NCBI GenBank assembly: GCA_038220425.1 | Contig: JBBRIV010000001.1 | Location: 1 to 60,489 of the forward strand | DNA: 60,489 nucleotides | Direction: 5' to 3' | DNA from: Candidatus Limnocylindrales bacterium | GTDB taxonomy: Bacteria > Chloroflexota > Limnocylindria > Limnocylindrales > CSP1-4 | In this document: positions 1-60,489 of the stretch, in pieces | Numbering within the stretch: position 1 is the stretch's first letter | Layout: each line of letters begins with the position of its first letter | The notes under the pieces: model-generated | The model's database searches: none | What the model was told of the DNA's origin: nothing | Seen by the model: the letters and a program-made list of their open reading frames with translations, nothing else | Made by a program: the position numbers and the translations under genes

Positions 1-79
1 CCTGGGCCGCCTGTTCCGGGGCGACCACAAGTAGTCTCAACACTAGACATTGTGGCCCGGATGGGTCGAAGATGCGCGG

Positions 80-535
80 ATGCCGCCCGCCCATACCAAT
101 GATTCGCAGGTCAACACCGAGGGCCTGAGCCTCGACCCCGAGAAGTCGCTCCGGATCGGCCAGGCCGCCGAGCTGCTGGGCGTGGGGATCGACACCCTGC
201 GCCGCTGGGAGACGAGCCACCGGCTGCGCGTGGTCAGGACGCCCGGCGGCCAGCGGATCGTTCCGATCACCGAAGTGAGCCGGCTGCTGGGTGAGCGCCG
301 GCGGGGTACCGCCGACCGGCCGATCGTCGCCCAGTCGGCGCGCAACCGCTTTGTCGGGATCATCACCCGGGTTGAGCGCGACGGTGTCGCCGCGGTCGTC
401 GAGGTGATGGCCGGGCCGCACCGCCTGGTCAGCCTGATGACCGCCGAGGCCGTTGACGAGCTCGACCTGGCCATCGGCCTCGAGGTGGTGTGCGTCGTGA
501 AGTCAACCAACGTGATCGTCGAGATCCCGCGCTAG
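80..535 (+). CDS. MerR/excisionase-type HTH plus TOBE (Mop) domain regulator, molybdate-responsive type
   Basis: ORF 50..535. HTH LRIGQAAELLGVGIDTLRRWE is followed by a TOBE-like segment SARNRFVGIITRVERDG...VVCVVKSTNVIVEI. The in-frame ATG at 80 is preferred over TTG at 50, but the start is uncertain. Confidence 0.75.
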   Translation: MPPAHTNDSQVNTEGLSLDPEKSLRIGQAAELLGVGIDTLRRWETSHRLRVVRTPGGQRIVPITEVSRLLGERRRGTADRPIVAQSARNRFVGIITRVERDGVAAVVEVMAGPHRLVSLMTAEAVDELDLAIGLEVVCVVKSTNVIVEIPR

Positions 536-577
536 GTTGCTCCTGGAAGCCGCCCGGTCCGGTGCTAGGATGCCGCC

Positions 578-653
578 GGGGGAGTAGCTCAACGGTTAGA
601 GCGGCGGGCTTATATCCCGCTGGTTCCAGGTTCGAATCCTGGCTCCCCTACCA
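578..653 (+). tRNA. tRNA-Ile, anticodon TAT (UAU), CCA encoded
   Basis: Hand-folded cloverleaf. Acceptor stem 578-584/643-649 (first pair G.U), D stem 587-590/599-602, anticodon stem 604-608/616-620. Anticodon loop is cttatat with the anticodon at 611-613. T arm is 626-630 + ttcgaat + 638-642, discriminator A650, CCA 651-653. Confidence 0.85.
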
Positions 654-673
654 GTCCCGACGGAGTCGGTGAC

Positions 674-1468
674 TCAGTCGAAGGCGCTCCGGACCCGGTC
701 CAGGACCTGCCGGCGCCGATCGGCGCTGAACGTCCGATGGGGCGGCAGCCGAGCCAGGAAGTCGGCGACGTCGCCCCGGGCCAGGACGGCCGTTGTGGCG
801 TTGCCGGGGACGGCTTCGCCGCGGGCGATCAGCGCGGTGTAGACCTTCACGACGAAGCCATGCTCATCTGCCTCGAGCCAGCGCCGGACGGCCTCGGCGT
901 CGCGGGCCGCCCGCTCGAGCGGGTTCTCGATGGCGATCCACTGGCTGTCGCCGACCCGCGCCTCCCAGCGGCCGTCCATCGGCCGGGCGTCGCGGATCCG
1001 CGGGAGCGCCCCGACGACCACCATTCCGGGCGGTCCCACGATCAGGGCCGGGATGTGCCGCCCGCCGGGCAGAGCCAGCTCCCGGACCACCACGTAGTCG
1101 GCGCCCAGGCCCGCACCCAGCCCGGCCAGTGGGTCGCGCCGGGCAGCGAGGGGGTTCTGGATGTCCGCGAACTCAAGGATCCGATTGGTTCCCAGGAGAA
1201 GACAGATCGCCGGCAGCCCCAGGGCCATCAGCCAGCCCAGGGCACGGTACGAGTTCTCGCTGGCGACGGTCCGACCGTGGGCGGTGAACACGTCGACGAA
1301 GGGCGTGGTCAGGGTCAGGTAGGCCACGACCAGCCCGGTGATGACGTACAGGGCGCCGATCAGGCGGGCAATCGCGAGCGTCCGGGCACTCGGCCGACGA
1401 CGAGCCTGGGCGCGAATGACCTCCATGCCAGCATCCTCGCCGGTGGCACCCGTTGGCGCCATCCCCAC
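674..1468 (-). CDS. membrane protein with NERD-like (nuclease-related) domain
   Basis: ORF 674..1468. Two N-terminal hydrophobic helices are followed by YVVVRELALPGGRHIPALIVGPPGMVVVGAL...ENPLERAARDAEAVRRWL, which fits the NERD pattern. The start could instead be the internal Met at 1426. Confidence 0.55.
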   Translation of the reverse strand: MGMAPTGATGEDAGMEVIRAQARRRPSARTLAIARLIGALYVITGLVVAYLTLTTPFVDVFTAHGRTVASENSYRALGWLMALGLPAICLLLGTNRILEFADIQNPLAARRDPLAGLGAGLGADYVVVRELALPGGRHIPALIVGPPGMVVVGALPRIRDARPMDGRWEARVGDSQWIAIENPLERAARDAEAVRRWLEADEHGFVVKVYTALIARGEAVPGNATTAVLARGDVADFLARLPPHRTFSADRRRQVLDRVRSAFD

Positions 1469-1599
1469 TTCGGGTCAGCAGGCCCCAGCCAGCCTGACCA
1501 GCAGCCCGTCCAGACCACCCACAACCAACCGGCGCCGGTGCGTCGGGGCACCGGGGCGGCGACTCGCGCGGAGATGAACGGCACCCCTAGAATTCGCCC

Positions 1600-4500
1600 A
1601 TGGCCTCCAAGTTCACGAGCGCGCGCTTCGTCGGACGAGAGCGCGAACTCGCCCGCATTGCGATGGCCCTGGAGGCGACGGCCGAGGGTCGTTCAACGAC
1701 CATGCTGATGGCTGCCTCGGGCGGGGTGGGGGTGTCCCGGCTGTTGACCGAAACGCGCCGCCGCCTGGCCGACCTGGCCGAGCCCTTCGAGGTCATCCGC
1801 TGCCGAGCCCGGTCCGGCCGCTCGGGTGACCCCTATGCGCCGGTTGGCGTCTCGATCACCCGGCTCCTCGATCGCGTCCCCGACGCTGACCTGCCGGCAC
1901 TCTTCGAGACCGGCGCCCAGGAGCTCCTCCGACTCGTGCCCGATGTCCAGCCGCGGCTGGCCAAGCTGGGCCTCCTGCCCGAACGACATACGACGATCGA
2001 TCCGGAACGGCGCCAGACCCGGATGCTCGAGGCGATCCTCGGCCTGGTCAGCCGGCTGGGCGAGCGCCGACCGGTCCTGTTGATCCTCGAGGACCTCCAT
2101 GACGCCGACGCGGGGACGCGCGCCCTGGCGGCCTTCCTGGCCCGCGTCTCGCGGCCGGGCCGGCTGTGCGTGATGGCCACCTACCAGCCCGACGAGTTGA
2201 CCCGCCGCCACCCGCTCCACGGCGCCCTGGCCGCGATGGCCGACGCGGCCCGACCACCTGAGCGCCTCCTGCTGGAGCCACTCCGGCGCGACGAGCTGGC
2301 CCGCCTGATCGAGGGGATCGAGGGCGAGCGGCCGTCGGCATCGGTGCTCCTGCTCGTGTCGGAGCGCTCGCAGGGCAATGCCCTGGTGGCCGAGGAGCTC
2401 CTGGCGGCGCGCCGCGAGCTGGCCGGCGCGTCGCTGACGGGCACCCTTGACGAGCTGGTCGTGGCCCGCCTGGCCGGCCGCTCGACCGAGTGCCGGCGGG
2501 CCCTGCGCCTGCTGGCCCCAGCCGGCGAACCGCTGACCCTGGAGCAACTGGCAACGGCCTCGCTGGCGTTCGAGCGCGAGGCGGACCGGCCCGCGCCGCG
2601 CTCCAGCTCGACCCCCAGGCGCGGCGGCGGGATCCTCGAGGCAGACCTGGGCCATGGCCTGGCCGAAGCCCTGGAACACGGCTTTGCCCGGCTCGAAGGT
2701 CCCGACGGCGACGACGCCGCGCACGACCCGGCGGTCGCGGCCCTGCCGGCCGAGGCGATCGTGGGCATCCGCCATCCCCTGATCGCCCGCTCGATCGAGG
2801 CCGACCTGCTGCCCGGCCAGCGCCGCCGCCATCACGCCGCACTGGCCGAGGGCCTCGCCGACCGACCTGGCTCGCAGGCCCGCCACTGGCTGGCCGCCCA
2901 CCAGCTGGGGCCGGCCCGGGCGGACGCAATCGACGCCGCGACCCTCGCCGAGAACGTCGATTCGCTGGCCGACGCGCTGGCCCACCTGGAGCTGGCCCTG
3001 GAGATTGACGATCGAACCGAGCCGCCCGGCGGTGAATCGGATCCCGCCTCGCCGGCCGGCCTGCTGGCCCGCGCTGCCGAGGCCGCCTTCGCCGACGGCC
3101 GGCTGGCCCGGGCCACGGCCTATGCCGAGTCGGCCATCGCCCGCCTCGACGAGCGCTCCGACCGACTCCGGGTGGGCCTCCTGTACGAGCGCCTCGGCCG
3201 CTACCGGCGGGCCGCCGGCGACCAGACCGGCTCGATTGCCGCCCATACCCGGGCGGTCGAGCTGGTGCCCACCAAACCATCCCGCGAGCGGGCCCTGGTC
3301 CTGTCGGCCCTGGCCCAGGTCCGGATGCTCGAAGGGACGTTCTCCGAGGCAGAGCGACTGGCCAGCGAGGCGATCAAGCTCGCCCACACGGTTGGCCCGG
3401 AGGCGCTCGGTGAAGAGGGCCATGCCATCTGCACCCTCGGGATCAGCCGGGTCTGGGGCGAGGATCCCGAGGGCGGCCTGGCCCTCCTCCTCGAGGCCCG
3501 CACGATCGCCTTCGACCTGGGTCGCTTCGACGACCTGTTCAGGGCCACGGCCAACATCACGACCGCGCTCGATCTGCTCGGCCGCAAGCGCGAGGCGGTC
3601 GAGGTGGCCCGGGCGGGGATCGAGGCCGCCCGGCGGGCCGGCCAGGAGGCCGTCTTCGGCAACTACCTGCGCGGCAATGGCGCCGACTCCCTGTTCCTGC
3701 TGGGCGATTGGCCGGCCTCGCGGGCGCTGGTGGCGACGGCCCTCGAATGGAGTCCGGTGGGCGTCAACCTGGTCAATGCCCTGGCCAACCTGGTGACTGT
3801 CGAGATCGAGGCGCGCGCGGGCGAGACTGCCGGCCGGCTCCTGGGCCGCCTCCTGCTCGAGCTCGAGACGGTGCCCGACGCCCAGGAATCCGTGCCGACC
3901 TACCAGGCCGCCGCCTCATTCGCCCTGTGGCGAGGCGATCTCGAGGATGCCCGCCGGGCGGTCGGCCTGGGCTGGAGCCGGGTTCGCCAGACCGAGGATT
4001 GGGTGCTCGTGGCGCGCATGGCCGGAGCCGTTCTCGAGGTCGATTCGGCATCCATCGCCGACGCCCGGGCAGGCCGCGACCTGTCGACCGTGGCCAGCGC
4101 CCGGAGCCGGAGCGCCGAGGTCCTGGCCGAGGCCGAGGCAGCGGTCGAGGAGGCCGGCGTTGCCCCGGCGTTCGGGACCCGCCGCGAGGCCGACGCCCAC
4201 CTGGCCCTGGCCCGAGCGTACCGGGCTCGGATCGAGGGTCATGACGAACCATCCGCCTGGGATTCGCTGGCCCGAACCTGGGACGACCTGGAACGGCCGT
4301 ACCAGGTGGCCCGGGCGCGTTGGCGCCAGGCAGAGGCCGCCCTGGGCGCGGGCGATGGCCGAGCCGGCCGTACCGCTGCCCGGGCGCCGTTGCTGGAGGC
4401 CGTCGAGCTGGCCATCAGGCTGGGTGCCGGACCGCTCCTGCGCGAGCTCGAGGAGCTTGCCCGACGAGCCCTGATCGCTCTACCCCAGGCGGCCACCAGC

Positions 4501-4899
4501 AGCTTGATCCTGGACGTAGAGGTCGACGGCAGCCTGGCCCAGCGCGAGCCCGTCGCCGTGCCGGTTGGAGCCGGCCGCCAGGCCCGCGAGGCGGCCTTCG
4601 CGGCCGGGCCCGATTGGGGTTCGATGGGGCCGCCCGAGGAACGACCCGGGCTGGCCGTGGCCTTTGTCGGCCCTGCCGAGCCGCCGCCGGGCGACACGTT
4701 TGGCTTGAGCCGGCGCGAACGCGAAGTCCTGATCCACCTGGCCCAGGGCCGGACCAACCGGGAGATCGGCGAGCGCCTGTTCATCAGCCAGAAGACGGTC
4801 GGCGTGCACGTCGGCAACATCCTGTCGAAGCTGGGCGTATCGGGCCGGGTCGAGGCCGCTGCGGTGGCGATCCGGCTGGGACTCACCGACCGACGCTGA
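1600..4899 (+). CDS. large ATP-binding LuxR-family (LAL/MalT-like) transcriptional regulator
   Basis: 1099 aa. N-terminal FVGRERELARI + P-loop region + Walker B VLLILEDLHDAD, a long helical/TPR-like middle, and a C-terminal LuxR HTH LSRREREVLIHLAQGRTNREIGERLFISQKTVGVHVGNILSKLGV. Confidence 0.9.
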   Translation: MASKFTSARFVGRERELARIAMALEATAEGRSTTMLMAASGGVGVSRLLTETRRRLADLAEPFEVIRCRARSGRSGDPYAPVGVSITRLLDRVPDADLPALFETGAQELLRLVPDVQPRLAKLGLLPERHTTIDPERRQTRMLEAILGLVSRLGERRPVLLILEDLHDADAGTRALAAFLARVSRPGRLCVMATYQPDELTRRHPLHGALAAMADAARPPERLLLEPLRRDELARLIEGIEGERPSASVLLLVSERSQGNALVAEELLAARRELAGASLTGTLDELVVARLAGRSTECRRALRLLAPAGEPLTLEQLATASLAFEREADRPAPRSSSTPRRGGGILEADLGHGLAEALEHGFARLEGPDGDDAAHDPAVAALPAEAIVGIRHPLIARSIEADLLPGQRRRHHAALAEGLADRPGSQARHWLAAHQLGPARADAIDAATLAENVDSLADALAHLELALEIDDRTEPPGGESDPASPAGLLARAAEAAFADGRLARATAYAESAIARLDERSDRLRVGLLYERLGRYRRAAGDQTGSIAAHTRAVELVPTKPSRERALVLSALAQVRMLEGTFSEAERLASEAIKLAHTVGPEALGEEGHAICTLGISRVWGEDPEGGLALLLEARTIAFDLGRFDDLFRATANITTALDLLGRKREAVEVARAGIEAARRAGQEAVFGNYLRGNGADSLFLLGDWPASRALVATALEWSPVGVNLVNALANLVTVEIEARAGETAGRLLGRLLLELETVPDAQESVPTYQAAASFALWRGDLEDARRAVGLGWSRVRQTEDWVLVARMAGAVLEVDSASIADARAGRDLSTVASARSRSAEVLAEAEAAVEEAGVAPAFGTRREADAHLALARAYRARIEGHDEPSAWDSLARTWDDLERPYQVARARWRQAEAALGAGDGRAGRTAARAPLLEAVELAIRLGAGPLLRELEELARRALIALPQAATSSLILDVEVDGSLAQREPVAVPVGAGRQAREAAFAAGPDWGSMGPPEERPGLAVAFVGPAEPPPGDTFGLSRREREVLIHLAQGRTNREIGERLFISQKTVGVHVGNILSKLGVSGRVEAAAVAIRLGLTDRR

Positions 4900-5026
4900 C
4901 GCCCGCGTCCAAACCGCAACCCTGCCGTATCCGGCCGGGTGCCGACGCGGTGCGAACCACCGGCGCAGACTCTCCGGAGTGTCGCGCACTGTCGCGGCCG
5001 TTTCCTCGGTCCCCCGGAGGTCCCTG

Positions 5027-5257
5027 ATGATCCAACCAACCCCTCGGCCAGCCTGGCCGATCCGTCAGGCCGACCTCGCCACGGGCCCGATCACCTGCGC
5101 AATGTGCGGTTGTCGCCTGCAGGTGGATGCGTTCGAGGAGACCTGGCGCCACTTCGCCGGCAGCACCGGCCGCGACGCACGCGGTTGCCGGGTGGACTGC
5201 GTGGGCCTGGCCCATGACGCGCACGGCCGCGCCTTCGCAGGCCGCTCCGCCGGCTAG
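5027..5257 (+). CDS. small Cys-rich hypothetical protein (possible zinc-binding)
   Basis: Within ORF 4979..5257. GGAGG at 5016-5020 lies 6 nt before ATG 5027. GC3-rich codons. Motifs CAMCGC ... GCRVDC. No family recognised. Confidence 0.4.
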   Translation: MIQPTPRPAWPIRQADLATGPITCAMCGCRLQVDAFEETWRHFAGSTGRDARGCRVDCVGLAHDAHGRAFAGRSAG

Positions 5258-5489
5258 TCCACCGCCGCAGTTCTTTGCCGCCGGGCTCGGCGCGCGGCGC
5301 CCCAATTAGCGATCCGATTCTTAGCGGGTGCCTGAGGGCGCCCGAAATCTGGCGTTGAGGGTCTCGCGACCGCCCGGACCGGGCTGGGTACGCACAAATC
5401 ATGCCGGCCGGCGGGTCGGATGAGGCGCCAGGTGGGCGTCGGCTCGCTCAGGCGCTCCAGACAAGTGTGGGATTGCTAAACGCGACGGC

Positions 5490-5533
5490 GCCGCGCCGAG
5501 CTGCGCCGCCGCGCCGAGCTGCGCCGCCGCGCC
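5490..5533. repeat. 18-bp tandem repeat gccgcgccgagctgcgcc, 2.4 copies
   Basis: Units at 5490-5507 and 5508-5525 are identical; a partial third unit lies at 5526-5533. The repeat is intergenic, just 3' of the response-regulator stop (5576, minus strand). Confidence 0.9.
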
Positions 5534-5575
5534 TCGGCCCCGGCCCCGCCGCCCAGCGCCGCCCCGCCGAACGCC

Positions 5576-6274
5576 CTAGACGGCCTCGACGCGGTAACCC
5601 ACCGAGCGGACCGCCACGACCGACGGGCCGCCGGCAGACGAGACCTTGGCCCGCAGGCGAGCGAGGTGCGGCTTCAGCCAGAGCAGGTCGGGGTTCGGCT
5701 CCGAGGGCCAGCCGGCTCGAACCAGCCGGGCGTGGGGAACCACGTCGCCGCCGGCCCGGACCAGGGCCTCGAGCAGCCGATACTCGGTGGCCGTCAGGGG
5801 CAGCAGCGAATCGCCCACCCGGGCCTCGTGCCGGCCGGGCTCGATCGTCAGGTCGCCGGCCTGCAGGGCACTGCCGCCGCCAACCGGACCGCCGGCGGCA
5901 TCCACCCGGCGCATCACGGCCGCGATCCGGGCCAGGAGCTCCTGCCGGCCGAAGGGCTTGGTCAGGTAATCGTCGGCCCCGATCTCCAGGGCTCGGACCT
6001 TGGCCCCCTCGCCGCTTTCGCCGGACAGGACCAGGATGGGCACGTTGCCCGATGCCCGGATCTGGCCGGCCACGCTGAATCCGTCGGGACCGGGCATGGC
6101 CAGGTCGAGCAGGACCAGGTCGGGTGATTCTTCACGGAAGCGACGGACCGCCGTCAGGCCGTCATAGGCGGTGATCACCTGGTGACCGTCCTGGCCGACG
6201 AGGGCGGTGATCGCCCCGACCATCGCTGGGTCGTCGTCCACGACGAGGATCCGGAGTGGGCGGACGTTGGGCAT
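5576..6274 (-). CDS. OmpR/PhoB-family response regulator
   Basis: Receiver domain RILVVDDDP...DLVLLDLAMPGPDGF...ADDYLTKPF and a C-terminal winged-helix domain LTATEYRLLEALV...VRSVGYRV. Confidence 0.95.
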   Translation of the reverse strand: MPNVRPLRILVVDDDPAMVGAITALVGQDGHQVITAYDGLTAVRRFREESPDLVLLDLAMPGPDGFSVAGQIRASGNVPILVLSGESGEGAKVRALEIGADDYLTKPFGRQELLARIAAVMRRVDAAGGPVGGGSALQAGDLTIEPGRHEARVGDSLLPLTATEYRLLEALVRAGGDVVPHARLVRAGWPSEPNPDLLWLKPHLARLRAKVSSAGGPSVVAVRSVGYRVEAV

Positions 6275-6285
6275 GGCAGGTTCCT

Positions 6286-7566
6286 TCAGACGGCTACGGC
6301 GGCGGGCAACGCCAGGACAAATCGGGCACCACTGCCCGGGGCGGGCTCACACCATAGTCGGGCACCCATGGCTTCAGCCAGCCGACGAGCGGCATACAGG
6401 CCGATGCCCGAGCCCCGGGCGGTGTGCGTGTCACGTCGCGCGTACGGTTCGAAGATCCGCTCACGCCACTCGATCGGGATGCCCGGCCCTTCGTCGCTGA
6501 CGCTCAACCGAACGATTCCCTCGACCAGTGTGACGTCAACCGTGATTGTTGTATCCGGCGGTGCGTACTTGACCGCGTTCTCGATCAGGTGCTCGATGAT
6601 CTGGCGCAGCCGGGGTGGATCGGCCAGGGCGTGGCGGCGGACCTCGACGTGCTGCTCCAGGCGGTGCTGGCGGAGGAGTGGCTTGAGCTCCACGACGAGC
6701 TCCTCGAGTTGCGCGCCGACGTCGATCGGGGCGAGCTCAATCGGGCTCTCGTTGCTCGGCCGGATCGAGGCCAGGATCGAGTCGACCAGCCGATCAAGCC
6801 GGTCCACCTGGTCGATCGTGCCCTGGTACCACGCTTCGCGCTGGGCACGTCGCTCGGGGTCCCGGCTCTCCCGGCCGTCGAGGGGCGGATCGTCGGCCAG
6901 CAGGTCGGCGTAGGCCCGGACCACAGCCAGCGGCGTGCGCAGCTCGTGGGTGACCAGCGCGATCAGCTCGGTCCGGGCCTCATCCAGGCGCTGGAGGGCC
7001 ACGACCTGGGCTTCGGCGTCGCGCTGTTCGCGGCCCTTCTGGACGATCCCGGCGAGGAGGTCGGCGATTGCGCTCAGCTGGGCCGCATCTTCGGCGTTGA
7101 AGTCGCGCTGGGCCTCGGTCTGGACGTTCAGGACGCCCACGATCTGATCGTGCCAGGACAGCGGCACCGAGAGCATCGAGGCGACGTAGCGGCGCTGGTC
7201 CAGGCCGCGCACCCATAGGAAGTCCTCGTCGTGCTTGACGTCGACGACGATCTTGGCCTTCTGGCTGGCCGCCACCCGGCCGGTGACGCCCTCGCCGATG
7301 GGCACCCGGGCCCGCCCGATCTGGTAGCGGTCCAGGCCGTTGGTCGCGGCCAGGGTCAGATGGGTGCCGTCGCGATCGAGCAGGTACAGCGAGCTCACAT
7401 CGGCATGGAGCGCGTCGCGGGTCTCATCGACGATCGTCTCGAGGAGCTCGTCCCAGGTCCGGGCGGTGGTTGCCAAACGAGCCACCCGGTGCAGGAAGCG
7501 CAGCTGCTGGAGCTGATCCTCGGGCGAGTGATTCGGCGACGCGGCGGGCTTGGCCATGCCGTTCAT
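6286..7566 (-). CDS. cytoplasmic GAF-domain sensor histidine kinase
   Basis: ORF 6286..7602. GAF region, H-box THELRTPLAVV, and an HATPase region with N and G boxes (ENAVKYAP, DEGPGIP, GSGIGL). The start is taken at ATG 7566 (or 7557); the TTG at 7602 would sit inside a terminator hairpin. Confidence 0.9.
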   Translation of the reverse strand: MNGMAKPAASPNHSPEDQLQQLRFLHRVARLATTARTWDELLETIVDETRDALHADVSSLYLLDRDGTHLTLAATNGLDRYQIGRARVPIGEGVTGRVAASQKAKIVVDVKHDEDFLWVRGLDQRRYVASMLSVPLSWHDQIVGVLNVQTEAQRDFNAEDAAQLSAIADLLAGIVQKGREQRDAEAQVVALQRLDEARTELIALVTHELRTPLAVVRAYADLLADDPPLDGRESRDPERRAQREAWYQGTIDQVDRLDRLVDSILASIRPSNESPIELAPIDVGAQLEELVVELKPLLRQHRLEQHVEVRRHALADPPRLRQIIEHLIENAVKYAPPDTTITVDVTLVEGIVRLSVSDEGPGIPIEWRERIFEPYARRDTHTARGSGIGLYAARRLAEAMGARLWCEPAPGSGARFVLALPAAVAV

Positions 7567-7600
7567 GGTACGGGAGGTCCAGAAACCGGCCGCGCACAGC

Positions 7601-7634
7601 AAAAGACCCGGACGGAGGGCGTCCGGGTCTTTTG
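7601..7634. terminator. bidirectional intrinsic terminator-like hairpin
   Basis: aaaagacccggacg-gaggg-cgtccgggtctttt. An 11-bp perfect stem with a 5-nt loop, an A-tract upstream and a T-tract downstream, so it reads as a terminator on both strands. Confidence 0.7.
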
Positions 7635-7730
7635 CCTGTGGCCGTGGTTACCAGCGAGGTGGAGGGAGTCGCTGTCCCACTGCCGGGACCGTCGGACGGA
7701 TCGGGGCACCGATCCGCATGGACGTACGAG

Positions 7731-7835
7731 TCAGGACCAGCGGCGGCCGAGGGGATGATGGACAGCGAAGGCGAGCACGGCCGGCAGCACGGTTACACCG
7801 AGCAGCCAAACATGGGCCTTGATTCGATGGATCAT
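7731..7835 (-). CDS. unannotated 34-aa hydrophobic micro-protein (hypothetical)
   Basis: Below the ORF-track length cutoff. Hand translation gives MIHRIKAHVWLLGVTVLPAVLAFAVHHPLGRRWS*. GGAG lies 9 nt upstream of the ATG. One predicted TM helix. The 7601-7634 terminator follows it. Confidence 0.35.
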   Translation of the reverse strand: MIHRIKAHVWLLGVTVLPAVLAFAVHHPLGRRWS

Positions 7836-8069
7836 CCGGATGGACTCCGCTTGCCGGCGAGACCATTGGTCCGTTCGCGCGCCGGTCGCGATCGGAGCCG
7901 CAGGTTACCGGCCAAAAGAGCCATCCGCCAAGCCGGACGAAGGTACCAGGACCTTTGGGTCAGTGCGTCCACGCACCACCCCGCCGGCGGGCACCGTCGG
8001 GCATCGGACGGTAGAGTTGGGGCGACCACTCATCGCTCGCCTGACCCTCGAAAGGAAGACGTTCCCGCG

Positions 8070-8567
8070 ATGCGCCTCGCCCGTCCGTTGCTGACCGCCG
8101 CCGCTGCCCTCCTGGCCTGCCTGCTCGTGGCCGGCTGCGTTTCATCGGCAGGGGCCGGTTGGACGTTCGCGCCGGCACCCGTCGCCACGCCGGCGCCCGT
8201 CGCATCGGCCGGTGCCAGCGGCGCTCCCGCCGCCAGCCAGCCGGCAGCCAGCGCTGCGCCGTCGGCCACGACCGCCCCAGGCAGCGCGGCTGCCGACGTG
8301 ACGATCAGTGCCCTGAACATCGCCTTCGAGCAGTCCTCGGTCGATGCTCCCGCGGGCAAGGGCTTCAGCCTGTTGTTCGACAACAAGGACCCCAGCGTCC
8401 AGCACGACGTGTTCATCAAGGACGGCGGCGGGACCGACGTCTTCGAGGGCGCGATCATCACCGGGCCAACCCAGGTCACCTACAGCGTGCCCTCGCTCGC
8501 GGCCGGCAGCTATACGTTCGTCTGCTCGATCCACTCGAACATGACCGGCAGCCTCGTCGTCAAATAG
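8070..8567 (+). CDS. cupredoxin (amicyanin/plastocyanin-like type-1 copper) lipoprotein
   Basis: In frame with ORF 7470..8567. AAAGGAAG RBS at 8051-8058, ATG at 8070. Signal peptide with lipobox LVAGC. Copper ligand pattern H(DV)...C-S-I-H-S-N-M. Confidence 0.85.
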   Translation: MRLARPLLTAAAALLACLLVAGCVSSAGAGWTFAPAPVATPAPVASAGASGAPAASQPAASAAPSATTAPGSAAADVTISALNIAFEQSSVDAPAGKGFSLLFDNKDPSVQHDVFIKDGGGTDVFEGAIITGPTQVTYSVPSLAAGSYTFVCSIHSNMTGSLVVK

Positions 8568-8586
8568 GTCGGAAGGTGCACCTCGG

Positions 8587-9354
8587 ATGACCGACGCGAT
8601 CTGCTATCGCGACAGCTACGCGGCGCACACCGAGGCGGCGGTCGTGGCCGTCGAGCCAGCGGCTTCCCCAGCGGTCGACGGTGGGACGAGCCTGGTCGTC
8701 CTGGATCGGACCGTGTTCTACCCGGGTGGCGGCGGCCAGCCGGCCGACCGCGGCACGCTCCTGCGCTCGACCGACGGCCGAAGCTGGTCGGTCCGCTCGG
8801 CCCGCAAGGACGGCAGCCAGATCGTCCATGAGCTGGAGCCGGCTGAGGGCGACCCGCCGATCGTCGGCAACCGCCTGGAGGTGGACCTTGACTGGCCGCG
8901 CCGGCACCTGCTGATGCGGACCCACACCGCGCTCCATGCCCTGTGCGGAGTGGTCTGGCGCGACTACGGGGCGCAGGTCACCGGCGGCAACATGGAGCCC
9001 GGCAGCGGTCGGATGGACTTCGAGTTCGCGCGGATGAACGGCGATCTTGTCGACGCGATCGAGGCGACCGTGAACGCCGAGCTCGCCCGCGGCCGTGAGA
9101 TCCGGGTGAACGTGCTGCCCCGTGACGAAGCCTTCGCCATCCCCGACCTGATTCGGACCAAGATCAACCTGCTACCGCCCGGGATCGCCGAGATCCGCAC
9201 GATCGAGATCGTGGGCCTTGATCTCCAGGCTGACGGCGGGACGCACGTCGCCAACACCAGCGAGGTCGGCCGGATCCGGGTCACTGGCTATGAGTCCAAG
9301 GGTCGGATCAACAAGCGCATTCGGATCACCCTTGGTGACGCGATCCCGGCGTAG
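8587..9354 (+). CDS. alaX: alanyl-tRNA editing protein AlaX-like (Thr/Ala-tRNA synthetase second additional domain)
   Basis: VLDRTVFYPGGGGQPADRG, HTALHAL zinc motif, and DGGTHV near the C-terminus. Confidence 0.85.
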   Translation: MTDAICYRDSYAAHTEAAVVAVEPAASPAVDGGTSLVVLDRTVFYPGGGGQPADRGTLLRSTDGRSWSVRSARKDGSQIVHELEPAEGDPPIVGNRLEVDLDWPRRHLLMRTHTALHALCGVVWRDYGAQVTGGNMEPGSGRMDFEFARMNGDLVDAIEATVNAELARGREIRVNVLPRDEAFAIPDLIRTKINLLPPGIAEIRTIEIVGLDLQADGGTHVANTSEVGRIRVTGYESKGRINKRIRITLGDAIPA

Positions 9355-10431
9355 GACGTCCTTGAAGCGCAGGGCCGGGCGTTCGACGAGGACCTGGCTG
9401 AGGAAGGCCAGGGGCAGGATCCCGACCAGGCTGACCGCCAGGAACAGCGGCGCACCCAATCGGTGACCGCCCAGCAGGGCAATCGTCTGCTGGATCGGGA
9501 AGGCGTAGATGTACACGCCGTAGGACAGGTCGATGCGTGTCCCGAATCGGCGGAAAGGCAGGCGCCAGGCGGCCCACAGCATCCCGTAGGCCAGGGCCGC
9601 CATGCCCAGGCTGGAGAACAGCCCGAAGCGCAGGGTGACGACGAACACGACCGCGGCAAGCGCCGCCAGCCGGTCGTCGAGCGGGATCCGCTCCCGCCAC
9701 AGGTAGGCCGCCATGCCCAGGCTGAAGGCCAGCCCGAAGCGTGAGCTGAGGGCGTAGCCCACGATCGGGATGCCCTGCAGTGGGTCGGACGCCAGCAGGT
9801 AAGCGACCACCAGGAAGGCGATCAGGCCCACGATCAGGATCCGTCGGCGGAGCAGTCCCAGGGCCGCGACCACGGCCACCACCAGGTACCACGAGAACTC
9901 GTAGGCCAGCGTCCAGAGCGACCCGTTGACCGCGCTGGGGTACGGGTTCCCGGCCAGCAGGTGGTCGATCCGGGTCTGGTTGATCAGGAGCAGGACGTTG
10001 TTGGCGACGTAGCCCAGGGGCCCGTCGTCGGTCGTCTCGGCGTACCCGGCGAAGGTGCCGTGGACGTGGAACCAGAAGAACGGCCCGAACACGAGGGCGA
10101 TGACCAGCAGGCACACCCAGAACGCGGGGAAGACCCGCAGGGCGCGGTGCCACAGGTAGCGTGCCGTGCTCGAGCGCTCGGCACTCCTGGTCACCAGGAA
10201 CCCGCTGATCGTGAAGAAGCCGGCCACCGCGAACACGCCCAGGTCCGCCTGGCCCCGGGCGAAGCGCAGGACGGGATCCGAGCCGAAGCCGCCCAGCACC
10301 CGGGTGTGATGGACCACCACGAGCAGGGCCAGGCTGAACCGGAGCAGGCCGATCGCGTTGCCGCCCGGGCCGATCAGGTCGGCCACGAACCCGCGCCGGA
10401 GCATGGGTTGAGCGAGGGCCACGGAGCGCAT
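9172..10431 (-). CDS. acyltransferase family 3 integral membrane protein (OafA-like)
   Basis: ORF 9172..10584. Start taken at ATG 10431 (MRSVALAQ...). Motif LRFSLALLVVVHH, about 10 TM segments, ends ...VLVERPALRF, then a roughly 60-aa tail that is antisense to alaX. Confidence 0.85.
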   Translation of the reverse strand: MRSVALAQPMLRRGFVADLIGPGGNAIGLLRFSLALLVVVHHTRVLGGFGSDPVLRFARGQADLGVFAVAGFFTISGFLVTRSAERSSTARYLWHRALRVFPAFWVCLLVIALVFGPFFWFHVHGTFAGYAETTDDGPLGYVANNVLLLINQTRIDHLLAGNPYPSAVNGSLWTLAYEFSWYLVVAVVAALGLLRRRILIVGLIAFLVVAYLLASDPLQGIPIVGYALSSRFGLAFSLGMAAYLWRERIPLDDRLAALAAVVFVVTLRFGLFSSLGMAALAYGMLWAAWRLPFRRFGTRIDLSYGVYIYAFPIQQTIALLGGHRLGAPLFLAVSLVGILPLAFLSQVLVERPALRFKDVLRRDRVTKGDPNALVDPTLGLIASDPDPADLAGVGDVRPAVSLEIKAHDLDRADLGDPGR

Positions 10432-10553
10432 TGCTGGCGATGATAGGCCCGGCGGGTATACTCCACGTCCGCCTCCAGCCCACGCGATCCGCTGCGGCGC
10501 GCGCCCATCTCGCGACGCGCGCACAGGACCCGCACGAAGGAACCGCCCGGCAC

Positions 10554-11615
10554 ATGTTCGACCGCCTCCTCGGCCTCTTCTCACGGGACATCGGGATCGA
10601 CCTCGGGACCGCGAATACGCTGGTCCATGTTCGGAACCGCGGGATCGTCATCAGCGAGCCGAGCGTCGTGGCGATCGAGGCCAAGACCAAGAAGGTCCTG
10701 GCCATCGGCGCCGAGGCCAAGCGGATGGTCGGCCGGACGCCGGCCTCGATCATTGCCGTCCGGCCGCTCCGCGACGGTGTGATCAGCGACTTCGACGTGA
10801 CCGAGCAGATGATCAAGTACTTCGTCAACCGGGTCCATGACCGGGTTGGCCTGATCCCCCGGCCGCGGATGCTCCTGGGCGTCCCGTCGGGCGTGACCGA
10901 GGTCGAGAAGCGGGCCGTCCGCGATGCGGCGCTCAACGCCGGCGCGCGCTGGGCACGCCTGATCGAGGAGCCGATGGCCGCCGCGATCGGGGCTGGTCTG
11001 CCGGTCAGCGAGCCGTCGGGCAGCCTGATCGTCGACATCGGCGGAGGCACGACCGAGGTTGCCGTGATCAGCCTGGGCGGGATCGTCATCGCCCGGAGCA
11101 TCCGGATCGGCGGCGACGAGATGGACCAGGACATCGTCACCTTCGCCCGGCGGGAGTACAACCTGTTCCTGGGCGAGCGCACCGCCGAGGACATCAAGAT
11201 CGCCATTGCGTCGGCCTATCCCGGTGAGTGGGATGCCCAGCGGGTGACCCTCCGCGGACGCGACCTGCTGACCGGGCTGCCCCGCAGCGTCGAGGTGGGT
11301 GCCGACCAGATCCGTGAGGCGATCGAGCCGTCCGTCCAGCAGATCGTCGACACGATCAAGGACACGATCGAGGAGACCCCACCCGTGCTGGTCGACGACA
11401 TCATGGACCAGGGCATCGTCCTGGCCGGCGGCGGGGCCCTCCTGGCCGGCCTCGACCAGCGCATCGCCGAAGCGACCCAGATGCCCGTCCACATCGCCGA
11501 CGATCCGCTGACCTGCGTCGCCCGGGGCACCGGGGTCGTCCTCGAGGAGCTCGCCACCAACCCGGCGATGCAACGTGTCCTGGTTGCCGACACCTACGCG
11601 CGCACCCCGCGCTGA
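10554..11615 (+). CDS. mreB: rod shape-determining protein MreB
   Basis: MFDRLLGLFSRDIGIDLGTANTLVHV..., actin-fold motifs IVDIGGGTTEVAVISL and GIVLAGGGALL. ATG at 10554 lies within ORF 10431..11615. Confidence 0.97.
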   Translation: MFDRLLGLFSRDIGIDLGTANTLVHVRNRGIVISEPSVVAIEAKTKKVLAIGAEAKRMVGRTPASIIAVRPLRDGVISDFDVTEQMIKYFVNRVHDRVGLIPRPRMLLGVPSGVTEVEKRAVRDAALNAGARWARLIEEPMAAAIGAGLPVSEPSGSLIVDIGGGTTEVAVISLGGIVIARSIRIGGDEMDQDIVTFARREYNLFLGERTAEDIKIAIASAYPGEWDAQRVTLRGRDLLTGLPRSVEVGADQIREAIEPSVQQIVDTIKDTIEETPPVLVDDIMDQGIVLAGGGALLAGLDQRIAEATQMPVHIADDPLTCVARGTGVVLEELATNPAMQRVLVADTYARTPR

Positions 11616-11639
11616 CCGGCGCGACCGGGGTCGATTGCG

Positions 11640-12596
11640 ATGACCGCGCTGCTCAATGACCGCCGGACACGCCGGCGCTCGGTCACCTACGGGCTGCTCC
11701 TGGTCACCTGCCTCGTGCTCATGGTCTTTTCCTCGAGCCCGCCCGTCCAGCAGCTCCAGAAGGGCGTGGCGTTTGCCTTCAAGCCGGTCCAGGCCACGGT
11801 CGATTCGCTCGCCCGGGGCGTGGGTGCCCTGGTCGCCACGATCGGCGAGATCGACACCCTCCACCGGACGAATGACCAGCTGACTGCCGAGAATGCGGCC
11901 CTCACGGCACAGAATGCCCGGGCCAAGGAGCTCGAGCGGGAGAACCAGGTCCTGACCGGCTTGCTCCAGGTCCAGTCCGGGCTGGGATTCCAGTCGATCG
12001 CCGCGACCGTGATCGGGCGCGAGACATCCGAATTCCGGCGGGTCGTAACGATCGACGTGGGGACGGACCGGGGAATCGTCGTCGGCGACATCGTGGTTGG
12101 CGACGGGGGCGCACTGGCCGGCCGGGTGACGGCCGTGGCGGGCTCCTCGGCCAGCGTCCTGCTGATCAACGACACGACCTCGACCGTGATCGGCCAGCTC
12201 GGTTCGAACCAGGCCACGGGATCGGTCCTCGGCCAGCTCGGCGGCGTGCTGGTGATGGAGGACATCGATTCCACCGAGCGGGTCCAGATCAACGACCAGG
12301 TCGTGACCGCCGGGATCGACCTGGGGACCGGCGTCCGCTCGTCCTTCCCCAAGGGCCTCCTGATCGGCACGGTGGTCGACGACCAGCGCGACGCCAACGC
12401 GGTGGTCCAGACGGCGTTCATCCAGCCCGCAGTCAACCTGGACAAGCTGGAATACGTGCTCGTCATCACGAACTACAAGGGTGGCCTGCCACCTCTGGAC
12501 CAGCAGGCCGTGCCGTGTCCCACCGCGGGCGCCACCCTGCCAGTGGGCGAGCAGCCATGCGTGGTTGCAAGCCCGGCTCCCACGGCTCACCCCTGA
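11640..12596 (+). CDS. mreC: rod shape-determining protein MreC
   Basis: N-terminal TM helix, a coiled-coil (LTAENAALTAQNARAKELERENQVL), and beta-barrel domains with VVTAGID...FPKGLLIGTV. Confidence 0.9.
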   Translation: MTALLNDRRTRRRSVTYGLLLVTCLVLMVFSSSPPVQQLQKGVAFAFKPVQATVDSLARGVGALVATIGEIDTLHRTNDQLTAENAALTAQNARAKELERENQVLTGLLQVQSGLGFQSIAATVIGRETSEFRRVVTIDVGTDRGIVVGDIVVGDGGALAGRVTAVAGSSASVLLINDTTSTVIGQLGSNQATGSVLGQLGGVLVMEDIDSTERVQINDQVVTAGIDLGTGVRSSFPKGLLIGTVVDDQRDANAVVQTAFIQPAVNLDKLEYVLVITNYKGGLPPLDQQAVPCPTAGATLPVGEQPCVVASPAPTAHP

Positions 12597-12613
12597 CCGC
12601 TAGGCTTCCATCG

Positions 12614-13375
12614 ATGAAAGGCATCGTTCTTGCCGGCGGAACCGCCACCCGCCTGTTCCCGCTGACGATTGTCACCAACAAGCACCTGCTGCCGATCTAT
12701 GACCGGCCGATGATCTATTACCCGATCGCGACCCTGGCCGGGATGGGCATCCGCGAGGTGATGGTGATCGTGGGCGGCAAGAGCGTCGGCGATGTCGTGG
12801 AGCTCCTCGCCGATGGCTCGCACTTCGGCCTGGACCTGACCTATCGCTACCAGCACGGCGCCCTGGGGATTGCCCACGCGATCGGCCTGGCCCGCGATTT
12901 CGTGGGCGACGAGGCGTTCTGCTGCGTCCTCGGCGACAACATCCTGCTGGGCGAGCCACTGGCGGCCCAGGCCGCCGAGTTCGAGGCCGGCTCGTACGGC
13001 GCCGGCACGCTCCTCTACCGGGTGCCCGATCCCGAGCGATTCGGGGTGGCCGAGCTGGGTCCGGACGGCGCCGTGATCGGCTTCGAAGAGAAGCCGGCCG
13101 TACCCAAGAGCGACCTGATCCCGATCGGCGTGTACTTCCTGCGGGCCGGGGCGTTCGACGTGATCGACCAGCTGGCGCCGTCGGGCCGGGGCGAGTTCGA
13201 GATCACCGACGTGCTCAACCACTACATCCCCAGCGGCGGCCTGTACACCCGGGTCTACGACGGCCATTGGGCCGACGCCGGCACGGTCCCGTCGCTGATG
13301 CGGGCCGCGGCGATTGCGGCCGAGGACGATGAGCAGGGGCGGCTGAGTCCTGCCCCGCAGCGGCCGGGCCGCTAG
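12614..13375 (+). CDS. rmlA: glucose-1-phosphate thymidylyltransferase (short form sugar nucleotidyltransferase)
   Basis: MKGIVLAGGTATRLFPLT...NKHLLPIYDRPMIYYP. ATG at 12614 lies within ORF 12515..13375. First gene of the rml block. Confidence 0.85.
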   Translation: MKGIVLAGGTATRLFPLTIVTNKHLLPIYDRPMIYYPIATLAGMGIREVMVIVGGKSVGDVVELLADGSHFGLDLTYRYQHGALGIAHAIGLARDFVGDEAFCCVLGDNILLGEPLAAQAAEFEAGSYGAGTLLYRVPDPERFGVAELGPDGAVIGFEEKPAVPKSDLIPIGVYFLRAGAFDVIDQLAPSGRGEFEITDVLNHYIPSGGLYTRVYDGHWADAGTVPSLMRAAAIAAEDDEQGRLSPAPQRPGR

Positions 13376-13391
13376 TCATGGTGAACGCCAC

Positions 13392-14489
13392 ATGACCCAC
13401 GAACAGTTTGGTCCGGGCTCGCATCTGCTGGTGACCGGTGGTGCCGGGTTCATCGGCAGTGCCTTCGTGCGCGAGGTCCTGGGCCGTGACGACGGCACCC
13501 GGATCACCATCCTGGACACCCTGACCTACGCCGGCAACGAGGCCAACCTGCGGCCGGTCATGGACGATCCCGGCCAGGCCGCCCGGTTGACCTTTGTCCG
13601 CGGCGACATCGCCGACCCGGCGGTCGTCCGACCTCTGGTCGCCGAGGTGGATGCCGTCCTCAACTTCGCGGCCGAGTCGCACGTCGATCGCTCGATCCTG
13701 GATCCGGAAGCGTTCCTGCGGACCGGGGTGATCGGCGTCCATGTGCTGCTCGATGCCTGCCGGGCCGCAGCCACCGAGCGGGCCGCCGGATCTCGTGCCG
13801 CCCCGCGCTACCTCCAGGTCAGCACCGACGAGGTCTACGGCTCGGTCGAGACCGGTCAATCAGTGGAGACCGACGTGCTCGCGCCGCGCTCGCCGTATGC
13901 CGCGGCCAAGGCTGCCGGCGAGCTGCTGGTCCGCAGCTACGTCGTGACCCACGGGGTCGACGCGGTCGTGACCCGCGGCTCGAACACCTACGGCCCATAC
14001 CACCACCCCGAGAAGCTCATCCCGCTGTTCATCACCAATGCCCTCGAGGATCGACCGTTGCCGCTCTACGGCGACGGCCTCCAGCAACGCGACTGGTTGT
14101 TCGTCACGGACCACGCCGGGGCGATCGAGACGGTCCTGCGCCGGGGCCAGACCGGCCAGACCTACAACATCCCCGGTTCGGCCGAGCTGACCAACCGGGA
14201 AGTGGTCCGACTCCTGCTCGAGGCCCTGGGCAAGCCCTGGTCGCTGGTCCGGACGGTCGACGACCGGCTCGGCCACGATCGGCGCTACGCCCTGGACGGT
14301 TCGAAGCTGGCGGCCCTGGGCTGGCGCAACAAGGTGGATTTCGCCGACGGCTTGCGGACGACGGTCGACTGGTTCGAGGCCAACGAGGCCTGGTGGCGGG
14401 CGATCAAGGCCGGCGACTGGGACGCCTACTACGAGCGCCAGTACGGGCGCCGGCTGGCCGGTTCGCAGGCTGCCGAGCCGGCGCACTGA
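13392..14489 (+). CDS. rmlB: dTDP-glucose 4,6-dehydratase
   Basis: LVTGGAGFIGS, SDR motif STDEVYG, YAAAKAAGE (YxxxK). Confidence 0.95.
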   Translation: MTHEQFGPGSHLLVTGGAGFIGSAFVREVLGRDDGTRITILDTLTYAGNEANLRPVMDDPGQAARLTFVRGDIADPAVVRPLVAEVDAVLNFAAESHVDRSILDPEAFLRTGVIGVHVLLDACRAAATERAAGSRAAPRYLQVSTDEVYGSVETGQSVETDVLAPRSPYAAAKAAGELLVRSYVVTHGVDAVVTRGSNTYGPYHHPEKLIPLFITNALEDRPLPLYGDGLQQRDWLFVTDHAGAIETVLRRGQTGQTYNIPGSAELTNREVVRLLLEALGKPWSLVRTVDDRLGHDRRYALDGSKLAALGWRNKVDFADGLRTTVDWFEANEAWWRAIKAGDWDAYYERQYGRRLAGSQAAEPAH

Positions 14490-14490
14490 A

Positions 14491-15423
14491 GTGCGGGTCG
14501 CGGTCACCGGCACCGGCGGCCGTCTCGGCCGGGCGGTCCTGTCGGCCCTGGCCGCGGCCCCCTTCACCGGGATCAGTGGGCCGCTGGCCTGGCATCGGCC
14601 CGATTACGACCTCGACGATCCCGGAGCAGCGGCCCGGTTGATTGCCCGGGACCGACCCGAGATGATCGTCCACGCAGCAGCCTGGACGGACGTCGATGGC
14701 TGCGCCCGGGATCCGCAGACGGCGCTCCGCCGCAACGGCGAAGCGGTGGGCGACCTCGCTCGGGCAGCGGCGGCGGCGGGGATTGACCTGATCCTCGTCT
14801 CGACCAACGAGGTCTTCGATGGCGCACGGACCGACGGGCTGGGCTACCGACCGCAGGACATGCCCAACCCGATCAATGCCTACGGTGCGAGCAAGCTGGC
14901 CGGCGAGGTCGCCGCGGCCCAGGCCTACGGCTGGCAGGCGGCCACGTCGCCGACGACGGGTCCGGCCCTCGCGATCGTCCGAACGGCCTGGCTCTATGGG
15001 CCGCCGGGCAATGACTTTCCCGAGAAGATCGCCAGGGCGGCTGGGCGGGCCAGCGCGGCCGGCGAGCCGCTGAAGGTCGTCTTCGACGAGACGGGATCGC
15101 CGACCCTGACGGGTGACCTCGCCGATGCCATCGTCGCCCTGGTTGGGGATGGCGTGTGGTTCGGAGGCATCCACCACATCGTGAACACCGACGTCGCGAC
15201 TCGCGCCCAGTGGGCGCGGGCGGTCCTGGCCGGCCTTGGGACTGAGACCTCGATCGAGGAGGTCCCCGGCTCAACCTGGGCTCGCGCCTCCACGCCTCCG
15301 GCCTGGGCGGTGCTCGAACCGACCGACAACCGGGCGAACGGGGGACCCCTGCGGACCTGGCAGCTGGCCCTGGCCGACTACCTGCCGACGCTCCGGCGCC
15401 AGCTTGCGAGCAGCGCGCGATGA
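14491..15423 (+). CDS. rmlD: dTDP-4-dehydrorhamnose reductase
   Basis: MRVAVTGTGGRLG, AAWTDVDGCE-like segment, YGASKLAGE. GTG start abuts the rmlB stop. Confidence 0.9.
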   Translation: MRVAVTGTGGRLGRAVLSALAAAPFTGISGPLAWHRPDYDLDDPGAAARLIARDRPEMIVHAAAWTDVDGCARDPQTALRRNGEAVGDLARAAAAAGIDLILVSTNEVFDGARTDGLGYRPQDMPNPINAYGASKLAGEVAAAQAYGWQAATSPTTGPALAIVRTAWLYGPPGNDFPEKIARAAGRASAAGEPLKVVFDETGSPTLTGDLADAIVALVGDGVWFGGIHHIVNTDVATRAQWARAVLAGLGTETSIEEVPGSTWARASTPPAWAVLEPTDNRANGGPLRTWQLALADYLPTLRRQLASSAR

Positions 15424-15992
15424 GCGAGGAATCGGGCCTGCTGCCGGGCGTCCGGTGGGGCAGGATCCCGCGATTTGGCGACAGCCGGGGCTCCTTCCGC
15501 GAGCTGTGGCGGGCGTCTGGCGGCTTCGACCTCGACCCGCGCTGGACTGGGGCATCGAAGGCCCGCTTCGTCCAGGCCAACCTGTCCACCTCCGCGGCCG
15601 GCGTCCTGCGTGGTCTGCACTACCACCGCCGCCAGCTCGACCAATGGATCGTGGCCTCGGGCCGGGCGTTGGTCGCCCTGGTCGACGTCCGGCCGGCCGT
15701 CGGCGGATCCGGTCCGGCGTTGGTCGAGACCCGCGAGCTGGTTGCTGATGGATCGGTGACGATTCCCATCGGCGTCGCGCACGGCTTCCTGGCCCTCGAG
15801 CCGCTCGAGCTCATCTACCTCGTCACGAACGAGTACGACGGGTCCGATGAGCTGGGCTTCGCCTGGGACGACCCGGCGGTAGGCGTGCCCTGGCCGGCCT
15901 GCCCCACGGTCGACGGCCGGCCGATCCTGTCCGAGCGCGACCAGTCAAACCCCAGCCTGGAGGACCTGCTGGCGCGGCTGCGCTCGCAATAG
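15420..15992 (+). CDS. rmlC: dTDP-4-dehydrorhamnose 3,5-epimerase
   Basis: GDSRGSFRELW...QANLSTSAAGVLRGLHYH...GVAHGF cupin motifs. 4-nt overlap with rmlD. Confidence 0.92.
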   Translation: MSEESGLLPGVRWGRIPRFGDSRGSFRELWRASGGFDLDPRWTGASKARFVQANLSTSAAGVLRGLHYHRRQLDQWIVASGRALVALVDVRPAVGGSGPALVETRELVADGSVTIPIGVAHGFLALEPLELIYLVTNEYDGSDELGFAWDDPAVGVPWPACPTVDGRPILSERDQSNPSLEDLLARLRSQ

Positions 15993-16249
15993 GCTTCACA
16001 GGTGGTGCGCGGACGCCCCACCTTCAGCTATCGTGACAACGGCCGGGGCACCACCCCGACCACCACCAACATCACCGCAAACCGCCTGACTGCGCCGTTC
16101 CGACCGGCGTTTCGGACGTTGGGGCCATACCGGCCCGGGACGATGTCGGGATTGAGTCGGGCCACCCCATCCGGGAGTCTGGGGTTGTCCTCCCCATCCG
16201 GATCGCTGGCTGTGCCACGAACCGGGCCGCGGAAGCTCGGAGACTCCTG

Positions 16250-17179
16250 TTGCGTAACCTGTTCGGCGCCCTGTCCCTGGCCTGTCTGCTGGTCCTGGCT
16301 GCCTTCGTCCCGGCTGCCTCGGCTTCGACCCAGAGCCTGTCGACCGCCAAGGTCGTGATCATCGTCGGACCGGTCGAGGGCAGCACCCCCACCTATATCG
16401 CGGATGCCAACGCGACCGCCGCGGTCGCCCGGCAGTACAGCTCCAATGTCGTGACGATCTACTCGCCGTACGCGACGTGGGCCAACGTGGAGCCGGCCCT
16501 CCAGGGTGCCTCGATCGTCGTCTACTTCGGCCATGGCAACGGCTGGCCTAGCCCCTACAAGCCGTTCCAGGAGAACACCAAGGACGGCATCGGCCTGAAC
16601 GCCGCCTCGCACAAGGGTGACTCGAACGTCCTGTATTACGGTGCGAACTACCTCGCGAAATACGTCAAGCTGGCCCCCAACGCCGTCGTGCTCCTGGGAC
16701 ACCTGTGCTACTCGGCCGGCAACTCTGAGTCGGGCGATCCTGCCCCAACGTTGGCCGTGGCCGAACAGCGGGTCGACAACATGGGCGCCGGCTGGCTCCA
16801 GACCGGCGCCCGGGCCGTGATCTCCGAGCCGTACTCGAACGTGGAAGGCTGGTACATCCAGAACCTGTTCAGCTCGTTCCAGACGATCGGCGACATGTGG
16901 CAGAACGCGCCGAATGACAACAACAACGTCACGACGCTGGGCTCGGTGCGCACCAGCTGGGCGACGGTCCAGCTCGACCCGAACCCGGGCATCCCGGCCA
17001 CCGAGAACGATCACTTCAGCCGCGGGATCAGCGGCGACATGACCCTGTTCAGCGGCGCGGTCGTGGGCAGCTCGGTGCCCTCGCCCTACGGCAAGGTCAG
17101 CCTGGGCCAGCCGGGTTCGTCCGGGCGCTCCGCGGCCGCGACGATCCAGGTCCACGTCCTGCAGCTGCACCTGCGCTGA
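16250..17179 (+). CDS. secreted hypothetical protein, His/Cys (clan-CD peptidase-like) motif family, paralogue 1
   Basis: TTG start with GGAG 7 nt upstream. Signal peptide ...PAASAS. Motifs VVIIVGP, IVVYFGHGNGWPSP, QENTKDGIGLN, AVVLLGHLCYSAGNSE. About 50% identical to the product of 54032..54913. Confidence 0.8.
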   Translation: MRNLFGALSLACLLVLAAFVPAASASTQSLSTAKVVIIVGPVEGSTPTYIADANATAAVARQYSSNVVTIYSPYATWANVEPALQGASIVVYFGHGNGWPSPYKPFQENTKDGIGLNAASHKGDSNVLYYGANYLAKYVKLAPNAVVLLGHLCYSAGNSESGDPAPTLAVAEQRVDNMGAGWLQTGARAVISEPYSNVEGWYIQNLFSSFQTIGDMWQNAPNDNNNVTTLGSVRTSWATVQLDPNPGIPATENDHFSRGISGDMTLFSGAVVGSSVPSPYGKVSLGQPGSSGRSAAATIQVHVLQLHLR

Positions 17180-17214
17180 TCTCCGGGCGGCACCGTCGCC
17201 CTACACTGGCTTCC

Positions 17215-17976
17215 ATGGCGTCTGATCCGCGACCCGGAACCTGGGTCATCCTGCCCACCTACAACGAAGCGGAGAACCTGCCCGGCATCGCGGCGGCGAT
17301 CCTGGCCGAGCTGCCCGCCGCGACCCTCCTCGTTGTCGATGACGGATCGCCCGACGGAACGGGTGGCCTGGCCGATGCGCTGGCCGCCGACAACGAGCGG
17401 GTGCGTGTCCGCCATCGACCGACCAAGCAGGGCCTCGGCCGGGCCTATCTCGACGGCTTCCGGGTGGCCCTCGACGGTGGGGCCGACGTGATCGTCCAGA
17501 TGGACGCGGACTGGTCCCACGATCCGGCAGCGCTGCCCGAGCTGATCGGCCCGGTCAGCGCCGGTTCGACCGACCTGGTCATCGGCTCGCGCTACGTCCC
17601 GGGCGGCGGGGTGGTGGATTGGGGGCTTGCTCGGCGGATGATCTCACGGGGCGGCAGCCTGTTCGCCCGGTCCGTCCTGGGTCTCGAGCCGCACGACCTG
17701 ACCGGTGGGTTCAAGGCCTGGCGGGCGCCCACCCTGGCTTCCATCCCGTTCGACGGGATCCACGCCGGCGGCTACGTCTTCCAGATCGAGATGACCTTCC
17801 GGGCCAGCCGCCTGGGAGCGCGTATCGAGGAGGTCCCGATCACCTTCCGGGACCGGCGCGTGGGCCAGTCCAAGATGTCCCGCCGGATCATCGGCGAGGC
17901 CCTGATCGTCGTCCTGCAGCTTCGCTGGGACGAGCTGCGCGGACGGGGCCCGCGCGCGATGCGCCCCCAGGCGTGA
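17215..17976 (+). CDS. ppm1: polyprenol-phosphate mannose synthase / dolichyl-phosphate mannosyltransferase-type GT2
   Basis: VILPTYNEAENL, LLVVDDGSPDGT, QMDADWSHDP, FRDRRVGQSKM. Confidence 0.9.
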   Translation: MASDPRPGTWVILPTYNEAENLPGIAAAILAELPAATLLVVDDGSPDGTGGLADALAADNERVRVRHRPTKQGLGRAYLDGFRVALDGGADVIVQMDADWSHDPAALPELIGPVSAGSTDLVIGSRYVPGGGVVDWGLARRMISRGGSLFARSVLGLEPHDLTGGFKAWRAPTLASIPFDGIHAGGYVFQIEMTFRASRLGARIEEVPITFRDRRVGQSKMSRRIIGEALIVVLQLRWDELRGRGPRAMRPQA

Positions 17977-18011
17977 CCGCCGGTCCCGACCCGCTCGGCC
18001 TGCGTGTCGTG

Positions 18012-19304
18012 ATGGACACGCGGCCCCTGGAGGATCCGGCTCGCGGTCCGACCACGGCCACTTACCTGGCCGAGCTGCTGGGGGCGTACGACGCCGAGCC
18101 GATCGAAGGTGAGTCGTTTGCCTTCCTGGTCGGATTGCGCGGATCCGATCCGACCGAGGCGTTCCGGAACCTGGATGTCGCCGCGCGCCGGCGGATGCCG
18201 CCCAGTCACCTGCTCCGCTCGGCGGCCCTGACGATCGACCCGTTCCTGCTCCGGGGCGCCGCGATCGGAGCCGCCTGGTGGGCCGAGCAGGGCGGGGCAT
18301 CGGGAGCCGTGTTCCACACCGCCTCTGGGGCAATCCCGATCGGGTCGCGCCTGCCGGTGGTGGTCACCCTGCTCGACCTGGCTCCGTGGGAGATGCCCGG
18401 CGTCTATCAGCGCAGTCCGGCGGCGGCCTTTGGCCAGCGCCTGCGCGGCCGGATCCTGCGCGACGCCGCGGCGATCATCGTGGGCACCGAGGCGACGGCT
18501 CGAGCTGTCCGGAACCTGCTCCGGATCCGGCTCGAGCGATTGATCGTGGTTCCCCTGGCTGCCCGGGCGGCGTTCCGGCCGCTCGAGCCGCTGCAGCCGG
18601 GCCAGTCGCACGGGGCGAGTCGTGCCGGCGGCAGTGCCACCCGAGCCCCGGGTCCGGCGGCCGATCCCCGGTCCGACCGCGAGCGGCTCGGCCTGCCCGA
18701 GCGCTACCTGGTCTACTCGGGTCGGTATGACGCCCGGCAGGACCTGGGCTCGCTGCTCGGGGCGCTCAGCCGGCTGTCCGCCGCGGGGCGTCCGGCCGGT
18801 CTCGATCCCGCCGTTGCCTGGCCACCGCGAGTCCTCCTCCTCGGCGCCTCGCCCGACGACCGCGCGGCTCTCGCCCGGGCCACGGCTCGCGAGGGCGTCG
18901 GTGACCTGTTGGCCTATGCCCCGTCCCTGTCGGTGGAACGCGTCGCGGCGCTCGTCGCCCAGGCCCGCGCGGCGATCCTGCCGTCGATCAGTGAGGCCGC
19001 CGGGCTGCCCGCGATCGAAGCCCTGGCGGCCGGAACGCCGGTCATCGCCAGCGCCGTTGGGGCGCTGCCCGAGCTGGTGGCCGGCGCCGGGATCCTGGTC
19101 GAGCCGCGCGAACCCGACCGGCTGGCCGCCGCGATCGCGACCTCGTGGACCGATGACGACCTGTGGACCAGGCTGCGGGCCGACGCGTTGAGCCGGACCG
19201 GACCCGGTCAATGGACCTGGGCCGACGTGGCCCGGGCGACCCGGGTCGTCTACACCGATATCGGGGCCCGCCGCGCGCCCGAGGACGAAGTCACCGGGAT
19301 CTGA
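18012..19304 (+). CDS. glycosyltransferase family 4 (GT-B)
   Basis: In frame with ORF 17619..19304, whose first 118 aa overlap ppm1 and are rejected. ATG at 18012, or a GTG at 17973 overlapping the ppm1 stop. C-terminal E-x7-E-type motif SISEAAGLPAIEALAAGTPVIAS. Confidence 0.85.
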   Translation: MDTRPLEDPARGPTTATYLAELLGAYDAEPIEGESFAFLVGLRGSDPTEAFRNLDVAARRRMPPSHLLRSAALTIDPFLLRGAAIGAAWWAEQGGASGAVFHTASGAIPIGSRLPVVVTLLDLAPWEMPGVYQRSPAAAFGQRLRGRILRDAAAIIVGTEATARAVRNLLRIRLERLIVVPLAARAAFRPLEPLQPGQSHGASRAGGSATRAPGPAADPRSDRERLGLPERYLVYSGRYDARQDLGSLLGALSRLSAAGRPAGLDPAVAWPPRVLLLGASPDDRAALARATAREGVGDLLAYAPSLSVERVAALVAQARAAILPSISEAAGLPAIEALAAGTPVIASAVGALPELVAGAGILVEPREPDRLAAAIATSWTDDDLWTRLRADALSRTGPGQWTWADVARATRVVYTDIGARRAPEDEVTGI

Positions 19305-19325
19305 ACGCCGGGTTCGCGGCGCTGA

Positions 19326-20483
19326 TCAGCTGGCCGAGGGCGACGGGCTGGGCGACGGCTCGACGGGCGGCGCCGGCGTCCCGTCGTGAACGCTGACAAC
19401 GGTGCCCCAGATGAGCACGTTCAGGAAGGTCTGGCCCACGGTCAGGCTGACCTGGTGCCCGGCACTGTCGTAGAAGAGGGTCGCGCCGGTGATCGACTTC
19501 TTCCTCCAGGTGCCCTTGATCGTGTGTCCATTGGTCGCGATCCAGGCCGGTCCGCTGCCCACGATCGTGGCCTCCAGGCGGTGCTTGTAGGCCTCGCCGT
19601 CGTTGAGCGGCCCGAACTTCATCCACATCACGATCACGTTGGTCGGGGCGATCCGGACCTTGTTCGAGAGGTCGTGCTGGGCGCCCTCGGTCGTGACCGA
19701 GCGCAGGTAGGTATTGGTGATCCGGTCGTAGTCGTAGCGGATCGCGTTGTGCGGGTAGGCGAAGAGAATCCGGCCGCCGAGCGGCCTGACCTCCAGCGGT
19801 GCCGCCGGCAGGAACGTCCAGATGGGCTTGGGCGGCGCCGTCGCGTGGATCAGGTTGGCCAGCTGGCGCAGCTGCCGGCCGGTGGTGTACAGGTTGTGTG
19901 GTGCGAACCGGCCGGTGATCCGGCGGAAGTAGCCGCCGTGGGCGAATTCATCGGCGTTGTAGACCAGCTGGCCATTGCCCTGGCCGCGCAGCGCCGTCAA
20001 CGCCTGGGGCGAGCCGCCGGCGTGGACGTACATCGCTCGCAACTCCGACGCCCAGGCGATGAAGTAGTAGCGGGCGCTCCGGATGGGGCCGACGTCGGTC
20101 GGGGTGGTTTCGGCAAAGATCGCCATGTAGCGCGGAATGCCGCCCTCGGCCGGGGCCTGGAAGATGACGGAAGCCGAGGCCAGGCCGGACTGGGGCCGCG
20201 CGGCGGCCAGGTCGTCGATCATCACGGCGATCGGGTGAAGAGCGGCGGCTGCCGGCGTGACCAGCTCGCCGGTCAGCGGAGCCGGGACCATGACCGGCCC
20301 CGAAGGAGAGGGCGACGGCGAGTCGCTGGCCGATGGCTCAGCCGAAGCACTGGCCGACGGACCGTCGCTGGGGCTGGGGCTCGAGCCGCTCGGCGTGGGC
20401 GTTGCGGGTGAGCAGCCGATCAGGACGATCGAGCAGGCGAGCGCGAGGCCGAATCCCCAACCCAGCCTGCTCCGTCCGATCAC
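19326..20483 (-). CDS. DUF3048 (YerB-like) lipoprotein
   Basis: C-terminal 386 aa of ORF 19326..21299. GTG at 20483 gives VIGRSRLGWGFGLALACSIVLIGCS (lipobox), a Ser/Pro linker, then IAVMIDD...GIPRYMAIF...SARYYF typical of DUF3048. Confidence 0.8.
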   Translation of the reverse strand: MIGRSRLGWGFGLALACSIVLIGCSPATPTPSGSSPSPSDGPSASASAEPSASDSPSPSPSGPVMVPAPLTGELVTPAAAALHPIAVMIDDLAAARPQSGLASASVIFQAPAEGGIPRYMAIFAETTPTDVGPIRSARYYFIAWASELRAMYVHAGGSPQALTALRGQGNGQLVYNADEFAHGGYFRRITGRFAPHNLYTTGRQLRQLANLIHATAPPKPIWTFLPAAPLEVRPLGGRILFAYPHNAIRYDYDRITNTYLRSVTTEGAQHDLSNKVRIAPTNVIVMWMKFGPLNDGEAYKHRLEATIVGSGPAWIATNGHTIKGTWRKKSITGATLFYDSAGHQVSLTVGQTFLNVLIWGTVVSVHDGTPAPPVEPSPSPSPSAS

Positions 20484-20619
20484 GCGCCGGAGAATAGCCG
20501 ATGCGCAGAATCCGGGCCGCCGGCCCGTTCGAGGCCGCCCGTCGCGCCCGAGCCGGCGCGGCCAAACCCGGGGCCGGTCAAAGGCGCGTACGCTGAACGC
20601 ACACACTCGGGAGACCAAC

Positions 20620-21219
20620 ATGACTGACTCACCCGCTCCGCGCACCCCGCGCTCGCCTCGAACCATGGCGAGCACAACCAAACCGGCCCCTGCGCGCAAA
20701 TCCGCCACCAAGCCGGCCGCCGCCGCACCGGCGAAGGCTGCCGCCGAACGTACGGCCGCCACGCAACGCACGCCCGCGACGAAACCCGCGACGCGCCGCG
20801 CAGCCCCCGTTGTCGTGGTCGGCGGACCAGCGGACGACTCGCGCCTGGCGATCCACCAGGGTGGGATCGGTGCCCTCAACGCCGAAGACGTCGCGGTCTC
20901 GCAAGGCGGCGTGGGTGCCCTGCGCGCACAGCGCCTGACCGTAGAGATGGGCGGCGTCGGCGCGGCCATGACCAACGAGCTCGACCTGCGCCAGGGCATT
21001 GCCGGTGCGGTGATCGCCCGCGACGCCCGGTTCGAACAGGCCGGCGTCCGGACCCTGATCGCCAACCGGGTCCACTTCGGGCCAAACTCGGGCGCCGGGG
21101 TGGTCCTGGCCGCCCATGTCGACGGCGACGTGCGGACGCTCTTCGACTGGCGCGGTGCGCTGGCCTTCGGCGCGGCGGCGGGCGCGGTGATCAGCCTGTT
21201 CCGGCTGCGCCGACGCTGA
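20620..21219 (+). CDS. hypothetical protein: Lys/Ala/Pro-rich tail, six 15-residue repeats, C-terminal TM anchor
   Basis: GGGAGA RBS at 20608-20613, ATG at 20620 within ORF 20257..21219. Repeat units such as LAIHQGGIGALNAED and VAVSQGGVGALRAQR. Ends ALAFGAAAGAVISLFRLRRR. Confidence 0.65.
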   Translation: MTDSPAPRTPRSPRTMASTTKPAPARKSATKPAAAAPAKAAAERTAATQRTPATKPATRRAAPVVVVGGPADDSRLAIHQGGIGALNAEDVAVSQGGVGALRAQRLTVEMGGVGAAMTNELDLRQGIAGAVIARDARFEQAGVRTLIANRVHFGPNSGAGVVLAAHVDGDVRTLFDWRGALAFGAAAGAVISLFRLRRR

Positions 21220-21316
21220 GCGCGAGCCGCCCTCCGGTATACTTTGAGCGCGGTTGACCGGTCGTTCCGGAGCGCACCGTCAGGTACCGGTCCGAGCACG
21301 GGAGTCCCGCACCAAC

Positions 21317-21988
21317 GTGATTGATCCCTCAGCCCGGGTCCACCCGTCGGCCGACCTTGAAGCCGACGTGACGGTCGGCGCCGGAACCAGCATCTGGCAC
21401 CGCGCCCAGGTCAGGTCCGGCGCCCGGATCGGGTCCGAATGCATCATCGGCCGGGACGTCTTCATCGACGAAGGCGTGGTCCTGGGCAACCGGGTCAAGG
21501 TCCAGAACCTGGCCCTGATCTACCACGGCGTGACGGTCGAGGACGGCGTGTTCATCGGCCCCGGCGCCATCCTGACCAACGATCGCTATCCGCGGGCGAT
21601 CACGCCCACCGGCGAGCTTGCTCGGGCCGAGGACTGGACGGTCTCGCCCATCCTGCTCCGCGCGGGCAGCTCGATCGGAGCGGGTGCCGTGGTCGTGGCC
21701 GGGACCACCGTCGGCCGTTTCGCCACGATCGGCGCCGGCGCGGTGGTGACCCGCGACGTTTCGGATTTCGCGCTGATGGCTGGTAGTCCCGCCCGGCGCA
21801 TCGGCTGGGTGTGTGCCTGTGGCGCCCGGCTGCTCGACTCGGAAGGCCGCAAGGCCCCGGCCGAGCCGGCCGTCTACTCCGCCGATCCCGCCCTGGCCTG
21901 TTCGGTGTGCGGCCGGCACTACCGCTATAACCCCGATGCCGACACCCTGATCGAGCGGGTCGGCCTGCATCAAGGAGTGACCGCATGA
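21317..21988 (+). CDS. wbpD: hexapeptide-repeat N-acetyltransferase, WbpD-like (UDP-2-acetamido-3-amino-2,3-dideoxy-glucuronate N-acetyltransferase)
   Basis: Left-handed beta-helix repeats (IDPSARVHPSADLEADVTVGAGTSIW...). GTG at 21317 lies within ORF 21254..21988. Synteny with the aminotransferase, oxidoreductase, dehydrogenase and epimerase genes that follow. Confidence 0.8.
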   Translation: MIDPSARVHPSADLEADVTVGAGTSIWHRAQVRSGARIGSECIIGRDVFIDEGVVLGNRVKVQNLALIYHGVTVEDGVFIGPGAILTNDRYPRAITPTGELARAEDWTVSPILLRAGSSIGAGAVVVAGTTVGRFATIGAGAVVTRDVSDFALMAGSPARRIGWVCACGARLLDSEGRKAPAEPAVYSADPALACSVCGRHYRYNPDADTLIERVGLHQGVTA

Positions 21989-23094
21989 TCCCCATCGCCC
22001 GCCCGGATATCGGCGAGGAAGAAGTCGCCGCGGTCAGCGAGGTCCTCCGTTCGGGGATGCTGGCCCAGGGCAAGCGGGTCGCCGAGCTGGAGGCGCGCTG
22101 GGCCGACTACTGCGGCGTGAAGCACGCGATCGCCACGAGCAACGGCACGCTGGCCCTGATGGCGATCTTCGCCGGCATCGGGCTGCTGCCGGGCGACGAG
22201 GTGATCACCGTCGCGCACACGTTCGCGGCCACGGCCAATGCGATCCTGTCGACCGGCGCGATGCCGGTGTTCGTCGATATCGAGCCCGACACGTACCTGA
22301 TCGATGCGGCCCGGATCGAAGCGGCGATCACGTCCCGGACGCGGGCCATCGTGCCCGTCCACCTGTTCGGCCTGGTGGCCGACATGGAGATGATCACCGC
22401 GCTGGCCGACCGGCACGGCCTGGTCGTCGTCGAGGACGCCTGCCAGGCCCACGGCGCCACGTTCCGCGGGCGCAAGGCCGGCAGCTTCGGCCACGGGGCG
22501 TTCAGCCTGTACGCAACCAAGAACCTGACCACCGGCGAGGGCGGCTTCATCACCACCGACGACGACCGGCTGGCCGACTGGCTGCGGCTGTATCGCAACC
22601 AGGGGATGCGCGCTCGCTACCAGTTCGAGATGCTCGGCTACAACTACCGAATGACGGACCTGAACGCCGCCATCGGATTGGTCCAGCTGGCCAAGCTCGA
22701 TCGCAACACCGCCCGGCGCCAGGCGATCGCTGCCGGCTACGACCGGGCGTTCGCCGACCTGCCCGTCCGGACGCCGATCACCCCGGACGGCCGGACCCAC
22801 GTCTTCCACCAGTACACCCTGGATGTGGGCCCGGAGCGCGACGCGATCGTGGCCGACGTGCACGCTGCCGGGGTGGGCTGCGACATCTACTACCCGATCC
22901 CCGTCCATCGCCAGCCCTACATCATGGAACGCGGCCTGCACGCCGACCTGCCCATGACCGACGCCGCCGCGGCCCGGACGCTGGCCCTGCCGATGTTCCC
23001 CGGCCTGACCCCGGCCGAGCAGGCGACCGTGATCGACGCCGTTCGGACCGCCGTCGTGCGCCACGCCGGAGCCGCTGTCGAGACCGTCGCCTGA
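21985..23094 (+). CDS. wbpE: DegT/DnrJ/EryC1/StrS PLP aminotransferase, WbpE-like
   Basis: MIPIARPDIGEEE..., SLYATKNLTTGEGG (PLP lysine), NYRMTDLNAAIG. Confidence 0.88.
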   Translation: MIPIARPDIGEEEVAAVSEVLRSGMLAQGKRVAELEARWADYCGVKHAIATSNGTLALMAIFAGIGLLPGDEVITVAHTFAATANAILSTGAMPVFVDIEPDTYLIDAARIEAAITSRTRAIVPVHLFGLVADMEMITALADRHGLVVVEDACQAHGATFRGRKAGSFGHGAFSLYATKNLTTGEGGFITTDDDRLADWLRLYRNQGMRARYQFEMLGYNYRMTDLNAAIGLVQLAKLDRNTARRQAIAAGYDRAFADLPVRTPITPDGRTHVFHQYTLDVGPERDAIVADVHAAGVGCDIYYPIPVHRQPYIMERGLHADLPMTDAAAARTLALPMFPGLTPAEQATVIDAVRTAVVRHAGAAVETVA

Positions 23095-24158
23095 TGGCCC
23101 AGGCCTGGCGGCCCGCCGGCTCGCAGCGCGAGCTCAGGGTTGGGCTCGCCGGCCTGGGTTCGATGGGGCGCAACCACCTTCGAGTCCTGCGCGCCCGGCC
23201 GGGCTGCCGGCTGGTTGCCGTCGCCGATCCGGTTGCCGAGGTGCTGGCCGCAGCCACCAGCGGCGGCCCCGGCATTCCCGACGCGGTTGGCTATGCCGAG
23301 CCGCTGGTGATGATCGCCGAGGCCGACCTGGACGCCGTCGTGCTGGCCGCGCCAACAACCAGCCACCGCGTCCTGGCCCTGGCGGCGATCGAGCGCGGCC
23401 TGGCTGTCCTGATCGAAAAGCCGCTGGCGGCGAGCGTCGACGAGGGTCTCGAGATCCTGGCTGCGGCCCGGCGCACGGGCGTACCCGTCCAGGTGGGCCA
23501 CGTCGAGCGCTTCAACCCGGCCGTCCTCGAGCTTGGCCGTCTCCTGGCCGAGGGCTGGTTGAGCACGGTCTATGCGATCACTAGCCGGCGGGCCGGACCG
23601 TTCCCGGCCCGGATCCGCGACGTCGGGGTCACGATCGACCTGGCCACCCACGATGCCGATATCCTGTCCTGGATCGCCGGCGAACGGCCCGACCGGGTGT
23701 ACGCCGAGCTGGCCCAGCGGATCCATGCCAGCCACGAGGACCTGCTCTTCGGCCTGCTCCGGTTTCCGTCGGGAGCCACCGGCATGCTCGACGTCAACTG
23801 GCTGACCCCGGCCAAGCGCCGCCAGCTGACCGTGGTCGGCGAAGAGGGCATGTTCGAGCTCGATTACCTCACCCAGCGCCTGACCTTCACCCGCAATGCA
23901 GCCGGTGGTCCGGACCTGATCGCCGGGTATGCGCCGACCTTCGCTGGTGACGTGGCCGACCTGCCCGTCGCCAACGCCGAGCCCCTGGCGGCCGAGATTG
24001 ACGCCTTCCTGGCGGTTGTCCGCGACGGCGGCCGGCCGGTCGTGGACGTCGAAGACGGTCTGTGGGCCGTGGCCATCGCAACCTCCCTGCTCCAGGCTGC
24101 CGCCGGCGGGCAGCCCATTGACCTGTCCGATTTCTCCGCGAGGCTGATCAACGGATGA
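23094..24158 (+). CDS. wbpB: Gfo/Idh/MocA NAD-dependent oxidoreductase, WbpB-like
   Basis: LRVGLAGLGSMGRNHLRVL Rossmann fold and IEKPLA motif. ATGA overlap with the preceding gene. Confidence 0.85.
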   Translation: MAQAWRPAGSQRELRVGLAGLGSMGRNHLRVLRARPGCRLVAVADPVAEVLAAATSGGPGIPDAVGYAEPLVMIAEADLDAVVLAAPTTSHRVLALAAIERGLAVLIEKPLAASVDEGLEILAAARRTGVPVQVGHVERFNPAVLELGRLLAEGWLSTVYAITSRRAGPFPARIRDVGVTIDLATHDADILSWIAGERPDRVYAELAQRIHASHEDLLFGLLRFPSGATGMLDVNWLTPAKRRQLTVVGEEGMFELDYLTQRLTFTRNAAGGPDLIAGYAPTFAGDVADLPVANAEPLAAEIDAFLAVVRDGGRPVVDVEDGLWAVAIATSLLQAAAGGQPIDLSDFSARLING

Positions 24159-25591
24159 CCTTCACCAACCGACCTTCAATCGCTGCCCCCAGCCTGCTCG
24201 GCGGTTCGATCGAGCTGCCTACCCGCGTCTGCAGCCATCCTGAGCCGCGCTCCGTCTCGCCCTGGACCGGCGAGCCTGGGACCGTCGGCCGGGTCACCAT
24301 CGTCGGCGCGGGCAAGATGGGCCTGCCCCTGGCCGTCCAGTTCAGCAGCCACGGCTGGGATGTGACCGCGGTGGATGTCCAGGCCTCGGTCGTCGATTCG
24401 ATCAATGCCGGTCGTAACCACGTGACCGAGGAGCCCGGCCTGACCGAGGGCGTGGCCTCGGCCCATGCCGCCGGCAAGCTCCGGGCAACGCTCGACGGCA
24501 GCGCGGCAGCGGCCACGGCTGATGTCGTCGTGCTGATCGTGCCGGTCATGCTCAACGACGAGCAGCAGCCCGACTACCGCTACATGGACGCGGCCGTCGA
24601 GGCGATCGCGCCGGGCGTCCACCCGGGCTCGACGATCATCTTCGAGACGACCCTGCCGGTGGGCGATACCCGATCCCGCTTCGCACCCCGGCTCGAGGCA
24701 GTCAGTGGCCTGCGGGCAGACCACGATTTCTTCGTCGCCTTCTCGCCCGAGCGGCTGTACAGCGGCTCAGCGCTCAAGAACCTGGCGATGTACCCCAAGC
24801 TGGTCGGCGGGATCGGCCCCGAATCGGGTGCCCGGGCGGCCGCCTTCTACGGCTCGGTCCTGGACGCCGAGGTCGTCCTGATGAGCTCGGCCGAAGCCGC
24901 CGAATTCAGCAAGCTCGCCGACACCACCTACCGCGACGTGAACATCGCCCTGGCCAACGAGTTCGCCCGGTATGCCGACCGGGTGGGTGTCGACGTCCAG
25001 GAAGTCATCGCTGCGGCCAACAGCCAGCCGTACAGCCATATCCACCAGCCCGGCCTGGGCGTGGGCGGCCACTGCATCCCGGTGTACCCCCACTTCCTGC
25101 TCAGCCGGGCGCCCGAGATGGAGCTGGTGGAGCTCAGCCGACGGGTCAACGACGGCCAGATCGGACTGGCCATCCGGACGATCCAGAAGGCCCTGGGCGG
25201 CCTCGAGGGCGTGCCTGTCCTGGTCCTGGGCCTGACCTACCGCGATGGAGTCAAGGAGCTGGCCTACTCGCGGGCGCTGCCCCTGATCGAGCGGCTGGCC
25301 TTTCATGGTGCGATCGTGTCGGCCTACGACCCGCTCCTGTCCGAGGCCGAGACCGCGCGGAGCGCGGCCAACCCGTATCGCTGGGGCAGCCCCAGCGATG
25401 CCCGGGCGATCGTGACCCAGACGGCCGATCCCCTCTTCCGATCGCTCAACTTCGCTGACTTCCCGGCCGCCGAGGTGCTCTTCGACGGCCGTAACAGCCT
25501 GCGCGACCTGGTCCTGCCCGAGCGGCTGGAGTACCACGGCGTGGGCGTTCCGGCGGCGGTCCGCCAACCGGCGGAGGCTGCCGCTCGCTGA
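24155..25591 (+). CDS. wbpA: UDP-N-acetyl-hexosamine 6-dehydrogenase (nucleotide-sugar dehydrogenase), WbpA/WecC-like
   Basis: VTIVGAGKMGLPLA Rossmann fold and catalytic GLGVGGHCIPVYP. The roughly 45-aa N-terminal extension is uncertain; an alternative start near VGRVTIVG is possible. Confidence 0.85.
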   Translation: MTFTNRPSIAAPSLLGGSIELPTRVCSHPEPRSVSPWTGEPGTVGRVTIVGAGKMGLPLAVQFSSHGWDVTAVDVQASVVDSINAGRNHVTEEPGLTEGVASAHAAGKLRATLDGSAAAATADVVVLIVPVMLNDEQQPDYRYMDAAVEAIAPGVHPGSTIIFETTLPVGDTRSRFAPRLEAVSGLRADHDFFVAFSPERLYSGSALKNLAMYPKLVGGIGPESGARAAAFYGSVLDAEVVLMSSAEAAEFSKLADTTYRDVNIALANEFARYADRVGVDVQEVIAAANSQPYSHIHQPGLGVGGHCIPVYPHFLLSRAPEMELVELSRRVNDGQIGLAIRTIQKALGGLEGVPVLVLGLTYRDGVKELAYSRALPLIERLAFHGAIVSAYDPLLSEAETARSAANPYRWGSPSDARAIVTQTADPLFRSLNFADFPAAEVLFDGRNSLRDLVLPERLEYHGVGVPAAVRQPAEAAAR

Positions 25592-26724
25592 TGCGGATCG
25601 TCAGTGTCGTGGGCACTCGACCCCAGCTGATCAAGGCGGCCGTGCTCCAGCCGCTCCTGCGGGCTCGCCACGAAGAAATCTTCATCGACACCGGCCAGCA
25701 CTATGACGAAGCCCTGGCCGGTGCCTTCGTCGACGAGCTTGGCCTGGTCCCGCCCGATCACCAGCTGGGCGTGGGCGGCGGCAGCGCAACCGAGCAGACC
25801 GCCGCAATGCTCGGCCGACTCCAGCCGATCCTGGCCGCTGTCAAGCCGGACGCGCTGATCGTCTACGGCGACACGAATTCGACCCTGGCCGGATCGATTG
25901 CAGCCGCCCAGCACCGGATCCCGGTGGCCCACATTGAAGCCGGCCTGCGCAGCTTCGATCGAACCATGCCCGAAGAGGTGAACCGGGTCATCGCCGACCA
26001 CCTGGCGACGTGGTCCTTCGCCCCCACCCCCACGGCCGTGGCCAACCTGACCGCCGAGGGGATCACCCGGGGCGTCTCGCAGGTCGGTGACCTGATGCAG
26101 GACCTGGCGGCCCGGATGAGCGCCGGGGTGCGCGATCCGGCCGTGCTCGAGGTGATCGAGGCACGCCTGGCCGGCACAGCACCGGGCCTCAGGCTGACCC
26201 CGGGCGGCTACCTCTTCGCCACGGTCCATCGGGCCGAAAATCGGCTGCCCCGGGCGCTCCACGAGTGGGCGGAATTGCTCAGCGCGGTTGCCAGCGACGA
26301 TCGACCGGTCGTGCTCGCCCTCCATCCAGGCACCGCGGTCGCCCTGGCCGCGGCCGGGATCCAGCTCGCCCCGGCGATCCGGGTGATCGAGCCGCAGGCC
26401 TATCGGACGACCCTGGCCCTCCAGCTCCACGCAGCCGCGGTCCTGACCGATTCGGGCGGGGTCCAGCGCGAGGCGGCCTGGTTGGGCGTGCCCTGCCTGA
26501 TCCTGCGCAGCACGACGGAGTGGCTGGAAGCCGTCCAGGCATCGGCCGGCCGGATGGTCGTCGTGGGCCTGGATCGGCGTCGAGCCGTGGTGGAGCTGGA
26601 GCGACTCGCGGCGCCGTCCCGCGCCCCGGCCGATGCCGTCCTGCGGGCGGCGCACCTGGCAGTGCCTCCGGCCGGCGCCGGCGACGCGATCGTGGCCGCT
26701 CTCGAGGCCGGACCACCCCAGTGA
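25591..26724 (+). CDS. wbpI: UDP-N-acetylglucosamine(uronate) 2-epimerase, WbpI/WecB-like
   Basis: MRIVSVVGTRPQLIKAA..., VYGDTNSTLAG, HIEAGLRSFDRTMPEEVNR, TDSGGVQREA. Confidence 0.9.
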   Translation: MRIVSVVGTRPQLIKAAVLQPLLRARHEEIFIDTGQHYDEALAGAFVDELGLVPPDHQLGVGGGSATEQTAAMLGRLQPILAAVKPDALIVYGDTNSTLAGSIAAAQHRIPVAHIEAGLRSFDRTMPEEVNRVIADHLATWSFAPTPTAVANLTAEGITRGVSQVGDLMQDLAARMSAGVRDPAVLEVIEARLAGTAPGLRLTPGGYLFATVHRAENRLPRALHEWAELLSAVASDDRPVVLALHPGTAVALAAAGIQLAPAIRVIEPQAYRTTLALQLHAAAVLTDSGGVQREAAWLGVPCLILRSTTEWLEAVQASAGRMVVVGLDRRRAVVELERLAAPSRAPADAVLRAAHLAVPPAGAGDAIVAALEAGPPQ

Positions 26725-27965
26725 GCGATCGCCAGCCCCAGCGCCTGACGATCGTAACCCCAACGACCGCCCAGTTCCAGTCGGAGATCTACCGGATCGG
26801 GGGCAGTGCGGTCGCCCGCGGCCACGAGGTCAGCGTGATCGCCCGCTGGGCACCGGGCCTGGCCATCGAGGAGCGTCATCCAGCCGGCTACCGGATCATC
26901 CGGATCCCGGTCGATCCGCGCGAGGGCCTGCCCATGCCGGCCCGCCTCCGTCGCCAGATCCGGCGGCGGGCCGCCGGCACCGTCCGTCATCCGCGTCGCG
27001 GCCCTGCTCGTCTGCTCGAGATCCGGGGTGGGTCCGTGGAGGCCAACCGGATCGCGCCGCCGGCCGACCTGGTCCTGGGCTTCCACTACCTGGGAATCGG
27101 CGCGGCCCTGACCCTGGGCCGGCGCGACGGTGTCCCGGTGGTCTACGACGCCGGCGACATCTACCTCGCCTCCACCGCGCTCATCCGGCTGCCCTGGTTG
27201 ATCCGCTCGGCCATCCGGCGCTACGAGCGGGCGGCCGCCAAACGAGCCAGCGGCATCGTCACGGCCAACGAGGCCTACGCCCAGGAGCTGGCTCGCCGGC
27301 TGGAAGTGGCCCTGCCGGTGGCGGTCATGAACTGCCCACCGCGGACGACCCCGCCGGCGGTCCAGCCGCGCCGCTTCCACGAGGCGCTCGGCCTGGAACC
27401 GGGCACCCGGGTCGTCCTGTACCACGGTGGCTTCACGCCCGAGCGGGGGATCGAGGAGCTGATCGCGGCCATCCCGTCGGTCCGCCAGGCCGTCCTGGTC
27501 CTGCTCGGGTTCGGACCGCTGGCCGCCACCTACCAGGCGATCGCGGCCGATCCGGCAAGCGCCGGGCGGGTCCGGGTGATGGCCGCCGTGGAACCGGCCG
27601 ACCTGCTCGAATGGGTCGCCTCCGCCGACGTAGCCGCCATGCCGATCCAGCCGACGACCCTCAACCATCGGCTGACCACGCCCAACAAGCTCTTCGAAGC
27701 CATGGCCGTCGGCGTGCCGGTGGTTGCCAGTGACCTGCCCGGGATGGCCGCGATCGTGCGCTCGGTGGATGCCGGCCGGCTGGTGGATCCCACCGACCCG
27801 GCGTCCATTGCCCGCGGGCTCAACCGGGTCCTGGATGCGCCCGAGGACGTCCAGCTCGCTCGCCGGACGCGGATCCTGGCGGCGGCCCACGACCTGTACA
27901 ACTGGGAGACCCAGTCGGCCAGCCTGTTCAACGAGTTCGGGCGGCTCACCGGCCGGCCGTGGTGA
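26721..27965 (+). CDS. glycosyltransferase family 4
   Basis: In frame with ORF 26265..27965. GTG at 26721 overlaps the wbpI stop. ...VVLYHGGFTPERGIEEL...TPNKLFEAMAVGVPVVASDLPG. Confidence 0.85.
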   Translation: MSDRQPQRLTIVTPTTAQFQSEIYRIGGSAVARGHEVSVIARWAPGLAIEERHPAGYRIIRIPVDPREGLPMPARLRRQIRRRAAGTVRHPRRGPARLLEIRGGSVEANRIAPPADLVLGFHYLGIGAALTLGRRDGVPVVYDAGDIYLASTALIRLPWLIRSAIRRYERAAAKRASGIVTANEAYAQELARRLEVALPVAVMNCPPRTTPPAVQPRRFHEALGLEPGTRVVLYHGGFTPERGIEELIAAIPSVRQAVLVLLGFGPLAATYQAIAADPASAGRVRVMAAVEPADLLEWVASADVAAMPIQPTTLNHRLTTPNKLFEAMAVGVPVVASDLPGMAAIVRSVDAGRLVDPTDPASIARGLNRVLDAPEDVQLARRTRILAAAHDLYNWETQSASLFNEFGRLTGRPW

Positions 27966-29215
27966 CTGCCGCTCCGCTGGCGGCTCGCCGGCCGCGGGCG
28001 GTGATCCTGGTCCCCAGTCCGGCCAATCCCTACTCGCGGGCGCTCCGGATCGCGCGCAGCCTGGCCGGGGCCGGCTACGACGTGGAGATCGCCGCCGTTG
28101 ACGAGCCGGGTGTCCCGCGCGAGGAGCGCGACGGCGAGATCGTCATCCGGCGCTATGTTCCGCAACGTGAGTCACGGCTGACCCGCCTGCCCGGGATCCG
28201 CCAGGCTCGCCAGGTGGCCCTGTGGCCCGAGGCTGACCGGGGCTGGTATCGAACGCTCCGTCGCCAGCTTCGCCCGGCCGACCTGTACCACGCCTGCGGC
28301 TACCGCACGGTCGGGGTTGCCCTGGAGCTGGCCGCTGCAGCCCGGCGCCCAACAGCGGATGGCCCGGGCCGGGCCGGCCGGGTGGTCTATGACGTGATCG
28401 ATGTCCAGCTCGACACGCAGGTCTACAACCACCTGCCCGGCCTGGTCCGGACCATCCACGGCCTTCGCGAGCGGCGCTGGATCCGGGCCGCGGACGCCGT
28501 GGTGACCGTGAACCAACCCATCGCCGATCACCTGGCCCGGACCTGGCCGCTGGCCGATCCGCCCACCGTCCTGCTCAACTGCCAGCCGCGCTGGAAACCA
28601 CCGGCGATCCGGCCCAGCCACCTGCGCGACCTGACCGGCATTCCGTCCGAACGAACCGTGGTCCTGTTCCTGGGCAAGCTGGCCGAGCAGAAGGGCCTGG
28701 ACGAGGTGGCCGAGGCGGTCCTGCGCCTGCCCGACGCGGCGTTCGTGTTGATGGGCTTCGGGACCCTCGCCGACCGCTCGCGCGAGCGTGATCGGGATCC
28801 GCGCTTCGCCGGTCGCCACTTCACGATTCCGCCAGTCCATCCCGACGCCGTGCCCGAGTGGACTGCCTCGGCCGACGTGTCGATCGTGGCCGTACCCTCC
28901 AACTCGCTCAACCAGCGCCTGGCCACGCCCAACAAGTTCTGGGAAAGCCTGACCGCCGGGACGCCGGTGGTGGTCGGTCGTGACCTGGAAGTGATGCAGG
29001 CGATCCTGGCCGCGGACGATCTGGGGGCCAGTGCGAACCAGGCTGATCCGGCCGACCTGGCCCGGGCCCTGGCCTCGATCGTGGACCGCCCGCCGGCCGA
29101 GCGGCTGGCCATGCGCGAACGCTGCCTGCGGGTCACCCGCGAGCGCTACAACTGGGAGCTGGCCGTCGAGCCCTACCTGGCCCTGGTGCGACGGCTGGTG
29201 CCGCCAAGCGTCTGA
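27959..29215 (+). CDS. glycosyltransferase family 4 (paralogous to the preceding gene)
   Basis: GTG overlaps the upstream stop. VVLFLGKLAEQKGLDEV...TPNKFWESLTAGTPVVVG. Confidence 0.85.
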   Translation: MVTAAPLAARRPRAVILVPSPANPYSRALRIARSLAGAGYDVEIAAVDEPGVPREERDGEIVIRRYVPQRESRLTRLPGIRQARQVALWPEADRGWYRTLRRQLRPADLYHACGYRTVGVALELAAAARRPTADGPGRAGRVVYDVIDVQLDTQVYNHLPGLVRTIHGLRERRWIRAADAVVTVNQPIADHLARTWPLADPPTVLLNCQPRWKPPAIRPSHLRDLTGIPSERTVVLFLGKLAEQKGLDEVAEAVLRLPDAAFVLMGFGTLADRSRERDRDPRFAGRHFTIPPVHPDAVPEWTASADVSIVAVPSNSLNQRLATPNKFWESLTAGTPVVVGRDLEVMQAILAADDLGASANQADPADLARALASIVDRPPAERLAMRERCLRVTRERYNWELAVEPYLALVRRLVPPSV

Positions 29216-29239
29216 GCCAGCCGGCGTCTGGCCAGACGG

Positions 29240-30097
29240 TCAGAGTGCGGCGGCTGCCAGCTGCCGGGCGATCTCCGCTTCGCGCTCGATCCGGGCTCGA
29301 TCCGAACGTTCGCGATGGAGCGCCACCACGTCGGCGGGATTGCCCTCGGCAATGACGTGGCCCTTCTCCAGGAGCATCGCCCGGTTGCAGAACTCCTCGG
29401 CCCAGTGCAGGTCGTGGGTCACCAGGACGATCCCCTTGGCTGCCTTGGCCAGCTCGGCCACGCGCCGCTGGCTCTTGACCCGGAAGACCGCATCGCCGGT
29501 CCCCAGGACCTCGTCGATGATCAGGACGTCGGGGTCGACGGCCGTCGCGATCGAGAACCCCAGGCGCGCCTTCATGCCCGACGAATAAGTCCGGATGGGA
29601 GCATCGATGAACTGGCCGATATCGGCGAACTCGATGATCCCGGCCAGCCGTTCGCGCATCTCCCGGTCGTCGATGCCCATGAACGCGCCGGCCAGCAGGA
29701 CGTTGTCCCGCCCGCTCAGCTCCGGGTCGAACCCGGCGCCCAGGGTCAGCAGGCTGGAGATATTGCCGACGACCTCGATCGTTCCCTCGCTGGGGGTCAG
29801 GATCCCGGCCATCACCTGGAGCAGGGTGCTCTTGCCGGCGCCGTTGGGACCGATGATCGCCAGGCTTTCGCCGTGGGCCACCCGGAAGCTGACGTCCTTG
29901 AGAGCCCAGAACGAGCGATCCTCGCGGGAGATCCGGGTGAGATTGCGGAAGGCGCCCCGGATCGTGGTCTTCTTGCTCAGGCGCAGGTCGTAGCGGATCC
30001 CCAGGCCCTGGACATCCATCATGTAGTCGGGCTCGGCCGATCCCGCCACCCCGCCGGGATTCACCGCGGAACGACGCCTGCCCAGCAGCGAGACCAT
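29240..30097 (-). CDS. wzt: polysaccharide/teichoic-acid ABC exporter ATP-binding protein (Wzt/TagH type, NBD only)
   Basis: Walker A GPNGAGKST, signature YSSGMKARLGF, Walker B LIIDEVL. 285 aa with no C-terminal carbohydrate-binding domain. Confidence 0.92.
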   Translation of the reverse strand: MVSLLGRRRSAVNPGGVAGSAEPDYMMDVQGLGIRYDLRLSKKTTIRGAFRNLTRISREDRSFWALKDVSFRVAHGESLAIIGPNGAGKSTLLQVMAGILTPSEGTIEVVGNISSLLTLGAGFDPELSGRDNVLLAGAFMGIDDREMRERLAGIIEFADIGQFIDAPIRTYSSGMKARLGFSIATAVDPDVLIIDEVLGTGDAVFRVKSQRRVAELAKAAKGIVLVTHDLHWAEEFCNRAMLLEKGHVIAEGNPADVVALHRERSDRARIEREAEIARQLAAAAL

Positions 30098-30098
30098 C

Positions 30099-30968
30099 TC
30101 AGATGACCTTGGCGAAGGCCGGCTCGAGCCGCTTGAAGATGAGCGTCGTGAAGCCGATCAGGACGCACGACAGGGCGAGCACGACGGCCAGTCCCACGAA
30201 GTCAGGCAGCTCCGGCCGGCCGCTGGCGCCGCCGTAGATCACGTTGTGGTACGACTCGAACAGGTAGACCCACGGGTTGAGCCGGTAGATCTGGGCGATC
30301 AGGCCGTACTTGTCGGGGTTCAGCGCAGTCGTGGCGTAGAGGGCCGGCGACAGGTAGAACCACAGGCGCAGGAAGTGCCGGGCCAGGTTGCCCAGGTCCC
30401 GGAAGAAGACGTTGATCGCCGCCGCGATGCACAGCGACAGGGTGAAGAAGAACTGGACGAAGGCGACCACCGGGATCAGCAGCAGGTACGGCGACAACCG
30501 GCCCGGGTAGAAGGCGACCATCATCCCGATCAGCGGGATCAGACCGAAGACGAAGCTGACCACGCCGCTGACCGTGGCCGCCACGGGCAGCACGATCGTG
30601 GGGAACTTGACCTGCTTGATGATCGCTTCGCGCGACGTCACCGACAGGATGGCGTCGTTGATGCTGGTCGAAAACCACTTCCAGGGCAGGATCGCGGCGA
30701 ACACGAAGAGCGGATAGTCCGCGCCGCCGCGCTGCAGGATCACCGACACGAAGATGACGTAGATGGCCATCTGGAGGAGCGGATCCAGGACCCACCAGAT
30801 GTTGCCAAGGACGGTGTTGGCACCGTGCTTGATCATGTCTGCCTGGACCAGGTAGCGGGCCAGCTGGCGACGTGACCAGATCTCGCGGAGGCCCTCGGCG
30901 ACCAGCTTGAGGGCCCCCGGGCGCGCCTGCGTGTTCATCCGGCGCTGCATCCCGGTCGTGGTTGCCAT
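30099..30968 (-). CDS. wzm: ABC-2 type polysaccharide exporter permease (Wzm/TagG type)
   Basis: Six TM segments. ...VLGNIWWVLDPLLQMAIYVIF... Its stop is adjacent to the wzt start. Confidence 0.92.
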   Translation of the reverse strand: MATTTGMQRRMNTQARPGALKLVAEGLREIWSRRQLARYLVQADMIKHGANTVLGNIWWVLDPLLQMAIYVIFVSVILQRGGADYPLFVFAAILPWKWFSTSINDAILSVTSREAIIKQVKFPTIVLPVAATVSGVVSFVFGLIPLIGMMVAFYPGRLSPYLLLIPVVAFVQFFFTLSLCIAAAINVFFRDLGNLARHFLRLWFYLSPALYATTALNPDKYGLIAQIYRLNPWVYLFESYHNVIYGGASGRPELPDFVGLAVVLALSCVLIGFTTLIFKRLEPAFAKVI

Positions 30969-31020
30969 ACGGCCGGTAGCCTAGCATGGCCGCCCTCGTG
31001 AGCCCTGCCTGGCGTCGGGC

Positions 31021-31872
31021 CTAGGCGGTTCGCCGGCGGGCGACGAGAAGCTCGGTCGAAGGCCCGCCCCGGCTGACCTTGGTCAGGCCTCGATCGATCC
31101 AGCCCAGGACTCGACCCAGCCGGTAGCCGCGTTTGGGTTCGTCCATCAGGCGTTGCTCGGTCCGGCTCCACCAGTCCGCGGCCAGCCTGGCCCGGCGGCC
31201 CGGCGGCAGGTCCAGGGCCGGGTGCATCGTGACGAAGATCGGCATCCGGCCCAGGACGTCAAAGCCGGCCCGGTCCAGCGCCTGCTTGTAGTCGTCCAGG
31301 GTCCGGCTGACCTGGTGGAAGCCCCGGAACGCCTCGCCGTGCAGGAACAGGTCGGACACGAGCAGGAGCCCACCGGGCCGGGTTACCCGACCGGCCTCCC
31401 GAATGGCCGCCGCGAAGCGCTCGTCGTCGGTGATGTGGAACAGGACGTCGAAGGCGGTCACGATGTCGGCCGAGGCATCGTCGGTCGGCCAGCGCTCGCT
31501 GACGTCGACCTCGGCGAAGCGGTACTCGGGATACTTGGCGGCCAGCCGCTCGGTCACCACGGCTGTGATGTCCAAGCCCAGCAGGGAGCCGATCCCGAGC
31601 GTCTTCCAGTAATCGATATAGAAGCCCGTGCCCGGGCCGAGCTCGACGACCGCGGCCCCCGCGACCTTGATCCGATAGCGCCGGATCGTCCGGCCCAGGA
31701 CCACCAGGCGCTGGCGATAGAGGGCCAGGTTGAACGGCCAGCCAAGCCGGCTGTAACCCACCCCGATCATGTCGAAGTGGTGGCGCAGGCGGCTCTCCCA
31801 GAACTCGGCCGCGTTGTAGACGGGCGGCGGCGCGGCCGGCTGCTGCGGCGGGGGATCGGCTTCGGGCTGCAT
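31021..31872 (-). CDS. class I SAM-dependent methyltransferase
   Basis: ORF 31021..31938. Motif I VVELGPGTGFY and post-I DIVTAFDVLFHI. Start taken at Met 31872 or 31881 to avoid overlapping the divergent gene. Confidence 0.8.
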   Translation of the reverse strand: MQPEADPPPQQPAAPPPVYNAAEFWESRLRHHFDMIGVGYSRLGWPFNLALYRQRLVVLGRTIRRYRIKVAGAAVVELGPGTGFYIDYWKTLGIGSLLGLDITAVVTERLAAKYPEYRFAEVDVSERWPTDDASADIVTAFDVLFHITDDERFAAAIREAGRVTRPGGLLLVSDLFLHGEAFRGFHQVSRTLDDYKQALDRAGFDVLGRMPIFVTMHPALDLPPGRRARLAADWWSRTEQRLMDEPKRGYRLGRVLGWIDRGLTKVSRGGPSTELLVARRRTA

Positions 31873-31936
31873 CCCGACCATGATCGCCGACCGGGACTCA
31901 TGACGCGCAATGGCGGCGTACCCGACAATGCCGCTC

Positions 31937-33793
31937 ATGACGGATGAAGCGCCCGCCCAGCCGCCGCGGTCCGATCAGCAGATCACCGAACGGACGGCCG
32001 CGGGCTACCGCGAGGACCTGATCGCCGAGCTGGAGGCCGAGAACGGCCGGCTGCGCGAACGGACCGACACCCTCCAGCGCTGGCTCAACGAGCGCACCGC
32101 CGAGTTGCGCGCCTTCGGGCTGGCGGCCCAGGCGGTCCAGGGCGCCCGGCGGGTCGTCCGCCAGCCGACCCTGCTGGCCCGGGTGCCGGGGGCTGCGCTG
32201 CGCGCCGTCCGCGGCGGCAACCGCTCCGCCGCTGGTCCGGAGCCCGTCGTCAAGGCCAGCCAGCCGGCTCGCCGCTTGCCGGCCCCTGGCCCGAGTCGCC
32301 GAATCCGTCCAGCCCGCTCGACTGCGACGCTGACCGTGGCCCTGGTCACCGACGAGTCACTCGCCTTGGCCCTCGGTCCGGAGTGCCGGGTGATCCGCCT
32401 CACGGCTGAGGATTGGCAGGCCCAGCTGGCCGCCGATCCGCCCGACTTCGTCCTGGTCGAGTCGGCCTGGCGGGGCACCGCCGGGTCGTGGCAGTACCGG
32501 ATCGCGTGGTACGGGCACCCGACCTCGGTCGGCCTGGTGGACCTGCGTGCCCTGACCGGCTGGTGCGCGTCCAACGGCGTTCCCACCATCTTCTGGGACA
32601 CCGCGGGACTGGTTGCCGAGGGACGGTTCGATGAGGCCGCGGCCCTCTTCGACATCATCCTGGTCAGCGATCCCGTCCTCATCGACCACTACGACACGGT
32701 GCCCGGCCGGCACGCCGCGATCGTCGACTGGCTGGCGCCCGGGATCCAGTTCCGGCGGCATCATCCCGGCCCCGTGCCGGCAGCTGGCAACCCGGCCAAG
32801 TCCGGCCCGATCTTCGTGGGCGCCTTTGACCGGACCCGTCCCCTGGCCGATCGCGAGGCACTCGAACGGCTCCTCGACGCCGGCCTGGCGCGTGGCCTGC
32901 GGATCCACGACACGGCCGGCATCGCCGGTCCCGACGCGCCCGGCTTCCCGGAGCGCTTCCAGGCATCGATCGCCCCGTTTGTGGGGCTCGCCGCGCTGCC
33001 GGACCTCATCCGGCAAGCCGCTGTGGTCCTGGTCGACGCGCCGGGTGGCGATGCCCGGACCATCCCGGTCGCCGCGCTCGAGGCCCTCGCCTGCGGCGTG
33101 CCGGTCGTGACAACACCGAATTCCGCCATCCACCAGCGCTTTGGGGACCTGGTCCCGGGCGCCGCAGCGGATGACGACCCAGGTGCCGCGATCGACGCGA
33201 TCCTGGCCGATCCGGTCGCCGCCCGGCAGCGGATCATGCAGTCCATCCTGCCTGCCCTGATTCGCGACGATCGCATGGAGACGCGCCTGGCCAGCCTTGC
33301 CCAGGCCGTCCGAATCGATGTCCTGGCGAGCCCCACCGGAGTGGCCGTGGCGGTGGTCCATGACGATCCTGCGCGCATGGCGATCGTCGCCGCCGATCTC
33401 GCCGGGCTGGCCGACGCCAGCGAGTACCTGGTCGGGACGAGCCAGTGGGCCGGCGCCGGCTCGGCCCTCGCGGCCGCGCTCCGGGCCGCCCGGCCCGACC
33501 GGCCCGTCCGACTCGTCGAGCAGGACCCGGCCCTGAGCCGCGGGCAGCGCCTCGAGCGCCTCGCGAGCACCGCCAGCGCAGACTGGATCGGCGCCTGGCT
33601 GGATGAACCCGCAACGGCTGGGCCGGGGGAGGCGGCCGCTGGCGCGGCGCGCCCGCTAGCCGCGGACCCGCTCGCGGCCGTGCTTGCCGGGACCGTCTAC
33701 GAGCAGGGCGACGTCATCGCGGGAGCGGACCCACGCCTGGCCCTGGTGGTCCGCCGGACGGCCGTGGTCGCGACTGGCTGGCCGGACTCATGA
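31937..33793 (+). CDS. CgeB-like glycosyltransferase-family protein with N-terminal coiled-coil
   Basis: ORF 31910..33793. Coiled-coil YREDLIAELEAENGRLRERTDTLQRWLNERTAELRAF. Then DFVLVESAWRG...VPTIFWDTAG...FDIILVSDP, typical of the CgeB/DUF3880 family. Confidence 0.6.
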   Translation: MTDEAPAQPPRSDQQITERTAAGYREDLIAELEAENGRLRERTDTLQRWLNERTAELRAFGLAAQAVQGARRVVRQPTLLARVPGAALRAVRGGNRSAAGPEPVVKASQPARRLPAPGPSRRIRPARSTATLTVALVTDESLALALGPECRVIRLTAEDWQAQLAADPPDFVLVESAWRGTAGSWQYRIAWYGHPTSVGLVDLRALTGWCASNGVPTIFWDTAGLVAEGRFDEAAALFDIILVSDPVLIDHYDTVPGRHAAIVDWLAPGIQFRRHHPGPVPAAGNPAKSGPIFVGAFDRTRPLADREALERLLDAGLARGLRIHDTAGIAGPDAPGFPERFQASIAPFVGLAALPDLIRQAAVVLVDAPGGDARTIPVAALEALACGVPVVTTPNSAIHQRFGDLVPGAAADDDPGAAIDAILADPVAARQRIMQSILPALIRDDRMETRLASLAQAVRIDVLASPTGVAVAVVHDDPARMAIVAADLAGLADASEYLVGTSQWAGAGSALAAALRAARPDRPVRLVEQDPALSRGQRLERLASTASADWIGAWLDEPATAGPGEAAAGAARPLAADPLAAVLAGTVYEQGDVIAGADPRLALVVRRTAVVATGWPDS

Positions 33794-35304
33794 CCCGGAT
33801 CCTGTTCTACTCGCCGGCCAACCTCAACACGATCGACGGTTCGGCGATCTGGGTCCAGTCGGTTGCCGAGACCCTCCACGTGGGCGCCACGACCAACATC
33901 GTGCTGCCCCTGCGAGCACCCGAGCAGCGCGACGTGATCACGGGCCTCCTGCGCCGGCTGCCCCGGGTGGAGCTGATCCCGGCTCAGCAGGCGGTCAGCC
34001 GCAAGGTGGGGGCGAACGGGATCGCCACCAACGAGGTGATCGACCTGATCGAGCGACTCGACCGCGAGCAGCCCTTTGACGTGATCCTGATTCGCAAGTT
34101 CGAGGTGGCCCAGGCCGCGGTGCGCAGCCCCCAACTGCGCGATCGGCTGTGGAGCACGTACGTCCTGGAGCCCGAGAACGACCCAACCGCGCCAAGCCAC
34201 CTGCGCGACCTGGCCGAGATCGCCTCGGGCTCGCGCTACCTCGTGGCCCAGTCCGAGGAGATGCGCGCGCTGACCGAGGCGATCGTGCCGGCCGCCCGGG
34301 GCCGGACCCTGCTTTTGCCGCCGGCCATCCCGAACGCGCCGGCCCATCGGGCCGATCCGGGCGTGATCGTGCCCCGCCTGATCTACACCGGCAAGTTCAG
34401 CCCGTTCTACCCGGTCCGCCAGCTGATCGGGTTCTTCGAGGAGATCCGGCCGGAGGTCCCCGGGCTGGAGTTCCACGTGGTCGGCGACAAGATCCATCGG
34501 CCCCGGGAGGACCCCACCCACGCGCCGCTCCTGGAGCATGCCCTGACCCACACCGACGGCGTCATCTGGCACGGCGGGTTGCCCCGCGACGAGGTCGAGA
34601 CGCTGGTCGCCCAGGGTGGCGTGGCCCTCAGCCTGTGGGACTACCGCTACGGTTCGCGGATGAACGACCTGGTCATCTCGACCAAGCTCCTCGACTACGC
34701 CTCGGTTGGCGTGCCGGTGATCCTCAATCGGACCGCCGCCCAGGAATCCGTCCTGGGCCCGGACTATCCGCTGTTCGTGACCCGCCTCGAGCAGACCCTG
34801 CCGCTCCTGCGCCGAGTCCTGACCGACCCGGGTCTGTACCGGGCGGCGGCCGAGGCAACGTTCGCCGGTAGCCGTGCCTTCACCTATGCCAACGCCTTTG
34901 CCGGGATCGAGCCGTTCCTCAGCGGGAGCGGGGCGGACGAGCTCCTGAACCGCTCGAAGCTGCCCGGCGCGGAGCGCAACGTGGGCGTCTTCGGCCGGGC
35001 CGCTGAGCCGGCCGGGCTGCCTGGGCTCGAGGCGATCGCGGCCGGCCTGGCTGCCCGCGACGAGCGCTTCCGGCTGATCGTGGCTGCGTCCCCGGTCGCG
35101 GGCCGCCCGGCCGGCGCGCCGGCGATCGCATTCGTACCCGCGCTGGATCCGGCCAACTGGCTGCGCATGGTGGGCCCGGTGATCGTTGCACCGGACGACG
35201 GGCTGGCCCTCGGTCAGGTTCGGGCTTCCGGATCGAGGCCGATCCCGATGAGCGATCCCGGGACGGTCCTGGCCGCCATCCTCGAGCCCGGTCCGGTGGC
35301 CTGA
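33790..35304 (+). CDS. GT-B fold glycosyltransferase (family uncertain)
   Basis: MTRILFYSPANLNTIDGSAIW..., ...LIYTGKFSPFYP...ISTKLLDYASVGVPVILN. ATGA coupling to both neighbouring genes. Confidence 0.6.
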   Translation: MTRILFYSPANLNTIDGSAIWVQSVAETLHVGATTNIVLPLRAPEQRDVITGLLRRLPRVELIPAQQAVSRKVGANGIATNEVIDLIERLDREQPFDVILIRKFEVAQAAVRSPQLRDRLWSTYVLEPENDPTAPSHLRDLAEIASGSRYLVAQSEEMRALTEAIVPAARGRTLLLPPAIPNAPAHRADPGVIVPRLIYTGKFSPFYPVRQLIGFFEEIRPEVPGLEFHVVGDKIHRPREDPTHAPLLEHALTHTDGVIWHGGLPRDEVETLVAQGGVALSLWDYRYGSRMNDLVISTKLLDYASVGVPVILNRTAAQESVLGPDYPLFVTRLEQTLPLLRRVLTDPGLYRAAAEATFAGSRAFTYANAFAGIEPFLSGSGADELLNRSKLPGAERNVGVFGRAAEPAGLPGLEAIAAGLAARDERFRLIVAASPVAGRPAGAPAIAFVPALDPANWLRMVGPVIVAPDDGLALGQVRASGSRPIPMSDPGTVLAAILEPGPVA

Positions 35305-36593
35305 TGCGGATCCTCCACGCGGCCCGCAACGTCGCCAACCAGGCCGGCGACGTGGTCGTTGCCCTGCGTCGGCTTGGCCACGACGCCGAGCTGTGGGAGT
35401 ACGGCTCGAACCCGTTCGGCTTCCCCAGCGATCGCCAGATCGATGTCGAACCCGGTGATCCCACGATCTTCTGGCAAACGTTCCTCGAGTCGATCGACCG
35501 GTTCGACGTGATTCACTTCCATTTCGCCCGGACCTTCTTTCCCAACGCCTGGCGCGGCGTGCCGGCCTTCTGGGACATGCCGATCTACCGGATGCTGGGC
35601 AAGAAGCTGTTCTTCACGTTCCACGGCTCGGACATCCGGATCCGGCGGATCCATGAACAGGTCAACCCGTGGAGCTACTACAAGCACTCGGATATCGCCT
35701 CCGATGATGACCGGACCGAGAAGACGATCGAGGCGATCCGGACCTATGCCAACCGGATGTTCGTCGTGTCGATCGACTATCTGCCGTTCGTGCCCGAGGC
35801 CGAGGTCGTCGAGCGGGTCATCGACCTGGCGGCCTGGCCCGAACAGGCCCCCGAGCAACGCGTCCGGCCCACCGTCGTGCACATTCCCGGTCAGCGTGGG
35901 ACCAAGGGCAGCGACTACGTGATTGCCGGCATGAACCGGCTGATCGAGGAAGGCCTGGAGGTTGACTTCCAGCTGCTCGAGGGGGTCAGCCATGACGATG
36001 CGGCCCGGGCCATCCGGAACGCCGACATCGTGGTCGATAACCTGCTGACCGGCGATTACGAGGTCGTCTCCCTCGAAGCGATGGCCTCCAGCCGGGTCAG
36101 CCTGGCCAACATCCAGTCGGCCGTGGCCACGGCCTACCCCGACGCGCCGGTCGTGAGCGTCAATCCGGACACCTTTGTCGATCGGATGCGCAGCCTGGTA
36201 GGCAATATCGATGAGCGCCGGGCGCTGGCCGCCCGAGGCCGGCCGTACGTTGCCCGGATCCACGACGGGCCGGTCATTGCGGCCAGGCTGCTGGACTACT
36301 ACCAGGCCGACTACCCGCCGGTTGCCAACGGGACCCTGCCCGACTGGTTCAGCCTGGACGGCAAGCGCGAGATCGAAAAGCTCCAGTCACGCATCTTTCG
36401 ACTCCAACAGGAGCTGGTCAGGGAGCGCCGCGACGAGGATCGCCTGCGTCACCAGCTGGGCCTGCCCAAGCTGGGGATCGGCGATCGAGAGCACCCGCAG
36501 ACAACCTCCGAAAAGGCCCTCGACTACGTGCCCGGGCCCATCCGTCGGGTCCTCCGCCGGGGCCGCGCCCGAGCCGAAGGCCGCAAAGGTTGA
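35304..36593 (+). CDS. GT-B-like glycosyltransferase-family protein with C-terminal coiled-coil
   Basis: MRILHAARNVANQAGDVVVALRRLGHD..., FTFHGSDIR. C-terminal KREIEKLQSRIFRLQQELVRERRDEDRLRHQL. Confidence 0.5.
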   Translation: MRILHAARNVANQAGDVVVALRRLGHDAELWEYGSNPFGFPSDRQIDVEPGDPTIFWQTFLESIDRFDVIHFHFARTFFPNAWRGVPAFWDMPIYRMLGKKLFFTFHGSDIRIRRIHEQVNPWSYYKHSDIASDDDRTEKTIEAIRTYANRMFVVSIDYLPFVPEAEVVERVIDLAAWPEQAPEQRVRPTVVHIPGQRGTKGSDYVIAGMNRLIEEGLEVDFQLLEGVSHDDAARAIRNADIVVDNLLTGDYEVVSLEAMASSRVSLANIQSAVATAYPDAPVVSVNPDTFVDRMRSLVGNIDERRALAARGRPYVARIHDGPVIAARLLDYYQADYPPVANGTLPDWFSLDGKREIEKLQSRIFRLQQELVRERRDEDRLRHQLGLPKLGIGDREHPQTTSEKALDYVPGPIRRVLRRGRARAEGRKG

Positions 36594-36621
36594 CGCACGG
36601 GTCGACGCAAGGGTCGACGCA
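36589..36621. repeat. three 9-bp motifs gt(t/c)gacgca spaced at a 12-bp period
   Basis: Motifs start at 36589, 36601 and 36613. The first contains the upstream stop TGA; the second and third contain the palindrome gtcgac. They lie in the 68-bp spacer before the next GT4 gene. Confidence 0.8.
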
Positions 36622-36661
36622 GGGCCCGATCGCCGGCGCCCCGGATCGGCGCCCGGTGGCC

Positions 36662-37837
36662 ATGCTCACCCACTCCCACTACGAAGAGGATTCGCGCGTC
36701 CGGCGTGAGGCCGAGTCGCTCGTTGAGCGGGGCCGTCCGGTGGACGTCTACGCGCTCCGCCGGGAGGGCAAGCCGGCCGAGGAGCTGCTCGACGGGGTTC
36801 GTGTTCATCGCCTGGGGGTCGAGCGCCACCAGGGTGCCGGGATCGGGACCTACCTGCGCGAATACCTGTCGTTCCTGGCCCGGGCCGGCTGGTCCGTCAC
36901 CCGTGCCCAGCGTTGCCGCCACTACGCCGTGGTCCAGGTCCATACCCTGCCCGACTTCCTGGCCTTCGGCGGTCTGCCTGTCCGCCTGGTTGGCGTGCCC
37001 ATCCTGCTCGACCTCCACGAGGCCATGCCGGAATTCTTCCGGATGCGCTTCCCGGGGTCGGCCAGCCCGGTTGCCAACCGCCTGCTGCTCATCCAGGAAC
37101 GGGCCAGCATCGGCCTGGCCAGCGCCGTGATCACGGTCAACGAGGCCCTGGCGGACCGGCTGATCGGACTGGGCGTCTCGCCCAGGAAGGTCTCGGTGGT
37201 CCTTAACAGCCCGTCGCTGCGCCGCTTCGATCCGGCGGCCCAACCGGCTCGCCCGTTCATGGCCGACGGTGCCCTGCGCCTGGTGTATGCCGGCGCCCTC
37301 ACCCCGGTATACGAGCTGGACGTGGTCATCAGGGCGCTGGTCGAGCTGCACGAGCGTCGGCCGGAGCTGCCCGTGGAGCTCGAGGTCTACGGCCAGGGGG
37401 ATGCCCAGCCCGGCCTGCAGGCGCTGGTCGCTGAATTGGGCGTGGCCGGTCGCGTCCGGTTTCACGGCCGGATCCCGCTGGAGTCCGTGCCCGCGGCGAT
37501 CGCCGCCGCCGATGTCGGCCTGGCCCCGACCCGGATCAATCGGTTCACCGAGATGAGCCTGTCGACCAAGCTGTTCGAGTACGGCGCGATGGACCGCCCG
37601 ATCGTGGCCTCGGCCCTGCCCCTCGTCGAGCGCACCTTTCCGGCCGGGGCCGTGAGCACCTACCGGCCGGGTGATCCGGCTGATCTTGCCCTGGCCATCC
37701 TGCGCCTGGTGGATGATCCCGCGGCCAGGCTGGCTGGAGTCGCCCTGGCCCGCGCCCGGATTGCCGAACTGGCCTGGGACCACGAGGCGGACCGATTGAT
37801 GAGCCTGGTCGACCGGCTGGCCGGAGACGCCACATGA
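36662..37837 (+). CDS. glycosyltransferase family 4
   Basis: In frame with ORF 36590..37837. Starts MLTHSHYEEDSRVRREAESL. ...LRLVYAGALTPVYELD...LSTKLFEYGAMDRPIVASALP. Confidence 0.85.
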   Translation: MLTHSHYEEDSRVRREAESLVERGRPVDVYALRREGKPAEELLDGVRVHRLGVERHQGAGIGTYLREYLSFLARAGWSVTRAQRCRHYAVVQVHTLPDFLAFGGLPVRLVGVPILLDLHEAMPEFFRMRFPGSASPVANRLLLIQERASIGLASAVITVNEALADRLIGLGVSPRKVSVVLNSPSLRRFDPAAQPARPFMADGALRLVYAGALTPVYELDVVIRALVELHERRPELPVELEVYGQGDAQPGLQALVAELGVAGRVRFHGRIPLESVPAAIAAADVGLAPTRINRFTEMSLSTKLFEYGAMDRPIVASALPLVERTFPAGAVSTYRPGDPADLALAILRLVDDPAARLAGVALARARIAELAWDHEADRLMSLVDRLAGDAT

Positions 37838-37945
37838 ACGGGGTGGACCGATGAGGCGCGGCGCAGATGTACGGTACGATGTCGGACCGCCATGGCGCGG
37901 CCCACGTCCGGGCCCGACGTCCTTCCACGAGGATCATCGAAGCGA

Positions 37946-39694
37946 ATGACCCAGCGTGCCAAACCGGCCCCACCTCGATCACGCCGCTCATCGAGCGACC
38001 GATCAAGCCGGCGAACCCTATACCTCAACCTGGCCTTCCTGGCCATCATCCTGGTTGGCAGCGCCGTCCTGGTCGGGGCCGCCTTTGCGTCGTACGCCGG
38101 CACCCACTGGGCGGAAGTGGCCAATGTCAACGGCGTTTCGATCAACCGAGACCGGGCCCAGGCGGCGGCCAACGTGGCCCTGTTCCGGCTGACCCACCAG
38201 GCGCAGCTGCTCCAGGATGACCTGGCCAGCGGCCGGATCAGCCAGGCCGATTTCGACACCCAGAAATCGACCTTGACCCAGGCCGAGCAGAACGTGTCGA
38301 GTGGCGTGGTCGATGGACTGGTTGATGGCGAGCTCCAGCAACAGCTCGCCAAGAAGGCCGGGATCAGCATTTCCGATGCCCAGGTGGACGCCCAGCTGGT
38401 TACCGACGCGACCACGCCCGAGTCGCGCCACGTGCTGCTCCTGTCGGTCAGCCCAGTGGCGTCTGGGGCCACGCCCACCGATGCCGAGAAGACGATCGCC
38501 CGGGAGACGGCCGAGGCCGCTTATGGCCAGCTCCGAGCGGGCACGGCGTTCGCAACGGTTGCCAAGCAGTTCTCGACCGATTCGAGTGCGGCGGCCGGTG
38601 GCGACCTGGGCTGGATCCGCGAGGCGACGGCCCCCCAGGACGCCGGCTTTGTGAGCGCCATGTTCCAGCTCCCGGTCAACGGGCTGTCCGTGGTGATCCT
38701 GGGCAGCGATGGTTCATACCGGATCGGCTCCGTCGTCGCCATCGCCCCGGCCACAGTCGATCCCAACTACGTCCAGGAGTTCACGGGTGCCGGAGTGAGC
38801 CTGGATGCCTATCGACTCGACGCGCGGGCCAGCCTGGCCGGCCAGGCCCTGTCGGCCAAGATCATCTCCGACGCCACCACGGTTCCCTCGGTCCAGCGCG
38901 AAGTCAGCCAGATCAAGATCGACACGAGCGCCTACACGGGTCCCGGAGTGCAGGTCCGGGCGCGCCACATCCTGTACACGCCCGGCAACATTGCGCCGGG
39001 CACGGCCAGTCCGCTGCCGTCAGGCGACCCGGGCTGGGCGCAGGCCCAGGCCCTCGCCGAGGCCACCTACTCCACCCTCCAGAAGCTGGTCGGGACGCCC
39101 GCCCTGGCCACCCAGTTCGCGGCGATCGCCACGAAGGACAGCAAGGACTCCGGTTCGGCAGTGGACGGCGGCATGCTGCCCTACTACGACGCCGGTTCGG
39201 GCCTCGATCCGGCGTTCGGGAAGGCGATCTTTGCCTCCACGGTCAAGGCCGGCGACCTGTTGCCGCCCGTGCGCAGCCAGTTCGGCTGGCACGTGATCCT
39301 GATCGACTCCATCCGTCCGGCGCCGGCCGACCGGGCCAAGACCCTGCAGGCCCAGGCGGCCACCGCGGGCACCGACTTCGCGGCCCTGGCCAAGGCCAAT
39401 TCCGACGGCAGTGACGCGAGCACCGGCGGCGACATGGGCTGGATCGCCCGCAACCAGGTGGCCGCCGAGATCGAGAAAGCCATCTTCGCCGCCCCGGTTG
39501 GCAGCCCCAGCGCGGTCATCACCGAGTCGACCGGCCTGTACATCTACAAGGTCAACCAGGAGCAGACCCGCCTGCCCGACACCACTCAGCTGGTGATCCT
39601 CAAGAGTTCCGCGTTCACGAACTGGTACGCCATCCAGAAGGCCAGCGCGCAGATCTCGGGTCCGGGAATCACGCCGAGCTCCGTAGCTCCCTAG
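37946..39694 (+). CDS. membrane-anchored parvulin-type peptidyl-prolyl isomerase (SurA/PrsA-like, two rotamase modules)
   Basis: ATG at 37946 within ORF 37892..39694. N-terminal TM helix LNLAFLAIILVGSAVLV. Rotamase motifs ARHILY...GGMLPYY...FGWHVILID and GGDMGWI. Confidence 0.85.
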   Translation: MTQRAKPAPPRSRRSSSDRSSRRTLYLNLAFLAIILVGSAVLVGAAFASYAGTHWAEVANVNGVSINRDRAQAAANVALFRLTHQAQLLQDDLASGRISQADFDTQKSTLTQAEQNVSSGVVDGLVDGELQQQLAKKAGISISDAQVDAQLVTDATTPESRHVLLLSVSPVASGATPTDAEKTIARETAEAAYGQLRAGTAFATVAKQFSTDSSAAAGGDLGWIREATAPQDAGFVSAMFQLPVNGLSVVILGSDGSYRIGSVVAIAPATVDPNYVQEFTGAGVSLDAYRLDARASLAGQALSAKIISDATTVPSVQREVSQIKIDTSAYTGPGVQVRARHILYTPGNIAPGTASPLPSGDPGWAQAQALAEATYSTLQKLVGTPALATQFAAIATKDSKDSGSAVDGGMLPYYDAGSGLDPAFGKAIFASTVKAGDLLPPVRSQFGWHVILIDSIRPAPADRAKTLQAQAATAGTDFAALAKANSDGSDASTGGDMGWIARNQVAAEIEKAIFAAPVGSPSAVITESTGLYIYKVNQEQTRLPDTTQLVILKSSAFTNWYAIQKASAQISGPGITPSSVAP

Positions 39695-39703
39695 CGCCGC
39701 CCG

Positions 39704-40876
39704 ATGCTCGACGCGCTGCTGGCCGAGGCCCGGCTCCGTTGGCGGCTCGATCCGTCCGACGGGCTCCAGGTGGCAGCCGCCGAACGCCTGATCGAGACGC
39801 CGATCGAGCCCAGCCGGCCGCTGATCATCGTGCCGGGGGCGATCCTCGGGGGGGCCGTGGCGAGTCCGGCTGGCGACGTGCCCACGGCCCTGCCCGGCCG
39901 GCACGGCCCGCTTGGCCGCGATCCGCTGATCCTCCTCGCCCGGCTCTATCCGGCCGCGCACCCGGTTGGCCGCTTTGGTGCCACGGCTGAGACGACGATC
40001 GGCGCGCTGACCGCAGGCGATCTCCGCGGGCCCCTCTATATCGGGCCGGTTGCGCCCGAGCTGGCCAGCGCCGGACCGTGGGCAATGCCCTGGATCAGCA
40101 ACCGCCTGCGATTGCCCGATGGCTGCCCGTGGGACCAGGAACAGACCCACGCCTCGCTCCGCAAGCACCTCCTCGAAGAGGCCTACGAGGTCTATGACGC
40201 CCTGGCCGATGGGCCCACGCCGGCCCTGGCCGGGGAGCTTGGCGATCTACTCCTGCAGGTGATCCTGCACGCCCAGCTGGCGGCCGAGGCCGGCGTATTC
40301 GACCTCGCCGACGTCCAGGCCGCCCTCGCCACGAAGATCGTCCGGCGCCACCCGCACGTGTTCGGCGAGGCCGAGGCGCGCACGGCCGCCGACGTGAACC
40401 GCCAGTGGGAGCGGATCAAGGCCGACGAACGGGGCGACGCCACGCAGAGCGCCCTCGATGGGATCAGCCGGTCGATGCCCGCCCTGGCCGCCAGCCAGGA
40501 GATGCAGGAGCGTGCGGCGGCCCTTGGCTACGACTGGCCGTCGATCGAGGGCATCCTGGCCAAGGTCCACGAGGAGCTTGGCGAGTTCCTGGCTGCGGAC
40601 AGCGACGCCCACCGCGAGGAAGAGCTGGGCGACCTGCTGATGGTGGCCGTCAACCTTGGTCGCCGCCAGGGCGTTGAGGCCGAGGCGGCGCTGCGCTTCG
40701 CCAACGACAAGTTCCGGCGGCGCTTCCGGAGCGTCGAGCGCCAGGCCGCCGAGCAGGGCGTCGCCTTGCGTGACCTTGATTTTGCCCAGCTCGATGTCCT
40801 GTGGGCACAGGCCAAAGTCGAAGAACGCCAGTCCACTGAGCAACCGTCCGAACAGCACCTGGAGAAGCCCCGATGA
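39704..40876 (+). CDS. mazG: MazG nucleoside-triphosphate pyrophosphohydrolase with degenerate YabN-like N-terminal domain
   Basis: Tandem MazG modules ([27 protein letters not shown]...; EELGEFL...[13 protein letters not shown]). Confidence 0.9.
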
Positions 40877-41610
40877 CCATCGGCAACCAGCCGCCCACGG
40901 TACGCGCCGACGGTCGCGGCCCAACCGACCTGCGGCCCGTCACCCTGACCCTGGACGTCCTCAAGTGGGCCGAGGGCTCGTGCCGGATCCGGGTCGGCGA
41001 CACCGAGGTGCTGTGCGCGGCCTCGATCGAGGACCGCGTCCCGCCCCATCTCCGGGGCAAGGGCACCGGCTGGGTCACGGCCGAATACTCGATGCTGCCT
41101 CGGGCAACCGCCGAGCGCACCCAGCGCGAGTCGGCCAAGGGCCGGATCGGCGGCCGAACCCACGAGATCCAGCGCCTGGTGGGGCGATCGCTGCGGGGCG
41201 TGGTGGACCTGGCCAAGCTGGGCGAGCGCACGATCACGATCGACTGCGATGTCCTCCAGGCCGACGGTGGCACCCGGACCGCGTCGATCACGGGGGGCTA
41301 CGTGGCCCTGGCGGCGGCCCTGATCACCTACGGCATGGAGCGCACGATCAGCGGCAAGGTCGCCGCGGTCAGCGTGGGGATCGTGGGCGAGCAGGCCTAC
41401 CTGGACCTGGACTATTCGGAGGATTCCCGGGCCGAGGTTGACTTCAACGTGGTCGGGACCGACGCCGGGGCGTATGTCGAGCTGCAGGGAACGGCCGAGG
41501 GCAAGCCCTTCGATCGGGCCGGGCTGACCAGCCTGCTCGACCTGGCCGGGACGGGCCTCGAACGGTTGTTTGCCGCGCAGGCCGCCGCGCTGGCCCAGGT
41601 CAAGCGCTGA
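40873..41610 (+). CDS. rph: ribonuclease PH
   Basis: [15 protein letters not shown]...[14 protein letters not shown]..., [32 protein letters not shown]. Confidence 0.97.
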
Positions 41611-41615
41611 CCAAC

Positions 41616-42254
41616 ATGCCGGCCCGGCCGCGGATCGTCATCGCCACCCACTCGAGCCACAAGCTGGCCGAGCTGGCTGCGCTGCTCCGACCCGAGCGGG
41701 CCGAGCTGCTGACCCTGGATGCCCTGGCGATCGCGGTCGACCCGGTCGAGGACGGCCTGACCTTCGAGGCCAACGCCCGGCTCAAGGCCCGCTTCTACGC
41801 CCGCCTGACCGGCCTGCCCACAATCGCCGACGACTCGGGGATCGAGGTGGACGCGCTCCACGGCGGTCCCGGCGTGCGCACCCGGCGCTATGCGGGCGAG
41901 ACCGCGACCGATGTCCAGAACAACACGAAGCTGCTGGCGGTGCTGGCCGGGTTGCCGGCTGACCAGCGTGGAGCCCGCTACGTGTGCGTGCTGACGTTCG
42001 TGCTGCCCGACCAGGCCGGCCGGCGAGGTGGCCTGCCGATCGCCGCCGAAGCCCGGGGCACGCTCCGTGGCCGGATCGCCGAGGGCCCCCGGGGCAGCGC
42101 CGGCTTTGGCTACGACCCGATCTTCGAACCGCTCACGGAGCGGCCCGGCGGGCGCACGATCGGCCAGCACTCCGCCCCCGAAAAGGCGGCGATCTCGCAC
42201 CGATCCCGGGCTGCCCGGCGCCTCGCACCGCGACTGCACGCCCTGGGGTTCTGA
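41616..42254 (+). CDS. rdgB: RdgB/HAM1 non-canonical purine NTP pyrophosphatase
   Basis: IVIATHSSHKLAEL..., ADDSGIEVDAL.GGPGV.TRRYAG, GFGYDPIF, SHRSRA. Confidence 0.95.
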   Translation: MPARPRIVIATHSSHKLAELAALLRPERAELLTLDALAIAVDPVEDGLTFEANARLKARFYARLTGLPTIADDSGIEVDALHGGPGVRTRRYAGETATDVQNNTKLLAVLAGLPADQRGARYVCVLTFVLPDQAGRRGGLPIAAEARGTLRGRIAEGPRGSAGFGYDPIFEPLTERPGGRTIGQHSAPEKAAISHRSRAARRLAPRLHALGF

Positions 42255-42862
42255 GTCGCGCGCCGGGTTCGGTGCCGGTTCGGATGGGCGCGGCGGGCAG
42301 TTGTGTCGCGGCGCGCGCAGTTGTGTCGCGGCGCGGGCCCGGTTCTTCTCGAATACCTGCCGGGGGAGTGCAAAAGCAGGAATCGGCCCCACCGGCCCCC
42401 GATTTGGCCCGGCTGGACGCGCCGCCACGCACGAATTCGCGTCGCGCGGAGCCACGGCTCGCTCGAATCGCCCACGGTTCTGATCGAGTACTACTCGGGC
42501 GAATATTCGAGAAGAAGTCGAGCCGCTCCAGACGGGCGGCCGGCACGGGCAGCCTGGACTGAGCGCAGCCGGGATCATCGGCTCGTTCTGAGTCGCGCGC
42601 TACATCGCCGGGAAGTCGCGCGTCTGAACTTCGGCGCCGGGCGGTGACTGGCAGGTAACTTGGGACCGCCCGGCGTTCCTGTGCCTGCCACCGGGCGTGA
42701 GCGAGCCCAAACTTCACAGCTGCAACAACTGGCTACCACGCTCAGAATCGCTCAAACCTTGAACATTCGTTCACCAGATCGCGGAACGGCCTGATAGACT
42801 CTGGCCCGGCCGGCCGTTCCTGGCCGCCGCCGTCGGATACCGCAGCTGGAGTCAGGCCCCGC

Positions 42863-44389
42863 GTGCAGGCCCATCGCATTCGTCGTGATTCGCCAGGCCA
42901 GCGGCCACCCGCCGTCCGGCCCCTGCGGCGCGACGCCCGGCCGCTGGAGCGCGCTGAGCAGCCCGTTGACCCCACTCGAGTCCAGGTGCGCCGCTACGTC
43001 GACGAGGACGCCGACGATCTGGCCGCGGCCCGGCCCAGCGATCGGCGGCGAGTCTTCAGCGCCCTGCTCTCGTCGTTCCTGCCGGGCAGCGGCCAGCTGG
43101 TCAATGCCAGCTGGCGGATCGCCGTCCAGTTCGCCCTGCCCAGCTTGGCCCTGATCGGGATCGCCGTTCTCATCGGCCGGCTGGTGCCACTGCCGCAGCT
43201 CCTCGCCCTGGTCCTGGCCCCGACCACGATCGTGGCCCTGCTGATCGTCAATGCCGTGGCCTTCGCCTGGCGAATCCTGGCCGCCGGCCAGGCGTTCTTC
43301 GACCAGCGCTTCGACTGGCGCCCGAGCCGGGGTGCCGCTGCCGGGCTGGCGGCGATCTTCGTGGTCACGGCCGTGCCCCACCTGTTTGCCGCCTCGGTTG
43401 GCCTCGGCGCGATGAACGCGTTCTCGTCGATCTTCTCGAACACGGCGATCAGCGGCGGGGTGGCCGGTGCCCAGAGTGGCCTGGTCCCGGTCGCCGGCAG
43501 CCGGATCAACATCCTGCTGGTGGGTGTCGACTCAGGCGCCGGCCGGGATCATGCCCTGACCGACTCGATGATGGTCGTCTCGGTCGACCCGGTCGGGAAG
43601 ACGGCCAGCATGGTCTCGTTGCCCCGGGACATGGTCAATGCGCCGCTCACCGGCGGGGGCGTCTTCGCGGCCAAGCTGAATTCACTCATGAGCTTTGCCC
43701 AGACCCATCCCAAGGACTTCCCGGTGGGTGGCATGCGCACCCTGGAGGACAGTGTCGGGCTGATCCTGGGGATCCCGATCAACTACTACGTGACCGCCGA
43801 CCTGGCCTCGTTCGTGACCCTCGTCGATGCGCTGGGCGGGATCGACATCAACATTGCCAAGCCCCTCGATGACCCCACGTACCACGGCTACGGCGTCCAC
43901 ATGGGCTGGTCGGTGACCGCCGGTCCGCATCATTTCAATGGCTCAGACGCGCTGGCCTATGCCCGGATCCGGCACCCGGCCGGCGAGAGTGACTTCACCC
44001 GCCAGGCCCGCCAGCAGCTGCTCCTGCTGGCCCTGCGCCGGCAGATCAGCAGCCCCGACCTCGTCCTGCGCCTGCCCGCCCTGATCGCCGCCGTTGGGCA
44101 CGACATCGAGACCGACCTGCCCCGTGACCAGCTGCCCAACCTGGCCGCGATCGCATCCGAGATCGGCCCGAAGTCGATCTTCCAGGTCGTGATTCGCTTC
44201 CCGCTGGTTCACCCGGCGTCGATCTCGCCGTACGGCTCCGTCCAGGTCGCCGACCTGGTCAAGATCCGGGCCATGGCCGCCCAGTTGTTCGGCGTGCCGG
44301 GCACCCGGCCTGTCGTGGGCGGCGCGGCTGCCGGCGCGAGCAGCGACCCCGGGGCCAGTCCCAGCCCCGACCCCAGCCCGGGCCCCTAG
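42863..44389 (+). CDS. LCP (LytR-CpsA-Psr) family glycopolymer-peptidoglycan ligase
   Basis: N-terminal TM region, then RINILLVGVDSG...HALTDSMMVVSVDP...SMVSLPRDM...ALAYARIRH. The GTG start at 42863 is uncertain. Confidence 0.88.
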   Translation: MQAHRIRRDSPGQRPPAVRPLRRDARPLERAEQPVDPTRVQVRRYVDEDADDLAAARPSDRRRVFSALLSSFLPGSGQLVNASWRIAVQFALPSLALIGIAVLIGRLVPLPQLLALVLAPTTIVALLIVNAVAFAWRILAAGQAFFDQRFDWRPSRGAAAGLAAIFVVTAVPHLFAASVGLGAMNAFSSIFSNTAISGGVAGAQSGLVPVAGSRINILLVGVDSGAGRDHALTDSMMVVSVDPVGKTASMVSLPRDMVNAPLTGGGVFAAKLNSLMSFAQTHPKDFPVGGMRTLEDSVGLILGIPINYYVTADLASFVTLVDALGGIDINIAKPLDDPTYHGYGVHMGWSVTAGPHHFNGSDALAYARIRHPAGESDFTRQARQQLLLLALRRQISSPDLVLRLPALIAAVGHDIETDLPRDQLPNLAAIASEIGPKSIFQVVIRFPLVHPASISPYGSVQVADLVKIRAMAAQLFGVPGTRPVVGGAAAGASSDPGASPSPDPSPGP

Positions 44390-44422
44390 CCCGAGCTCAT
44401 GGCCCGGCCCGCTCGCCGGGAC

Positions 44423-45247
44423 CTACAGGATCTTCGACAGGAAGCTCTTCGTCCGTTCCTGCTGAGGGTTCGTGAAGAAGTGCTCGGGCGTGCCTTCCTC
44501 GATGATCAGGCCGTCGTCCATCATGACCATCCGGTCGGCCACTTCGCGGGCAAAGCCCATCTCATGGCTGACCACGATCATGGTCATGCCTTCCCGGGCG
44601 AGCTCCTTCATGACCTCCAGGACCTCACCGATCATCTCCGGGTCGAGGGCGCTGGTGGGTTCGTCGAACAGGAGCACCGCCGGACGCATGGCCAGGGCCC
44701 GGGCGATCGCCACCCGTTGCTGCTGGCCGCCGGACAGCTGGGCCGGGTAGGCATCTTCCTTGTGGGCGAGGCCGACACGGGTCAGGAGCTTGCGGCCCAT
44801 CTCCATCGCCTCGTCCACGGCCATCCCGCGAACCTGGACGGGTGCCTCGATGATGTTGCCCAGGGCCGTCTTGTGGGGGAACAGGTTGAAGCGCTGGAAG
44901 ACCATCCCGATCTCCTGGCGCTGGCGGGCGATGTTCCGTTCCTTGTCCGAGATGAGCTTGCCGTTCTCTTCGCGGTAGCCGATCAGGTGCCCGTTCACCT
45001 TGATCCGGCCCTGCTGGATCTTCTCGAGGTGATTGACGCAGCGAATGAACGTGGTCTTGCCCGAGCCGGACGGTCCGCAGACGACCACGACCTCGGCCTG
45101 CCGGACCGTCATCGAGACGCCCTTGAGGACCTCGTTCTTGCCGAACCATTTGTGGATGTCGGTGACCTCGACCACGTTGGTAGCCGTGGACGGGGGCGCC
45201 CCGCCGATCGCCTCGAGCAGGTTGATGTCGTCAGGCTGGCTGGTCAA
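44423..45247 (-). CDS. polar amino-acid ABC transporter ATP-binding protein
   Basis: ORF 44423..45352. TTG at 45247 overlaps the permease stop (TTGA). Walker [10 protein letters not shown], signature [15 protein letters not shown], Walker [12 protein letters not shown]. Confidence 0.92.
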
Positions 45248-46137
45248 TGGCCACCTCCCGATGGGCCGCGGAAGCCGAGGATCCGGGTCGCCAGGCTCGG
45301 TCCCGCCGCTGACGCGCCCGGTGTGCCCTTGGCCAGGCGGCGCTCGATCCATGACTGGACCACCCCCCAGATCGTGGTCAGCAGGAGATACCAGACGGCC
45401 GCGGCAAGGTAGTACTCGAACGGCGTGAACGAGTTGCCCTGCTTGATGTTGAACACCGAGTAGAGCTCGACCACGCTCAGGACGAAGAGCAGCGAGGTGG
45501 TCTTGAGCATATTGTTGAACTCGTTGCCGAGCGGCGGAATGATCACCCGGGCGGCCTGGGGCAGGACGATCCGGCGCATCGCCTTGCCCGGGGTCATGCC
45601 CAGGGCCCGGGCGGCTTCCATCTGGCCCGGGTCGACCGCCAGGATGCCGGCGCGGACAATCTCGGCCATGTAGGCACCCTCGTTCAGGCCCAGGGCAAAG
45701 ATCCCGGCCTGGACGGCGCCTTCGATCGTGATCGGACCGAGCGTCAGATCGGGCCAGGTGTAGATCCGGGCGACGCTCAGACCGTAGAAGAAGAAGACGA
45801 GCTGGACGATCAGGGGCGTGCCCCGGAAGAACCAGATGTACACGTTCGCCAGCCAGCGAATCGGGAGCACCTTGGACATCTTGCCGAGGGCCGCAAAGAT
45901 CCCGATCACCACGCCGATCGCCTGGGCAATGATCGAGATGACCACGGTCAGGAACAGGCCATTGAGGATTTGCGAATCAGGCCGGAAGATCGAATCGAAG
46001 AATAGGTTCCAGTGATACGGATACGGCGCCCGTTCAGACGCGCAGCCCGCCAGGGTGAGTGCGACGACGACAAGCACCCCGACCGCGAGTGCGGATCGGG
46101 GTGCTCGCATCGAGCGAACGCGAACGGACGTGCTCAT
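45244..46137 (-). CDS. polar amino-acid ABC transporter permease (His/Glu/Gln/Arg/opine family)
   Basis: ATG at 46137 within ORF 45244..46293. EAA-loop region [22 protein letters not shown]. Confidence 0.92.
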
Positions 46138-46165
46138 CGGGCGAGCCGTCGCCACCGCGATCGCG

Positions 46166-47137
46166 CTACTGGATCTTGTTGACGGTCGAGATGTCGGCTG
46201 CCGTGAGGGCACCCGAGTCGACCGCGTACTTCTTGAGGATCGCCAGGTAGGTCCCGTCGCTGACCATCGAGAGGAGCGCCTGCTGGACGGCATCCCGGAG
46301 CCCGGTGTTGCTCTTCAAGACGCTGATCCCGGCGAAGGCCGGAGCGAGCGGCGGGATCGGCGCAAGGACGAACTGGTCGGGGTGCTGGATGGTGTAGTAG
46401 GCGGCCGGTGGGGTATCCGCGAAGTAGGCGTCCACTTGGCCCGACTGGAGCGCGAGAAGCGCGTCGGAGTCCTTGCCGAATGACTTGGACGTGATCGCCG
46501 GCTTGCCCTTCGTGACGCAGGCTGGAGACAGTGTCTTCGCGAGGTAGTCGACCTCGGTCGTGCCGGTCTCGGCCCCGACCTTCTTGCCGCACAGGTCGTC
46601 CGTTGTGTTGATCCCGGCCGGGTTGCCCACGGCCACGACGAACGACTGGCCCGCCTGGAAGTACGGGATCATGTCCACCTGCTTCACCCGGTCGGCCGTG
46701 ATGTTCTGGTCGCTGATGATGATGTCGCACTTGTTGGCGATCAGGGCCGGGACGATCGTGTCGAAGACCGTGTTGTTGATCACGGCATTCAGCCCGAGTC
46801 GCTTGGCGATCTCCTGACCGATCTCGATGTCGGAACCGATCGGCTTGGCATTCGGGTCGAAGTACTCAAGGGGCGGGTAGGGGATGTCCGAGCAGATCGC
46901 GAGGCCGCCCGCCACCGTCAGGGCGGCGCCGGACGGAAGCGGAATGGTCGACGGGGCCGCAGTTGGGCTGGCAGACGGCGCGACGCTGGGCGCCGCGCTG
47001 GCCGACGCGGCAGCCGTTGGGGCGACAGTTGGCGCAGCCGTGGGCGGCACCGCGGATGGGCTGGCCGCCGCAGTGCAGGCGGACAGGACGATGGCCAGGG
47101 TCGCAGCTGCGACAGCGGCCGTGCGCAACGAACGCAT
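46166..47137 (-). CDS. amino-acid ABC transporter substrate-binding lipoprotein
   Basis: ATG at 47137 with GGAGGAG RBS. Lipobox LSAC, an Ala/Pro/Ser linker, then an SBP type-3 fold (...DIIISDQNITADR...). Confidence 0.88.
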   Translation of the reverse strand: MRSLRTAAVAAATLAIVLSACTAAASPSAVPPTAAPTVAPTAAASASAAPSVAPSASPTAAPSTIPLPSGAALTVAGGLAICSDIPYPPLEYFDPNAKPIGSDIEIGQEIAKRLGLNAVINNTVFDTIVPALIANKCDIIISDQNITADRVKQVDMIPYFQAGQSFVVAVGNPAGINTTDDLCGKKVGAETGTTEVDYLAKTLSPACVTKGKPAITSKSFGKDSDALLALQSGQVDAYFADTPPAAYYTIQHPDQFVLAPIPPLAPAFAGISVLKSNTGLRDAVQQALLSMVSDGTYLAILKKYAVDSGALTAADISTVNKIQ

Positions 47138-47320
47138 TCCGGATCTCCTCCAACGAATCATTGTGATGTTCGACGCGCTGCGGCGTCCCCCGGCAGGGAC
47201 TCCTCCTCCTACCGAGACGGGCGCAGCGTAGCACCACGCCCCCCACAACGGCCGGGTTGTCTCGTCGCTATTTCGTTGCGCCGACCCGTTCCGCTACGAT
47301 GTCCTAGGTATACGTAGGAG

Positions 47321-48187
47321 ATGGCCCTGCCGAGCATCGTCGCGAGCATGCCCCTGGGGGCCGACCTGGGGATCTTCGTGATCAGCCTGGTCGCCGGCTT
47401 GATCGGGGCCCTGGCCGGTGTCGGCGGCGGCCTGTTCGTGGTGCCGGCGCTGACCATCCTCTTCGGGGTCGACATCCACCTGGCGATTGGCGCCAGCATC
47501 GTGGGCGTGATCGCGACGAGCTCCGGATCGGCCGCGGCGTACGTCCGCGACCAGTTGACCGACCTCCACATCGGCATGTTCCTTGAGCTGGCAACCACGA
47601 TCGGAGCGATCGCCGGCGCGTTGCTGGCCGCCGTCGTTGCGCCCAGCCTGCTGTTCGTGGTCCTGGGCCTGGTCCTGCTCGGCTCGGCGGCAACCCAGCT
47701 GGTCCGGCTGGCGGACGGGCCGGCCCCGCTCGTTGCACCGTCGGCACTGGCGATCCGCCTCGAACTCGTGGGCTCCTATCCCGACCGGAGCGAAGGCCGG
47801 ATCGTGTCCTACGCCGCCCAGCGGATCCCGTTTGGATTTGCCCTGATGGGGATCGCCGGGCTGATGTCGGGGCTCCTGGGGATCGGCTCCGGCGCGCTCA
47901 AAGTCCTGGCCATGGACGCCGCGATGGGACTGCCCATCAAGGTCAGCTCGGCGACCAGCAACTTCATGATCGGGGTCACCGCCGCCGCCTCGGCCGGGAT
48001 CTACCTGAGTCGGGGCGACGTGGACCCGCGGATCGCCGCCCCGGTCGCCCTGGGCGTACTCATCGGAGCCGTCATCGGGGCGCGAATCCTGCCCCACCTC
48101 TCGAGTCGGGCGGTCCGCCGGGTGTTTGTGCCGGTGCTGGTCCTGGTCGGCCTGCAGACACTGGCCCGCGGCATTGGGCTGATCTGA
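47321..48187 (+). CDS. TauE/SafE family sulfite/anion exporter
   Basis: Eight TM segments with duplicated GxGGG-type motifs (GALAGVGGGLF, LLGIGSGAL). Confidence 0.85.
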   Translation: MALPSIVASMPLGADLGIFVISLVAGLIGALAGVGGGLFVVPALTILFGVDIHLAIGASIVGVIATSSGSAAAYVRDQLTDLHIGMFLELATTIGAIAGALLAAVVAPSLLFVVLGLVLLGSAATQLVRLADGPAPLVAPSALAIRLELVGSYPDRSEGRIVSYAAQRIPFGFALMGIAGLMSGLLGIGSGALKVLAMDAAMGLPIKVSSATSNFMIGVTAAASAGIYLSRGDVDPRIAAPVALGVLIGAVIGARILPHLSSRAVRRVFVPVLVLVGLQTLARGIGLI

Positions 48188-48546
48188 TGAGCGCCGAACG
48201 ATTCCGGGCGTGGGTATCGACCGTCCTCAGCGTGGGCGTTGCGCTCAGCGCGGTCTTCGTGGCGATCGGCTTCGTGGGCAGCCTCGCCGTAGGCTGGACC
48301 GGCTCTCTCATTGGCGGGCCGCCGAATCCGGCTGATCCCACCGATTTCTCGGGCGTGTTCGCCGGCCTCGCCGCTGGGCGACCCGTGGCCATCGCCCAGC
48401 TTGGCCTCCTCGTCCTCGTTGCCACGCCCGTGGTCCGGGTTGGCGTCTCGCTGGTCGCCTTTGGACTCGAGCGGGATCGCCTGTATGCGGCGATCACCGC
48501 CGCGGTCCTGGGGCTGCTCCTGGTGAGCCTATTCGTGGTCCGCTGA
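48187..48546 (+). CDS. DUF1634 membrane protein (usual TauE partner)
   Basis: ATGA-coupled to the TauE gene. Three TM segments and ...LLVLVATPVVRVGVSLVAF...DRLY. Confidence 0.8.
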   Translation: MSAERFRAWVSTVLSVGVALSAVFVAIGFVGSLAVGWTGSLIGGPPNPADPTDFSGVFAGLAAGRPVAIAQLGLLVLVATPVVRVGVSLVAFGLERDRLYAAITAAVLGLLLVSLFVVR

Positions 48547-48550
48547 CCGG

Positions 48551-49522
48551 TCAGGGAACGACGAGCACCAGTTTGCCGAACGCCTTGGAATGCGAGTCGT
48601 GGATGGTCAGCGTGTACGACCCGCTGCCGGGCGCCGCCACGTCGAAGCACATGCCCTCGTTGCGCAGGGTCTGCTTGGGGGCCAGCGACCAGCTGCCTCC
48701 GGTGACGCTCGTTGCCGAAGTGGTGTCCGGGGCCACGACGAAGGCCTGGTCGATGGACGCGTAGCCGACCGTATCGGCATTGGTGAACGTTCCGTACAGG
48801 ACGAGGGACACGTCGGTCTTCTTGAGCTGGATGAACTTGAACTTCTCGGGATAGCCGTAGCAGCCGGCCGGCAGGAGGAGCGCCTTGGTGATCGTGAACG
48901 AGGCGAACGTGCCGATCTTGTCCACCCCGCCGGCGGTCAGGGTGGTGGGCTGCTCGGACGTCGCCGCACTGCCGTTGAGTGGGACCAGGGCCTGGTGCTC
49001 ATCCGGCGCGCCAAAGGTCAGGACCGTGTCGGCAACGACGAAGCCCGGGGGTGGGGTGACCTGGATCTGGGCCGACGCTGTCGCGCCGACCGGGATGGCC
49101 CCACCAGTCACGTAGCCGACCAGGAACTGGCCATTCCAGACCACCTTGAGGTCGTTGCCCAGGGTGCTCGAATCGGTCTGGATCGTGGACATGTTGGTGA
49201 ACGTCGCGTTCACGTGCAGGACGTGCCTGAGCGGGTCGAACGTGCCGTCCGTGACATGGATCACGTAGCCGCTCCACCAGACCGTCGAGTCCAGGGTGAA
49301 TGCCGACGGTGTCGGGACCGGGGTTGGGGTGGGCGACGGGCTGGGTGTTGGCTTCAGGGTTGGGCTGGGGCTGGCCGAGGGCGACGGACTGGCCGCTGGG
49401 CTGGCGGAGGCCGAGGCGGCGGGTGTGTCCGAGGGAGTGGCAGATGCCGGAGTCGAGCCGGAACAGGCAGCCAGCACCACGCTCAGGGCTACGAGGCCGG
49501 ACAGCAGACGACGGATGGACAT
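48551..49522 (-). CDS. lipoprotein with Pro/Ser/Thr linker and two beta-sandwich-like (DUF4352-like) modules
   Basis: Signal peptide and lipobox LAACS. Function unknown. The domain call comes from sequence feel only. Confidence 0.6.
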   Translation of the reverse strand: MSIRRLLSGLVALSVVLAACSGSTPASATPSDTPAASASASPAASPSPSASPSPTLKPTPSPSPTPTPVPTPSAFTLDSTVWWSGYVIHVTDGTFDPLRHVLHVNATFTNMSTIQTDSSTLGNDLKVVWNGQFLVGYVTGGAIPVGATASAQIQVTPPPGFVVADTVLTFGAPDEHQALVPLNGSAATSEQPTTLTAGGVDKIGTFASFTITKALLLPAGCYGYPEKFKFIQLKKTDVSLVLYGTFTNADTVGYASIDQAFVVAPDTTSATSVTGGSWSLAPKQTLRNEGMCFDVAAPGSGSYTLTIHDSHSKAFGKLVLVVP

Positions 49523-49619
49523 TGGGCGGTCCCCTTCGCAATCAGTGGCGGTACGGGTAGCGGTGCTGGCAGGATACGCGGCCGCTTGGCGGACGGCTAG
49601 CCGGACGATTGCCCCGTGG

Positions 49620-50552
49620 TCATCGATCGACGAGCGTGACCTGGGCGAGGATCACGGCGTACAGCGCGGCGCTCGCCGGCGACGGCACGCCGACCCGTCC
49701 AGCTCTTCGAACCAGCTCGCCCAGGTTCGCCTCAAGCTCGATCCGTCGCCCGCCGACAAGGTCGTCGTGGAGTGACGAGTAGAGCGTCGGGGCGAGCGCA
49801 TGGGCGGCCGCGAGATGGCGCTCGACCAGGTCGCCTGGGAGCGCAACCCCTTCAGCACGACCCACTGCGGCGGCCTCCTCCAGGACGTCCCGGAAGAGCT
49901 GCCACGTGGCGGGGATCTCCCGGATGACGCCGATGGGCCGCCGGGTGGCCGCGGTCAGGCCGGCCACCGCGCAGATGAATGTGTACTTCGTCCACAGGGC
50001 CACCCGGACGTCGGTCGTGATCTCGGCGCTGATTCCGGCCCGCTGGCAGGCCGCCAGGAATCCCTCGAGCCTGGGGCTGGGCCGTCCGTCCAGCTCGCCG
50101 AAGACGAGTCGAGCCGGGCCGCCGGTGTGGCGGATGACGCCTGATTCTACGATGCCGGCAAAGATATAGGCGGCGCCCCCGGCCACGTGCCCGGCGCCGA
50201 TGATCGCGGCCAGCTTCTCCTCGTTGTCGATCCCGTTCTGGAGCGAGATCACCGCGGTGTCAGGGCCGACCAGGCTGGGCAGGACCTCTCTGGCGGCGCT
50301 GTCGGTGTCGTACGCCTTGACCGTGAACAGGACGATGTCGGCCCGTCCGACGGCCGCGGGATCGGATGTCGTCTGGATCTCGGCGGCGCCCAGGGCGAAG
50401 TCACCGTGGACGCTCTCCACCCTCAGGCCGTGGGCCTGGAGCGCCGCCAGGTGGGCACCGCGAGCGATGAAGTGGACGTCCTCGCCAGCGAAGGCGAGCC
50501 GTCCCCCGAAGTAGCCACCCAGGCCGCCGGTGCCCACCACGGCAATCTTCAT
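49620..50552 (-). CDS. panE: 2-dehydropantoate 2-reductase family oxidoreductase
   Basis: MKIAVVGTGGLGGYFGGRLA Rossmann fold and ApbA/PanE C-terminal domain (...SSLHDDL..GRRIELE). ATGA overlap with the nitrilase stop. Confidence 0.85.
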   Translation of the reverse strand: MKIAVVGTGGLGGYFGGRLAFAGEDVHFIARGAHLAALQAHGLRVESVHGDFALGAAEIQTTSDPAAVGRADIVLFTVKAYDTDSAAREVLPSLVGPDTAVISLQNGIDNEEKLAAIIGAGHVAGGAAYIFAGIVESGVIRHTGGPARLVFGELDGRPSPRLEGFLAACQRAGISAEITTDVRVALWTKYTFICAVAGLTAATRRPIGVIREIPATWQLFRDVLEEAAAVGRAEGVALPGDLVERHLAAAHALAPTLYSSLHDDLVGGRRIELEANLGELVRRAGRVGVPSPASAALYAVILAQVTLVDR

Positions 50553-51643
50553 TCGCCGACCGGGCGATGCTCATGTTGGCCATGGTCGTGGCCGGCGTGG
50601 TCGCGGCCGGCGTGGTCGCGGCCGGCGTGGTCGTGTTCGGCGTGGTCGTGCTGCTCCGCGTCGTCGTGGCCGTCGTGCTCGTCGTCGTTGGGCTGGCCGC
50701 CCCAGAACGCCACCGGTACCTGCGGGTTGGTGTTGACGTTCAGCCGGAAGACGTCCGGCCGGGAGTAGTGTCCGGTGATGTCCAGGTCGAACTTGCCGCG
50801 CACGATCTGGTCCAGGTCGAGCTCGGCGGTGATGACCGTCTCGCCGTCGCGCGCCGGGCCGGCCAGGACCTGGCCCAGCGGATCGACGATGCAGCTCCCG
50901 CCGGCCATCAGTACCTCCTCGGCCGGAACGTCGACCGGGTAGTCGGCCGGGTAGTCCGAACGGCGGGCGAACTGGGTGGCCGAGAGCACGAAGCAGCGGC
51001 CCTCGATGGCGATGTGGCGCATCGTTGACAGCCAGGTCTCGCGATCGTCGGCGGTGGGCACGCAGTACAGCTCGACGCCCTGCCCGTACATCGCCAGGCG
51101 GAGCTGGGGCATGTAGTTCTCCCAGCAGATGACGGCCCCGATCCGGCCCAGCGCGGTTGGCACCACGTCCAGGGTCGAGCCGTCGCCGAAGCCCCAGATC
51201 AGGCGTTCCATCGCCGTCGGCATGAGCTTCCGGCGCGCGCCCAGCAAGGCCCCGTCGGGACCGAAGGTGAGGGCAGCGCAATAGAGTGTGCCGCCCGCCC
51301 GCTCGATCACCCCGATGACCAGGTGGACGCCGTGGTCCCGGGCGATCTCGCCCAATCTCCAGGTCGCTGGTCCGGGCACATCCACAGCGCTCTCGTGATA
51401 GCGCCGGAACCACTCGCGACCCGCGGCGCTGCGCGAGCCCACGACGGCCCCGAAGTCGGACCCCTTGGGATAACCCGATACGAACGCCTCGGGGAAGACG
51501 ACGAGCTCGGCGCCGGCTTCTGCCGCCCTGGCCGTCCACTGGGCGACCTTGTCCAGGGACGCCTCGCGATCAAATGCGACCGATGCCGCCTGGACGACGG
51601 CGACTCGAATGGTTCGGCCCGACGTACTTGGCTCAGCTGCCAT
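50549..51643 (-). CDS. nitrilase (C-N hydrolase branch 1) with C-terminal His/Asp-rich tail
   Basis: Catalytic triad context FPEAF (Glu), RRKLMPT (Lys), ICWENYMP (Cys). Tail DDEHDGHDDAEQHDHAEHDHAGRDHAGRDHAGHDHGQHEH. Confidence 0.9.
   Translation of the reverse strand: MAAEPSTSGRTIRVAVVQAASVAFDREASLDKVAQWTARAAEAGAELVVFPEAFVSGYPKGSDFGAVVGSRSAAGREWFRRYHESAVDVPGPATWRLGEIARDHGVHLVIGVIERAGGTLYCAALTFGPDGALLGARRKLMPTAMERLIWGFGDGSTLDVVPTALGRIGAVICWENYMPQLRLAMYGQGVELYCVPTADDRETWLSTMRHIAIEGRCFVLSATQFARRSDYPADYPVDVPAEEVLMAGGSCIVDPLGQVLAGPARDGETVITAELDLDQIVRGKFDLDITGHYSRPDVFRLNVNTNPQVPVAFWGGQPNDDEHDGHDDAEQHDHAEHDHAGRDHAGRDHAGHDHGQHEHRPVGE
50591..50650. repeat. four tandem 15-bp units (gccggcgtggtcgcg type) inside the nitrilase 3' end
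   Basis: Units at 50591, 50606, 50621 and 50636. The first two are identical; the last two differ at 1 and 3 positions. On the minus strand they encode the H-D-H-A-G-R repeats. Confidence 0.9.
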
Positions 51644-51645
51644 TG

Positions 51646-52113
51646 CTACCTCGTCTCATGACCGCCCGTTGCCATCGGCTCGACATATGGAGTGCGCCAT
51701 TCGGGGGCTTCGAAGGCCGGCGCGAAAAACGTCGTGGCACGGGCGATCTTGTCGCCCTCAAGCTCGTACGTCTGGACCGTCCACCAGATCGAACCGTCCG
51801 GATAGCGGTTTTTGAAGGTGGCCGTCCCCACGGTCCCGCTGCCCTCCACCCGGACGACCGTGAACATCGGGGTCACGACCCAGCGCTCGTCGCTTTCCAC
51901 CCGCATCGTCGACTTGTCGATGCCGTCCCGCGGGACCCCCGACGGGTAGTTCTCGAGCGTCGCCCGAAAGTTGGCCAGGCCCCGGATGCGTTCCCCGGAC
52001 TGGGGATAGTCCAGGAGGTAGTCGTCCGTGAAGAGGTCGCCGAGGGCAGCGAAATTACGGTCGTTGATGGCTCGCGAGACGCGTTCGAACAGGGCGCGGT
52101 GGTCGACGGTCAA
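51646..52113 (-). CDS. SnoaL/NTF2-like fold protein
   Basis: MTVDHRALFERVSRAINDRNFAALGDLFTDDY... is a typical SnoaL-like N-terminus. The gene abuts the nitrilase start. Confidence 0.75.
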   Translation of the reverse strand: MTVDHRALFERVSRAINDRNFAALGDLFTDDYLLDYPQSGERIRGLANFRATLENYPSGVPRDGIDKSTMRVESDERWVVTPMFTVVRVEGSGTVGTATFKNRYPDGSIWWTVQTYELEGDKIARATTFFAPAFEAPEWRTPYVEPMATGGHETR

Positions 52114-52131
52114 TGGGTCCTCCTTCGCGGG

Positions 52132-52635
52132 TCAGCGCGGCCGGGCCGCCTCGGGGGTTGTTGCCGACGTGATCTCGACGGTTGCCGGCGGGGCTGCCGC
52201 GAGCATCCGGCGTTCGCTCTCGGAGAAGGCCTTTTGGCGCAGGACCTGGAGGGCCTGGACATGGGCTGCGAGGAGGCCGTGCAGGGCCAGCTCGCGGACC
52301 GCCCGCGGGTGATCGCGCTCGGTGGACATCTGTTGATATCCCGCATGACCGGTATACGCGCCGGTGATCGCCTGCAACTCGGCGACATCCAGGATCGTCG
52401 CCAACTCGGGCAGGAGGCGCTCGAAGGATGACCGACCGAGGGGGGCGAATGACCCAAACTCGAGGGCCAGCTCCACGCTCAGGCGGTTGACGTCGAGCTC
52501 GAAGTAGACGGCCCGGGCCGAGCTCCAGGCCCGCCGGAGGTAGTCCCGGCGCTGCAGGATCAAGCTCACTGCGAGCGTGCCAACCACCCCCACGAAGGCG
52601 CCGACAAGGCCCGGAATCAGGTTCAAGAGGGACAT
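52132..52635 (-). CDS. hypothetical single-pass membrane protein
   Basis: ATG at 52635 within ORF 52132..52713. TM helix LIPGLVGAFVGVVGTLAVSLIL followed by a helical domain. No family recognised. Confidence 0.5.
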   Translation of the reverse strand: MSLLNLIPGLVGAFVGVVGTLAVSLILQRRDYLRRAWSSARAVYFELDVNRLSVELALEFGSFAPLGRSSFERLLPELATILDVAELQAITGAYTGHAGYQQMSTERDHPRAVRELALHGLLAAHVQALQVLRQKAFSESERRMLAAAPPATVEITSATTPEAARPR

Positions 52636-52749
52636 CGGCCCGAGTCTGACCGATGGGCAGGCCCCTCGCAAGGTGGAACCCGGCCAATGAAAAGGACGGG
52701 TGCCTCGCGACACCCGTCCTGTGCGACCGGCCGGGCGTTCCGGCCCAGA

Positions 52750-53019
52750 TCAGGCTTGGCTGGTGAACCAGACCGAAGGGGCACCCTCGACGCCGGCGTC
52801 GTGCATCGCCGCGCCCAGCTCGGGGCTGCTGCCGAAGGCCTGGGCGGCCGCCAGGGATGCGAACTCGTGGCGGACCGTGATGTCATTCGGGTTGTCGATC
52901 GCCTGGTAGACGGCCTGGTCCTGGACGCCCAACCTCTCTTGGGTGGGGCCGAAGGCATCGTAGACCTGGCGCCACTTGGCGTAGTCCGCGACCTGATGCC
53001 GAACGAAGAGCGTGGTCAT
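52750..53019 (-). CDS. small dimeric alpha/beta-barrel (ABM-like) protein
   Basis: 89 aa, MTTLFVRHQVADYAKWRQVYD...ITVRHEFASLAAAQAF. Divergent from the MarR gene. Confidence 0.65.
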   Translation of the reverse strand: MTTLFVRHQVADYAKWRQVYDAFGPTQERLGVQDQAVYQAIDNPNDITVRHEFASLAAAQAFGSSPELGAAMHDAGVEGAPSVWFTSQA

Positions 53020-53097
53020 CGTGATGCCTCCGATTGGACCAGGGCACGTTGGTGCGCTGCTGGTTTGTGGAGAGATCCTGTCACCGAAGTGTCTGTT

Positions 53098-53634
53098 ATG
53101 TCAACTACTTATTTGTCAAATGTTGCCAAGTCAGGAGAAACAGGGTACGGTCTGCTCGTGACAAACGACGAAGACGCAAGCCGGCCAGCCACCCTCTGGA
53201 ACGACGCCTGGCGGGGCGTGCTGTTCGCGGCATCACGTACGCTCCAGGCGGCCGAGCCGGACCTCATCGCCCAGGCGGGATTTCCGCTGACCTGGCTTGA
53301 CGTCCTGGCCCAGCTGCACGACGCGGCCGAAGACGGCCTGCGGATGCAGGAGCTGGAACAGCGCTCGCTGTTCACACGGAGCGGGCTGACGCGCCTGATT
53401 GACCGGATCGAGGCCGCCGGACTGGTCCGGCGCGAAGCGGTCCAGGGCGATCGCCGGGGCGTCCGGGTGCTCCTGACCGAGGAGGGTCGCCGGCGCCATG
53501 ACGCCGCCTTCATCGACCACAACAAGGTGATCGAGCGCACCTTCGGGCAACGCTTGACCCAACGTCAGCTCAAGGCCGTGGCCGAGGCCCTGGCCACGTT
53601 CTGGCACGACGATCAGCCGCCGGTTGAGGGCTAG
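53098..53634 (+). CDS. MarR-family transcriptional regulator
   Basis: Within ORF 52687..53634. Winged HTH LRMQELEQRSLFTRSGLTRLIDRIEAAGLVRREAVQGDRRGVRVLLTEEG. The start is uncertain: ATG at 53098 lies in an AT-rich patch, and GTG at 53158 is an alternative. Confidence 0.85.
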   Translation: MSTTYLSNVAKSGETGYGLLVTNDEDASRPATLWNDAWRGVLFAASRTLQAAEPDLIAQAGFPLTWLDVLAQLHDAAEDGLRMQELEQRSLFTRSGLTRLIDRIEAAGLVRREAVQGDRRGVRVLLTEEGRRRHDAAFIDHNKVIERTFGQRLTQRQLKAVAEALATFWHDDQPPVEG

Positions 53635-53682
53635 CCCGAGTCACACTCGGCCGGTTGTCGAGTATCGTGAAGCCCGGTCAGG

Positions 53683-53759
53683 CGGGGCGTAGCGAAGTTT
53701 GGCATCGCGCGTGCTTTGGGAGCACGAGATCGTGGGTTCGAATCCCGCCGCCCCGACCA
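53683..53759 (+). tRNA. tRNA-Pro, anticodon TGG, CCA encoded
   Basis: Hand-folded. Acceptor stem 53683-53689/53749-53755 (C1-G72), D stem 53692-95/53705-08, anticodon stem 53710-14/53722-26. Loop is tttggga with the anticodon at 53717-53719. T arm is 53732-36 + ttcgaat + 53744-48, A73, CCA 53757-59. Confidence 0.92.
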
Positions 53760-53771
53760 ATCCCGTCCCCG
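53749..53771 (+). repeat. direct repeat copy 1 (3' acceptor strand of tRNA-Pro + ACCA + 12 nt), att-like
   Basis: cgccccgaccaatcccgtccccg, identical to 53995-54017. Confidence 0.95.
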
Positions 53772-53829
53772 GCCGCCGAACCTTCGGCTCCCGACCCACG
53801 GCCCCAACCCGCGGCTGCCGGCGCCGTGT

Positions 53830-53973
53830 CTTGACAGATATCGCCACCAGCCGCTGTATGTTTGGTCGACTGCTCGGAATCCTGGTTCGGATCCGTCCAG
53901 CGGAGACGTCCGTGCACGAATCGACCCGCTCAGCGCTGGACCCACGCCGCTGCTGGGCACGGTATCTGACAAG
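53830..53973 (+). repeat. inverted-repeat-bounded element, copy A (decayed, 144 bp)
   Basis: Ends cttgacagata / tatctgacaag (10/11 complementary). Aligns along its length with 55483-55651. Shares the identical 18-mer ccgtgcacgaatcgaccc. Lacks about 25 nt that are present in copy B. Confidence 0.8.
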
Positions 53974-53994
53974 GAATTCGCGTTTCGCGGTCCT

Positions 53995-54017
53995 CGCCCC
54001 GACCAATCCCGTCCCCG
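53995..54017 (+). repeat. direct repeat copy 2 of the tRNA-Pro 3' end, att-like
   Basis: Exact 23/23 match to 53749-53771. The flanking bases differ on both sides. Confidence 0.95.
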
Positions 54018-54031
54018 CCTCTGACCGCCAG

Positions 54032-54913
54032 TCAGGGCAGGGCTGTGATCGTCAGGTCCAGGCTGCCGGTCAGTGACCGCCGGAAGTGGCCGGCACCGTC
54101 CAACTGGGCAATCAGGTGGGCACCAGCGGTCCGCTGCGATGGATACGCGAGGTAGCTCGAAGCCCCGCCGATCGGGTGGCCCATCCAGATCTGGCGAGCC
54201 GTGCTCTTCGTGGTGAACATCGCGCTCAGGATGTAGCTGACGTCGCCGTACGGTTCGGCGAAGACCGCCTTGGCACCCACGGCCAGGAACCCGGCTGCGA
54301 AGTTCTGGATCCGCTGTCGACCGGCCGCGACCGTTGGCCAGGCCCGGCCGGGCTCCGAGTTGCCCGCCGTGTAACACATGCCGCGCAGGATCACGACCGC
54401 ATTCGGGGCAAGGTGGATCGCCGCCCGGATGAAGTTGGCACCGTAGTAGACAAGGTTCAGGTTGCCGGCATTGGCGGTGCCATTGAGGCCCAGGCCGTCC
54501 TTGGTGTTCTCCTGGTACGGGCCCCAGGGGCTGGGCCAGCCGTTACCGTGGCCCATGTCGATCAGGATGTTGGCCCCCTGGGCCGCGCTGACCACCCGAC
54601 GCCAGGTCGCGCCCGGGCTATACAACTCGATCACGGTCGCGCCGTAGCTGCGCAATTGGGCGGCCAACTGGCGGGCGTTGACGATGTTCTGGGCGGTGCC
54701 CGTGCCCGAAGGTCCAACGATGATGACGGCCCGCATCGGGGCGACGGCAACTGCAGGTGTGATGGCCGAGGTTGTTCCGGCCGGGCTCGACGCCGCGACG
54801 GTTGGCACGCTGCTAAGGCCGCCGACTCCGACCAGGGCGACGGCCAGGGTGAGCGCCCGTGCGCCCGTGAACAGGGTTGACGCCCGATGGGCGCCGTTGG
54901 CGAACCAACCCAA
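54032..54913 (-). CDS. secreted hypothetical protein, His/Cys (clan-CD peptidase-like) motif family, paralogue 2
   Basis: TTG start at 54913 with GAGGAGG 7 nt upstream. Signal peptide. Motifs VIIVGP, ILIDMGHGNGWPSP, QENTKDGLGLN, AVVILRGMCYTAGNSE. Confidence 0.8.
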   Translation of the reverse strand: MGWFANGAHRASTLFTGARALTLAVALVGVGGLSSVPTVAASSPAGTTSAITPAVAVAPMRAVIIVGPSGTGTAQNIVNARQLAAQLRSYGATVIELYSPGATWRRVVSAAQGANILIDMGHGNGWPSPWGPYQENTKDGLGLNGTANAGNLNLVYYGANFIRAAIHLAPNAVVILRGMCYTAGNSEPGRAWPTVAAGRQRIQNFAAGFLAVGAKAVFAEPYGDVSYILSAMFTTKSTARQIWMGHPIGGASSYLAYPSQRTAGAHLIAQLDGAGHFRRSLTGSLDLTITALP

Positions 54914-55075
54914 TGTCCTGCCTCCTCACTGCCAGAACGCCGTGGCATCGCGGCGACGTCGGGGATGGGTCACCTGGACCCGGGATGGCGCGCAGGGCGC
55001 CGTTCGGTCAAGTCTGGACGTGAAACTGGAACCGTGCCACGAACGTTGGTACTCAACCGCCCCCGACCATCGGGC

Positions 55076-55390
55076 TCAGCCGCGGATGGCCAGGACGATC
55101 GCCACGACGCCGAAGACGCCGATCACCACGCCCGAGACGACGTTGATGCCGCGCAGGATGGCCGGCGTGATCCGCGACCTGAATGCCGCCACGAGGCTGG
55201 TCAGGACGATCCACCAGGTGCCCGAACCGGCAAAGACGCCGACGGTCATGAGGTCCGCCTCGATGGGCGACCGGTTGCTGATCCCCAGACCGGCAAACAG
55301 GGCGGCGAAGGACAGGATCGTCAGCGGGTTGGTCAGGGTCAGGCCCAGGACCGACAGATAGGCGCCGGCCAGGCCGCCTCGGCGTGGAGT
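55076..55390 (-). pseudogene. 5'-truncated LysE/RhtB-family amino-acid exporter (C-terminal ~100 aa only)
   Basis: The last ~100 aa of ORF 55076..55756 (GLAGAYLSVLGLTLTNPLTILSFAALFAGLG...VVSGVVIGVFGVVAIVLAI) match the second half of LysE-family proteins. The upstream ~125 aa of the ORF are non-homologous read-through across element B. Confidence 0.55.
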
Positions 55391-55482
55391 GGTCGTCGCG
55401 GCGGCGCCGGGCCGAGGCTGGTGGTGACAATCTGACGAAATCCGGCCCACGAGGCCGCCGTCGCACGTCGGCCGCTCGTGTT

Positions 55483-55651
55483 CTTGACACATACCGCCAC
55501 CAGCCGCCGTATGGTCGGTCGACGGCTCGGTCTCCTGCTTCGGAGCCGTCCGGTGGAGACGCCCGTGCACGAATCGACCCACTCGGCGCCCGGTCCACGC
55601 GGGATTCGGGGTTCGAACGACCATAACGCGGCTGGTGGCGGTATCTAGCAA
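55483..55651 (+). repeat. inverted-repeat-bounded element, copy B (intact, 169 bp)
   Basis: Arm 55491-55514 (ataccgccaccagccgccgtatgg) is 22/24 complementary to 55621-55644 (ccataacgcggctggtggcggtat). Internal hairpin 55528-55548. No ORF with coding character. Confidence 0.8.
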
Positions 55652-55824
55652 TTTGGCCGCGTCGGGCGCCGCCGGCACCGCGCTCCGGCACCGCGCCCCG
55701 GCCCCGGCCCCGGAGCCGCCCCCCGTGCGGGCCCCGCGCCGGGCTCGCGGTACCACTCCGCGGCGGGCTGCCCCGTACGATCGGCCCGGTCGCCGGCTGG
55801 ACGTGGCAGGGTAGGATCGGTCCG

Positions 55825-56463
55825 ATGCGCAATTCTCGACTCAGCGCGCTCGTGCTTGGTGCTGCCCTGCTGGCTGCCGCCTGCGGCTCGACGCCGGCCA
55901 GCGCCACCCCCTCGATTACGCCGGCGCCGCCAACCGCCACGCCCAATCCGCACCTGAGCGAGCCCGCCTCGGTCGATGCCGTCTACAACGCCTTGATCAA
56001 GGCCGGCCTCCAGATCTCGCCGAACTCGGCCGACACCGGCACGGGCGGGGGCATGGTCAAGCGCCTGCACCTGACCTACCAGGCCTGGCCGCTGGTCCTG
56101 ACCGAGTTCACGAGTGGCAAGGCCCTGCTGGCCACGACCGGCTTCAATCCCAAGGCCAGGCCGGTCCTGGGCGATCCGCCCTACGCGATCGTCGGCCTGA
56201 ACATCCTGATGGAATACGGCTCGAGCACCCAGAACGGCCCGCCGGCGGCGCCTGCGCCACAGTTCGTCACGGCGATCGCGCAGATCGTCGCGGTCTTGGA
56301 CCCCCTCATCGGCCCGCTCCAGCAGCGATCGGTGACCCCGACCTCGCTGCCAACGCCCACACCCGCACCCACCCTGGCCCCGACTCCGACGCCCGCACCG
56401 TCCGGCGGCAAGCCCACCGCCAAGCCAACTACCAAGCCCAAGCCGAGCCCGTCCAAGAAGTAG
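55825..56463 (+). CDS. lipoprotein, function unknown, Pro/Thr/Lys-rich C-terminal tail
   Basis: Signal peptide and lipobox LAAACGS. Tail PTPTPAPTLAPTPTPAPSGGKPTAKPTTKPKPSPSKK. Confidence 0.7.
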   Translation: MRNSRLSALVLGAALLAAACGSTPASATPSITPAPPTATPNPHLSEPASVDAVYNALIKAGLQISPNSADTGTGGGMVKRLHLTYQAWPLVLTEFTSGKALLATTGFNPKARPVLGDPPYAIVGLNILMEYGSSTQNGPPAAPAPQFVTAIAQIVAVLDPLIGPLQQRSVTPTSLPTPTPAPTLAPTPTPAPSGGKPTAKPTTKPKPSPSKK

Positions 56464-56550
56464 CGGGCGCGCGGCGCAGGTCCCGGTTCGCTATGGTTGC
56501 GGTCAGACGATCGGCCCTGCCCGACCCCGACCGCACGGCGAGGAGCGCCC

Positions 56551-57606
56551 ATGACCGAACCGCGCCGGACGCGCCGGATGGCGGATGGAACCAGGTCTGG
56601 TGCGCCCGGTCGAGTGGATGCAGGCCCGGGACTGCTCGAGCCTGTTGATCCAACCCGGTTCCCGGACCTCGCTGCGCGCCGCCGCGTGGACGGTGGAGCC
56701 CCGAGTGCGCGCTGGCGCTCACTTCTGGACGAAGGCGGTCCGATCCTGGCCGACGGGGCCATGGGCACCATGCTGTTCCTGTCGGGCCTCCAGTTTGGCG
56801 ACCCGCCCGAAGTCTGGAACCTGACCCAGCCCGACGTGGTCCGGCGGATCCATCGAGGCTACCTGGAGGCCGGTTCGCGGATCCTGCTGACCAACACGTT
56901 CGGTGGCAACCGCCTGCGGCTGGGCCTGCATCGGCTCGAGTCGCGCGTCGCCGAGCTCAACCAGACCGCCGCGATCCTGCTCCGTTCCGAGGTTGAGGCG
57001 GCCGGCGGTCGGGCGCTCGTGGCCGGCGACATCGGGCCGAGCGGCGCGATCATGGCCCCGATGGGCACCCTGGACTACCCCGAGGCGGTCGACGTCTTCG
57101 CAGAACAGGCTGCGGCCCTCGTTGCCGGTGGCGTGGACCTCATCTGGATCGAGACGATGTCCGACCTGACCGAGATCAAGGCCGCGATGGAAGGCGTCCG
57201 GCAGGTCGCGCCGGGGATCCCCGTGATCGCCACGATGACCTTCGATACCCGGGGCCGGACGATGATGGGGGTCACCCCCGAACAGGCCGTCGAGGGCCTG
57301 GTCGCCTGGGGCGCCGATGCGATCGGCGGCAACTGCGGCAACGGCCCCGACGAGATCGTGCCGGTGGTCAGCCGGATGGGTGCCGTCGCCCCCGGCGTGA
57401 TCCTGGTGGCCAAGTCGAACGCCGGGATGCCCGAGCTGATCGACATGCGGGCCGTCTACCGTGCCTCGCCCGAGACGATGGCCACCGCGGCCGTCGACCT
57501 GCAGGCTGCCGGCGCCCGGATCGTGGGCGCCTGCTGCGGCAGCACGCCCGACCATCTCCGCGCGATGAACGAGGCCCTCCTGGTGGGCCACGGAGCCAGG
57601 CGATGA
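56551..57606 (+). CDS. homocysteine S-methyltransferase family protein
   Basis: AGGAG RBS 5 nt before ATG 56551 (within ORF 56497..57606). ILADGAMGTMLF, LLTNTFGGNR, GGNCGNGP, GACCGSTPDHLRAM (zinc cysteines). Confidence 0.88.
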   Translation: MTEPRRTRRMADGTRSGAPGRVDAGPGLLEPVDPTRFPDLAARRRVDGGAPSARWRSLLDEGGPILADGAMGTMLFLSGLQFGDPPEVWNLTQPDVVRRIHRGYLEAGSRILLTNTFGGNRLRLGLHRLESRVAELNQTAAILLRSEVEAAGGRALVAGDIGPSGAIMAPMGTLDYPEAVDVFAEQAAALVAGGVDLIWIETMSDLTEIKAAMEGVRQVAPGIPVIATMTFDTRGRTMMGVTPEQAVEGLVAWGADAIGGNCGNGPDEIVPVVSRMGAVAPGVILVAKSNAGMPELIDMRAVYRASPETMATAAVDLQAAGARIVGACCGSTPDHLRAMNEALLVGHGARR

Positions 57607-58094
57607 CCGCAGGCAAGCCGCGGGTCAGGACCAGCCGCGGGGCCGAGGAGGTCACCGCGCTGGACAAGCGGATCATCGAGCACCTCCAGGAGGATGGCCG
57701 CCGGCCCTTCACCCAGATCGCCCTGGACCTGGGTGTCTCCGAGGCGGCCGTTCGGGCCCGGACGAATCGCCTGGTCGAGCGGGGGATTCTCCAGATCGTG
57801 GGGGTCACAGATCCCCTGAAGCTGGGCTTCCAGCAGATGGCCATGGTCGGGATCCGCTGCGAGCGCGACCGGCTGGTCCAGGTGGCCGAAGCCGTCGGGG
57901 CGTTCCCGGAAGTCGACTATGTGGTGATCACCGCCGGCACCTACGACGTCCTGATCGAAGTCGTGTGCGAGGACAACTCGGCCCTGCTCGACTTCCTGGC
58001 TGAGAAGCTCCGGGCAATCGACGGCGTGCGCGACACCGAGACGTTCGTGTACCTGCGCATGGTCAAGCAGACCTACCAGTGGGGGACCCGCTGA
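57603..58094 (+). CDS. Lrp/AsnC-family transcriptional regulator
   Basis: LDKRIIEHLQEDGRRPFTQIALDLGVSEAAVRARTNRLVERGIL plus a RAM domain. ATGA overlap with the upstream gene. Confidence 0.9.
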   Translation: MTAGKPRVRTSRGAEEVTALDKRIIEHLQEDGRRPFTQIALDLGVSEAAVRARTNRLVERGILQIVGVTDPLKLGFQQMAMVGIRCERDRLVQVAEAVGAFPEVDYVVITAGTYDVLIEVVCEDNSALLDFLAEKLRAIDGVRDTETFVYLRMVKQTYQWGTR

Positions 58095-58267
58095 CCAGCG
58101 TGTCTGTCGAGGTCGTCATCCTGGTCCTGTCCGGCCTGGTTGCGGTCAACCTGGTCCTGGTCAGTGCCCTCGTCACCACCGTCCGCCAGGACCGGTCGCG
58201 CAAGGCGCGGGCCGCCGGGCGTACCGGCAGCGAGCCGTCAACGGGTTCCCGCCCGCGCTCGGTGTAG
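58079..58267 (+). CDS. small single-TM hypothetical protein
   Basis: 62 aa. GTG start overlaps the Lrp 3' end by 16 nt. TM helix VEVVILVLSGLVAVNLVLVSALV followed by an Arg/Lys-rich tail. High GC3. Confidence 0.4.
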   Translation: MGDPLTSVSVEVVILVLSGLVAVNLVLVSALVTTVRQDRSRKARAAGRTGSEPSTGSRPRSV

Positions 58268-58276
58268 CATCCGGTC

Positions 58277-59536
58277 ATGGGCCAGCGCGCGACGAATCCC
58301 CCCGATCGCCACAGGCGCGGCTTCGCCACCCGGGCGATCAAGGCCGCGACCACGCCGCCGGTCGTGGACCAGCGGGCGAACTCGGTTCCGCTGTACCTGG
58401 CGGCCTCGTTTTCGGCGGACGATGCCCAGGAGCTGGGTTCCATCCTGAGCGGCACCAGCCCGGGATATGCCTATGCCCGGATCGAGAACCCAACCGGCAC
58501 GGCGCTGGCCGATGCGCTGGCAGAGGTGGAGGGTGCCGAGGCCGCCCGGGTCTTCGCCAGCGGGATGGCCGCCGTCCACGCGGCCCTCGCCGCGGTTCTC
58601 CGAGCCGGCGATCGGGTCCTGGCCACGACCGCCATCTACGGTTCTTCCCGTTCGCTGCTGATCAACCAGTTCGGTCGGCTGGGGATCAGCACGACGTTCA
58701 TCGACACGACCGACCTGGCGGCGGTGGACGCGGCCCTGGCTGCAACACCCGCCCGGGTGCTCTATGTCGAGACCATCTCCAACCCCACGATCGTGGTCGC
58801 CGATATCGCCGGCCTTGCGGCGATCGCCCACGCCCACGGCGCGCTGCTCATCGTCGACAACACGTTCGCCTCGCCCTATCTGTGCCGGCCGGTGGAGCTG
58901 GGTGCCGACCTTGTGGTCGAGTCGGCCACCAAGTTCATCGGTGGCCACTCCGATGTGCTGGCTGGTACGGTCGCCGGGTCGCGGGCCCTGATCGCCGCGG
59001 TCCGCCTGGTGGAGATCGACACGGGTGGCACGCTATCGCCCCTGTCCGCCTACCTGGTCCTGCGCGGACTGGCCACCCTGGCGGTCCGGATGGAGCGTCA
59101 TGCGGCGACGGCGCAGCTCCTGGCTGCCTGGCTGGAGACCGAACCCGCGGTCAGGCAGGTGAGCTACCCGGGTCTGCCCAGTCACCCCCAGCACGAGCTC
59201 GCCGCGCGCCAGTTCCCGGTTGGTGGCGGGATGCTTGCCTTCGAGGTCGTCGGTGGCCGGGCCGCTGGGGCGGCCTTCATCGACGCCCTGACGATCCCCG
59301 AGCTGACGGCGACCCTGGGCAGCATCCACACCGTCGTGGCCCATCCGCCAACGACCACCCACCGCCAGTTCACTGACGCCGAGCTGGAAGCGGCAGGGAT
59401 CGCCGGTGGGCTCCTGCGCTGCTCGGTTGGCCTCGAGGACCTGGACGACCTGCGCCTGGACTTTGCCGCCGGCCTGGCGGCCGCGAGCGCCGCCGCCGTC
59501 CTGCCCGTTGGCGGCGTCCTGCCCGTCGGCGCATAG
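58277..59536 (+). CDS. Cys/Met-metabolism PLP enzyme (O-acetylhomoserine sulfhydrylase / cystathionine gamma-synthase / methionine gamma-lyase family)
   Basis: YARIENPT, DNTFASPYLCRP, ESATKFIGGHSDVLAG (PLP lysine), SIHTVVAHPPTTTH. Confidence 0.9.
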   Translation: MGQRATNPPDRHRRGFATRAIKAATTPPVVDQRANSVPLYLAASFSADDAQELGSILSGTSPGYAYARIENPTGTALADALAEVEGAEAARVFASGMAAVHAALAAVLRAGDRVLATTAIYGSSRSLLINQFGRLGISTTFIDTTDLAAVDAALAATPARVLYVETISNPTIVVADIAGLAAIAHAHGALLIVDNTFASPYLCRPVELGADLVVESATKFIGGHSDVLAGTVAGSRALIAAVRLVEIDTGGTLSPLSAYLVLRGLATLAVRMERHAATAQLLAAWLETEPAVRQVSYPGLPSHPQHELAARQFPVGGGMLAFEVVGGRAAGAAFIDALTIPELTATLGSIHTVVAHPPTTTHRQFTDAELEAAGIAGGLLRCSVGLEDLDDLRLDFAAGLAAASAAAVLPVGGVLPVGA

Positions 59537-59593
59537 GGGACCCAGATCGCCACGCTGGCGGCCGGCCGGGCCGTCTCTTCGCGCGACCAGCGC

Positions 59594-60489
59594 ATGTCGC
59601 CGCCGGCTCGTCTCGGCCTGGCCCTGTGGCGCCTCTTCACGTCGGTCAACTTCGCGGTGCTCCAGATCATGGTCCTGGTCGTCGTGGGGCTGGTGGGCAT
59701 GACCGTGACCCAGCTGCCCTCGTTCGCCTTCCGGACCCCGGCCGACTACATCGCCCAGATGGAGATCATCCACGCCAAATATGACCCGGGCATGGGGCCA
59801 GGCGCCGTGGCCGTCCTGGAACGCCTCCAGATCTTCAACATCTTCACAGCCTGGTGGTTCAGCGCCCTGCTCGTCCTACTGGTCATCTCGATCATCGTGT
59901 GCACGCTCAATCGGACGCCCAAGCTGTGGCGGACCAGCGCCGAGATCCGGGTGGTCCAGCCCGACCCGTTCTACGAGCCAAGCCTGCCCGACCGGGCGGC
60001 CATGTCGGGCGTCGACGCCGGGGCGGTCCGGACGGCTCTGCGTCGGTCGGGCCTGCACGTCCGCGAGGCCGAGGTCGACGGAGTCCGCTACCTGTATGGC
60101 GATCGCCATCGCTGGACCAAGATGGCCACCCTGATCAGCCACCTCGGCCTGATCCTGTTCCTGGTTGCCGCCGCCGTCACCAGCCGGTTTGGGTTCGAGA
60201 GCGGCATCCTGCTGACCACGGGCGAAAGCCAGCCGGTCCAGGCGATCGGCTCGAAGGGCCTGCTCGTGGTCAAGAGCTACGGCTTTGCCGACCCTACCGC
60301 CGCCGACGGGACGGTCCTCGACTACACCACCGACCTGGCCGTCTACCGGGACGGTGAGCTGCTCGCCCGGAAAGTCATCCGGGTCAACGATCCGCTGGAG
60401 GTTGCCGGCTTCTCGTTCCACCAGAATGGCTTTCGACCGGCACCCAACATCGTCATCCGGGATGCCCACGGCCAGGCCCTGTGGAATGG
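59594..60489 (+). CDS. resB: cytochrome c biogenesis protein ResB/Ccs1 (partial, runs off the window)
   Basis: Not in the ORF track because there is no stop in the window. Hand translation from ATG 59594: MSPPARLGLALWRLFTSVNFAVLQIMVLVVVGLVGM...FTAWWFSALLVLLVISIIVCTLNRTPKLWR...WTKMATLISHLGLILFLV. Confidence 0.85.
   Translation, partial: MSPPARLGLALWRLFTSVNFAVLQIMVLVVVGLVGMTVTQLPSFAFRTPADYIAQMEIIHAKYDPGMGPGAVAVLERLQIFNIFTAWWFSALLVLLVISIIVCTLNRTPKLWRTSAEIRVVQPDPFYEPSLPDRAAMSGVDAGAVRTALRRSGLHVREAEVDGVRYLYGDRHRWTKMATLISHLGLILFLVAAAVTSRFGFESGILLTTGESQPVQAIGSKGLLVVKSYGFADPTAADGTVLDYTTDLAVYRDGELLARKVIRVNDPLEVAGFSFHQNGFRPAPNIVIRDAHGQALWN

Follow-up and report, generated by a model that had tools for sequence, protein, structure and literature searches.

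A duplicated tRNA 3' end is the textbook footprint of an integrase. The classical signature of a genomic island at such a site is a partial tRNA copy lying downstream in the same orientation (PMC4383910), integration at a tRNA 3'-end sublocation has been described (10.1101/2020.11.02.365908), and CIMEs are elements that keep attL and attR and have lost their integration genes (PMC5704250). Target duplications also arise by other routes. In the casposon of Aciduliprofundum boonei, a 15-bp target duplication, which shares 5 bp with the 3' end of a tRNA-Pro gene, results from staggered cuts and fill-in (PMC5137440), and the target duplications of IS1549/IS1634, at 8-514 bp, provide a precedent for long and variable ones (PMC2266710).

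The window studied here, that is, the whole stretch of 60,489 nucleotides that was analysed, carries a duplication of this kind at a tRNA-Pro gene. We favour, at a probability of about 0.45, a duplicative insertion in which native repeat DNA entered and the local target was duplicated, over the scar of an integrase. By its predicted genes (Pfam, ~46 proteins) the window is ordinary chromosome, including MreB/MreC, a polysaccharide biosynthesis cluster, RNase PH, Ham1, LytR and ABC transporters, and its G+C content is 70%. Genes around the duplication are ordered CN-hydrolase (-), MarR (+), tRNA-Pro (+), insert, secreted protein (-), truncated LysE (-), lipoprotein (+) and homocysteine S-methyltransferase (+). 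Homologues of the flanking proteins come almost all from metagenomes or MAGs, and the few that are named belong to Candidatus Limnocylindrales or Chloroflexota. The features of the locus are as follows.

53098..53634, + strand: MarR-family regulator (Pfam MarR_2, 7e-14); its 48-nt gap to the tRNA is common to relatives L068, L002 and L069
53683..53759, + strand: tRNA-Pro, anticodon TGG, with encoded CCA (ARAGORN; Rfam tRNA, 64.6 bits)
53749..53771, + strand: direct repeat copy 1, 11 nt of tRNA end and 12 nt of spacer (z 13.9 as a flanking repeat)
53772..53994, unstranded: insert, non-coding, absent from L068, L005 and L002; the whole 223 bp folds like shuffles (z -1.15)
53995..54017, + strand: direct repeat copy 2, at the ancestral tRNA 3'-end position beside the secreted-protein gene, with a right flank homologous to empty sites
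54032..54913, - strand: conserved secreted protein, convergent with the tRNA (GC3 0.85; 1838 homologues; no Pfam match)
55076..55420, - strand: truncated LysE-family gene with its C-terminal half left (Pfam LysE matched over profile positions 99-190 of 193; 205 aa in relatives, where the gene is full-length)

The start of the MarR gene is uncertain, the 158-160 aa of its relatives suggesting one near 53152. Homologues of the secreted protein are mostly unnamed, some of them from Ca. Limnocylindrales MAGs, and a paralogue lies at 16250-17179.

An earlier note on this DNA had reported an exact 23-bp duplication of the tRNA-Pro 3' end, and its description of the repeat holds in each particular. 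The 23-mer CGCCCCGACCAATCCCGTCCCCG is present without mismatch at 53749-53771 and 53995-54017, both on the + strand, and this pair exceeds in length every other non-tandem exact direct repeat in the 60-kb window, with a chance expectation of 0 (100 dinucleotide-preserving shuffles). The tRNA is intact and 98-99% identical to the tRNA-Pro of relatives, and its ARAGORN and Rfam boundaries fit the composition given for copy 1: the last 11 nt of the tRNA (the 7-nt 3' strand of the acceptor, the discriminator and the encoded CCA) and 12 nt of spacer. The flanks of the two copies are unlike, as the note had said (c and t on the left, g and c on the right), so that 23 bp is the maximal repeat; a search for other copies, which it had suggested, found none on either strand of the 60-kb window at up to 3 mismatches. 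Significance is confined to the 23-mer as a whole: because the tRNA-derived 11 nt, CGCCCCGACCA, are also present at 6212 and 19640, these bases recur by chance and are not significant alone.

Comparison with relatives, whose orthologous loci were fetched through homologues of the secreted protein and of MarR, gives the duplication a polarity. In the closest relative, L068 (MarR 93% identical at the amino acid level), the MarR stop is followed by 48 nt, by tRNA-Pro as in the window and, after a further 17 nt, by the stop of the secreted-protein gene. L005 and L002 are likewise empty, with 18 and 20 nt, respectively, from tRNA-Pro to that stop. Window segments 53657-53759 and 53995-54958 align to a contiguous stretch of L002 (2127-1075, of which 2035-1075 matches 53995-54958; blastn), homology resuming at the first base of the second 23-mer, 53995, and the alignment blocks with L068 stop at 53774 and resume at 54038. 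Beyond copy 2, the right-hand flank is clearly orthologous to the corresponding sequence at the empty sites (z 8.7-11.1). The 12 post-tRNA spacer bases of the repeat differ in every relative, and the two copies in the window are identical at 23/23 positions; just beyond the 23-mer, on both sides, there is weak similarity to the spacer of L003 (z ~3). Because L068, L005 and L002 have an empty site, these alignments mark the 246 bp (the 223-bp insert and one 23-mer) as a derived insertion gained in the lineage of the window. The earlier note had proposed looking for tRNA-Pro followed directly by the sequence after 54017, and its view that a real insertion had duplicated the tRNA 3' end is upheld by the three empty sites and by the restart of L002 homology at copy 2. 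A tandem duplication was considered and rejected: the sequences after copies 1 and 2 are non-homologous beyond ~10 weakly similar bases.

The insert itself is non-coding. It was said to contain no ORF and to consist largely of one copy of a repeated element, and we found both to be so: no ORF is contained in its 223 bp, those that cross it have a GC3 of 0.62-0.71 as against 0.82-0.95 in real genes, and ~142 of the 223 bp are a long-hairpin repeat, here called copy A. The rest, a left part of 59 nt and a right part of 22 nt, which thus separates the inverted arms of copy A from the two 23-mers, has no match elsewhere in the window or in the fetched loci. No terminal inverted repeats abut the 23-mers, the ends of the insert are not inverted copies of one another, and a scan for sigma-70 promoters and terminators found nothing. 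Repeat-related features in and near the insert are these, R1 being a covariance model of the hairpin.

53758..53800, + strand: stretch over the left junction that resembles an L011-type hairpin arm (18/20 identity, z 5.6)
53808..53830, + strand: arm-like sequence, candidate solo right arm (inverted-repeat match; 14-nt match to an arm remnant in L002)
53831..53972, + strand: hairpin copy A (86% identity to copy B over 108 bp, 82.5% over the whole hairpin; R1 134.7 bits)
55416..55439, + strand: solo right-arm-like sequence to the left of copy B (repeat comparison)
55484..55651, + strand: hairpin copy B (168 nt; fold z -5.0; R1 184.9 bits; site orthologous to that of the L005 copy)

Copies A and B (the 86% being a blastn value) lie in direct orientation. 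Of the 'inverted-repeat element' of the earlier note, the two copies are real, but they are direct with respect to each other and the inversion is internal to each unit. Copy B has 39-nt arms, 85% complementary and with 90 nt between them, and an RNA fold of -91.2 kcal/mol; copy A is degenerate, with ~26 nt of its right arm missing. The stretch 53808-53830 (GCGGCTGCCGGCG...) adjoins copy A and is a possible solo right arm of the repeat. Resemblance of the left junction to the left arm of the L011 hairpin (0/300 shuffles) emerged from one of 24 comparisons, and its significance is uncertain.

Related hairpins occur at other loci. L005 has a 168-nt hairpin that is orthologous to copy B, located like it in the LysE-lipoprotein spacer and 74% identical to it; in the same spacer L002 retains arm remnants, and L001, L003 and L004 have no hairpin. 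Further members were found upstream of an ECF sigma-factor gene (L011), directly after MarR (L069) and upstream of a small ORF (L071, 56 bits), the last of these relatives also having a divergent one between MarR and tRNA-Pro. Arms are 36-41 nt long and vary by subfamily yet stay complementary, and the central motif CGTGCACGAATCG is conserved. In Rfam 15 nothing matched the hairpin or the insert; the tRNA alone did, all other hits having E >= 6 even with a permissive E-value. No target duplication is visible at the hairpin ends themselves, and flanking direct repeats are absent at six of the eight copies, the other two having repeats of 23 bp and 16 bp. When contigs were scanned with the hairpin core, the sole metagenome match was L011 and viral contigs gave 0 matches; the paired-arm pattern drew just five unrelated chance matches from genome contigs. 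The hairpin thus apparently constitutes a dispersed MITE/REPIN-like repeat family, undescribed as far as these searches show. Because copies A and B are more alike (82.5%) than copy B and its L005 orthologue (74%), copy A is part of the genome lineage's own repeat stock and is not foreign DNA. Two further ideas were tried and dropped. Copying of the whole segment upstream of LysE, copy B and its flanks included, does not account for the insert, as the flanks of A are not significantly similar to those of B or of the L005 copy, and a 17-nt imperfect repeat around the L005 hairpin is not a target duplication, as relatives with an empty site keep ~230 nt between the two positions.

For the agent of the insertion, the earlier note had looked to an integrase and to a full-length island variant, and neither came to light. 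A Pfam scan of ~46 predicted proteins of the 60-kb window detected no integrase, recombinase or transposase domain, and Cas1 was likewise not found there. None of the collections searched contained a full-length island whose ends match those of the insert. No phage, plasmid or viral contig carried the 23-mer or the insert (the insert being compared with phages and plasmids by blastn), and viral-contig scans for the 23-mer and for the left junction gave 0 matches. The tRNA 3' 22-mer had 56 matches in viral contigs, mostly with AT-rich sequence downstream and none with similarity to the insert. Measured against tRNA islands, then, the locus has a displaced tRNA 3' fragment on the same strand and an empty site in relatives; its 223-bp interval has no integrase, no multigene foreign cargo and no island-scale length. 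As regards a CIME, two perfect repeats, which would be putative att sites, enclose no genes, and the viral, phage and plasmid collections yielded no related element. The integrase footprint proposed in the note therefore stands in part: insertion, duplication of the tRNA 3' end and empty site are there, but no integrase was found among the window's predicted genes, and no parent island and no phage, plasmid or viral match in the collections searched.

The same tRNA gene has a varied neighbourhood in other relatives. Among more distant ones, tRNA-Pro is followed by a 78-nt spacer in L001, and in both L069 and L071 by one of ~72 nt that includes a terminator-like hairpin. At the place of the spacer L003 carries genes over 4 kb, and in L075 the gene next door is a different one. 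None of these five loci (L001, L003, L069, L071, L075) contains another tRNA 3' end. In L002, L003 and L070, a 41-nt copy of tRNA nt 1-41 lies beside MarR and is followed by an integrase-less islet of 1.75-3.3 kb and then by the intact tRNA, the tRNA-fragment repeat of L002 extending to 67 nt at 99% identity. Since relatives carry these other islets flanked by fragments of tRNA-Pro, the locus is a hot spot of insertion and rearrangement in the lineage.

Elsewhere in the window, a second segment is bracketed by direct repeats.

42248..42263, + strand: 16-mer GTTCTGAGTCGCGCGC, copy 1, over the stop codon of Ham1/RdgB (gene 41616-42254; z 6.5, 0/400 shuffles)
42264..42584, unstranded: 321-bp segment between the 16-mers, with a 20-nt tandem repeat at 42297-42335 and a long imperfect hairpin at ~42330-42529
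42585..42600, + strand: 16-mer GTTCTGAGTCGCGCGC, copy 2; the conserved LytR-upstream region starts at ~42597

The hairpin in this segment has 40-nt inverted arms and a central motif, CACGCACGAATTCG, that is related to that of the family, and its score (R1 18.2 bits, E 0.007; fold z -2.1) makes it a weak candidate for membership of the family. Aligned with each other, the tRNA-Pro insert and the Ham1-LytR segment have no ends or flanks in common. In L077, whose Ham1 is 96% identical, the contig ends 17 nt past the stop at an occupied-looking junction, and L075 is rearranged there. A Ham1 site free of the 321-bp segment would read Ham1 stop-GTCGCGCGC-TACATCG, and no such relative was found (L075 and L077 checked).

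Under the reading that we favour, a 223-bp piece of native, non-coding repeat DNA would have entered the spacer between tRNA-Pro and the secreted-protein gene in a recent, lineage-specific event, and the local 23-bp target, made up of the last 11 nt of the tRNA and 12 nt of strain-specific spacer, would have been duplicated on both sides. The piece would be a decayed hairpin copy with short flanks whose source, by copying or by transfer, was an unseen locus in the same genome lineage; the tRNA would owe its integrity solely to the chance inclusion of its 3' end in the duplicated stretch. Such a duplication could have come about through fill-in of a staggered break, through a replication template switch to the donor locus with a return 23 nt upstream, or through a transposition reaction with long, variable target duplications of the IS1549/IS1634 kind. 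A recombinase that recognizes tRNA-Pro has no part in the proposal. We infer the mechanism of duplication, the role of the hairpin as a passenger and the source locus.

Duplication of the target predicts 23/23 identity that extends through a 12-nt spacer found in no relative, and it is in keeping with the empty sites in L068, L005 and L002, with an insert of native DNA (by the 82.5% and 74% identities above) whose family is seen at other loci in L011, L069 and L071, and with ~46 window proteins that lack any integrase or transposase Pfam domain. The Ham1 stop, where an unrelated 16-mer brackets a hairpin-like segment, offers the same geometry with another sequence and length; two unrelated repeats, of 23 and 16 bp, cannot both be produced by a single site-specific integrase. 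As to timing, if copy A had been copied from copy B at the insertion and had since diverged by 17.5%, ~4 differences between the 23-mers would be predicted, and 0 are observed, an outcome to which we assign, by our own estimate, a probability of ~0.01-0.04 under copying from B. The decay of copy A (z -1.15, compared with -5.0 for B) together with mutation-free repeats therefore places the event after the A/B split, with an unseen copy, probably already decayed, as its source. A decayed hairpin is improbable as the active agent, and for that reason we treat it as what it probably was, a passenger. Transposition by the hairpin itself was rejected as the direct cause of the 23-bp repeat, its ends lying 59 and 22 nt inside and six copies being without flanking repeats.

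Several observations count against duplication of the target nonetheless. The insert has no terminal inverted repeats beside the 23-mers, and to our knowledge no bacterial mechanism routinely generates a 23-bp target duplication without them. The donor locus is unseen, and six other hairpin copies are without flanking repeats. The Ham1 segment is itself a candidate insertion only, its sole close relative looks occupied and its hairpin membership is weak (18 bits). Moreover, an insertion placed at random would rarely hit a tRNA 3' end, and the similarity to the L003 spacer beyond the 23-mer (z ~3) would fit an attP with diverged homology to the tRNA flank.

These last points lead to the reading that the locus most readily calls to mind. 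A tyrosine integrase may have acted at the asymmetric 3'-end sublocation of tRNA-Pro, after which a deletion inside the element, perhaps between hairpin copies, would have removed integrase and cargo, so that attL and attR remained as a minimal CIME-like remnant. Such a history would explain why a partial tRNA that starts at the 3' strand of the acceptor lies downstream of the intact one in the same orientation, and the empty sites of relatives, the fragment-flanked, integrase-less islets at the same tRNA-Pro in L002, L003 and L070 and the weak residual similarity beyond the block of identity are all compatible with it. Yet there is no integrase domain among the window's predicted genes, the 223 bp hold native repeat and no recognizable element DNA, and neither these ends nor the 23-mer turned up in any island, phage, plasmid or viral contig searched. 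Furthermore, 12 of the 23 nt in the identity block are lineage-specific spacer, both putative att copies are perfect while the cargo is wholly gone, and the repeat-bracketed Ham1 segment, at a site that is not a tRNA, needs a different cause. We regard the integrase interpretation as plausible and not as the most likely reading; on balance it is somewhat unlikely. The same machinery in a living form, in which the 246-bp unit (223 bp and one 23-mer) is a near-bare attP that excises as a circle and reintegrates through an integrase supplied in trans, strikes us as very improbable. The excised circle would then carry the junction GCGGTCCT-23-mer-GCCGCCGAACC. Both repeats are perfect, and the size of the unit is close to that of a complete arm-core-arm attP, that of lambda being ~240 bp; the inverted arm motifs could conceivably serve as protein-binding sites. 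However, no second copy of the unit was found, its hairpin core was found at one metagenome locus of unrelated context and in 0 viral contigs, the arm motifs belong to a repeat family that sits at sites without a tRNA fragment, copy A is decayed and no integrase is known.

The remaining alternatives would do away with either the interior or the event. An assembly artefact seems improbable to us, if a shade less so than a mobile 246-bp unit; the assembler, perhaps misled by hairpin copies, would have collapsed or mis-joined a strain variant or some larger island, and the 223-bp interior would be untrue. In favour of it, the window looks like a contig assembled from a metagenome, as all of its closest relatives come from metagenomes or MAGs; the interior holds a repeat family of a kind that breaks assemblies, and L077 ends at a comparable spot. 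Against this, both junctions join unique sequence over >23 bp, for which real reads should have been needed at usual k-mer sizes, alignment indicates that copy A is not a simple chimera of known hairpin copies, and an artefact would alter the size of the insert while leaving the duplication in place. The view that nothing was inserted, and that the repeat arose by chance or by an ancient duplication in place, could appeal to the GC-rich, low-complexity sequence and to the chance recurrence of the 11 tRNA bases. The empty sites and the shuffle test as good as refute it: 0 matches to the 23-mer are expected, three relatives are without the segment, and an old duplication would not have stayed 23/23 while the enclosed hairpin diverged by 17.5% from its nearest relative.

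On present evidence, the insertion amounts to a minor structural variant, with no gene disrupted or affected. A duplicated tRNA 3' end is routinely taken as proof of insertion by an integrase, and this locus counsels caution in island-calling pipelines. The comparison further shows that, in this poorly known lineage of soil and fresh water, the tRNA-Pro locus is hypervariable, different relatives having insertions on different sides of the tRNA. Should the repeat-bracketed case at Ham1 hold, the two sites would together suggest that Chloroflexota have a mechanism of insertion whose target duplications are long and vary in length. More broadly, and as a speculation that we consider unlikely, Limnocylindria-like Chloroflexota may harbour undescribed, non-autonomous insertions of 0.2-0.3 kb that contain a hairpin module, settle just past gene 3' ends with long and variable target duplications (23 bp at tRNA-Pro, 16 bp at the Ham1 stop) and are mobilized by an enzyme that is neither a classical tRNA integrase nor a transposase dependent on terminal inverted repeats.

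How far, then, does the locus follow the described systems? With tRNA islands and CIMEs it shares an intact tRNA followed by a partial 3' copy in the same orientation, an empty site in relatives, and repeats, here putative att sites, kept without integration genes. It differs from them in measuring 223 bp, in having no integrase, no element genes and no recognizable foreign DNA, and in a repeat of which half is lineage-specific spacer; the insert, which carries no genes, is no island but a local rearrangement of small scale. Like the present locus, the casposon has a target duplication that reaches into a tRNA-Pro 3' end; the overlap is 5 bp in the casposon and 11 bp in the window. That element is, however, a multi-kb, Cas1-encoding one with terminal inverted repeats, whereas here a 223-bp insert in a bacterial host has a 23-bp duplication and edges without inverted repeats, and the window has no Cas1. 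To the IS1634/IS1549 group of the IS4 superfamily the likeness would be one of unusual, variable repeats at an arbitrary target, here of 23 bp at an insertion and perhaps 16 bp at a second, candidate one; no transposase domain was found in the window, the edges of the insert have no terminal repeats, and a decayed repeat of 0.2 kb is neither an IS nor a clear MITE derivative. Terminal inverted repeats abutting the duplication and a fixed, short duplication at every copy, as in MITEs and DDE transposons, are likewise lacking: the hairpin ends show no target duplication, the 23-mers lie 59 and 22 nt from them and no cognate transposase is known. In its other properties the 168-nt hairpin is much like MITE/REPIN-like repeats, being short, non-coding, dispersed and intergenic, and varying in its presence at orthologous sites.

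Beside MarR, a regulator gene on the 5' side of tRNA-Pro, a copy of nucleotides 1-41 of this tRNA is present in three relatives (L002, L003 and L070, loci drawn, like the others cited here, from mostly metagenome or MAG sequences), at the following positions:

L002, 3850-3916 and 2061-2127: tRNA-Pro 5' repeat pair
L003, 18209-18256 and 14931-14978: tRNA-Pro 5' repeat pair
L070, 8327-8367: copy of tRNA-Pro nucleotides 1-41

The L002 repeat spans 67 nt at 99% identity, including 26 nt upstream of tRNA-Pro. In both L002 and L003 the partial tRNA copy is followed by an integrase-less islet of 1.75-3.3 kb, encoding Fic and hypothetical proteins, and then by the intact tRNA-Pro; the L070 contig stops inside its islet (a PIN protein and hypotheticals), ahead of any intact tRNA-Pro. 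These islets are a second type of insertion at the same tRNA-Pro, on its 5' side.

A family of dispersed long-hairpin repeats, with a unit of about 168-200 nt, occurs in the window and in relatives. Its members include:

window, 55484-55651: hairpin family member (copy B)
L005, 1003-1170: hairpin family member
L011, 1100-1267: hairpin family member
L069, 5562-5758: hairpin family member
L071, 5297-5492 and about 6515-6735: two hairpin family members

The arms (36-41 nt) differ among subfamilies and the centre, CGTGCACGAATCG, is conserved. Copies are variably present or absent at orthologous sites, and no target duplication was found at their ends. The family had no match in Rfam and appears to be undescribed so far.

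At the left junction of the 223-bp insert downstream of tRNA-Pro, 18 of the 20 bases at window 53758-53777 (AATCCCGTCCCCGGCCGCCG) agree with the L011 hairpin's left arm, and 53784-53795 resembles that hairpin's right arm. Chance, joining through microhomology, or the collapse of a second hairpin could account for this likeness. In L071 the 9-mer at 6749-6757 (CCCCGACCA) equals the tRNA-Pro 3' end. A divergent hairpin immediately precedes it, and the intact tRNA-Pro follows about 55 nt downstream; the 9-mer may be a tRNA fragment in decay or a chance match.

The secreted-protein gene adjoining tRNA-Pro (54032-54913, minus strand) shares 41% identity, and an exact inverted 22-mer, with a paralogue lying 37 kb off (16250-17179, plus strand). 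Its family comprises more than 1800 homologues, in which no Pfam domain was found. The LysE-family exporter gene beyond it (55076-55420, minus strand) is truncated to Pfam profile positions 99-190 of 193: relative to L001, L003, L004 and L005, about 450 bp are gone (codons 1-93 and the upstream leader), and L002 lacks the gene entirely. The leader 5' of the full-length genes carries conserved hairpins, e.g. GCCCTCGGCAACGTGCCGAGGGC and GAGCGCCCGATTCGGGCGC (L005 about 1220-1400, with equivalents in L004 and L001), and may be regulatory; in the window it is deleted.

Elsewhere in the window are a tRNA-Ile (578-653, plus strand) whose anticodon, TAT (UAU), is rare, and short-period tandem repeats of 15-nt and 18-nt units within coding regions (50590-50633 and 5489-5533). 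A 16-bp exact direct repeat (42248-42263 and 42585-42600) takes in the Ham1/RdgB stop codon. The 321 bp between its copies include a 20-nt tandem repeat at 42297-42335 as well as a long imperfect hairpin, and are a candidate insertion whose layout parallels that of the tRNA-Pro case.

Follow-up and report, generated by a model that had tools for sequence, protein, structure and literature searches.

A candidate mobile family of non-coding, inverted-repeat-bounded elements beside a tRNA-Pro gene in a Limnocylindrales genome

The tRNA-Pro to lipoprotein region

The window, that is, the whole 60,489-nucleotide stretch of DNA that was analysed, has a G+C content of 70% and contains a tRNA-Pro(UGG) gene followed by a gene for a secreted protein, the C-terminal half of a LysE-family gene and a lipoprotein gene. 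Interspersed with these are three related repeats, comprising an intact copy (B), a decayed copy (A) and a short remnant (X), all within 1.8 kb of one another (Table 1).

Table 1 Features of the tRNA-Pro to lipoprotein region of the window and related copies in metagenome contigs.
Feature	Location	Strand	Details
tRNA-Pro(UGG) gene	53683..53759	+	ARAGORN and Rfam
Direct repeat, copy 1	53749..53771	+	Last 11 nt of tRNA-Pro and 12 nt downstream
Copy A, decayed B-type element	53830..53973	+	144 nt; 84% identity to B over 119 nt
Direct repeat, copy 2	53995..54017	+	Exact 23-mer of copy 1
Secreted 293-aa protein gene	54032..54913	-	Between A and B; syntenic homologues between tRNA-Pro and LysE in L066 and L067
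LysE-family gene fragment, pseudogene	55076..55412	-	C-terminal half only; Pfam LysE profile positions 99-190 of 193
Remnant X	55414..55440	+	28 nt; right arm of a D-type element, rest deleted
Copy B, intact B-type element	55483..55652	+	170 nt; interior ~105 nt
Lipoprotein gene	55825..56463	+	173 bp past B; in relatives, transcribed divergently from LysE
Copy C	L027 2457-2628		172 nt, both arms; left arm 33/35 identical to B left arm
Copy D	L065 540-713		174 nt; 38-nt arms, 84% complementary
Copy E	L027 2157-2342		Found by the arm HMM including D

Copies A and B are oriented alike, at a distance of 1,653 bp, and align end to end, as an earlier note on this DNA had claimed, with 100 of 119 positions identical (E = 5e-34) and a further match of 25 nt at the right end. 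The shared blocks named in that note (cgccaccagccgc, ggtcgac and an 18-mer) are all present and identical in the two copies, and the homology breaks off abruptly at the outer arm boundaries, at 53829/55482 and 53973/55651. The arms of B (55484–55522 and 55613–55651) are 39 nt long and 85% complementary, include a sub-block correctly described as paired at 22 of 24 positions, and make up the best inverted repeat within a 160-bp span anywhere in the window. Copy A keeps complementarity at 10 of its outer 11 nt, also as described, and is missing 26 nt that B has, among them the inner half of the right arm, close to the loss of about 25 nt that had been estimated. Compared with the arm HMM, its left arm reaches 38.5 bits, and the right-arm remnant (53946–53973) matches weakly (E = 0.18).

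The predicted folding of B is strong on both strands (z = −5.4 on the forward and −6.9 on the reverse strand), and this signal comes entirely from the arms. When the six-frame translations of B were compared with 5.8 billion proteins, no match was returned, in agreement with the absence of coding potential noted earlier, and no copies concealed within called ORFs came to light. Comparison of the window with Rfam brought only two tRNAs to the gathering score and nothing relevant in the region at E ≤ 10, and the earlier note had likewise recognised no Rfam family; the contigs L065 and L027, described below, gave nothing relevant at E ≤ 1. A tRNA-like reading of the GGTTCGAA block of B was rejected, as neither ARAGORN nor Rfam found a tRNA there and the flanking bases are unable to form a T-stem.

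Copy A is bracketed by an exact 23-bp direct repeat that reproduces the 3′ end of tRNA-Pro, the att-like duplication of the earlier note. No exact repeat of this length is expected by chance, and the 223 bp between the two repeats contain the whole of A. Neither a tRNA nor a flanking direct repeat lies beside B or any of the copies C, D and E, and at the tRNA-Pro genes of three relatives (L066, L067 and L051) a second copy of the tRNA end and an element are both absent.

The truncation of LysE can be placed by comparison with relatives that carry the intact gene. L065, the closest of these, has about 87% nucleotide identity to the window in the flanking genes and holds copy D in the LysE–lipoprotein intergenic region, where the window has X; it lacks B. 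Homology between the window and the intact LysE of L065, L066 and L067 stops at 55400–55414, and X follows, so that it is this 28-nt remnant that directly adjoins the truncation point and not copy B, as the earlier note had it. Remnant X is identical to both arms of D at 16 of 22 positions, compared with 7–11 of 22 for B-type arms. Its match to the arm HMM is by itself weak (E = 0.49); together with its downstream flank, X aligns to the right arm and flank of D at 30 of 37 positions, a score reached by 1 of 500 shuffles, and the same junction region aligns more poorly to the LysE 5′ end, with 19 of 500 shuffles reaching the score. B was considered as the ortholog of D and rejected in favour of X. 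Because X and its flank align to D and its flank in this way, the ancestor shared by the window and L065 carried a D-type element upstream of LysE; in the window lineage, a deletion of about 470 bp, with one end inside this element, later removed the 5′ half of LysE and most of the element.

L066 and L067 are more distant, with 73–77% nucleotide identity to the window, and share the order tRNA-Pro, secreted-protein gene (reverse strand), intact 205-aa LysE (reverse strand) and lipoprotein gene (forward strand). A MarR gene upstream is also seen in L067. L051 retains MarR, tRNA-Pro and LysE with five other genes in between. Since the secreted-protein gene and LysE are syntenic in L066 and L067, both are ancestral to the locus and are not cargo. 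The spacers of L066 and L067 measure about 100–120 bp between LysE and the lipoprotein gene and about 80–107 bp after tRNA-Pro, and neither contains an element. The family thus differs by presence and absence between relatives, being missing from these syntenic loci and, in the case of B, from L065. The flanks are too diverged to define a clean empty site, and the absences in relatives may reflect either insertion here or deletion there; likewise, B may be a gain of the window lineage or a loss from that of L065.

Further copies, arms and interiors

The family comprises six members: A, B and X in the window, C and E in L027, a JGI metagenome contig, and D in L065, a second metagenome contig, so that copies are known from three assemblies. 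The additional copies were found by three routes. A single pattern scan of JGI metagenomes with the arm (TIR) sequence gave ten loci, of which one, C, is a true relative; homologues of the window lipoprotein led to D; and the arm HMM, once extended with D, detected E and X. The copies cluster, B lying 42 bp after X and C 114 bp after E.

Other searches added no members. The arm HMM found no family arms in about 100 kb from more distant relatives, and a scan of 185,579 GTDB genomes with the 18-mer gave 20 matches, all attributable to chance, with nothing but the seed matching. Searches of plasmids and phages by blastn with B and the arm consensus returned nothing or chance matches only, and six IMG/VR pattern scans gave coding-sequence coincidences only. 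Exact-protein look-ups with five window proteins matched for AsnC alone, on contigs of 1–2 kb that stop short of the elements; the arm sequence gave only irrelevant matches in the literature. Candidate inverted repeats in L048 and L049 proved unrelated to the family.

A typical member is about 170–185 bp long, with inverted arms of about 36–40 bp enclosing an interior of about 105–117 bp. The full copies measure between 144 and 186 bp, small (below about 500 bp) and non-coding as in MITEs, and in B, C and D the terminal inverted repeats are 37–39 nt long and 84–85% complementary. None of the five full copies (A, B, C, D and E) has a direct repeat adjoining its ends; the copies are old, and target duplications may have decayed.

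The arms are of two types, B-type (A, B and C) and D-type (D, E and X), and both arms of any one element belong to the same type, so that like inverted ends occur without hybrids. Within an element the arms agree at 20 of 22 positions (D) and 17 of 22 (E), compared with 9–15 of 22 between types. At nine of the 22 outer arm columns the two arms match in more than one state, one case being a 2-nt indel that is mirrored in both arms. B and C have left/right arm asymmetries in common (column 5 and the first variable base before TATGG), which points to descent of their arms from one imperfect master. Where arms mismatch, the difference is mostly a transversion, and G-U (G-T) pairs are not in excess on either strand. 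Taken singly, the arms form no palindrome and show no folding beyond that of shuffles (z from −0.96 to +1.37), so that the ends are not REP palindromes of the kind that defines REPINs.

The arms also bear on the inward-facing promoter-like strings with an 18-nt spacer described in the earlier note. The TTGACA and TATGGT strings are 20 nt apart and form no sigma-70 site; in D-type arms they are separated by 22 nt and TTGGTC or TTCGTC stands in place of the first, so the −35 hexamer is not conserved. A MerR-type long-spacer promoter was rejected on this last ground and on the lack of a dyad in the spacer. Over 53600–55900, the sigma-70 scan found neither a promoter nor a terminator.

The interiors are 105 nt (B), 107 nt (C), 105 nt (D) and 117 nt (E) long, and their folding does not exceed that of shuffles (z from −1.6 to +0.6), unlike the spacer hairpins of REPINs. 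Interior homology is confined to A, B and E, with E matching as the reverse complement: 30 of 39 positions are identical at the same offset, and a GGATTCGGGG block is held in common. The interiors of C and D match no other interior in either orientation, and a profile search gave no support for the idea that the C interior is inverted relative to that of B. Arm type and interior lineage are therefore incongruent, as E has an A/B-type interior between D-type arms, and in C an unrelated interior lies between B-type arms.

Candidate explanations for the family

The preferred explanation, to which we assign a probability of roughly 0.55, is that A and B come from a family of palindromic repeats that is non-coding, lineage-restricted, mobile in a MITE- or REPIN-like manner and non-autonomous. 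An element of the MITE kind is suggested because the boundaries are set by the arms, coding sequence is lacking, copies occur in three assemblies and differ by presence and absence, and the locus combines clustering, decay and a deletion ending in a copy. The MITE-like, non-autonomous option was one of those offered by the earlier note, and it is the one that the arm-defined boundaries, the missing coding signal, the additional copies in other contigs and the presence/absence differences favour.

Under the mobile-repeat explanation the arms would be the functional part, recognised in trans by a presumed enzyme encoded elsewhere, and the interior would be passenger sequence. Copies would land in intergenic DNA, often beside an earlier copy, and then decay in place. 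Mobility and the enzyme acting in trans are both inferred, as is the mechanism: because no copy has a target duplication, a cut without staggered ends, made by an HUH/tyrosine single-strand transposase of the RAYT/TIRYT type or by a site-specific recombinase, is favoured over a DDE transposase. A search with Pfam of 39 of the approximately 52 large window ORFs found regulators, transporters, and cell-wall and sugar-nucleotide enzymes, and no transposase, integrase, invertase, recombinase, HUH enzyme or RAYT; the co-occurrence with a recombinase gene that the earlier note had proposed checking is thus not seen among these ORFs.

In a more specific and tentative form of the mobile-repeat explanation, the arms may act as a folded hairpin and not as two duplex ends, with an HUH/tyrosine transposase or recombinase reading the structure and a few bases. 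Such recognition would explain how arms could change in step, including the mirrored 2-nt indel, with the interior kept (B compared with E), and would also explain the missing target duplications and the retention of interior length without sequence. The family might then amount to a REPIN-like system whose 36-nt arms are not palindromic and whose spacer is fixed at about 105 nt, a proposal that we regard as speculative. To our knowledge, no such system has been described in Chloroflexota.

The rival that survives best, although it is unlikely, is that the elements are invertible DNA switches or paired recombinase sites, at which an enzyme encoded elsewhere flips the interior of about 105 bp and thereby alters the expression of a neighbour. 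The arms are conserved with left- and right-specific differences around interiors that vary in sequence and keep their length; D, the E/C pair and the X/B pair all precede the starts of genes (for LysE and lipoprotein, or for a lyase); and the E interior matches A and B only as the reverse complement. The arms of E are, however, too symmetric for its interior to be called flipped relative to them, and neither a recombinase among the scanned window ORFs nor a sigma-70-like promoter inside A or B was found. Copy A lies between the 3′ end of a tRNA and the 3′ end of a convergent gene, where a promoter switch would have no target, and the absence of elements from syntenic loci suits insertion better than a fixed switch.

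A structured non-coding RNA, either an sRNA or a cis-acting hairpin with the inverted repeat as a long closing helix under selection, is improbable. It draws on the strong predicted folding of B and likewise of C (z = −5.75) and D (z = −5.1), on covariation of the arms from one type to the other in 9 of the 22 outer columns, and on the precedent of MITEs such as ERIC and Correia, which act as RNA hairpins once transcribed (PMC10969869). The covarying hairpin of the earlier note belongs here. The double change from A-U to C-G that it described is present, and RNAalifold finds two such pairs; but when A was replaced by copies of B with the same number of random substitutions (300 trials, RNAalifold), at least one compensatory pair arose in 81% and at least two in 48%. 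As random substitution so often yields a compensatory pair, the double change is no evidence for a selected structure. The interiors, moreover, lack conservation across the family and fold like shuffles (z near 0), both strands fold about equally well, and the arm mismatches show no G-U excess; with no Rfam match even at E ≤ 10 and no promoter or terminator, the RNA option raised in the earlier note is not supported.

We consider it just as improbable that the units are non-mobile paired binding sites for a host DNA-binding protein, held at fixed spacing, that arose or spread locally. Conservation of arm sequence and of arm-to-arm distance around free interiors would suit such sites, as would the lack of target duplications, but the whole unit of about 170 bp, interior included, is common to A, B and E across two organisms, is missing from syntenic loci and has no common neighbouring gene.

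Least probable of all, if by a little, is that A and B are leftover attachment or arm sequences of a CIME-like integrative element at tRNA-Pro and mark the ends of a degraded island: the exact tRNA-Pro repeat brackets A, and the tRNA-Pro to LysE region varies between relatives, with five other genes in L051, so the integrative option of the earlier note suits the surroundings of A, but no other copy is so flanked, the A–B interval holds an ancestral gene and is no island, as the gene between A and B and LysE are syntenic in L066 and L067, the A/B homology is confined to the arm-bounded unit, and the scanned window ORFs include no integrase.

Relation to known repeats and significance

Prokaryotic MITEs such as Correia (CREE) in Neisseria and ERIC in enterobacteria are non-coding intergenic elements of 100–200 bp with long imperfect terminal inverted repeats, and show clustering or nesting, decayed copies, presence/absence between strains and gene disruption (PMC10969869). 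The family described here resembles them in each of these respects: size, lack of coding sequence, long imperfect inverted ends, intergenic position, clustering, decay, presence/absence and disruption of a gene. It differs in having no detectable target duplication, which in Correia is TA, and no known parent IS, in bearing promoter-like arm hexamers that are 20–22 nt apart and not conserved, and in occurring in an uncultivated high-G+C lineage.

REPINs have conserved inverted ends around a variable spacer of characteristic length, without hybrid arms, and the spacer of the group II REPINs of P. fluorescens is 110 bp (PMC3337134). They are mobilised by RAYT, and TIR families flank TIRYT genes, with no target duplication and with tandem clusters (PMC3337134, PMC3733652). 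The present family likewise has no target duplications, arms that change in step, no hybrids and an interior that keeps its length without its sequence. It is not filed with the REPINs because its arms are not REP palindromes and its spacers do not fold into hairpins; in addition, the GTAG tag is absent, a CGTC string occurs in the second (D-type) arm type only, and the 39 scanned window ORFs include no RAYT or TIRYT gene.

Two further likenesses are partial. Copy A resembles a CIME in lying in a 246-bp unit (one repeat copy plus 223 bp) that has an exact copy of a tRNA 3′ end on either side and contains no recombination gene; this applies to A only, the repeat family as a whole being independent of tRNA sites. 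Integron attC sites, which end in 5′-RYYYAAC...GTTRRRY-3′, are similar in their imperfect inverted repeats, conserved ends, variable centre and conserved arm mismatches. The ends here have the opposite polarity, CTTGACA...TGNCAAG (5′-TTG...CAA-3′), so that they do not match the RYYYAAC and GTTRRRY boxes, and the interior lacks self-complementarity. Nor is the gene between A and B a cassette, because it is syntenic in relatives.

The kind of element to which this repeat family would belong, a MITE-like repeat, is already known, and the family opens no long-standing question. Its arm/interior mosaic, fixed interior length and lack of target duplications are mildly unusual and could point to hairpin-dependent transposition outside Proteobacteria. 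If the mobile-repeat explanation is correct, the elements would constitute a previously uncatalogued small mobile repeat of an uncultivated soil and freshwater bacterial lineage. For annotation the family is of practical value: it accounts for the LysE pseudogene and for spurious ORFs, and it may serve as a strain marker.

The tRNA-Pro 3′ end and copy A

The 3′ end of the tRNA-Pro gene is covered by an exact 23-bp direct repeat (window 53749–54017), the second copy of which is absent from the related contigs L066, L067 and L051. One repeat copy together with the 223 bp separating the two repeats makes up a 246-bp unit, which contains copy A of the palindromic repeat family and looks like an att-flanked (CIME-like) remnant. 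Directly 3′ of tRNA-Pro, residues 53760–53780 (ATCCCGTCCCCGGCCGCCGAA) match the core of the element arms (ATACCGCCACCAGCCGCCGTA) at 16 of 21 positions. This likeness may be due to chance, as the pattern search returned four matches outside the elements, against approximately two expected.

Gene call and repeats elsewhere in the window

The MarR gene is overcalled by the longest open reading frame (window 52687–53634), of 315 aa; homologues, 176–183 aa in length, cover only the C-terminal 57% of that frame. To the right of copy B, residues 55672–55715 form short G+C-rich tandem repeats, composed of two copies of CCGGCACCGCGCY followed by three tandem CCCCGG units, which are not present in L065, the closest relative. 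Further repeats, not related to the palindromic family of copies A and B, lie in the 600 bp of intergenic DNA that separate Ham1 from LytR (window 42255–42862).

Features of the window and of the corresponding L051 interval
Feature	Position	Strand	Detail
LysE-family exporter pseudogene	window 55076–55412	−	C-terminal half alone left
Tandem repeat	window 42298–42335		two copies of CAGTTGTGTCGCGGCGCG; Ham1/LytR intergenic region
Repeated TTCTGAGTCGCGCGC	window 42250 and 42588		Ham1/LytR intergenic region
40-nt inverted repeat, 70%	window 42330–42369 and 42490–42529		Ham1/LytR intergenic region
tRNA-Pro/LysE interval genes	L051 4571–7802		PadR, PspC, 54-aa ORF, bPH_2/SHOCT, VanY

The LysE pseudogene and the interval downstream of tRNA-Pro

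In relatives, LysE is intact at 205 aa; the deletion in the window spans approximately 470 bp, and its opposite end falls within a repeat element. Both here (window 55414–55652) and in L027 (2157–2628), a B-type element comes after a D-type one, in each case on the side distal to the start of a minus-strand gene. With two cases, this succession could be either chance or a composite unit. Between tRNA-Pro and LysE, L051 carries five other genes, replacing the secreted-protein gene, which marks the DNA downstream of tRNA-Pro as a variable spot.
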